Made by a program: the position numbers and the translations under genes
Assembly (NCBI GenBank): GCA_017514525.1
Contig: JAFWJY010000122.1
Location: 1 to 36,106, forward strand
DNA: 36,106 nt
Reading direction: 5' to 3'
From: Solobacterium sp.
GTDB taxonomy: Bacteria; Bacillota_I; Bacilli_A; Erysipelotrichales; Erysipelotrichaceae
Shown: positions 1 through 36,106 of the stretch, one piece after another
How positions within the stretch are numbered: position 1 is the first letter of the stretch
How the letters are laid out: the number at the start of each line of letters is the position of its first letter
The notes under the pieces: model-generated
Told to the model about the DNA's origin: nothing
Database searches by the model: none
Seen by the model: only the letters and a program-made list of their open reading frames with translations

Positions 1-100
1 ATTTTATACGCAAATTTGTCATTATATCTGCTTCTCATTGCGCAGTGGTTTCTGAAGAATCCCACTCTTGCCATTTCCCGTTCCTTCCAAAAGTCCGTAC

Positions 101-134
101 AAAAAAAGCAGAGAGTATCAGTGTCACTCCCTGC
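101..134 (-). terminator. Intrinsic terminator after the DUF349 gene
   Basis: Minus strand GCAGGGAGT-N9-ACTCTCTGC followed by T7, just past the stop at 169. Confidence 0.75.
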
Positions 135-168
135 GGGTATCAGTAGTTTTCACCGCTTTTGAGCTCTG

Positions 169-1533
169 TCAGTCTGCGATTCTGTCTTTCAGAACACTGA
201 TAGCATTTTCAAGATCAGAGATCTGAGACTTCTTGATGTAAATATCTTTCTCAAAGCCTTCCTTCATTGCAGGTGTTTCAGCAATCTCGATCCGATATTC
301 CAGATCTTTCACCTGATCATTCAGTGTTTTCAGACGTGCTTCCTTTTCCTCAAGCTCTGTCTGCAGTTTGGCAACCGCAATTGCCTTCTTGCCAGTCCAG
401 AATACTTCTTTTGCTTCATTGAAGACATCCCAGAGACGATCATTCTCATCCTTGCCGGAATAGCCTGCCGCTCTCCACTCTACATCAAGCTGTTTCATGC
501 GATCTGTATTCTCGCGTGAGTAGTTTTCTTCTGCCGCGATCTTCTTTGCTTCTTCAATCAGATTGTTTTTTGTTTCAATGCTCTGCTTGAATTTCTCATT
601 GCGCTCTTCGAAGAACACTTTGCGCTTTGCATAGAATTCATCGCGAACCGCATTGAACTGTGCCCACAGTTCATCATCAAAATCACGGCCTGCAGATCCT
701 GCTGCCTTCCAGTCATTGAACAGTCCGTTCAACTGGTCACCTGCCGCCTTCCAGTTGGATACATTGGCAAGCAGGTTCTTTGCGCTCTGAATAATCTGGT
801 CCTTCTTTTCTTTCGCTGCAGCACGATTGGTATCGAGATTGTCAAAGAACTCTCTGCGGCGCTGCTCAATATCCTTCTGCAGATCAGTGATCTGTTTTCT
901 GAATGCGAAATCGTTTTCTTTTCCAGCAGAACCGATTTCCTCCAGTTCATCACGGAGTTTATTGGCCGCATTCAGCGCTTCCTTAAAGTTTGTCAGTTCA
1001 GCAATGCCGGCAATCTTATCAACAATCGCCTGCTTTGCGGCAGTGTTGGCCTGGATTGCCTCCGCCCGTGGCGCATATTCTGCCATTGCACGGTTCAGCC
1101 GTTTTTCCAGTTCTGCGTCTTTTGGTGTGCCCCAGTTCTTCAGGGCATCCCACTGTGCTTTGATCTCATCCAGTTTTGCCTGGCCATCTTCACCTTCATA
1201 GTTGCGGGCAATCTCTTCCGCATCACGGCAGATTGCCTGCTTCTGACGAAGCTGATCTTCCATCATCGTAACGGCATCTTCTTTATATTCTGTGCCATAT
1301 TCTGTCTCGCCGCCTTCCTCTTTGGAATGCGTCCAGCTGAACATTGTATAGGTACCATTGCAGTCAATACCATACCAGCGGCCATGTCCGTCATCCGAAC
1401 CTTCACGCGGTTCCGTCGGATTTCCAGCCGCATCTTTGGCACCATAGAGAATTTCTACGACATATCCACCGAATGCCTTATGTTCTCTTCTTCTTTCTTT
1501 CAGTTTCTCATCATTAAACTCTGGTTTCATCAT
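169..1533 (-). CDS. DUF349 repeat-containing coiled-coil protein
   Basis: Repeated motifs WKAAGSAGRDFDDELWAQFNAVRDEFY and WRAAGYSGKDENDRLWDVFNEAKEVFW, typical of DUF349; AAGGGGG SD upstream. Confidence 0.8.
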   Translation of the reverse strand: MMKPEFNDEKLKERRREHKAFGGYVVEILYGAKDAAGNPTEPREGSDDGHGRWYGIDCNGTYTMFSWTHSKEEGGETEYGTEYKEDAVTMMEDQLRQKQAICRDAEEIARNYEGEDGQAKLDEIKAQWDALKNWGTPKDAELEKRLNRAMAEYAPRAEAIQANTAAKQAIVDKIAGIAELTNFKEALNAANKLRDELEEIGSAGKENDFAFRKQITDLQKDIEQRRREFFDNLDTNRAAAKEKKDQIIQSAKNLLANVSNWKAAGDQLNGLFNDWKAAGSAGRDFDDELWAQFNAVRDEFYAKRKVFFEERNEKFKQSIETKNNLIEEAKKIAAEENYSRENTDRMKQLDVEWRAAGYSGKDENDRLWDVFNEAKEVFWTGKKAIAVAKLQTELEEKEARLKTLNDQVKDLEYRIEIAETPAMKEGFEKDIYIKKSQISDLENAISVLKDRIAD

Positions 1534-1613
1534 TGCTGGTGTGCCCCCTTAAATATCCTAAAAAATATTATTTCACATTTTTACCGGTGTGACCACGCAA
1601 AATACATGCATAC

Positions 1614-2411
1614 TCAGTTAATTTTATAGGTAAATAATTTCGTCTCGTGTTCCATGCCTTCCGCATCTTTTTCATATACGGATACGGTTCTCGGCGTAAC
1701 TTCCGCCGTCTCACTATATCTTGTATAGAATGCCTCGCTCACGTCTTTTCCAGTACGCGTCGCAACCCGATAATACGCTTCCTGTTCGTTATCCCCGATT
1801 TTCTGTTTCTCCGGATTTTCCAGAAGCTGAATATCAACAAGTTTTACTTCTCCATTTTCAACGATCATCGTCCGCAGGATCGAGAATACGCCCTGCTTTA
1901 CCAGCCGGGAGAAATCATTGTAGATACCTGGATTCAATGCAACTCCATCCACAATTACAAACCACTGCAGATCATCCGCTGCTTTCTGCGGATCAATTGA
2001 TAAGTCCGCATCCTCAATTGCGCCAAGTTCCCAGGCCACTTCATCATCACTGGTCCAGCCTTTACATGCATTACCGTTCTGATACGTAAATGTTACACTT
2101 GCAGGAATCCCGTCTGCTGTCTGATAACCGACCAGTGAAATATCACTGTCTTTAAGATAGTAGTACGTTTTTCCATAGCATTTGATCTCTTCCCCGGAGT
2201 GCAGCGCATTTTCACTGTCTTTTGCCAGCGCATAGCTGCTGCGGATTCCACTGAAGGTCACGCTGTTTTCCGTGGCACCGGTAAACCAGGTGCCAAACGG
2301 AACGCGCCAGGTGCGATTTGCGTTATCTGCGGACTGCACCGTAATAAACGGCATGAAATACAATGCCAGCAGTACGGCAGCACCAATCAGGATTCGCTTT
2401 GCGGCTTTCAT
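1614..2411 (-). CDS. Membrane-anchored or exported hypothetical protein (C-terminal half weakly DUF4362-like)
   Basis: N-terminal KAAKR plus hydrophobic stretch; ATGA overlap with the rpiB stop. The family resemblance is by eye only. Confidence 0.65.
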   Translation of the reverse strand: MKAAKRILIGAAVLLALYFMPFITVQSADNANRTWRVPFGTWFTGATENSVTFSGIRSSYALAKDSENALHSGEEIKCYGKTYYYLKDSDISLVGYQTADGIPASVTFTYQNGNACKGWTSDDEVAWELGAIEDADLSIDPQKAADDLQWFVIVDGVALNPGIYNDFSRLVKQGVFSILRTMIVENGEVKLVDIQLLENPEKQKIGDNEQEAYYRVATRTGKDVSEAFYTRYSETAEVTPRTVSVYEKDAEGMEHETKLFTYKIN

Positions 2412-2866
2412 TGACCACTCCGGTTCCGGCGTTCGATATCCATGATCAGATCAACCCGCCGTGCATGTCTGCCGCCTTCAAACTGCGTATCCAGAAATTC
2501 ATCAATCAGCATCTTCGCTGTCTCTACGCCAATGACCCGTGCGCCGAAACAAAGAATGTTGCAGTTGTTGTGAAGACGCGAGTAACGGGCTGTATAGGCA
2601 TCGGAGCACACACAGGCGCGAATGCCATTCACCTTATTGCAGGCAAGGCTGATGCCAAGTCCGGTTCCGCATACCGCAATTCCAAAATCAGCATTTCCGC
2701 TTGCTACCATATTGGCAACCATCTCACCAACAACAGGATAATCAATTGACTTCTCTTCATCCGTACCGACATTGACTACCTCATAGCCTTTTCCTTCGAT
2801 ATACGGAATCAGTTCTTTCTTCATCTGCACTGCACTGTGATCATTTCCAAATACAATTTTTTTCAT
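2408..2866 (-). CDS. rpiB: Ribose-5-phosphate isomerase B
   Basis: GNDH, DYP, CGTGLGIS, HNNCNIL, GARVIG and FEGGRHARRV motifs. Start moved to ATG 2866, immediately after the lgt stop. Confidence 0.95.
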   Translation of the reverse strand: MKKIVFGNDHSAVQMKKELIPYIEGKGYEVVNVGTDEEKSIDYPVVGEMVANMVASGNADFGIAVCGTGLGISLACNKVNGIRACVCSDAYTARYSRLHNNCNILCFGARVIGVETAKMLIDEFLDTQFEGGRHARRVDLIMDIERRNRSGQ

Positions 2867-2867
2867 A

Positions 2868-3623
2868 TCAGCCTGCTTTCTGTTCAGCACTGCGCCTTCT
2901 CACTACCAGAATCAGTCCGGCAATGCACAGGAATATCGCAATGAACTGTGAGGTAGAGAGACCCATGATAAATCCTCTGGATTCATCTCCACGGAAGAAT
3001 TCAAGAATAAATCGACCGATGCTGTACAGCACCAGATACAGACCCGCTGTCATCGAACGTGTTTCTTTGTTGCAGTAAACGCGATACAGGATGTAAAACA
3101 GCAGGAAGTCTCCAAAGGAAGACATCAGCTGCGTTGGAATCAGCTTTACGCCGGCAGGAGCAAGTGATCCGGATGGAAATACGATTCCCAGTCCGGTTGT
3201 TTCCTTTCCATAGCAGCATCCCGCAAAGAAACAACCGATTCTGCCAAACCCCTGTGCCAGAGCAACAGCTGGAAACATCAGATTTGCATAATCCCAGAAG
3301 TTCAGCTTCCGGAATTTGCACCAGAGCCAGCCGCCCACGATGCCGCCAAGGATACCGCCATAGACAACCCAGCCGTCTGCACCAAGATACGCCATCGGGT
3401 TTTTCAGAAAACCATTCCAGTTTGTCAGGATGAAGACAATCTTACTGCCAAGAAAACCGGACAGCAGGCAGACAAAAATCAGATTATCCACTTCATTAGC
3501 GTCAAGGCCATACTTCTTCGCCATGCGCTCCCCATAAAAGAATGCCATGAGAATGCCGATCGCAATCATCACTCCATAGCCATGGATCGTAAAAGACCCA
3601 ATTGAAAACCAATCATTAAACAT
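2868..3623 (-). CDS. lgt: Prolipoprotein diacylglyceryl transferase
   Basis: IHGYGVMIAIG, YGGILGG, QGFGRIGCFFAGCCYG, PTQL and RFILEFFRGD motifs; multi-TM protein. Confidence 0.93.
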   Translation of the reverse strand: MFNDWFSIGSFTIHGYGVMIAIGILMAFFYGERMAKKYGLDANEVDNLIFVCLLSGFLGSKIVFILTNWNGFLKNPMAYLGADGWVVYGGILGGIVGGWLWCKFRKLNFWDYANLMFPAVALAQGFGRIGCFFAGCCYGKETTGLGIVFPSGSLAPAGVKLIPTQLMSSFGDFLLFYILYRVYCNKETRSMTAGLYLVLYSIGRFILEFFRGDESRGFIMGLSTSQFIAIFLCIAGLILVVRRRSAEQKAG

Positions 3624-3664
3624 AAAAATCTCCTCGAGTCATTTCTGTACCCAGAAACGCTCTA

Positions 3665-4465
3665 TTATTCACCCTGCTTTTCTTCCGATGCAGCTGCCTC
3701 CGCCTGAGGTTCAGCCGGCTGTTCCTCCTGTGGTGAAGCAGGTTCCGCAAGAACCGGAGCTTCCGGTTTTTCCATAGCAGGTTTCGGTGAAGCAAGTTCT
3801 TCACGAATTGCCTCCATGCCTGTTGCGGTTGTATTCCAGTCTACATAAGCAGCAGTGCTTCCCTCTTCCTCGGGTGTCGGTTCCTCTTCCCGCGGTTCTT
3901 TCGGCTTCTGCGGCTTTTCCTGCGCATCCAGGAATTTCTTGATCTTTCCGGACAGATACAGTGTTGTATACATATCAGTCAATCCGCTGTAAAGCAATGC
4001 GCCTCCGGCAACCTGCAGAAGCAGTTCCGGATCTTTAAATGTTCCAAACAGAACGACCAGCCCGGCAATGACTGAAATTGCCGCCAGCAACAGAAACTGC
4101 CATCCATTCGGGTAGCCGATGCGAGCCGCATCAACACCATCCTGCAGCTTGGAAAAGCCACTCGAAATTATGGCAATCGCAAGCAGAAACGGAATCAGTT
4201 CACGGAACACGTCCTTATGATAGATGACCATGATGCCAAGCAGGATCTTGATAATACCTGACGCAAAGTCATTCCGATACAGAGATTCTTTGATATCAAT
4301 CATGAAATACATGACGATATTGATAATTCCATAAATAATCAGTGCAATACCGAACAGATCGCAGAACATCGCTCCGATCTTCCCCGGATATAACAGCAAC
4401 ATGATTCCCGCTGCCACATAAAGTAACGCATACGCAAGTGAAGTCCATTTCATTCTGCTGAGCAT
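3665..4465 (-). CDS. HdeD/DUF308-family membrane protein with acidic Pro/Glu-rich C-terminal tail
   Basis: About six Gly-rich TM segments, then a low-complexity tail. Start ATG 4465 has a GGAGG SD; an extended -10 (TGCTATCAT, 4524-4516) argues against the 4513 start. Confidence 0.75.
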   Translation of the reverse strand: MLSRMKWTSLAYALLYVAAGIMLLLYPGKIGAMFCDLFGIALIIYGIINIVMYFMIDIKESLYRNDFASGIIKILLGIMVIYHKDVFRELIPFLLAIAIISSGFSKLQDGVDAARIGYPNGWQFLLLAAISVIAGLVVLFGTFKDPELLLQVAGGALLYSGLTDMYTTLYLSGKIKKFLDAQEKPQKPKEPREEEPTPEEEGSTAAYVDWNTTATGMEAIREELASPKPAMEKPEAPVLAEPASPQEEQPAEPQAEAAASEEKQGE

Positions 4466-4539
4466 GAATCGTTCCTCCCCCAGACCCGTTTCTGTCGAGT
4501 CAAAAGCTCTCACTCATGATAGCACACTCTTACATGACA

Positions 4540-4559
4540 AAGGCGGTTCATACCGCCTT
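4540..4559 (-). terminator. Hairpin terminator after the CapA-family gene
   Basis: AAGGCGGT-N4-ACCGCCTT adjoining the stop; U-tract is short. Confidence 0.55.
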
Positions 4560-5801
4560 CTACTGTAATTCCACCCCGATTCGAATCGAGTCATCGTACT
4601 CGTTGATCTTGGCTTTATATTTCTCGTACAGACCTTCCGGATCCGCCACATGCGCCGTATCTAACTCCTTCATCGGAATAACCTTGAAGTTATGATACCC
4701 GACATCGTAATAGGTATAGATCAGATCCGCCCTTGGATCTTTCACTGTAACCGTCGTTGTGTCTCCATCCACAACTTTTTCAATGGTAACGCCGCCAACC
4801 ATGCCGACAAGATTCGGTTCCTCAATCTGTGCGGATACCATATTGCCCATCGCATAGTAACAGATGGTTTTACCGTCATTGACCCATTCAATCGGCTGAA
4901 TGACATGCGGGTGGTTGCCGACAATGATATCTGCGCCGCATTCTGATAAACGCTGCGCCAGCTCCCGCTGCTCATCATTAGCTTCCATCGAATACTCGGT
5001 ACCCCAGTGCATCGCTACGATCACGACATCTGAGATTTCATTTGCCCTGCGTACCTGATCCAGCAGTTCATCCACATGATCCGTATACACATTCACAATG
5101 TATTCGTAGCCTTCCGGCGGCACCAGACCATTACAGCCATACGTCCAGGACAGGAAGGTATAGGTAATGCCGTTGATTTCGTATACATTCAGGGCATCAT
5201 GTGCTTCCTGGGAATCATAGGTGCCTGCCATGTGAACACCATGTTCTTCCTCCTGACGGCGCCAGTATTCACAGGAGCGATTGATTCCGGTCAGTCCCTG
5301 ATCGAGCGAATGGTTATTGGCCGTTGAGACAAGACCAAATCCCATGTTAACCATGGCATCGCCTACTTCCTGCGGGCTGTTGAACGTCGGATAACCGTGC
5401 AGGCCGAGCTCTGTACCACCCAGTATCGTCTCCTGATTGTAATACTTCAGATCATAGCCTTCCGAAAGGCGTCCGACATTTTCCACAATCCCGGAAAAAT
5501 CATAGGTGCCATTGCCCTGATCTGCATCCATCCATACCGTTCCATGAATCAGTGCATCTCCTGTAAAGAAGAACTCTGCAGTATGAACTTCTGGCTCCTG
5601 TTCTTCCACAACCGGCTGCTCTTCAACAACTGCAGTCTCCGGTTCTGTTATTTCATCCGGCTTTGGCGTCTTCGGTTTTGACAGAATGAGCGCAGCGGCG
5701 ATCAGCACCAATCCTCCCGCCAGCACAAACCATACCCAGCGTTTCAGTTTTCGTTTGCTTTTTCCAGCCATCTTCTGTGCCCTCCTGTCTGCTCGATTCA
5801 C
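4560..5801 (-). CDS. CapA/PGA_cap-family metallophosphoesterase, membrane anchored
   Basis: TGDALIH, NQET, GYPTFNSP, ANNHSLD, MHWGTEY, GNHPHVIQP and YAMGN motifs; single N-terminal TM. Confidence 0.9.
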   Translation of the reverse strand: MNRADRRAQKMAGKSKRKLKRWVWFVLAGGLVLIAAALILSKPKTPKPDEITEPETAVVEEQPVVEEQEPEVHTAEFFFTGDALIHGTVWMDADQGNGTYDFSGIVENVGRLSEGYDLKYYNQETILGGTELGLHGYPTFNSPQEVGDAMVNMGFGLVSTANNHSLDQGLTGINRSCEYWRRQEEEHGVHMAGTYDSQEAHDALNVYEINGITYTFLSWTYGCNGLVPPEGYEYIVNVYTDHVDELLDQVRRANEISDVVIVAMHWGTEYSMEANDEQRELAQRLSECGADIIVGNHPHVIQPIEWVNDGKTICYYAMGNMVSAQIEEPNLVGMVGGVTIEKVVDGDTTTVTVKDPRADLIYTYYDVGYHNFKVIPMKELDTAHVADPEGLYEKYKAKINEYDDSIRIGVELQ

Positions 5802-6206
5802 TTATTTTTTGATTCCAAACGCAATCGCATGTCCCTTTTGAAGTTTATGTTCCCTGCAGTACGCTTCAATATCCTGATAGTTATTAACAATAACATAATC
5901 GATGGAACGCCAGTTGTGCTCCAGCCCATGGGCGTACAGAAAATCCTCAACGCCTGTTTCGGCCGCAACTTCCGGGACAAGGGTTACTCTCGGGCTGTTT
6001 TCATCAAGCCAGTTCCATCCCAGCAGGATGCCCTTTTCTTCCGGCATCGCTTCTGCATACATGACTGACATCCAATCAGGCCCGATACCTCTACCATTAT
6101 AGTAATAGGTGTTTCCAATAAACAGTTCATCGTTTACATTCCGATACAGAACAACAATATTCTGAAAAATATCAAGTTTTTCATCAAACTTCATGACAGT
6201 CGTCAT
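5802..6206 (-). CDS. Hypothetical protein translationally coupled to the CapA-family gene
   Basis: GGAGG SD 8 nt before ATG 6206; its TAA abuts the GTG start of the next gene; no recognised motif. Confidence 0.75.
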   Translation of the reverse strand: MTTVMKFDEKLDIFQNIVVLYRNVNDELFIGNTYYYNGRGIGPDWMSVMYAEAMPEEKGILLGWNWLDENSPRVTLVPEVAAETGVEDFLYAHGLEHNWRSIDYVIVNNYQDIEAYCREHKLQKGHAIAFGIKK

Positions 6207-6262
6207 ACACACTGCCTCCTTTCGCGGAACAGCTTAGCACAAAACAAATCGGATGTTTTGTA

Positions 6263-6334
6263 TGTATCCCCTTACACTGAAAACAATATTCTGAAAATAG
6301 TTCATTTTTGGTCGTTTTTCCGTGAGCCCTTACA
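6263..6334. promoter_or_regulatory. Two cre/LacI-like sites (TGTAAGGGGATACA and TGTAAGGGCTCACG on the minus strand)
   Basis: Two related 14-mers 58 bp apart resembling TGWAARCGNTNWCA but with a GG centre. Confidence 0.4.
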
Positions 6335-6370
6335 TTTTCATACTTAAAAAAAATGAATAATCCTCAGAGA

Positions 6371-8611
6371 TTATCCATTTTTCGCTGCCTGATTTTTTCG
6401 GATTGCGCTCAGGTTGATATTTCTTGATACATAGACCAGACGGAACTGGTTTTCTGGAATCATCCGGTAGAATTCTTTCATAATGCGGTCAATGACAAGC
6501 TGCACATTCTCATCCGGAAGGTTGGTAAACAGCACGATGCGCTGTGTGCTGGAAAAACGCGCTGTGACATCCACTTTGCGGACGGTGTTGTTAATCGCAG
6601 ATTCCAGGTACTTCATTACCATTGTCCGATCAGAAATCGGCATATCTGCGTTTTCACTGAACAGGATTGTAAACAGTACAAGCTGGACCGTCTGTGCATT
6701 GCGGATGCCGAGATTTCGAATCAGCTCATAAACTCTTCCAAACTCCCGGTATTCAAGATCAAATGCGCCGTTATAACTGTACTGTTCTTCAATCAGGGAA
6801 GACAGGCTGTCGAGATCTTTCTGAGATGCCAGTTTCTCCTCATCTCCAACCTCAGAATAAATAACGTACCGATTCTTTCCTTCTTTTTTGGCATGCGACA
6901 ACGCCTTTTCACTGCACGCCAGCAACCTTGCGAATCTGCGCGCATGCAGGGCAGACAGTGCGATACCCATGGAAATGGTAAGGCCTTTCAGCGAATCAGA
7001 CCGGCTGAACCGCTCATTCAGGGCGCTGCGTATTTCCTGGGCAAAGGACTCCGCTCCCTTTCGATCTACTACATCAGAGCGATAAATCAGGAAGGAATCT
7101 CCTTCATAGCGGCAGACTTCCGAGTTCTCAAATCCCATTAAGGTCTCAGCGACCATGCGCAGGCATGCGTCACCTGCCAGAAATCCGTACTCATGATTCA
7201 TGCGGGAGAAGTTGTCGATGTCCATCAAAACCAGACAGCCATCTCCACTCATCAGTTTCCGGGCGACTTCTGTTTCAAACTTCTGAATCGTCTTTTCTTC
7301 TCCAAGCACATCCAGAATGTCCTTCTCTTCGGTATTGATCATGTATTCCCGGATACGGTTGGACACTTCTTCCAGTTCTTTCTTCACTTCCGGCGTATCG
7401 TGAATCCTCCGGTCAATGCCATCGTATTTCGGCTGATGTTCCCCATTATCCGCATCTATGGAAAGCAGGGTTTCGCGCTGATCCACTTCATCCAGCGCTT
7501 CTTCATCCATCAATTCCAGCATTGCCTGTGCCACTGCCGGGTCAAACTGAGACCCTTGGCAGCGTTCCAGCTCAGAACGGATATATTCTCTTGTAAAATG
7601 GCGGCGATACACACGGTTGCTGTTCATCGCGTCAAAGCTGTCAGCTACGCAGATGATCCTTGCGATTTCAGGAATATCCTCTCCGGCCAACCCCTCCGGG
7701 TATCCTCTTCCGTCAAACCGTTCATGGTGATAACGGGCACCGACTTCAAGATTCGGGAAGGATTTGACATCCTTCAGGATCTTTCCGCCAATGGATGGAT
7801 GCTGTTTGATCATTTTGAATTCTTCATCTGTCAGTTTTCCCGGTTTATTCAGAATCGAATCCGGAACCCCGATCTTGCCGATATCATGGAGTAAGGCAAT
7901 GTTATATATTTCATCCGCCTCTTCATCGCTCTTGCCAAGCTTCTTTGCCAGCATTCTCGAATACTGCGCTACCCGATTGGAGTGGCCCTCTGTATACTCA
8001 TCCTTCGCATCAATCGTATTGGCAATTGTTGTAATTGTCTGAACCGCCATCTCTGAAATCTGCCTGGATTTCTCCTGCAGCTCTTCATTGTAGACATCGC
8101 TGGTGCGCTTGATATTGTCATAGAGGTCTGCCGCAAGATACGAAAAGAAAAATACCAGACTCAGGAGCCCAATCTGAATCTCTGCATCCCTGCAGTTGGC
8201 AAAAGTAATACGCCCCTGTATGACCTCTGCCGCAATCACAATGAGATTGAGTAACAGACTGATGGATCCCATCCGTAGTATCAGCTGCTTATCGTGATAC
8301 AGAATCAGCAGTGACAGCATTGGAAAGATATAAGTAAATACCATCATCGTTTTGCCTGTGAACAGCACAAACAGATACATGATCAGATAGCCGAACACAA
8401 CATAATTCTTCAGCTGACTGGAATCCTGATTCTGTTTGTAGTAAGCCCAGGAAATGAGATATGGCGCAATTGTAAGAAACAGGAAGATCAGAAAATACGG
8501 GACTGACATCGTTCCTTTCAGCACCTCTAAAAAATATGCGATGAATAAAATCGCAATGATTGCACTCCAGCCATTCAGCAGCTTTCGATTGATTTCGCGG
8601 TTCTGATTCAT
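6371..8611 (-). CDS. Membrane-bound HD-GYP cyclic-dinucleotide phosphodiesterase with degenerate GGDEF-like domains
   Basis: 5-6 N-terminal TMs; HSNRV, HDIGKIG and HHERFDGRGYP motifs; then MDIDNF..N..GD with RYEGDSF in place of GGDEF, and a further RKVDVTARFSSTQ domain. Confidence 0.9.
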   Translation of the reverse strand: MNQNREINRKLLNGWSAIIAILFIAYFLEVLKGTMSVPYFLIFLFLTIAPYLISWAYYKQNQDSSQLKNYVVFGYLIMYLFVLFTGKTMMVFTYIFPMLSLLILYHDKQLILRMGSISLLLNLIVIAAEVIQGRITFANCRDAEIQIGLLSLVFFFSYLAADLYDNIKRTSDVYNEELQEKSRQISEMAVQTITTIANTIDAKDEYTEGHSNRVAQYSRMLAKKLGKSDEEADEIYNIALLHDIGKIGVPDSILNKPGKLTDEEFKMIKQHPSIGGKILKDVKSFPNLEVGARYHHERFDGRGYPEGLAGEDIPEIARIICVADSFDAMNSNRVYRRHFTREYIRSELERCQGSQFDPAVAQAMLELMDEEALDEVDQRETLLSIDADNGEHQPKYDGIDRRIHDTPEVKKELEEVSNRIREYMINTEEKDILDVLGEEKTIQKFETEVARKLMSGDGCLVLMDIDNFSRMNHEYGFLAGDACLRMVAETLMGFENSEVCRYEGDSFLIYRSDVVDRKGAESFAQEIRSALNERFSRSDSLKGLTISMGIALSALHARRFARLLACSEKALSHAKKEGKNRYVIYSEVGDEEKLASQKDLDSLSSLIEEQYSYNGAFDLEYREFGRVYELIRNLGIRNAQTVQLVLFTILFSENADMPISDRTMVMKYLESAINNTVRKVDVTARFSSTQRIVLFTNLPDENVQLVIDRIMKEFYRMIPENQFRLVYVSRNINLSAIRKNQAAKNG

Positions 8612-8617
8612 GAAAGA

Positions 8618-8626
8618 ATTATAGCA
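8618..8626 (-). promoter_or_regulatory. Extended -10 promoter of the HD-GYP gene (probably leaderless)
   Basis: TGCTATAAT lies 6 nt before the ATG; no SD present. Confidence 0.65.
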
Positions 8627-8728
8627 GGTTTACATCAGCATCTTTCCAGTTTCTGTACGTGCGGAGTACACGAACAAAAACACAGCGCTGAGTCTGTGTT
8701 TTGCCGGAAATAAGTCTGACTTTCGTAA

Positions 8729-8834
8729 CGGCTCGGTCACGCATCTATCGAGTAAAACCTTACAGACTTACACGCATTTGCTCCAAGAAAGTGACAATGA
8801 TTTGCTGGATAAAATCAACAAAATACGAAAATAA
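8729..8834 (+). pseudogene. Frameshifted C-terminal remnant of a tyrosine integrase
   Basis: Reads RLGHASIE, then after a 1-nt frameshift KTLQTYTHLLQESDNDLLDKINKIRK*; this is the box II LGH...T..Y.H motif. It converges on the tRNA 3' end. Confidence 0.75.
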
Positions 8835-8842
8835 ACATGGAA

Positions 8843-8863
8843 TTTGGTGCCATTTTGGTGCCA
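8843..8863. repeat. Tandem 10-bp direct repeat, candidate integrase arm-type sites
   Basis: TTTGGTGCCA at 8843-8852 and 8854-8863 (11-bp period), between the integrase stop and the tRNA. Confidence 0.65.
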
Positions 8864-8872
8864 GGCCAAAAG

Positions 8873-8898
8873 AAAACCGCATTGTTATGCGGTTTTTT
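8873..8898. terminator. Bidirectional terminator between the integrase remnant and the tRNA
   Basis: AAAACCGCAT-TGTT-ATGCGGTTTT(TT). Confidence 0.8.
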
Positions 8899-8907
8899 GT
8901 CATATAG

Positions 8908-8981
<74 letters not shown>

Positions 8982-9054
8982 GTCGCCTTTCAGCGTTACT
9001 TATAGTAGCACAACCACAGAATAATTCAAGCAAATTTGTTGATTTGAAATTCCA

Positions 9055-9080
9055 ACAAAGGAGAGGCTTTCGCCCCTCCT
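9055..9080 (-). terminator. Terminator after the GH94 gene
   Basis: AGGAGGGGC-GAAA-GCCTCTCCT followed by TTGTT. Confidence 0.7.
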
Positions 9081-9082
9081 CA

Positions 9083-11491
9083 TTAAGACATGATGTATTC
9101 GATCTCAGTTTCTTCCGTTAATAACGTCTCTGGAATGTAATTATCCGTCAATTCCGTTCCGTTTACGATCAGCTTCTGGAATCCACTCTCTGCGTGATTT
9201 GGATTCTTTACGGTTATATGCAAATGAGAACCTCTGAATTCCTTCTTCATTTCGAAGCCGTCCCAATCTGATGGGATTGCCGGCGCAAGTCTTAATCCCT
9301 TAAGATCCGGACGCAATCCAAGAATACCTTCTACACAGCCTACCATTACCGTAGAAGCGGTTCCTGTCAGCCAGTGTACATGCGATCTTCCAAAGTGAGG
9401 GGAATCCTTGCCTTCTGTGAACTGCCCATAACAATACGGTTCCAGATGGCGAATCTCTGCTTTGTCATTCTGGGCAGACGGCGCATTTTCCAGGAAGTAT
9501 TCAAAAGCACGGTTCCCATGTCCGCGTAACGCTTCGGCAAGAATGATCCATCCCTGGGGCTGTGAGAAAATACCGCTGTTTTCTTTTGTGCCAGGGTTAT
9601 AGATAACCGCCAATGCACCATCAAACGCATGGGCATGGTAGGGCGGCGTCATCAGCATGACACCGTAATCGGTATTCAGCAGTTTATGTACATTCTCCAG
9701 TGCAATGTCTGCTTCCTCGTCTGTTGCCAGTGTACTGATGACTGCCCAGCTCTGCGGGTTCAGCCACATATTGGCTTCCGGATCATTCCGTTCGCCAATG
9801 ACCTCACCATCTTCCTTGAACCCTCGGATAAACCTATCTTCATTCCAGCACAGCTTGCGGAAGGAGGCACCTGTTTCTTTAATCTTCTGATCCAGGAAGG
9901 CTATCGCCTCTGCATCCTGCTTCAGCTCGGCAAAGCGGCGCTGAATGACAAGGGCATAATAGAACTGCATTGCCACAAAAGAAGACTCTCCTTCCTTTCC
10001 AAGCCGCAGGCAGTCATTCCAGTCAGCGTATAATCCTGCAGGCATGCCATGCGGGCCTAAACGATCCAGAGAAAACTGGATAGCGCGCCGCAGATGTTCA
10101 TATACCGTTCCTTCGTCTTTATCCGCAAACGGAATCACTTCATCCAGGAAGGCTACATCACCGCTTTCCGCAACATACTTATAAACCGTTGGGAACAGCC
10201 ATAATGCGTCATCCGCACGATAAGCCGGATGACCGGTTTCTCTGACATAGCTGTCGTCCTCCGGGGTGTCTTCATGGCCTGGATTATGCGTAAATTTTAC
10301 AAGCGGCAGTCCTCCGCCATGATGCACCTGCGCTGACAACATGAATTTCAGGCGATCTTTGGCAAGCGATGGATTGAGATGAATGATTCCCTGAATATCC
10401 TGTACCGTATCACGATACCCATATCCGTTACGCAATCCGCAGTATACAAAAGACGCTGCGCGTGACCAGATCACTGTCATATAACAGTTATAGGCATTCC
10501 AGATGTTGATCATCGTATTGAATTCTTCGGATGGCGTCTTTACCTGCAGTGCCGCAAAGCGGGAGGTCCAGAGAGCCTTCAGTTCTTTCAGCTGCGCATC
10601 CACTGTCTGCTGGGGATTGGCATATTCCGCCAGGATTGCGTCTGCTTCAGCGGCATCCTTGCGTCCCACAACAAACGCAATTGCCCTGGATTCTTTTGGT
10701 TGCAGCTCCAGAACTGCGGAAAGTGCTCCGCATCCGTATTCATTGTAGTTTGGAACATTGCCAAGATCACCGCGCTCAACACCAATCGGATTTCCATATT
10801 TCCGATAACTGCCCAGGAACGCTTCCTTATCTCCGCACCAGGAAGATACCGGCGCGCCTGCCAGTCCGATAAACCGTTCTTCAATGGAATCACCTGTTCC
10901 GGCACGTTCTGTATCCATCAGGTTCGGGTGCACCTGATGCATGACCTTGTTTGCGGAGAAAACAGTGCGTGTTATAAAACGGCTGTACTGCAGATTGACA
11001 AGATCCTGCTCGTACTCGCTGTTATTGGTGAATTCCGCATATGCAGTAGCAGTAAGGGAACGTGGCCTGTCTTCCGTATTGGTCACATTCAGATACCAGA
11101 CTTCATATGCCGCACCTGCCGGCACATAGTAAACTGCCTCCGAATGAATACCCGCATAGTCTGTAATCATCCGGGTATAGCCCTGCCCATGCCGTACTTC
11201 TGTCCGGTATTCCTTCAGATCTTTTCCAACCGGCTGCCAGGATTGGGACCAGTAATCATGGGATTCATTATCCCGCAGGTACAGATACCTGCCCGGTTCA
11301 TCAAAGGAATTGAAATTATAACGAAGGATTCTTCCTTTAGCACCAGACCTTACAAAGCTGTATCCGCCGGCATTGCCGGAAATCAGCGCTCCGTATTCCG
11401 GAGACCCAAGGTAATTTGCCCAGGGAGCTGGTGTTGCAGGATTTGTAATTACATATTCCCGTTCTTTATCATCAAAATATCCGTATTTCAT
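9083..11491 (-). CDS. GH94 glycoside phosphorylase (cellodextrin or chitobiose phosphorylase type)
   Basis: MKYGYFDD..EYVIT.P.TPAPWANYLG start, GYGYRDTVQD, catalytic-acid motif DWNDCL, KENSGIF and WLTGTAS. Exact substrate cannot be resolved by eye. Confidence 0.9.
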   Translation of the reverse strand: MKYGYFDDKEREYVITNPATPAPWANYLGSPEYGALISGNAGGYSFVRSGAKGRILRYNFNSFDEPGRYLYLRDNESHDYWSQSWQPVGKDLKEYRTEVRHGQGYTRMITDYAGIHSEAVYYVPAGAAYEVWYLNVTNTEDRPRSLTATAYAEFTNNSEYEQDLVNLQYSRFITRTVFSANKVMHQVHPNLMDTERAGTGDSIEERFIGLAGAPVSSWCGDKEAFLGSYRKYGNPIGVERGDLGNVPNYNEYGCGALSAVLELQPKESRAIAFVVGRKDAAEADAILAEYANPQQTVDAQLKELKALWTSRFAALQVKTPSEEFNTMINIWNAYNCYMTVIWSRAASFVYCGLRNGYGYRDTVQDIQGIIHLNPSLAKDRLKFMLSAQVHHGGGLPLVKFTHNPGHEDTPEDDSYVRETGHPAYRADDALWLFPTVYKYVAESGDVAFLDEVIPFADKDEGTVYEHLRRAIQFSLDRLGPHGMPAGLYADWNDCLRLGKEGESSFVAMQFYYALVIQRRFAELKQDAEAIAFLDQKIKETGASFRKLCWNEDRFIRGFKEDGEVIGERNDPEANMWLNPQSWAVISTLATDEEADIALENVHKLLNTDYGVMLMTPPYHAHAFDGALAVIYNPGTKENSGIFSQPQGWIILAEALRGHGNRAFEYFLENAPSAQNDKAEIRHLEPYCYGQFTEGKDSPHFGRSHVHWLTGTASTVMVGCVEGILGLRPDLKGLRLAPAIPSDWDGFEMKKEFRGSHLHITVKNPNHAESGFQKLIVNGTELTDNYIPETLLTEETEIEYIMS

Positions 11492-11535
11492 ATATCCCTC
11501 CGATTGTGATATCCGCTTTCATTGTAATATTTCTG

Positions 11536-12036
11536 TCACCATTCTGTTTGGGAATTTGGAAGAACCAGCGTACGCAGATCTGAAAACGCAATCGCTTCTC
11601 CTTCTTCCGTGATCAGCCGCTGATGAAGTTCATCGATTTTTCGGATTCTTGCCCGTATTTCCCGATAACATCCACCTGCTTTATCCGGATCCGGCTCAAA
11701 TCGCTCCAGAACAACTTCCGGCATCGTCTGAATCGTCCGCCGCACTTCCTGAAGCCCGGCTTCCAGCGCTTCCATCTCTTCACTGGACAGTTCCACCCGC
11801 TGCTCCGTATAACGGCCTTCGACTGCTATTTCCGTTTCAAAGCCGGTGAGCGCCGCAAACGGCAGAAACTGTGCAGCGCGGTTGTGAGATGGATTCTGTT
11901 TTCTGCCTGTATGATCCGGTCGTTTCGCATACAGAATATCGCCGTATCGCTTTGCCACTGCTTCTTTGGCGTTCTGAAGCTCTTCGGAGCTGATGCCATA
12001 TACATTGTGCCAGGCATTTTTCGGTTTCTCACTCAT
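11536..12036 (-). CDS. YolD-like accessory protein of the Y-family polymerase
   Basis: RAAQFLPFAALTGF motif; ATGA overlap with the polymerase gene. Confidence 0.8.
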   Translation of the reverse strand: MSEKPKNAWHNVYGISSEELQNAKEAVAKRYGDILYAKRPDHTGRKQNPSHNRAAQFLPFAALTGFETEIAVEGRYTEQRVELSSEEMEALEAGLQEVRRTIQTMPEVVLERFEPDPDKAGGCYREIRARIRKIDELHQRLITEEGEAIAFSDLRTLVLPNSQTEW

Positions 12037-13538
12037 GCCTTATGGCCTCCAATCTGCTTGTTTCGTTCTCTGGCCGTAGCACCTTTTTCGTAGTTCATGC
12101 CTTTCAGTACTGCATTCTTTCCAAACTTTTCCTGCAGCGTCAGTACAGCCTCCCGCACTTTCCGCTCCTGCCGGAGATCCTCCTCCCGCTTATTCATCGC
12201 TTCCACCTGGCGGTCCAGATCACTGAACAGGTCCAGCTGTTCCACATGTTCAGGATGATACTCCGATTCTTTTCGCAGTCCGCCTGCCCCGATATTCACT
12301 CTGCGGATCAGCAGGTTTTTATCGGTAATCGACTCATAGAGATTCACCATCGCTTTGCCTATTTCATGAGCAGAATTGGTCGGCACCTTCATCTGCACAG
12401 ATCCTGTTGCGGAACGGGGCACCGTGCGGCCATACCAGTCCTTGGCAACTTCGCCTTCAAAAGAATTCTTAAGAAACGGATCATTCAGATTCGCAATATC
12501 GTAACCGATATATAACATGATGCTGTCGGAAATCATTCCCTTCTTCAAGAGATCATTCGCAAGCGCTTCTGACATTTCCTTGATGATCACTCTGCCTTTG
12601 TTATGCGGGTAGCCCTCAGGAAGAACCTGGCCGATACTGATGCTTTTATGATCCGGGGTGTAGTTCTTGATATCCCGAATCGTTGTTCTTTCTTCGCCAA
12701 AGGCATGATCGATCAGGTATTCCGCGTTCACCCCAAACAGATCATAGAACAGCCCTTCATTTTCAAGTGCTTTGCGGGCGATGTCTCCCATCGTATACAT
12801 ACCGGCCTCGTTCAGTCTGCGGGCAATCCCTTTGCCGATGCGCCAGAAATCGGTGAGCGGTTCATGCGCCCACAGCAGCTGCCGGTAGGACAGTTCATCC
12901 AGCTCGGCGATCCGCACACCATGCCGGTCTGCGGGAATATGCTTGGCAACAATATCCATCGCAACCTTCGCGAGATACATATTTGTCCCGATTCCGGCAG
13001 TTGCGGTTATACCTGTATCCTCCAGCACTTCATGAATCATCTTTTCACACAGCTCATATGCGCTCATGCCGTAGTACTTCAGATAGTCTGTCATATCGAT
13101 GAATACTTCATCGATGGAATAGACATAAATGTCCTCCGGGGCTATATACCGCAGGTATATTCCATAGATTTTCCGGCTGACTGCCATATATTCCGCCATC
13201 CGCGGTACGGCTGTCAGGAAATCCACTTCCAGTCCCGGATCACGGTCCAGCTCATCTTTATTTATACTTTTCCCATGGCTGCGATAGCCGCATTGACGAA
13301 GCCGTTTCCGGTTTACTTCTTTTACAATCTGCTTCACTTCAAACAGGCGTGCCCTGCCCGGAACTCCGAACGATTTCAGTGCCGGTGAAACCGCAAGACA
13401 AATGGTCTTGTCTGTACGAGATTCATCTGCCACAACAAGATTCACGTTTAAAGGATCCAGATACTTTGCCTGGCACTCCACCGATGCATAAAACGACTTC
13501 AAATCAATTGCGGCATAGACGCGCTGTTTCTCTGTCAT
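12033..13538 (-). CDS. Y-family (UmuC/UvrX-like) translesion DNA polymerase
   Basis: AIDLKSFYASVEC, YSIDEVFID, TAGIGTNMYLAKVAMD, WRIGKG, QLDLF clamp motif and C-terminal IGGHKA. Confidence 0.92.
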   Translation of the reverse strand: MTEKQRVYAAIDLKSFYASVECQAKYLDPLNVNLVVADESRTDKTICLAVSPALKSFGVPGRARLFEVKQIVKEVNRKRLRQCGYRSHGKSINKDELDRDPGLEVDFLTAVPRMAEYMAVSRKIYGIYLRYIAPEDIYVYSIDEVFIDMTDYLKYYGMSAYELCEKMIHEVLEDTGITATAGIGTNMYLAKVAMDIVAKHIPADRHGVRIAELDELSYRQLLWAHEPLTDFWRIGKGIARRLNEAGMYTMGDIARKALENEGLFYDLFGVNAEYLIDHAFGEERTTIRDIKNYTPDHKSISIGQVLPEGYPHNKGRVIIKEMSEALANDLLKKGMISDSIMLYIGYDIANLNDPFLKNSFEGEVAKDWYGRTVPRSATGSVQMKVPTNSAHEIGKAMVNLYESITDKNLLIRRVNIGAGGLRKESEYHPEHVEQLDLFSDLDRQVEAMNKREEDLRQERKVREAVLTLQEKFGKNAVLKGMNYEKGATARERNKQIGGHKA

Positions 13539-13660
13539 ATATCTGAAATCCTACCACATTCTGTCAGGACCCGTTTTCCCTCTGCCTTTCAGCAGTTCGA
13601 CATTTTTTCAAAAAAATGACCGGAAGTCATTGTGAAGGCCTTACCTTCATAACTATGCAA

Positions 13661-13669
13661 TGATACAAT
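13661..13669 (+). promoter_or_regulatory. Extended -10 for the acyl-CoA synthetase operon
   Basis: TGATACAAT 9 nt before ATG 13679; the gap (CCCTTTTGT) has no SD. Confidence 0.55.
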
Positions 13670-13678
13670 CCCTTTTGT

Positions 13679-15370
13679 ATGGAAAATTATAGTGAAGTAA
13701 GAGAACATCTTGATTATCCGAAACTGACGATGTTTCAGATGGTGGAGCGCATGGCTGATGCGTATCCAAATTACCCTGCCTATGAGTTCTATGGCAGAAA
13801 GACTACCTACAAACAGTTTGTAAACCGTATTGAGCGGGCAGCTCGTGCCTTCCGCGCTTCTGGCATCCGTCGCGGCGATGCAGTTACCATCTGCATGCCG
13901 AACACGCCGCAGGCGCTTGACTGCTTCTACGCCCTGAATCGTATCGGCGCAATCTGCAACATGGTTCACCCGCTGAGTGCACAGAAGGAAATTACCTTCT
14001 ATCTGGACTTCTCGGAAAGCCGCATGATCCTGACAATGGACATGTTCTACGAAAAAGTAGACGCGGCTGTTCAGGAAGCTGAAAACCCGGTAACCATTCT
14101 GACCGCAAGAATGCAGGATGAATTGCCGCTGTTCAAATCCATCGGTTTTGCCCTGACACAGGGTCGCAAGTCCCACAAGTATCCGAATACGGACAACGGT
14201 CTTCTCTGGACCTCCTTCCTGACCAAAGGCACACCGAACGTGAAGCTTCCGAAACCGGTCTATGATCCAAAAGCGACCGCCGCAATACTTTACAGCGGCG
14301 GAACCAGCGGAACGCCGAAAGGCATCTGTCTTTCCGACCAGAACTTCAATGCCACTGCACTTCAGGCTACTGAAGCGATTCAGCAGCCGTTAGGCCCTGG
14401 CGATACCATGTTGTCATGCATGCCGGTCTTCCACGGGTTCGGGCTTGGCATTAACATTCACACCGTTCTGATCAATGGTGCCTGCTGCATTCTCATGCCG
14501 ACATTCAATGGCAAAAGCTATGCGGACATGTTAATTAAGAAAAAGCCGAACTTCATTGCCGGCGTTCCAACCATTTTTGAGGCTTTGCTTCACATTGAAG
14601 AACTGAAGGATGCCGATCTTTCCTGCCTGAAGGGAATGTTCTGCGGCGGTGATGCGCTGAGTGTTGAACTCAAAAAGAAAGTAGACGCATTCCTGCATGA
14701 ACACAAGGCAACCATTCAGGTACGTGAGGGATATGGTCTGACCGAATGTGTTACCGCAAGCTGTCTGACACCGCGTGATACCTATCGTGAAAATTCCATT
14801 GGCCTTCCATTCCCGGATACGAAATACTGTATCGTGCGGACTGGTACAGATGAAGAACTTCCGCCGATGGAAGAAGGTGAAATCATTCTGAAAGGTCCTT
14901 CCGTCATGATCAAGTATCTGAAGAACCCGGAAGAAACTGCTCAGACGCTCCGGAAAATGCCGGATGGAGATACCTGGCTGTTTACCGGTGACCTTGGCTA
15001 CATGGATGCGGATGGATATGTATACTTCAAGCAGCGCATCAAGCGTATGATTATCACTAACGGATACAACGTTTATCCGGGGCAGATTGAAAATATCATC
15101 GACTCTGTTGATGAAGTCGCCTACAGCTGTGTCATTGGCGTCAAGGATCCGCGACGCATGCAGAAAGTAAAAGCCTATGTCGTATTAAAGCCAGGTTTTA
15201 CTGGTGATGATGCGATGAAGGAAAAAATTCTCAATACGCTTCATATGCATGTTTCAAAATATGCGATACCGCGTGAGATTGAATTCCGCAATGATCTGCC
15301 GAAGACACTGGTAGGAAAAGTTGCCTACCGAAAACTGGAGGAAGAAGCCAACGCACAGGTTGGAGAATAA
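13679..15370 (+). CDS. AMP-dependent acyl-CoA synthetase (long-chain fatty acid-CoA ligase family)
   Basis: YSGGTSGTPKG P-loop, EGYGLTE, WLFTGDLG, RIKRMII and LPKTLVGKV motifs. Confidence 0.92.
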   Translation: MENYSEVREHLDYPKLTMFQMVERMADAYPNYPAYEFYGRKTTYKQFVNRIERAARAFRASGIRRGDAVTICMPNTPQALDCFYALNRIGAICNMVHPLSAQKEITFYLDFSESRMILTMDMFYEKVDAAVQEAENPVTILTARMQDELPLFKSIGFALTQGRKSHKYPNTDNGLLWTSFLTKGTPNVKLPKPVYDPKATAAILYSGGTSGTPKGICLSDQNFNATALQATEAIQQPLGPGDTMLSCMPVFHGFGLGINIHTVLINGACCILMPTFNGKSYADMLIKKKPNFIAGVPTIFEALLHIEELKDADLSCLKGMFCGGDALSVELKKKVDAFLHEHKATIQVREGYGLTECVTASCLTPRDTYRENSIGLPFPDTKYCIVRTGTDEELPPMEEGEIILKGPSVMIKYLKNPEETAQTLRKMPDGDTWLFTGDLGYMDADGYVYFKQRIKRMIITNGYNVYPGQIENIIDSVDEVAYSCVIGVKDPRRMQKVKAYVVLKPGFTGDDAMKEKILNTLHMHVSKYAIPREIEFRNDLPKTLVGKVAYRKLEEEANAQVGE

Positions 15371-15382
15371 TGGAGATAAAAC

Positions 15383-16267
15383 ATGAGTGAGAAGCGGAAG
15401 CGCAGATGGGGCGATCGGAGGGATGGCTTCAAAATAAAAGCACCTGGACTACAGACAGTTATGACAGCGCTGATGCCAAACCGTACGGACCGTGAATGCT
15501 ATCTGAATGAAACGATTGATGTCACGGACCTGCTGAAGTACCTCGATGACATTAACGCCACCCACCCGGACTATAAGATCACGCTGTTTCACTGCTTTGT
15601 AATGGCTCTTACAAAAATGTTCCGTGAGCGGCCTTACATGAATCGCTTTATTCAGGGAGGTTCGATCTATGAACGATATGAAATCTCCTGTGCCTTTGTC
15701 GCAAAACGTCGGTTTGCCGATCAGGCAGAAGAAGCGCTGATGTTCATGGTTCCAAAAGAAACGGACACACTGGACGACATCGCGAAAAAGATCATCGGTG
15801 ATGTCAGGGAAACCAGAAAAAGCGAACATGCGACCGGTGGCGTCGATGAGCTGCTGGATAAGTTTGCGGCAATGCCGAAACTGCTGATGATGTTTCTGGT
15901 ATGGATCATCCGCTGTATGGATTTCTGGGGCGTCAATCCAAAATTCATTACGGATGGTGACCCGAACTACGCCAGCATCTTCCTGAGCAATCTTGGCAGT
16001 ATCAAATGCCCTGCGGTCTATCACCACCTCAACAACTACGGAACCAATTCCTGCATGATTACGATCGGTACGATTCATAAGGAAGAGCTGATCATGCCGG
16101 ATAACACCAAGGCAATCCGTGATGTTGTACAGATCGGTGCTACGATCGATGAAAGCATCGCTGACGGATTCTACTTTGCCCGCAGTCTGAAGCTGGTCAA
16201 ACATCTGTTTGCCCATCCGGAGCTGCTGGGACTCCCACTGGAAACACCTAGCAATTTTGAATACTGA
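15383..16267 (+). CDS. Stand-alone 2-oxoacid dehydrogenase E2-like acyltransferase catalytic domain
   Basis: IDVTDLL, SNLGSI and TIDESIADG (canonical DHRxxDG); no lipoyl or subunit-binding domain; GGAG SD. Confidence 0.75.
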   Translation: MSEKRKRRWGDRRDGFKIKAPGLQTVMTALMPNRTDRECYLNETIDVTDLLKYLDDINATHPDYKITLFHCFVMALTKMFRERPYMNRFIQGGSIYERYEISCAFVAKRRFADQAEEALMFMVPKETDTLDDIAKKIIGDVRETRKSEHATGGVDELLDKFAAMPKLLMMFLVWIIRCMDFWGVNPKFITDGDPNYASIFLSNLGSIKCPAVYHHLNNYGTNSCMITIGTIHKEELIMPDNTKAIRDVVQIGATIDESIADGFYFARSLKLVKHLFAHPELLGLPLETPSNFEY

Positions 16268-16293
16268 GCTGAACCATTGCGTTCAGCTTTTTT
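16267..16293 (+). terminator. Intrinsic terminator
   Basis: AGCTGAAC-N6-GTTCAGCT followed by T5. Confidence 0.8.
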
Positions 16294-16352
16294 ATCAGCG
16301 AGACTGACGCTTTATCGCATTCCCGTTTTGAACAGGAATGGCCTTATGAAAT

Positions 16353-16381
16353 AAAAAACGAGGAGGAATGCTTCCTCCCCG
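16353..16381 (-). terminator. Terminator after rubrerythrin
   Basis: GGAGGAA-N3-TTCCTCC stem with a T6 tract on the minus strand. Confidence 0.7.
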
Positions 16382-16391
16382 CAGCGTTTGC

Positions 16392-17048
16392 TTAATAGTT
16401 TTCTGCGTTTACTTCAAAGTAGGACTGTGGATGGTCGCATACCGGGCAGATATCCGGAGCCTTTGTGCCTACAACGATATGTCCGCAGTTTCTGCACTCC
16501 CAGACTTTTACTTCGCTCTTTGCGAATACTTCCTGCATCTCTACATTCTTCAGCAGTGCACGATAACGCTCTTCATGGTGCTTCTCGATTGCGCCGACTG
16601 CACGGAACTTCTTTGCGAGCTCCGGGAAGCCCTCTGCTTCAGCAGTCTTCGCAAACTCCTCGTACATATCAGTCCACTCATAGTTTTCACCATCCGCTGC
16701 AGCCGCAAGGTTGTCAGCTGTGGATCCGATTCCGTTGAGTTCCTTGAACCAGAGCTTTGCATGTTCTTTTTCATTGTCAGCGGTCTTCAGGAACAGTGCC
16801 GCAATCTGTTCAAAGCCTTCCTTTTTTGCCTTGGATGCGAAATACGTGTATTTGTTTCTTGCCTGGGATTCCCCCGCAAACGCAGCCTCAAGATTCTTTT
16901 CGGTCTGTGTTCCTGCGTACGGGTTTTTGCGCTCCGCTTTTACTTCTTCCAGCTTATCGCCAGTTGCCTTGCACAGCGGGCATACTGCGCTTTCAAGGCT
17001 TTCTGCTTCGAATACTTCTCCACAGACTTTACATTTGATTGTTGCCAT
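16392..17048 (-). CDS. rbr: Rubrerythrin with an extra N-terminal rubredoxin-like domain
   Basis: [18 protein letters not shown] and EKHH diiron ligands; C-terminal CRNC..CPVC and N-terminal CKVC..CPLC. Confidence 0.93.
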
Positions 17049-17080
17049 TTTTCTCCTCCTTCATAACAACGTTTCAGTGT

Positions 17081-17458
17081 TTACTTCTGATTGGTTTGTT
17101 TCCTGCATGCAGGACAGATGTATCGAATCTGCAGATCATAGGAGAGTATTGAATCCCTGATCTGCGACTGCAGCTGTTCCGTAAAGTCATCCAGAATGAT
17201 GTCGGTGAGATCACCGCACTTTGAGCAGACCAGATGATCATGGCGTGTTGCCCTGTCATACCGATCCGGATGGCCTTCTACGGTTACTTTCCGAATTTTA
17301 CCTTCCGCATGAAGATGATTGAGATTGTTGTAGATGGTTGCCAGTACAACACCCGGATACTGCTCCTTCATCCGCAGAAATATTTCTTCAGCCGTCAGAT
17401 GTTCATGTGATGTATTGATTAGTTCCAGTATCTCGTTTGCGTATCTCATGGTGGTCAC
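17081..17458 (-). CDS. Fur-family regulator, PerR-like
   Basis: HLTAEEIF, LATIYNNL, HDHLVCSKC and CPAC motifs; upstream of rbr behind a Per-type box. Start may be GTG 17458 or ATG 17449. Confidence 0.88.
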   Translation of the reverse strand: MTTMRYANEILELINTSHEHLTAEEIFLRMKEQYPGVVLATIYNNLNHLHAEGKIRKVTVEGHPDRYDRATRHDHLVCSKCGDLTDIILDDFTEQLQSQIRDSILSYDLQIRYICPACRKQTNQK

Positions 17459-17462
17459 TCAG

Positions 17463-17508
17463 AAATTAGAATCATTCTAATTTTAAATAATTAAACTACA
17501 GGTGTCAA
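17463..17508 (-). promoter_or_regulatory. Sigma-A promoter with overlapping Per/Fur box
   Basis: TTGACA (17508-17503), 17 bp, TAAAAT (17485-17480); perfect 10-1-10 palindrome AAATTAGAAT-C-ATTCTAATTT (17463-17483), similar to TTATAATNATTATAA. Confidence 0.88.
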
Positions 17509-17582
17509 CATTTTCGGATGTGGTTTTATTTAAAGTTCTGCGATGCGTGTTGTACAACCCAACCAACTGCAGAACGCAAGAC

Positions 17583-17605
17583 AAGAAAAAGAGCCCTTGG
17601 GCTCT
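17583..17605 (-). terminator. Terminator after the 103-aa gene
   Basis: AGAGCC-CAAG-GGCTCT followed by TTTTCTT. Confidence 0.7.
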
Positions 17606-17613
17606 CGTTTCTG

Positions 17614-17925
17614 TCAGTTATTACGGTAGTGATAGTAAAACATTTCCCGCGTTGTTGACTCTACTCCCTGCGAATAAATATGTCTCCATCCTTCATGCGG
17701 GAAGAGTACCTCATTCGCATAATTAATCGCACTTTGCGGACTGACTATCGCAAGTTCATTCATTTTCATTACCGCTTCCTGATATGTCACACCATTGATC
17801 GCATAGTTCTCCGGCATGGACCAGTCAGCCTGCGTAGTCTGTGGCCGCCGCGGTTTTCCTATTACTCCGCCGGAAATAAGATCCAGCTCATCATCACTGA
17901 TGATATTTTTCTTAGTATTTTCCAT
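17614..17925 (-). CDS. Small protein with double-glycine-type leader peptide
   Basis: MENTKKNIISDDELDLISGG leader; GGAGG SD; TATAAT at 17960-17955; own terminator. Confidence 0.75.
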   Translation of the reverse strand: MENTKKNIISDDELDLISGGVIGKPRRPQTTQADWSMPENYAINGVTYQEAVMKMNELAIVSPQSAINYANEVLFPHEGWRHIYSQGVESTTREMFYYHYRNN

Positions 17926-18016
17926 TTGAATATCCTCCGCTTTTCATTCATTTAATTATACGAAGCATTTTCCCATTTTCCATGTACGTTCTCAATCCAT
18001 CCGTTAAGACTCAATT

Positions 18017-18042
18017 AAAACCCTGCACCAACTGGTACAGGG
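18017..18042 (-). terminator. Terminator of the nrd operon
   Basis: CCCTGTACC-AGTT-GGTGCAGGG followed by TTTT. Confidence 0.7.
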
Positions 18043-18055
18043 CTGTTTTTGATTC

Positions 18056-20434
18056 TTAAGCTTTTGTGTTGACGTAACGAATGATGTTGGATGCGTTGGC
18101 ATAGGTATGCGCATGTCCATGATTCAGCATAACTAGCGTCGGTGCCTGCATGATGCCATACTGCTTTACAAGATCCGCATGTTCTTCCGCATCAATGACC
18201 TGATACTGGAATCCGGTTCTGTTCAGCATGTTTTTTACCATGGAACAGTTCGGGCAGGTCTTTGTTGTAAAGAGCAGCGCCGTTGCGTTGGAATCATCTT
18301 CCGGCTCTGCAGCAATGACCGTCTCCGGTTCCTCAATCGGAGTGACTGCTGCTGCACGCGGGGAGGAATTCATAACCTTATAGGTATTGCGATCCTTGAA
18401 CTCCTGCGCCTTGCCGGCATTCCAGTTCTTGACCGGGCGATAGTAGCCGGTAATACGGGAGTATACTTCTGTCTCTGCACCGCACTTCGGACATTTCCAG
18501 ACTTCACCGGAAATATAACCGTCATTCTTACAGATGGAATAGGTCGGGCTCATGGTGTAATACGGCAGGCGGTAGTTCTCCGCAATCTTACGTACCAGTG
18601 TTGCCGCAGATCTCCAGTCGGACAGACGTTCACCCAGGAACGCATGGAATACAGTACCGGATGTATACAGTGTCTGCAGTTCATCCTGAATATCGAGAGC
18701 TGTGAAGATATCATCCGTGAAGCCGACCGGCAGGTGGCTCGAATTGGTGTAATACGGAGTGCCCTGCATGTTGGCGGTGATGATGTCCGGATAACGCTCG
18801 GTATCGTGTTTTGCCAGACGATAGCTTGTGCTTTCTGCAGGAGTCGCCTCAAGGTTGTACAGATCGCCATACAGCTCCTGATAATCGGAGAGACGGCTGC
18901 GCATATGATTCAGTACTTCCTTGGCAAATTCCTGCGCTTCCGGATGCGTGAGATCTTTTCTAAGCCATGCGGCATTGAGACCTGCTTCGTTCATACCGAC
19001 AAGACCAATTGTTGAGAAATGGTTATTGAAGGTTCCAAGGTAGCGCTTGGTATACGGATACAGACCCGAATCCAGCAGCTTGGTAATAACTTCACGCTTT
19101 ACCTTGAGGGAACGTGCGGATACATCCATGATGTGATCCAAGTTCGCATAGAACTCTTCCTTGGTCTTTGCCAGGTATGCAATACGCGGCAGATTGATTG
19201 TCACAACGCCGACAGAACCGGTGCTTTCGCCGCTTCCGAAGAAGCCGCCGCTCTTTTTGCGCAGCTCACGCAGATCAAGACGAAGTCTGCAGCACATGGA
19301 ACGAACATCGCTCGGTTCCATATCAGAGTTGACATAGTTGGAGAAATACGGAGTGCCATACTTCGCTGTCATCTCAAACAGCAGTTTGTTATTTTCCGTT
19401 TCGCTCCAGTCAAAATCACGGGTAATGGAATAGGTCGGAATCGGATACTGGAAGCCGCGGCCATTTGCGTCGCCTTCGATCATGGTCTCAATAAATGCTT
19501 TATTGATCATGTCCATTTCCGGCTTGCAGTCTTTGTATTTGAAATTCATTTCCTTGCCGCCGACAATTGCCGGAAGCTCCGCCAGATCATTCGGAACGGT
19601 CCAGTCCAGCGTGATGTTGGTAAACGGCGCCTGTGTTCCCCACCGGCTCGGTGTATTAACACCATAGATGAAGGACTGAATATCCTGCTTCACCTGTGAA
19701 TAGGACAGGTTGTCTGCTTTTACAAACGGCGCAAGGTATGTATCAAAGCTGGAGAACGCCTGGGCACCAGCCCACTCATTCTGCATGATGCCAAGGAAGT
19801 TGACCATCTGGTTGCACAAAGTGGACAGATGCTTTGCCGGCGCCGATGTGATCTTACCCGGAATACCGCCAAGGCCTTCCATGATCAGCTGCTTGAGGGA
19901 CCATCCTGCACAGTATCCTGTCAACATGGACAGATCATGAATATGGATATCCGCATTGCGGTGAAGGGCTGCGATTTCGTCATCGTAAACCTCGGACAGC
20001 CAGTAGTTTGCTGTAATCGCACCCGAGTTGGAAAGAATCAGACCGCCTACGGAATAGGTAACTGTCGAGTTTTCCTTTACGCGCCAGTCCAACGCCTTCA
20101 GATAACTGTCGACCAGTTTCTTATAGTCAAGCGTGGTAGCTGTAATGTTACGAACATTCTCGCGCTGTTTACGATACAGAATATAGGCTTTTGCGACATC
20201 CGCATAACCAGCATTGGACAGGACTTTTTCAACACTGACCTGAACTTCTTCAACCCCGATCAGATCATCTTTGATTTTCGGTTCGAAATCACTGGTAACC
20301 TGCAGTGCGATCATATCCAGAATGCTGTCGGCATACTGTCTGCCGCACGCATCAAATGCTTTGCGGATTGCTTCACTGATCTTCTTTACATCAAACTCTG
20401 ATACTTTACCGTCTCTTTTAACTACCCTGAACAT
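18056..20434 (-). CDS. nrdD: Anaerobic class III ribonucleoside-triphosphate reductase with N-terminal ATP-cone and C-terminal glutaredoxin-like domain
   Basis: VVKRDG ATP-cone, HIHD, TGYC, SMCCRL, ATPAES and glycyl-radical RITGYY; C-terminal TKTCPNC...IMQAPTL. Confidence 0.96.
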   Translation of the reverse strand: MFRVVKRDGKVSEFDVKKISEAIRKAFDACGRQYADSILDMIALQVTSDFEPKIKDDLIGVEEVQVSVEKVLSNAGYADVAKAYILYRKQRENVRNITATTLDYKKLVDSYLKALDWRVKENSTVTYSVGGLILSNSGAITANYWLSEVYDDEIAALHRNADIHIHDLSMLTGYCAGWSLKQLIMEGLGGIPGKITSAPAKHLSTLCNQMVNFLGIMQNEWAGAQAFSSFDTYLAPFVKADNLSYSQVKQDIQSFIYGVNTPSRWGTQAPFTNITLDWTVPNDLAELPAIVGGKEMNFKYKDCKPEMDMINKAFIETMIEGDANGRGFQYPIPTYSITRDFDWSETENNKLLFEMTAKYGTPYFSNYVNSDMEPSDVRSMCCRLRLDLRELRKKSGGFFGSGESTGSVGVVTINLPRIAYLAKTKEEFYANLDHIMDVSARSLKVKREVITKLLDSGLYPYTKRYLGTFNNHFSTIGLVGMNEAGLNAAWLRKDLTHPEAQEFAKEVLNHMRSRLSDYQELYGDLYNLEATPAESTSYRLAKHDTERYPDIITANMQGTPYYTNSSHLPVGFTDDIFTALDIQDELQTLYTSGTVFHAFLGERLSDWRSAATLVRKIAENYRLPYYTMSPTYSICKNDGYISGEVWKCPKCGAETEVYSRITGYYRPVKNWNAGKAQEFKDRNTYKVMNSSPRAAAVTPIEEPETVIAAEPEDDSNATALLFTTKTCPNCSMVKNMLNRTGFQYQVIDAEEHADLVKQYGIMQAPTLVMLNHGHAHTYANASNIIRYVNTKA

Positions 20435-20438
20435 TTTT

Positions 20439-21584
20439 TCACCCTTCCTTCACTCCCCGCAGTTCAACGGTCGGAACATATTCCGATGCCGCTTCACGAA
20501 GTTCTTCCATTTCATCCTTTGTATAAGCGCTCCAGCCTGGCGCAATTACATTTCCGCTGTCTGTATACTGCTGCAGATAATAATGACTGGTTCCGCGAAT
20601 CCACCTGGCGATTTCAACGATATCGTCCTTGGTGTGGAGTTCCCGGACCACAGTTGTGCGGAATTCATGCTCGATATCGCTGGTCATCAGGAACTTGACA
20701 GACTCCTGTATTCGTTCCATTCGGAATACATCCTGATTCAGACCAACTGTATCCGCATACTTCTCCGGTGTGTTTTTGATATCCATTGCCACATAATCCA
20801 CCATTCCGGTCGAACAGATTTCTTCCAGCCGGTCTGGAAAGTAACCGTTCGTATCCAGTTTGACCAGATACCCAATCTTTTTGATCGCGGCAATGAAGCT
20901 CTGCAGATCATCCTGCATCAGCGGTTCCCCTCCCGTGATGCAGACGCCATCGAGAATCTTTTTTCGTTTCTCGAGATAGGCCAGCACATCATCCGGATCC
21001 AGGAATTCATACCGGTCCGGAACGAAGACAAGATCGCGGTTATGACAATACGGGCATTTGAAGTTGCAGCCGCCGGTAAATATGGTTGCGGCAACTTTGC
21101 CCGGATAATCCAGCATCGTCATCTTCTGAAGCCCGCCGATCTTGATTCCGGAGAATAGAGGTTCCGGATTCAGATACATACGAGAGTTGGTCGTGACACG
21201 ATCCAACAGGGTTTCAAACCGGTCAAAATCCGTATCCATTGCCAGTTTCAGACGACATTCATTACGCAGTTCATACAGCTCATTCATGATCTTCGCAGCA
21301 CGTTCTGTGGTATATAACCGTTTTACCCGGCGGTCATTTTCATCGGTGCGTGCCTGCACATAATCCTGTTCAATCAGTTTCTGAACACTCTTGGTTGTGG
21401 TTCCCTTATCGACTTCACCGATACGGGAAACCTCATTCATTGTGATGCCTTCCTGCTCGTTAATTAAAAAAAGGAAAATCAACTGTCCGCTTCCGATATC
21501 ATATTTCGCCATTGTCTTATCGAAATACTTCTGAATATTCCGATACAATGCTGAAATATCAATCAGAAAGCTGCTCTCAGCCAT
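20439..21584 (-). CDS. nrdG: MarR-domain / anaerobic RNR activating enzyme fusion
   Basis: N-terminal ~140 aa with DKGTTTKSVQKL and DENDRR; C-terminal GGLQK.T.LDYPG, CNFKCPYC, TGGEP, KLDTNG and EFRTT. ATG 21584 has an AAAGGGG SD (381 aa). Confidence 0.9.
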   Translation of the reverse strand: MAESSFLIDISALYRNIQKYFDKTMAKYDIGSGQLIFLFLINEQEGITMNEVSRIGEVDKGTTTKSVQKLIEQDYVQARTDENDRRVKRLYTTERAAKIMNELYELRNECRLKLAMDTDFDRFETLLDRVTTNSRMYLNPEPLFSGIKIGGLQKMTMLDYPGKVAATIFTGGCNFKCPYCHNRDLVFVPDRYEFLDPDDVLAYLEKRKKILDGVCITGGEPLMQDDLQSFIAAIKKIGYLVKLDTNGYFPDRLEEICSTGMVDYVAMDIKNTPEKYADTVGLNQDVFRMERIQESVKFLMTSDIEHEFRTTVVRELHTKDDIVEIARWIRGTSHYYLQQYTDSGNVIAPGWSAYTKDEMEELREAASEYVPTVELRGVKEG

Positions 21585-21616
21585 AGGTTTCCCCTTTCTC
21601 AACACATGGAACATGC

Positions 21617-21692
21617 TTGGTAACCCAACATAGTTGGATATCCAATTTTTACTTCCATTTATAGATTCTACCAGTGTTTTTTTGCAGGTCAA
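21617..21692 (-). promoter_or_regulatory. nrdG-nrdD promoter with tandem palindromic operator
   Basis: TTGACC (21692-21687), 16 bp, TGG-TAGAAT (-10 at 21670-21665); TTGG-N4-CCAA at 21617-21628 and 21634-21645. Confidence 0.7.
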
Positions 21693-21845
21693 CAGTTCTG
21701 CTCTATGAAAAAATGACGTGTTTTGGGAAATACTTCAAAATCTCATTTCTCCATTCGCAGATGGCTTAGAAATGACATGCGATAATGAATTTTTATTTCC
21801 CAGAACGCATCATTTCCCGGTTTCATTTGTGAAAAGAATACTTTT

Positions 21846-21863
21846 CGTGAAACATGTTTCACG
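21846..21863. repeat. Perfect 18-bp palindrome built from parS-like half-sites
   Basis: CGTGAAACA-TGTTTCACG, intergenic. The palindrome is certain; its function is not. Confidence 0.5.
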
Positions 21864-21934
21864 GAGGAATCCGTTTGTTCTTCCTTAATTTATAGTTGTG
21901 ATGAGTCCACGAAAAAGCGATTCCTACTGAGCAA

Positions 21935-22780
21935 TCAGCGCCGAGGCGTTTCTTCCGGCTTGAAGGATTCAAAAATAAACAGATCATATTTATCCTTCAT
22001 GTGCTGCAGTTCCTCATCGCTTTGGATCGTCCAGGCAACAGAAGGAACCTGAAACAGCTTGCGTGCCAGCCGCCTTGAAAGATTGGATTCGTGTTTGGAG
22101 TTATACGCAATAAAATCCGGTTTCGTCACACCGTTGAACAACAGATATTCATTGCATAAATAACGCAGATGACGATACTGTCTGGTTTTCGTAAACGCTT
22201 CACTCAGCTGACCGCGAATAATCTCCGGTCGATGTTTCTTATACCAGTACACTGCCATCGGATGGAAGCTCTCAACCACATACATCCCTTTGTAGGCAGA
22301 AAGCAGCTCATCTGTTTTTTTACAAAGTTTGTTTACATCCGTTTCATTATCTGTCTTCAGCTCTACAATCAGCGGCACCTGCCCGTTGACCAGTGCCAGA
22401 AATTCCGCGAGGGTTGGAATGGTCTCATTCGATTCCAGCAGATGAAAGGACTTTAATTGTTTCAATGTATAATCATGTATCTTGCCGGATACCGGATCAT
22501 GATTGGAATCCCGTGCCACACGGTCCATCCAGGTATCATGAAATATTACCGGAATATCATCTTTGGACAGCTGTATATCCATCTCCATGCCATAACCGTG
22601 TTCGATCGCATTTTGAAACGCCTTCATGGAATTTTCCGGGGCATCTGAATCATTGTCATAAAGACCGCGATGCGCAAAGTAAAACGGCTGATATCGCTTC
22701 ATCCACTCTCTTCGCCCGGAAGGTTTCACCGCAAAGAGATACGCGCCGGTCATCGCCGCCAGATTAATCAGAATCCCCAT
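21935..22780 (-). CDS. Glycerophosphodiester phosphodiesterase (GDPD family)
   Basis: FAHRG, PENS, EMDIQLSKD, IFHD, IPTL, VELK, ESF and AWTI motifs. Start ATG 22780 has a GGAGG SD. Confidence 0.9.
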   Translation of the reverse strand: MGILINLAAMTGAYLFAVKPSGRREWMKRYQPFYFAHRGLYDNDSDAPENSMKAFQNAIEHGYGMEMDIQLSKDDIPVIFHDTWMDRVARDSNHDPVSGKIHDYTLKQLKSFHLLESNETIPTLAEFLALVNGQVPLIVELKTDNETDVNKLCKKTDELLSAYKGMYVVESFHPMAVYWYKKHRPEIIRGQLSEAFTKTRQYRHLRYLCNEYLLFNGVTKPDFIAYNSKHESNLSRRLARKLFQVPSVAWTIQSDEELQHMKDKYDLFIFESFKPEETPRR

Positions 22781-22855
22781 GAAAGCCTCCCTCCTGCCCC
22801 AAGAATCCAGTACAATTATTCTAGCACTGTACTTATCAGGAAGGAGACTGCGTCC

Positions 22856-23842
22856 ATGTATAAACCTGCCGAAACACGTTACGATTCTATGATCTATCGA
22901 CACAGCGGAGAAAGCGGACTGAAGCTGCCAGCCGTTTCACTTGGACTCTGGCATAATTTTGGATCAACCGGCGATTACTCCAATATGAAACGCATGCTGC
23001 ACACCGCCTTTGATTTAGGCATTACGCATTTTGATCTCGCCAACAACTACGGGCCTGAAGCCGGAGATGCTGAGCGGAATTTTGGAAAGATTCTGAAAGA
23101 AGACTTCAGCAGCTATCGGGATGAACTGCTGATCAGCACAAAAGCCGGCTATGATATGTGGCCTGGCCCTTACGGCAACTGGGGAAGCCGCAAATACCTT
23201 CTGGCTTCACTGGATCAGAGTCTTGACCGCATGGGAATCGACTACGTGGATATCTTCTATCATCACCGCATGGATCCCGAAACACCGCTGGAAGAAACCA
23301 TGGGCGCACTGGCACAGGCTGTTCAAAGCGGAAAAGCGCTCTATGTCGGCTTATCCCGCTATGATGTGCCAACAATGAAAAAAGCTGAAGCGATCCTCCG
23401 GGAACTCCATGTTCCATATGTCATTAATCAGGATCGCCTGAACATCTTTGATCAGTCCATTGTCGAAGAAGGGCGCACTGAACTGAGTAAAGAATTAAAA
23501 AAAGGTCTGATTATTTTCTCTCCGCTTGCGCAGGGATTGCTTTCAGACCGTTATGTCAACGGTATTCCTGAGAACAGCCGCATGCGTACCGATGGCCGTT
23601 ATCTGAAAGAATCCGCACTTACGGAAGACCGTCTCCAGTCCATCCGAAAGCTGAATGAACTCGCCCAGCAGCGCGGTCAGTCGCTGGCACAGATGGCCCT
23701 TGCCTGGGTACTGCATCATGAAGCAGTAACTTCAGTACTGATCGGTGCTTCCAGACCTTCTCAGATTGAGGACAACGTTGCTGCTCTGAACCATCTGGAA
23801 TTAAGCGATGCAGAATTGAAACTGATACAGGATTTAAAGTAA
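22856..23842 (+). CDS. Aldo/keto reductase, YghZ/Gpr (L-glyceraldehyde-3-phosphate reductase) subfamily
   Basis: SLGLWHNFG, THFDLANNYGP, STKAGYDMWPGPYG, DIFYHHR and FSPLAQGLL. ATG 22856 has an AAGGAG SD. Confidence 0.92.
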   Translation: MYKPAETRYDSMIYRHSGESGLKLPAVSLGLWHNFGSTGDYSNMKRMLHTAFDLGITHFDLANNYGPEAGDAERNFGKILKEDFSSYRDELLISTKAGYDMWPGPYGNWGSRKYLLASLDQSLDRMGIDYVDIFYHHRMDPETPLEETMGALAQAVQSGKALYVGLSRYDVPTMKKAEAILRELHVPYVINQDRLNIFDQSIVEEGRTELSKELKKGLIIFSPLAQGLLSDRYVNGIPENSRMRTDGRYLKESALTEDRLQSIRKLNELAQQRGQSLAQMALAWVLHHEAVTSVLIGASRPSQIEDNVAALNHLELSDAELKLIQDLK

Positions 23843-23868
23843 TACCGGGCTCATCACCCGGTATTTTT
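23841..23868 (+). terminator. Intrinsic terminator
   Basis: AATACCGGG-N7-CCCGGTATT followed by TTT. Confidence 0.78.
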
Positions 23869-23896
23869 CATATTTCATAATCAGCAATCTTAAAAG

Positions 23897-24349
23897 TCAG
23901 TTTCCGAATGCCTTTGCCAGACGCTCTGCCCATTCCGGTTCGCGGGTATCTGCTGTGACCGCAATCACCAGTTCCTCTTCAAAGGTTTCTGCCGGCCTCA
24001 GGTAATAGGAACCATCTTCGAAAGGCTGCAGTGCTTTCGCATCAGTCAGCACATCTGCTTCACCAGCCGGTACCAGAATCACATCCGCAGCACCTGCGAC
24101 ATCGGTCAGAACCGTATCCCGTATCGTTTCTGCAGCTTCCGCTTCGATCACGATCTGCAGATCCTCCGCAGAATGTTCACTGCTGAACGCATCTGCCTTT
24201 TCCTGCAGTTGGGTCAGTGTATGTTCCGGTCCCCATACCGTCAGCTGTATTGTTTTCGGTTCCGGTGCGGATTCTTCTTTTGCGGAAGAACAGCATCCCG
24301 CAAGCATCCATACTGCCAGTATGGCAATTCCCAATCGTTTTCTTATCAC
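23897..24349 (-). CDS. Small lipoprotein resembling one lobe of a MalE-type solute-binding protein
   Basis: Signal peptide with LAGC lipobox; IQLTVWG, AADV and ALQP segments; only 150 aa; GTGA overlap with the flavodoxin gene. Confidence 0.7.
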   Translation of the reverse strand: MIRKRLGIAILAVWMLAGCCSSAKEESAPEPKTIQLTVWGPEHTLTQLQEKADAFSSEHSAEDLQIVIEAEAAETIRDTVLTDVAGAADVILVPAGEADVLTDAKALQPFEDGSYYLRPAETFEEELVIAVTADTREPEWAERLAKAFGN

Positions 24350-24861
24350 TTTTCTGTTACTTCCTGTTCTTTCTTAAGCGCCATCAGAAACTGTTCCAGT
24401 TTCGCTTCGGTTGCGGCATCCGGTTTGTCTTTCGGATCATTCAGGATCATTGTTGCGGAAAAAGAAGGGATTCCAAGCAGCACCCTTAGTTTTTCCAATG
24501 CTTTTTCTCCGCCGGCACCGCTTTGACATGCATAAGCCAGAATCTTTTTACCGGAAAGATTATTGCCCTGTTCACTCACAAAGGTACGGATTGGCGGCGC
24601 AATGGTGCCCGCCCATACCGGAAAGCCGATTACAACTGTGTCATACTTTGCGGCATCAAGATCATACTTCTTCAGCTTTGGCGTTTCAGCCATCACTGCG
24701 CTTTTGCCACCCCAGAAAAACTTCTGAAATCCTTTCTGTGGATATGCTTTCTCCGGGATCAATGAAATTACATCCGCATTGACTGCCTGTCGGATTGCTT
24801 CCGCAATATAACCGGTATTGCCGCTGTGTGAATAATAGACAACTAGTGTTCCCATAGCCAT
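24346..24861 (-). CDS. Flavodoxin-like protein (Flavodoxin_4 type)
   Basis: LVVYYSHSGNT FMN loop and YDTVVIGFPVWAG..APPIRTF; extended -10 TGGTACAAT upstream. Start may be 24855. Confidence 0.88.
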   Translation of the reverse strand: MAMGTLVVYYSHSGNTGYIAEAIRQAVNADVISLIPEKAYPQKGFQKFFWGGKSAVMAETPKLKKYDLDAAKYDTVVIGFPVWAGTIAPPIRTFVSEQGNNLSGKKILAYACQSGAGGEKALEKLRVLLGIPSFSATMILNDPKDKPDAATEAKLEQFLMALKKEQEVTEK

Positions 24862-24892
24862 GCTCCAATTCTTTTTTCCTATTGTACCAAAA

Positions 24893-24927
24893 AGAAAAAG
24901 GCACAGGTTTTACACGCCTATGCCTTT
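24893..24927 (-). terminator. Terminator after the flavin reductase
   Basis: AAAGGCATAGG-N9-CCTGTGCCTTT followed by a T-rich run. Confidence 0.7.
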
Positions 24928-24944
24928 CCATGACAATACTGAAA

Positions 24945-27500
24945 TTACTTGTTGTCAGCAGTCACCGCTTTGGCAGCAGTACGACCGGAAACGAAGATTT
25001 CAACAATTGCGTTTCCACCGAGACGGTTACCGCCGTGGATGCCGCCGGTCACTTCACCTGCCGCATAGAGACCTGGGATCGCGTTGCCGTCTGTATCCAG
25101 TACATGACGGTCAACATCAACCTTCAGACCACCCATGGTATGGTGTGTAGACGGAGCCATCAGTCGAACAGTGAGCTCAGCGCCATCGAGATCATAAGTA
25201 TCTGCGATATACTTGCCGGTCTCGTCCTTTTCGCAGTTGCCGATTGTACGGTTTGCGTTTGTCTTCTTGACGTCCGGATACTCCTCAGTCGCAGCGCCTG
25301 CGATTACAGCAGCGTCATAGTCTTCAATTGTCTTGCGTACAACAGCAGGATCCGCTTCGACACCGATCTTCTTGAACAGATCTGCGAGTCCGGCGATGTT
25401 TGTGCGATAGTAGCGGCCTTCATAGTCGCCTTCTGCCAGCTGCATCGGAGCCGGAAGTGCCTGTTCCTTATTGTAGATTTCAACGAATACGCCCTTTGTG
25501 CCATTGACTTCCATACCGTTGCGGAACTCAGCCAGAGACAGTACATCACGTTCAGAAGTTTCATCAACGAAACGCTTCCCGGTTGTCGGGTTGATCCATA
25601 CGGCATAGTTGCCTGCACCGAACGCGAGGTTGCCGTTATCAACCCAGGAAATCGGCATCAGCTGTGTGAAATTCATACCGGTGACGGCAGCGCCTGCTGC
25701 TTCACCCATTGTGATGCCATCGCCCTGCAGAGAAGAACGGTTCGTTGTCTTGGTATTGGTTGTGAGATATTCGCTGTCCCAGTACTGGTTGTACTCGAGA
25801 ACTTTATCAATGTTAGCTGCGAAACCGCCAGTTGTAAGGATAACGCCCTTATTGGCATGAATCGTAACCGGAGTGCCATTGAACTGTGTACCAGTTACAC
25901 CGGTAACACGGCCATCTTCAACGATCAGATTTTCTGCGTCAGTACGAAGCAGCACCTGATTGTCTTTTGCGGTAGGGCTTGTCTTTGTGAGTGTGTTGAG
26001 CGGAGCCATGAAGTAGGTGCCCCAGCGGCCCGGATATTCAACGCCATCAATTTCAGCGCCTGCGAATTCATTTTCACGATACCAGAGTGCGCCAATCAGT
26101 GTCGGCTGTGTATCTTCAACAAACTTCGCACCCTGTTCTTCCAGCCATGGCTTGAGATCCTGACCATCCTTGATGAACTGGCTGACAAGATCATAATCAC
26201 CATACATCCACTCGGACATATCAGCTGTCGGACGAAGTCCGCCATAGTATGTCTGGAAGATGTGCAGGTTGACGGTGGAGAACAATGTCACTTCGTTCGC
26301 ACCGGCAGCGATCTTCTTGTCTGCCCATGCAAGATACTCTTTGATTTCCTTCTTGAGATCCTTGAGTGTCTGCAGGTATTCCTGATGTACACCATGCTTG
26401 GAGAGCTCAGCTGTATCGCCTGCGACAAATTCATGATCCTTGTAATAAGCTTCATCAAACGGTTCTTCGGACCAGTTTTCAATCAGACGGAGCTCATCCA
26501 GTGTATTGATGTTTTCAACTACCTTGTTATAAGTATTGCCATCAAAACCAACACCCGTAGTCGCATCCGGATCGTTCGGATCCCATACCAGATACGGCAT
26601 TACCGACTGATACTGACCGCCGGAGACAAGTGTATTTCCGCCGATTTCAGCGTTCTTTTCAATGACACATACGGTGTTGCCGTCCTGTGCAGCCTGTGCT
26701 GCTGCAGCCATGCCGGCTCCACCTGCACCAACGACGACTACGTCAAAGGTCTGATCGATCGGATCACCAGCTTCAATCTTGACCGTATTTTTCTTGAAAC
26801 CATCCAGATCGGAAGCCCCTGCCTTTTCAGCCGCATCCGCAACTGCGTTCTTAAGTGCGAGAGAGGTGAATGTAGCGCCAGAGACAATGTCTACGCCGCT
26901 TCCGTTCGCTTCAATCATCTCATCAATCAGAATGTCATATGCGACTGTTCCGACATGTTCGGTTTCAACCGACTCTGCAACTTCAATGGACTCAATGCCA
27001 TCTTCCTTAAATGTAACATCTACTTTAACCGGGCCATTGTATCCGGTGCTTTCACCGGTATACTTGCCTGCGGTATAAGTGACCGGCACATTCTCGCCTG
27101 TGGAAGCTGCGCCTTCTCCCAGAGATTCCGGATCAACCCCTGCAGACTCCAAGGCCGCCTTGGCCGCATCAATAATTGCCTGCGATGTAATTGTCGCGCC
27201 ACTTACGGTATCAACTTTCAAAGACTGCGCGTCAACGATTTCACCCGGTACTGTCTCAATTGCCGGATCAGAAATACCTGCAGTTTCCTGATGGTCGGTA
27301 ACCTTGACTTCCTTGATTGCGTCAGAAGTCAGTGTCACTTCAACAGTGACATCTCCGTTTTTACCCGGAGCTTTGCCTGTGTAGGTTCCAGCAGGAAATC
27401 TGCCTTCACCGCCTGTGTTCTGAGCCGGAGAACAATTCGCAAGTCCCAGCATAGCAGAAACACAGAACAGGCCAACAATGCCTAATCTATTTGTTTTCAT
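24945..27500 (-). CDS. Exported FAD-dependent reductase (fumarate/urocanate reductase family) with two FMN-binding domains
   Basis: Signal peptide with Cys23; two SGAT flavinylation motifs (VDTVSGATITS, VDIVSGATFTS); GAGGAG, HHTMGG, AAGE and GIHGGNRLGGNA. Confidence 0.9.
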   Translation of the reverse strand: MKTNRLGIVGLFCVSAMLGLANCSPAQNTGGEGRFPAGTYTGKAPGKNGDVTVEVTLTSDAIKEVKVTDHQETAGISDPAIETVPGEIVDAQSLKVDTVSGATITSQAIIDAAKAALESAGVDPESLGEGAASTGENVPVTYTAGKYTGESTGYNGPVKVDVTFKEDGIESIEVAESVETEHVGTVAYDILIDEMIEANGSGVDIVSGATFTSLALKNAVADAAEKAGASDLDGFKKNTVKIEAGDPIDQTFDVVVVGAGGAGMAAAAQAAQDGNTVCVIEKNAEIGGNTLVSGGQYQSVMPYLVWDPNDPDATTGVGFDGNTYNKVVENINTLDELRLIENWSEEPFDEAYYKDHEFVAGDTAELSKHGVHQEYLQTLKDLKKEIKEYLAWADKKIAAGANEVTLFSTVNLHIFQTYYGGLRPTADMSEWMYGDYDLVSQFIKDGQDLKPWLEEQGAKFVEDTQPTLIGALWYRENEFAGAEIDGVEYPGRWGTYFMAPLNTLTKTSPTAKDNQVLLRTDAENLIVEDGRVTGVTGTQFNGTPVTIHANKGVILTTGGFAANIDKVLEYNQYWDSEYLTTNTKTTNRSSLQGDGITMGEAAGAAVTGMNFTQLMPISWVDNGNLAFGAGNYAVWINPTTGKRFVDETSERDVLSLAEFRNGMEVNGTKGVFVEIYNKEQALPAPMQLAEGDYEGRYYRTNIAGLADLFKKIGVEADPAVVRKTIEDYDAAVIAGAATEEYPDVKKTNANRTIGNCEKDETGKYIADTYDLDGAELTVRLMAPSTHHTMGGLKVDVDRHVLDTDGNAIPGLYAAGEVTGGIHGGNRLGGNAIVEIFVSGRTAAKAVTADNK

Positions 27501-27524
27501 AAGTTTCCCTTCCCTTATAATTGA

Positions 27525-27555
27525 TTTATAAACTCTGTATCAATTACAGAGTCAA
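27525..27555 (-). promoter_or_regulatory. MerR-type promoter/operator of the reductase
   Basis: TTGACT (27555-27550), 19-bp spacer, TATAAA (27530-27525), with dyad ACTCTGTA-N5-TACAGAGT (27532-27552). Confidence 0.88.
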
Positions 27556-27579
27556 GATATATTGTTAAAAAATTAACAG

Positions 27580-28413
27580 GTGAATCGTATGCACGTAAAA
27601 GAACTCGCTGATATAACCGGCGTCAATATTGAAACCATCCGTTCCTATCGGAAAGCTGGATACCTAAATCCCAGCCAGCGTTCAAATGGTTATTACGACT
27701 ATGACATGGAATCGCTGATCACATTGTTGTGGATCCGCAAACTGCGCGGCTACACCATGTCGATGGATCAGATTCATCAGTATTTCTACTCTGCCGATCC
27801 TGAGGAACTGCTTGAGATCCTTTCTGACCGCAGAAAGTATATTCTGGATGAAATCGCAGCCAGGGAACTCTCTGTGCGCTTTATTGATCTTGAGACGCGT
27901 CATATCAAGGAAACCATGTCCAACAATCTTTCCGGTGCCGAGATGATGCAGTCCATCGATGACAAGATTGATATTTATTCCCTTCAGAACCGCTCGGAAC
28001 GGTTTCAACAGCTGCAGTTCAGCATGACCCCGACGCTGCGCATTCCTCAGAAGATTCTCAATGGTCCGATTACCGATGAAACGATACCGGTTCAGATCGG
28101 TCTTGGCACATATCAGTACATCCTTGATGAACATGATTTCAAGCGCCCTGACGATGCGGTCATTGTGCCAAACGGACTGAATATCACGCAAGTCATAATT
28201 CTGAATGATTTCCGTGAACTATCCATCCGTGATCTCGAACCGATGATGACCTATGCCAAAGTGAACAAACTCCGCTTTCTCAGTGATACGACTGGTTATC
28301 TCATGCGAATTGAAATGAAGCACAATAAAACGTATTTTCATTTCCGCATACGCTCCTGCGTTCAGAAAAATGCGATCAAAGATCCGGTCGTATTAGCCCA
28401 TTCCCGGCGATAA
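27580..28413 (+). CDS. MerR-family transcriptional regulator
   Basis: VKELADITGVNIETIRSY...NGYYDY..IRKLR..MSMDQI; divergent from a 19-bp-spacer promoter. Start may be ATG 27589. Confidence 0.88.
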   Translation: MNRMHVKELADITGVNIETIRSYRKAGYLNPSQRSNGYYDYDMESLITLLWIRKLRGYTMSMDQIHQYFYSADPEELLEILSDRRKYILDEIAARELSVRFIDLETRHIKETMSNNLSGAEMMQSIDDKIDIYSLQNRSERFQQLQFSMTPTLRIPQKILNGPITDETIPVQIGLGTYQYILDEHDFKRPDDAVIVPNGLNITQVIILNDFRELSIRDLEPMMTYAKVNKLRFLSDTTGYLMRIEMKHNKTYFHFRIRSCVQKNAIKDPVVLAHSRR

Positions 28414-28426
28414 AAAACGACGCCGC

Positions 28427-28455
28427 AAAAAAAGAAGCAGCTTTTGCACTGCTTC
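28427..28455 (-). terminator. Terminator after the HIT gene
   Basis: GAAGCAG-N8-CTGCTTC followed by T7. Confidence 0.7.
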
Positions 28456-28468
28456 CTGATACTTCTGA

Positions 28469-28891
28469 TCAGAGTTCTGCTTTAATCCGCTGAATCATAT
28501 CCTCATATTCTTCCGGAGTGAGGAATTTTTTGCCTGGGTTCATCTCAAACACGCCGCCCCATTCATATTCATCTTTATACTTAGGTACAAGATGCATATG
28601 CAGGTGACATCCGGTATCGCCATACGCTCCATAATTCAGTTTATCCGGTTTGAACGCTTTGTGAATTGCCACAGCAGCTCTGTTCACATCCGCGAAAAAC
28701 GCATTTCTTTCTTCTTCCGAAATATTAACAATCTCACTGACATGATCTTTATACGCAACAATGCAGCGGCCCGGGTGGCTTTGTTCCTTAAAGAGAATCA
28801 GTGTACTGACGCTGAGATCACAGATATAGATTCCAAACTTATCCAGTAATTCACCGCGCATGCAGTAACCGCAATTTGTATCTTTCATCAT
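28469..28891 (-). CDS. HIT-family nucleotide hydrolase
   Basis: CGYC, HPGRCIV and the HLHMHLVP histidine triad. Confidence 0.9.
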   Translation of the reverse strand: MMKDTNCGYCMRGELLDKFGIYICDLSVSTLILFKEQSHPGRCIVAYKDHVSEIVNISEEERNAFFADVNRAAVAIHKAFKPDKLNYGAYGDTGCHLHMHLVPKYKDEYEWGGVFEMNPGKKFLTPEEYEDMIQRIKAEL

Positions 28892-28900
28892 TTTCCTCCA

Positions 28901-29986
28901 TTATCGTTTGATATCGTAATTCATGTTCATCAGGTTGCGGATCGTCTCCACATCATCCGTGATGTTTCCATCGCCATGGATCGTATGCTTGATCACACTG
29001 CTGGCAACAGCGAAGTTGGCCATATCCATTGGCTTATATCCGTTCATCATGGCATAAATCAGACCGCTGGCGAAGGCATCACCGCCGCCGACCCGGTCCA
29101 GAATGTTAAAGGTGAAGAGCTTGCTTTCATAGGTATGGTTTTCATACCAGATATACGCCTTCAGGCTGTTCTCGCTTCCGGTATAGGCATAGCGTACATG
29201 ACGGGCAATACACTTCAGATTCGGATACCGTTTTGCGAATGCCTGAAATACTTCATCCTGCTGTTCGTAATCCGGCTGCAGCGGAACGCCATCTTTAACA
29301 TCGCCCTTGCTGTAATCTTCCTCATCCTTCCAGAGATGATACGGTTCAATGCCGAGCAGTACATCCACATATGGCAAACACTTTGTGCAGAAATCTCTAG
29401 CCTCTTCCCAGGTCCATAAGGTGCTTCGATAATTGCCGTCAAAGCTTACCGTCATCCCTTTTTCTTTTGCTTTCTGAAGGCAAGCAAGGATGAATTCCCC
29501 GCAGCTTTCCGATAAGGTCGGCGTAATGCCACTGAGATGCAGCCAGTCAAATCCCTCCAGCAAGGTGTCGAGATCCACTCTGGAAAAATCATATTCGGAA
29601 ATCGCACTATGCTTACGGTCATACGTAACTTTGCTTGGACGGATTCCATAACCTGTTTCCAGATAGTAGGTGCCAAGACGGTGACTCGGTGTTTCCTCCG
29701 GTGTACTGAGAATTACCGGTGTGCAGTGCACATCATTACTGCGCAGCATACGAACTGCACTCTTGCCAAGACTGTTGTTCGGTACCACGGTAAAAAACGT
29801 ACTGTCGATGCCAAGGTTTGCCAGCGCCAGAGCAATGTTGGCCTCACTGCCGCCATAGCTGACTTCAAAGCTGGTCGCGACCCGGATCTTTTCGTAGTTC
29901 GGAGGGGTCAGTCTCAACATGATTTCTCCAAAGGTAATGAACTTCGGAGAATTCATCCCTTTGAGCAACGGATTAGAATGTTCCAT
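28901..29986 (-). CDS. PfkB-family sugar kinase, 2-keto-3-deoxygluconate kinase-like
   Basis: FGEIMLRL, GGSEANIA, LHLSGITP, FDGNYR and DRVGGGDAFASG. ATG 29986 has a GAGG SD. Confidence 0.88.
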   Translation of the reverse strand: MEHSNPLLKGMNSPKFITFGEIMLRLTPPNYEKIRVATSFEVSYGGSEANIALALANLGIDSTFFTVVPNNSLGKSAVRMLRSNDVHCTPVILSTPEETPSHRLGTYYLETGYGIRPSKVTYDRKHSAISEYDFSRVDLDTLLEGFDWLHLSGITPTLSESCGEFILACLQKAKEKGMTVSFDGNYRSTLWTWEEARDFCTKCLPYVDVLLGIEPYHLWKDEEDYSKGDVKDGVPLQPDYEQQDEVFQAFAKRYPNLKCIARHVRYAYTGSENSLKAYIWYENHTYESKLFTFNILDRVGGGDAFASGLIYAMMNGYKPMDMANFAVASSVIKHTIHGDGNITDDVETIRNLMNMNYDIKR

Positions 29987-30067
29987 AAATTTCCTCACTG
30001 CACAGGTCATCCTGTGCTTCTTTAAGCAAAATATACCACACTTTTATTTCTGTGCCCGCCCGGTAAC

Positions 30068-30093
30068 AAAAAGGAGCAGTAATTTGCTCCTTT
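30068..30093 (-). terminator. Terminator after the glucan phosphorylase
   Basis: AAAGGAGCA-N6-TGCTCCTTT followed by TT. Confidence 0.75.
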
Positions 30094-30096
30094 GTA

Positions 30097-32352
30097 TTAC
30101 TTCAAATGCCAGATTTCATGGTTGTAATCGTTGATCGTGCGGTCGCTGGAGAAGAAACCGGAACGCGCAATGTTAACCATCATCATACGTGTCCATTTGC
30201 CGCGGTCCGTATAATCGTAGATTGCTGTTTCCTTTGTGCTGCAGTAGCTTTCCAGATCCAGAAGCGTCATGAACCAGTCTTTGTTCTTCAGGTTGTCCTG
30301 AAGATCTCTCAGCATGGATTCATTGCCGATTTTCAGCATTTTTTCTGAAGTGATGAAATCCACAGCATTGCGGATACTTTCGCTGCGGTTGTAGAAATCA
30401 ATCGCATGATATCCGTTTGTATTGTAGAGGTTGATAACCTCATCGGAACTGCAGCCGAACGTATAAATATTTTCAAGGCCGACCAGATCACGGATCTCCA
30501 CATTAGCGCCATCGTTTGTGCCAAGTGTCACCGCGCCGTTTAACATGAACTTCATGTTGCCAGTACCGCTTGCCTCCTTGGAAGCCAGTGAAATCTGTTC
30601 GGAAATATTCGCTGCAGGAATAATTGCCTCTGCTTTGGCAATGTTATAGTTCTGTAACATAACAATCTTCAGGTACTTGGATACTTCCGGATCGTTATTG
30701 ATCAGTTCCTGGAGGCAGAGAATGAGATGAATCACATTCTTCGCCATGATATAAGCCGGCGCAGCTTTACCGCCAAAGATTACGGTGATTGGAACCGGCG
30801 GAAGGATGCCTGCTTTAATGCGCTGATACTGATAGATAATGCCAAGGGCATTCATCTGCTGGCGCTTGTACTCATGCATGCGTTTGACATGAATGCAGAA
30901 GACGCTGTTGGGATCCAGTTCGATTCCTTCTTTTTCCTTAATATACTCAGCGGCCTGAACCTTCTTCAGACGTTTGATTTCCGCAAGACGGTTTAATGCA
31001 CCTTCATCATTATGGAAATACATCAGGCGTTCCAGTTCCCGCTCGTTGTGCTTCCAGTCTTCACCAATGAGCTCTGTAATGAACTCTGTCAGTTCCGGGT
31101 TGCTGTGCATCAGCCAGCGACGGAATGTAATACCATTCGTCTTGTTGTTGAACTTGCCTGCGTAAACATTGAAGAACGGACGCAGCTCCTGATTCTTGAG
31201 AATCTCTGTATGCAGGGCAGCGACACCGTTTACGCTGTGACTGTAATGCATATCCATTCGCGCCATATGCACTCTTCCCTGATCATCAATAATGTTCAGC
31301 TCACGATTGTCATTGTAAGCACAGACTGCCGCATAATCGAGGCCGCCGATAATCGGCATCAGCTGCGGTACAACCTGGTTCAGGTAGTCCATCGGCCACT
31401 TTTCCAGGGCTTCCGCAAGAATCGTATGGTTGGTATATGCACATACGCCTGTTACGATTCCGGCCGCTTCCTTGAAGGATAATCCTTCACGGATCAAAAG
31501 CCGGATCAATTCCGGAATAACGAGAGACGGGTGCGTATCGTTGATCTGGATTGCCACATGGTCTGCCATGCGGTGAAGGTCATGCCCCAGATCCTTCTGT
31601 TCCTTAATGATCATCTGGGCCGCGTTGCTGACCATGAAGTACTGCTGATAAATACGAAGCAGCTGACCGTTCTTATCGGAATCATCCGGATACAGGAACA
31701 GTGTCAGGTTCTTTTCAATATCTGTCTTATCAAAATCAATACCGTTTTTTACGATGGATTCATCTACCGTATCCAGATCGAAGAGATGCAGCTTGGTATG
31801 GCCCTTGCCAAAACCCACAACATCCATGTCATACATGCGGGAATGAACAATCTTGTCTCCAAACTGCACCGGAAATGTGACATCGGTCTTTGTAAGCCAG
31901 CCTTTTTCACTCAGCCACTGATCCGGTATTTCTACCTGTCGATTATCCTCGAACTTCTGCTTGAATAAGCCAAAGTGGTAACGAAGACCTACGCCATCCC
32001 CCGGAAGATCCAATGTTGCGATGGAATCCAGAAAACATGCCGCAAGCCGGCCAAGGCCGCCGTTGCCAAGAGACGGCTCCGGTTCACAGTCTTCAACTGC
32101 CGCAAGACTCTTTCCGTTTTTATTCAGCAGGGAACGTACTTCTTTAAAAATACCAAGGTTGATCAGATTTCTTCCCAGCTGACGTCCTGTCAGAAATTCT
32201 GCTGAGATATAATACAGTTTTTTATTGCCCGTTGTTTCTTCACGCGCACGAATCAGTTCTTTTGTAATATCGAGCAATGCATCGTAGAGCTCTTCATCTG
32301 TTGAATCTGCAACCGCCTTCCCAAGTCGGTTCACAATTTTTTCTTCAATCAT
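30097..32352 (-). CDS. glgP: Glycogen/maltodextrin phosphorylase (GT35)
   Basis: [33 protein letters not shown] and PLP motif [11 protein letters not shown]. Confidence 0.95.
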
Positions 32353-32372
32353 GTAATTCCTCCCCTATCCAG

Positions 32373-32400
32373 TTGTAAACGTTATCGGAAACGTTTACAA
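32373..32400. promoter_or_regulatory. Two adjacent LacI-family (MalR/CcpA-like) operators
   Basis: TGTAAACGTTATCG and CGGAAACGTTTACA, together forming TTGTAAACGTT-N6-AACGTTTACAA. Confidence 0.75.
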
Positions 32401-32485
32401 TGATGTTGCGCAGTTTATATAAACGTATATTTATATAAAGCAACGCATACAATACACTGTTTTTCATAAAAAAGAAAGGCTTATT

Positions 32486-33928
32486 ATGAAGAAATCGATT
32501 GGAATCCTTATGCCTGTTTCCGCCCTTCCGAACCGTTTCGGATCTGGAGATTTTGGACCGGATGCCTATAAGTTTGTAGATCACATTAAAAAAGCTGGTT
32601 TTCAGATCTGGCAGATTCTGCCGCTGAACCCGCTTGGATACGGCAACAGCCCATACCAGCCGTTCTCATCCTTCGCGATGGATGAGATTTATCTTTCGCT
32701 GGATTATTTAATTAAAGATGGACTGCTGGATGAAGCGCCGGACTATAACAAATATGAAGAAGCAGTCGATTATGAAGCTGCCAAAGCATTCCGTCACGCT
32801 TATCTGATCAAGGCATTTGAGCGTTTCACTCCAACAGAAGACTATAAGCAGTGGGTGAAACAGCAGAAATGGCTGAAGAGTTATGAGCTGTTCATGACCT
32901 TTAAGGAAGCCAATAAAATGCGGACATGGAATGAGTGGCCGGCCGCCATGCGTGATTACCCGGAACTGAAGCAGGTGGATCTGAAGCCATATCGCAGTGT
33001 CATTCAATACCATCGTTTCATTCAGTATTATCTGTTCAAGCAATGGTCCGCGCTCAAAGAATACGCAAATAAAAAAGGCATTCTGATCATGGGTGATATC
33101 CCATTTTATGTCGGCCTTGACAGCGGTGACTGCTGGGGAAGCCGTTCCAATTTCCTGCTGGACAAAAAAGGCAGGCCCCGCTTTATAGCCGGTGTTCCAC
33201 CGGATTACTTTTCCGATCTTGGCCAGCGCTGGGGGAACCCAATCTATGACTGGTCGTTTATGGAAAAAGATCATTTCAAGTTCTGGCTCAACCGTCTGAG
33301 TTATAACAAGAACCTGTTTGATATCATTCGTCTGGATCACTTCCGTGCATTCGATACCTACTGGAAGATTCCCGCTTCCTGTCCGACTGCGATTGAAGGT
33401 GAGTGGATCGAAGCGCCCGGTTACCAGTTCTTCGATATCCTTTATAAAAACTATCCGGATATCAGTATTATTGCGGAAGATCTGGGTGATCTGCGCGAGC
33501 AAGTAGATATTCTTCGTGATCATTACCACCTGCGCGGCATGAACGTTCTGCAGTTTACCTTTCAGATCGATTCTGAAAACACCGTCACACCTCACAGTGT
33601 CGCCTATACCGGAACGCATGACAACGAAACGATTGCCGCATGGTATCAGAAAAAATCCCCTTCTGAAAAACGTCAGATCAGAAACTGGTTTAAGCAACAT
33701 GGCTTTATGGGAAAGGACCTGACGGATCAGTTCCTGCAGTTTGCCCTGCAGTGCGGCGCAGACACTGTAATCATTCCAATGGCAGACTGGCTTGGTATTG
33801 GCAAGGAAGGAACGATCAATCGTCCTGGCACGATTGGTTCACCAAACTGGGAGTGGCGCCTGCCCTCTCTGGAACCATTTGAACAGAAAGAAACCAGAAT
33901 CCGCGAGATGATTTCCGCATCCCGCTGA
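32486..33928 (+). CDS. malQ: 4-alpha-glucanotransferase (amylomaltase, GH77)
   Basis: WQILPL, SPY, GVPPDYFS..GQRWGNP, RLDHFRAF, AEDLG, YTGTHDN and NWEWR. Confidence 0.96.
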   Translation: MKKSIGILMPVSALPNRFGSGDFGPDAYKFVDHIKKAGFQIWQILPLNPLGYGNSPYQPFSSFAMDEIYLSLDYLIKDGLLDEAPDYNKYEEAVDYEAAKAFRHAYLIKAFERFTPTEDYKQWVKQQKWLKSYELFMTFKEANKMRTWNEWPAAMRDYPELKQVDLKPYRSVIQYHRFIQYYLFKQWSALKEYANKKGILIMGDIPFYVGLDSGDCWGSRSNFLLDKKGRPRFIAGVPPDYFSDLGQRWGNPIYDWSFMEKDHFKFWLNRLSYNKNLFDIIRLDHFRAFDTYWKIPASCPTAIEGEWIEAPGYQFFDILYKNYPDISIIAEDLGDLREQVDILRDHYHLRGMNVLQFTFQIDSENTVTPHSVAYTGTHDNETIAAWYQKKSPSEKRQIRNWFKQHGFMGKDLTDQFLQFALQCGADTVIIPMADWLGIGKEGTINRPGTIGSPNWEWRLPSLEPFEQKETRIREMISASR

Positions 33929-33936
33929 CCCTCGTG

Positions 33937-33968
33937 ATGCACATGTCCATGCATGTGCATTTCTTTTT
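33937..33968 (+). terminator. Terminator after malQ
   Basis: ATGCACATG-N6-CATGTGCAT followed by TTCTTTTT. Confidence 0.7.
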
Positions 33969-34017
33969 ATTTATTCTGCAGATGTAATAAAATAGCTTCG
34001 TTTGAGGAACAGCACAT

Positions 34018-34878
34018 ATGTCTATTCTGATTGAATTGTTAAAATCTCTGGTTTACGGCGTGATTCAGGGAATCACGGAATGGCTTCCAATCAGCAGCAC
34101 CGGTCATCTGATCCTGCTGAATACCGTCATGCCGTTAAATCTGTACCCGGACGCATCCGCAAATCTTGCATTCTGGAATATGTACAAAGTTGTCATTCAG
34201 CTTGGATCCATTCTTGCGGTTATCGCAGCTTTCCACTCAAAACTCTGGCCGTTTGATCCAAAGCGCAGTCAGGCCAGACAGAAACAGATTATTCGTCTCT
34301 GGCTGCTGATCCTGATCGCCACGATTCCAGTAGGTATCATTGGCTTTCTGCTCAATGACATCATTGATGAAAAACTGTCTACGCCAGCAGTTGTCGGAGT
34401 AACACTGCTGATCTACGGCATCATCTTCATTCTGGTAGAACAAAAGCCAAAAGCACCTGTCATCAACAGTACAGCTGAAATTACGCCAAAGGCCGCGGTT
34501 ATCACCGGTCTGTTTGAATCACTGGCTCTGATTCCGGGCACCTCCCGTTCAGGTTCAACGATTATCGGCTCCCTTCTGCTGGGAATGAACCGTCCGACCG
34601 CAACCGAGTTTTCGTTTTATCTTGCCATACCGGCGATGATCGGAGCTTCTTTACTGAAGCTGGTTAAAATGAAGATTACACTTGGATTGTCTGGAATACT
34701 GGTTCTGCTTGTAGGAATGGCATCGGCATATATCGTATCGGTTGTTGTCCTTCGCAGTCTGCTTCGCTATGTTCGCAAAAACAGCTTCCGCCTGTTTGGC
34801 GCCTATCGCATCATCCTTGGTTTACTGATTCTGATTCTCGCTTTGATAGGGGCCTTTCCGGAAGGGATAGGAGTTTAA
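34018..34878 (+). CDS. uppP: Undecaprenyl-diphosphate phosphatase (BacA)
   Basis: QGITEWLPISSTGH, IQLGSILAV, PGTSRSGSTI and EFSFYLAIP. Confidence 0.95.
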   Translation: MSILIELLKSLVYGVIQGITEWLPISSTGHLILLNTVMPLNLYPDASANLAFWNMYKVVIQLGSILAVIAAFHSKLWPFDPKRSQARQKQIIRLWLLILIATIPVGIIGFLLNDIIDEKLSTPAVVGVTLLIYGIIFILVEQKPKAPVINSTAEITPKAAVITGLFESLALIPGTSRSGSTIIGSLLLGMNRPTATEFSFYLAIPAMIGASLLKLVKMKITLGLSGILVLLVGMASAYIVSVVVLRSLLRYVRKNSFRLFGAYRIILGLLILILALIGAFPEGIGV

Positions 34879-34881
34879 ATT

Positions 34882-36096
34882 ATGGGTACTACTACCATTA
34901 CATTAACCGGGCTTTTCATGGAAGGCCTGCTTTCCTTCTTTTCGCCCTGCATTCTTCCATTGATTCCGCTTTATATCGGATATCTCACGGCCGGCTATGA
35001 CAGTAGCGACCCCAAACATCGTTTACGGACCTTTTTGAATACCTTCGCATTTGTCCTTGGCATCTGCACGGTATTTATTGCGGCGGGACTTGGCAGCACC
35101 GCTCTGCAGAAATTCTTTCAGACCTACACGATTCAGTTTCAGCTGATCGGCGGTTTTCTGCTCATCGTTCTGGGATTAATGACACTGGGAATCGTACATA
35201 TCCCGCTTCTGGAACGCGATTATCGCTTCTCCTTCTCTACATCTGGCAAGACTTCATTTCTGAAAGCTTATGTCATGGGCTTCTGCTTCAGCTTCGCCTG
35301 GAGCCCCTGCATCGGCCCGCTGTTAGCCTCTGCGATTGTTCAGGCCGCTTCTGCCCCCACAAAACTTGTCGGGCTTCTGTATCTTGGGGCGTATTCGCTT
35401 GGCTTTATTCTTCCATTTCTGATTGTTGGTCTCTTTGCGGATACCGTTCTGAACTGGATCAAGAATCATAAAACAGTTGTGAAATATACCGGATGGCTTG
35501 GCGGGGCCGTCGTCACCGGTGTAGGCATCTATATGCTGGTCCAGGCTAATACCAATATTCTTGCCCTTCAGAAATCAACAGCAGCACCCTCTGTTGCGGT
35601 GAGCGGTGCGGAAAACAATGCGGCTGTAATCCAGGAAGGTGCACAGGATACACCAGATTCGGATACCCGGCCAGATGCCGAGAAATACAACTTCACGCTC
35701 AATGACAGTGAAGGAAATCCCCACAGTCTTACCGATTATGTGGGCAAGCCATTGTTGCTGAACTTCTTTGGCACCTGGTGCAGTTACTGCAATATGGAAC
35801 TGCCTTCTCTTCAGAAAGTAGCAGACAACGGTGAGATAGAGGTTGTACTTATCGCCGCTCCATATCTCAACAATGAAGGTGATATTTCCTATGTTGAGCA
35901 GTATATGAAAGATGCAGGCTATCACTTCACGATTCTCTACGACGAAAACTATGATGTCACCCGCTCATATGGCATATCGGGATATCCAACCACCTTTGCG
36001 ATGAACAAAGATGGCTCCTTCCTGGGTTATATGCCCGGATACATGCCGGATGAGGTTCTGGATCAGGTTGTCGCCCAGCTTACCGAGAAGAAATAA
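34882..36096 (+). CDS. CcdA/DsbD transmembrane domain fused to a TlpA-like thioredoxin
   Basis: FFSPCILPLIP and WSPCIGP TM cysteines; LLNFFGTWCSYC and GYPTT thioredoxin motifs. Confidence 0.9.
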   Translation: MGTTTITLTGLFMEGLLSFFSPCILPLIPLYIGYLTAGYDSSDPKHRLRTFLNTFAFVLGICTVFIAAGLGSTALQKFFQTYTIQFQLIGGFLLIVLGLMTLGIVHIPLLERDYRFSFSTSGKTSFLKAYVMGFCFSFAWSPCIGPLLASAIVQAASAPTKLVGLLYLGAYSLGFILPFLIVGLFADTVLNWIKNHKTVVKYTGWLGGAVVTGVGIYMLVQANTNILALQKSTAAPSVAVSGAENNAAVIQEGAQDTPDSDTRPDAEKYNFTLNDSEGNPHSLTDYVGKPLLLNFFGTWCSYCNMELPSLQKVADNGEIEVVLIAAPYLNNEGDISYVEQYMKDAGYHFTILYDENYDVTRSYGISGYPTTFAMNKDGSFLGYMPGYMPDEVLDQVVAQLTEKK

Positions 36097-36106
36097 AAAA
36101 TATATA

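Follow-up and report, generated by a model that had tools for sequence, protein, structure and literature searches.

Introduction

Bifunctional enzyme–repressors are an established kind of regulator. In BirA, NadR, and PutA, one chain combines a DNA-binding domain with an enzyme of the regulated pathway. Within the MarR family, the members that sense thiol oxidation (the OhrR type) carry a conserved sensor cysteine. The regulator described for RNR genes is NrdR, which is presented in two papers as the RNR repressor of most bacteria and as binding DNA when loaded with dATP and ATP (PMC9110341, PMC12051234). Two further papers indicate that the cones of NrdD are repositioned by ATP versus dATP (PMC12662201) and that activated NrdD turns over without NrdG (PMC11226230). 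In the literature searched, no paper was found on the control of RNR genes in lineages without NrdR.

Here we describe a gene that joins a MarR domain to an NrdG2-type activase, found in a 36,106-nucleotide stretch of DNA from a Solobacterium sp. (contig JAFWJY010000122.1), called the window below. Enzyme–repressor fusions and RNR repressors are both known kinds, and the MarR–NrdG2 combination is undescribed in the literature searched. That search was made by title and start of abstract, with subscription papers, supplements, and regulon databases outside it, and a text search for MarR found nothing in 10.1101/2025.03.28.645925, PMC12051234, or PMC2795772. From its sequence context, the fusion is very probably an RNR repressor that stands in for NrdR, with MarR halves that would bind a palindrome and block transcription. 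For an order whose sampled genomes yielded no nrdR, this offers a proposed regulator, a candidate operator, and a set of targets in about 40% of those genomes, some of which belong to cultured gut commensals.

The MarR–NrdG2 Fusion Gene

The fusion is a 381-aa open reading frame on the minus strand (20439–21584) that translates without an internal stop. Its MarR domain (aa 1–138; 21171–21584, minus strand) is assigned by Pfam, a structural model, fold matches, and conservation; it has the dimer helices, a DRR wing, and a recognition helix, DKGTTTKS, at 21387–21410 on the same strand. An 8-aa linker without an internal start follows (aa 139–146; 21147–21170, minus strand), and the remainder (aa 147–381 plus the stop; 20439–21146, minus strand) is an NrdG2-type radical-SAM activase domain whose CxxxCxxC cluster motif lies at 21045–21068 on the minus strand. 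Both domains score over their family cut-offs: 30.5 bits (cut-off 24.6) for Pfam MarR, 40.8 bits (cut-off 27) for MarR_2 at aa 32–86, and 224.6 bits (cut-off 131.15) for the NCBIfam NrdG2 model TIGR02495 at aa 149–340, with Radical_SAM matched at 77 bits over aa 168–329. The cut-off of a further model, BilQ NF045593, was missed (60.7 versus 125 bits). The frame contains DKGTTTKSVQKL, DENDRR, NPEPLFSG, and C173-x3-C177-x2-C180, and these three cysteines are invariant, as is G218-G219-E220 of GGEP. The reading of a complete MarR domain and a full NrdG in one frame, made in the initial annotation from the letters of the sequence, is thus confirmed.

An AlphaFold2 model built from a 39-row alignment (mean pLDDT 91.6, pTM 0.66) has a complete MarR fold up to aa 138, with dimer helices from 6–28 to 120–138, and the activase after it. 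The MarR part fits 3bpx with an rmsd of 1.6 Å, and the top fold match is the PFL activating enzyme 3cb8 (E 2.8e-13). Matches to solved structures, i.e., the PFL activating enzyme and MarR proteins, each cover one part of the model only. By the features tested, the protein is a member of both NrdG2 and MarR, and it is predicted to install a glycyl radical and to bind DNA.

The junction was examined across relatives by pooling 87 fusion loci, of which the 68 below 97% identity were kept. Residue 147 is encoded by ATC (Ile) in the window, and across the de-duplicated set this column holds L in 32, I in 23, V in 7, F and M in 2 each, and T and P in 1 each. Only one fusion has an SD-like word and a start codon close to the junction, and none of the 68 has a split MarR plus nrdG form. 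The earlier argument that the Ile and the missing internal SD point to a real fusion is borne out, although the start it gave for stand-alone homologs, MKIGGLQK, was not seen; those read begin MK(I/L)(H/Y)GLQKM. Both the MarR and the Radical_SAM Pfam marks are found in 119 of the 120 best protein matches (59–100% identity). With a query spanning MarR and the junction, all but 4 of 124 matches lie in open frames of at least 354 aa. In other sequencing runs, four contigs cross the junction in frame without a gap, two from DNA (run X4, record 30; run X10, record 8) and two from RNA libraries (run X15, record 16; run X17, record 22); such contigs document presence, not expression. An assembly artifact or a read-through of two genes is rejected by these contigs, the shared architecture, and the near absence of internal starts with an SD-like word (1 of 68). 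The MarR–NrdG2 fusion is genuine.

The partner nrdD (18056–20434, minus strand) starts 4 nt behind the fusion and encodes a 792-aa protein of the PRK08270 type with its GYCAG, SMCCR, and RITGY motifs all intact. Its ATP-cone (aa 3–92; 20159–20428, minus strand), identified by Pfam, profile scans, and conservation, is the proposed nucleotide sensor. The C-terminal tail carries a glutaredoxin-like CPNC domain by Pfam (18134–18277, minus strand).

Behind nrdD on the same strand lie a 103-aa open reading frame without a Pfam match, a Fur/PerR-like gene, and rubrerythrin (16392–17458 and 17614–17925), the last two forming an oxidative-stress pair that adjoins an oxygen-sensitive enzyme. Several relatives have a thioredoxin-reductase-like gene 3' of nrdD that is not in the window. 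Farther away, 24945–27500 encodes a predicted lipoprotein of 851 aa that combines two FMN-binding domains with a FAD-binding reductase domain, which we take to be a flavinylated extracellular reductase. Two loci elsewhere are rearranged. At L133:3791-5107 (genome G034), a 438-aa open reading frame, presumably of the IscB/RRXRR insertion-element type given what its start resembles, is inserted between the fusion and nrdD; at L097:1061-3010 (G013:C301), a 649-aa open reading frame joins an ATP-cone and ~220 NrdD-like residues to unrelated sequence.

Distribution of the Fusion and the Search for nrdR

Named best protein matches to the fusion come from Solobacterium, Bulleidia, and Erysipelotrichaceae. 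The fusion is found in 27 of 41 related genomes, in one of them cut by a contig end. A query covering the MarR domain and the junction (aa 1–165, E up to 1e-20) has matches in 122 of the order's 301 genomes. By group, these are 38 of 39 genomes of the genus, 105 of 230 of the family, and 16 of 69 of a second family. G213, counted among the 122, turned out on inspection to hold a stand-alone MarR and not a fusion. A class-wide draw gave matches in 19 of 399 scored genomes, and a single one (G570:C21:6404-6883) lies outside the order, among ~350 other genomes of the class that were scored. Among the matches listed (80 of 589) are Stecheria intestinalis, Kandleria vitulina, Catenibacterium mitsuokai, Sharpea porci, Galactobacillus, Lactimicrobium, and uncultured Acholeplasmatales. 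The Acholeplasmatales record (L192) has the fusion with a box of the kind described below and an intact nrdD. Transfer is a possible explanation for the occurrences outside the order, i.e., G570 and L192.

No nrdR (TIGR00244) was found in the window's own genome, an assembly that is 80.7% complete with 4.3% contamination. The same holds for all 41 relatives at the model cut-off and for all 301 genomes of the order at E 1e-10, a search that was positive in 9 of 14 control genomes. Eleven weak TIGR00244 matches among the relatives were set aside, as they are confined to the ATP-cone part and fall in long open frames that coincide with RNR genes or lie close to them. The check for nrdR in fusion carriers that the initial annotation proposed thus found none, and this is true of the whole order. 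Because nrdR is missing from carriers and non-carriers alike, the fusion did not cause its loss, and that explanation was rejected.

The Candidate Operator

A palindromic motif search in the 120 nt upstream of 27 fusions returned TAGTTGGAwwTCCAACTA, an 18-bp palindrome of 16.2 bits, compared with 7.2–7.7 bits in eight shuffles. Sites score at least 14 in 21 of these 27 upstream regions. In the window, the putative operator at 21631–21648 reads AAATTGGATATCCAACTA on the minus strand and scores 24.4 bits with a matrix built without its own site. It sits 46 nt before the ATG and 16 nt behind the –10 of a predicted sigma-70-like promoter, TTGACC-16-TAGAAT with a TG before the –10 (21665–21692, minus strand), which is a consensus match at 10 of 12 positions. 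The apparent ribosome-binding site AAAGGGGA (21590–21597, minus strand) precedes the ATG at 21584. Where a boxed fusion also has a –10-like hexamer (53 cases), the distance from the –10 to the box is –1 to 18 nt, which would be the position of a repressor. A second inverted repeat at 21614–21631 reaches just 2.5 bits and was not counted. Paired 16-bp NrdR boxes, sought with up to three mismatches to a consensus, were not present before the three RNR starts.

The box tracks the fused form of the gene. It is present in 28 of 28 fusions with active partners that lie outside the discovery set and have at least 100 nt upstream. Among 45 fusions with intact partners, 43 are boxed, one is unboxed, and the upstream DNA of one is too short; boxes also precede three more fusions whose partner is intact. 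Before stand-alone nrdG, mostly from Lachnospiraceae, no box was found at 16 loci.

Boxes Before Unlinked RNR Genes

The own genome was scanned with a matrix of 20 fusion-upstream sites that left out its own. The top three matches precede nrdD on contig C253, nrdD on contig C244, and the fusion (28.0, 25.7, and 24.4 bits); the fourth, at 19.6 bits, is inside an unrelated gene, and three shuffled genomes gave 1, 0, and 0 matches of at least 20 bits. The best of these contigs, C253, matches locus L241 of another genome (G263:C13) at 99.9% identity over 3018 nt and the own nrdD on C244 at 84%. C253 may be mis-binned, and because it may be foreign to the organism, C244 alone is counted as a safe target.

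The comparison among relatives used 54 of 81 listed ATP-cone genes; the others were left out because they belong to the own genome (3), lie behind a fusion (22), or have less than 100 nt upstream (2). With a score of at least 14, a box precedes 24 of 35 unlinked ATP-cone RNR genes in carriers (21 of 25 genomes) versus 2 of 19 in non-carriers (0 of 17 outside the genus), counts that come from related and non-independent genomes. One of the 35 carrier genes (in G010) probably sits behind a fusion across a contig break. By type, carriers have boxes before 19 of 20 nrdD genes of a second type, 3 of 6 unlinked nrdD genes of the PRK08270 type, and 2 of 8 nrdA genes. The one unboxed second-type nrdD is downstream of a boxed fusion operon. 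For nrdA, the overall figure in carriers is 2 of 13, with boxed nrdAB in G003 and G019.

A strict form of the pattern occurs in 78 of 122 carriers versus 13 of 179 other genomes of the order (77 of 121 versus 14 of 180 after G213 is moved). A loose form was dropped in favor of the strict one, as it has many matches in every genome that are probably mostly due to chance or codon bias. The genes beside 59 strict sites were read, with 62 matches lying outside this set and most sites beside known fusions left out. Of the 45 sites in carriers, 39 precede nrdD or nrdA, and the rest lie before a fusion (2), a stand-alone MarR (1), or something else (3); 1 of the 14 in non-carriers precedes an RNR gene.

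Some loci show the box in other settings. Three genomes that are 92–97% complete (G005, G023, and G263) have a boxed nrdD with no fusion found. In G018, G024, G023, and G007 (loci L031, L032, L033, and L034, respectively), stand-alone PRK08270-type nrdG–nrdD operons have the box between nrdG and nrdD. These boxes look like ones gained on entering the regulon, since comparable Lachnospiraceae loci are unboxed before nrdG. A related but distinct palindrome, TGTTGCAA..GCAACA, lies 52–58 nt before nrdD in three non-carriers (L110, G030:C171; L090, G035:C68; L107, G039:C49). A different regulator of RNR genes may use it in those members of the order that have neither nrdR nor the fusion.

The source of the box is suggested by stand-alone MarR genes before MATE transporters (L269, L275, and L276), which have TAGTTG-N6-CAACTA boxes and encode proteins 33–35% identical to the fused domain. 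Because these genes carry the same box type, the recognition helix and the operator were probably inherited. A likely history is that a MarR–MATE-type gene was captured with its operator before nrdG–nrdD, after which the box would have spread to other RNR promoters. As the stand-alone units use the same kind of box, another MarR could also bind it in some genomes.

Decay of the Partner NrdD

Among the 68 fusions, 11 are followed by an nrdD that is still an open frame of 568–784 aa and lacks the SMCCR loop; GYCAG is missing from most of these as well, and the entire glycyl-radical domain from several. The SMCCR cysteines are presumably catalytic, going by PMC11226230 and an inexact alignment to P. 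copri NrdD in which C175 aligns with Cys171 and the MCCR stretch falls near, not on, the MGCR stretch. In quick trees, the fusions with decayed partners fall into six groups. A single origin of the decayed NrdD is rejected (p-AU 3.6e-42), and at least four changes are required.

The decayed genes remain under selection. In seven close pairs from four groups, dN/dS is 0–0.066 for the ATP-cone, 0.03–0.18 for the rest of NrdD, 0–0.15 for MarR, and 0.02–0.15 for the activase, and seven active pairs are similar. The ATP-cone scores 66–79 bits in the four decayed copies scanned. Conservation of the winged helix is 0.78 in decayed lineages versus 0.74 in active ones, and for the activase it is 0.58 versus 0.67. 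CxxxCxxC is retained in all full-length fusions read, including those whose partners lack the catalytic motifs or the glycyl-radical domain, and residues on the SAM side drift in decayed lineages (CHN, FRTT), with an aromatic residue gone in L277–L279. Six of the 68 fusions have no nrdD behind them, and the three checked (G004, G018, and G024) have an active nrdD of the same type elsewhere.

The box before the fusion operon itself is lost in 9 of 11 fusions with decayed partners versus 1 of 44 with active partners, a link that comes down to three independent pairs (sign test p 0.25). In ten extra genomes chosen for weak-scoring fusions, the partner lacks the motifs in all ten and the fusion operon is unboxed in all ten. 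The second nrdD of these genomes has a perfect TRGTTG-N6-CAACYA palindrome 16–41 nt upstream in 9 of 9 cases, seven scoring at least 14 and two at 13.8 and 12.1, and their nrdA is boxed in 0 of 5. In G102, which has a decayed pair, the sole other RNR found is an unboxed nrdA.

Proposed Mechanism and Alternatives

The repressor reading is favored because the winged helix is conserved despite decay, the palindrome is at the position of a repressor, and the box before unlinked nrdD is found nearly only in carriers. The MarR halves would dimerize and bind the 18-bp palindrome, and the bound site, at about +10 to +27, would block transcription. The two activase domains of the dimer would dock on an NrdD dimer, and nucleotide-driven repositioning of the NrdD cones would shift the affinity of the MarR dimer for DNA, with repression most likely at high dATP, as with NrdR. 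The signal would thus pass from the nucleotide state of the NrdD cone through the NrdG–NrdD contact to MarR binding. We hold the chain as a whole, from the partner's cone to RNR repression, with moderate confidence.

The fusion likely activates the NrdD encoded behind it. Since the partner NrdD is intact in the window, the fusion there would be both an activase and a repressor. The pair of some lineages would no longer be catalytic and would serve solely as a two-protein sensor–repressor of the other nrdD. We tentatively suggest that, on at least four independent occasions, a two-protein transcription factor that senses nucleotides arose from an RNR and its activase, with non-catalytic NrdD as the ATP/dATP receptor and the MarR–NrdG dimer as the DNA-binding output. 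If this is true, NrdR has been replaced convergently by a regulator made from the very enzyme under control, and the intact operon of the window represents the bifunctional starting state. The decayed NrdDs would be natural RNR pseudo-enzymes under selection. Together the lineages would form a short series that runs from a functional enzyme pair to what is likely a pure sensor, in which the emergence of a regulator from an enzyme could be tested with purified proteins.

Binding of NrdD is the best-supported option for the signal, because NrdD copies without catalytic motifs are kept under selection. These non-catalytic copies are the best clue, as they are not kept for catalysis, their ATP-cone is the best-kept part, and they are translationally coupled to the fusion. 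A lasting complex of fusion and NrdD is not the default expectation, given that, according to PMC11226230, activated NrdD turns over without NrdG. The initial annotation had proposed that the activase may regulate its own operon. The conserved operator before the fusion operon and the same box before other RNR operons speak for that part. Thiol oxidation of the MarR part as the signal is not supported: across aa 1–145 of the 68 fusions, no cysteine column exceeds 41%.

Sensing of Fe–S status, O2, or SAM by the fusion, as the initial annotation proposed, is possible. The same RNR regulon could be repressed with the fusion's own [4Fe-4S]/SAM domain as the source of the signal (oxygen, iron, or SAM); the apo or oxidized protein would then repress the oxygen-sensitive class III operons. 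The retention of CxxxCxxC in all full-length fusions read, even beside decayed partners, fits this, as does a regulon that is mostly class III, with the second-type nrdD boxed in 19 of 20 and 9 of 9 cases versus 2 of 13 for nrdA. That class I nrdA is mostly unboxed is easier to reconcile with an oxygen-linked switch than with general dNTP feedback. The selective constraint on NrdD copies of 500–780 aa that have lost their catalytic motifs, strictest in the ATP-cone, is left unexplained, however, and neither the boxed nrdAB of two genomes nor the drift of SAM-side residues in decayed lineages is expected. We consider this main rival, an Fe–S or SAM signal, unlikely, and it could coexist with sensing through the NrdD cone.

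It is less likely still that the MarR domain represses the regulon in response to a small-molecule ligand of its own, with two independent domains whose fusion merely ties expression to the operon. The stand-alone MarR genes before MATE transporters have the same box type, and six fusions persist without a linked nrdD, as would be expected of independent domains. Such domains would not need a decayed activase and a decayed NrdD to stay under purifying selection, though, and the absence of a split form among the 68, with nearly all matches in full-length frames, also argues against their independence. That the fusion is an assembly artifact or a passenger without a role in RNR transcription is hardly credible and already largely refuted. 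The completeness and contamination of its own assembly and the three genomes with a boxed nrdD and no fusion found could be cited for it, but independent contigs cross the junction, nearly all homologs share the architecture, the recognition helix and wing are conserved, and the box tracks the fusion across genera. Repression by the fusion with NrdD as the source of the signal remains the preferred reading.

Comparison with Known Systems

The fusion is not a member of NrdR and likely works like it. As described for NrdR in PMC9110341 and 10.1101/2025.03.28.645925, a dedicated box marks several unlinked RNR operons close to their transcription start, and often the regulator's own gene as well, and in both systems an ATP-cone is the proposed sensor. 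There is no relation in sequence or fold. The fusion uses a winged helix, whereas NrdR combines a Zn ribbon and an ATP-cone in one chain, and neither of these domains is in the fusion. The box of the fusion is a single 18-bp palindrome in place of paired 16-bp boxes, its ATP-cone would come in trans from NrdD, and class I operons are mostly unboxed.

The two halves also compare well with their own families. Like NrdG2 proteins (TIGR02495; structural proxy, the PFL activating enzyme 3cb8 and 3c8f), the activase half is over the cut-off, has CxxxCxxC and GGEP, and adjoins a PRK08270-type nrdD; it differs in having a whole N-terminal MarR domain, and 16 stand-alone loci have neither that domain nor the box. 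The nearest solved MarR proteins are from Methanosarcina mazei (3s2w) and C. difficile (5eri). The fusion shares with them the full MarR fold (TM 0.81–0.89 on the target), the DxR wing, and a palindromic operator near its own promoter, and the MarR–MATE genes, which are the nearest unsolved relatives, have the same TAGTTG-N6-CAACTA box type. Unlike these proteins, it is fused to an enzyme, its boxes precede RNR operons and not efflux genes, and it has no conserved sensor cysteine.

The bifunctional enzyme–repressors BirA, NadR, and PutA offer the broader parallel. Control of DNA binding by the state of the enzyme part, a feature of this kind, is suggested here indirectly, by the selection on the decayed activase and its partner. 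In the fusion, the enzyme is a radical-SAM activase with a protein as its substrate, and the signal likely arrives via that partner. A further difference from these systems is that the fusion–NrdD pair repeatedly decays to a non-catalytic form.
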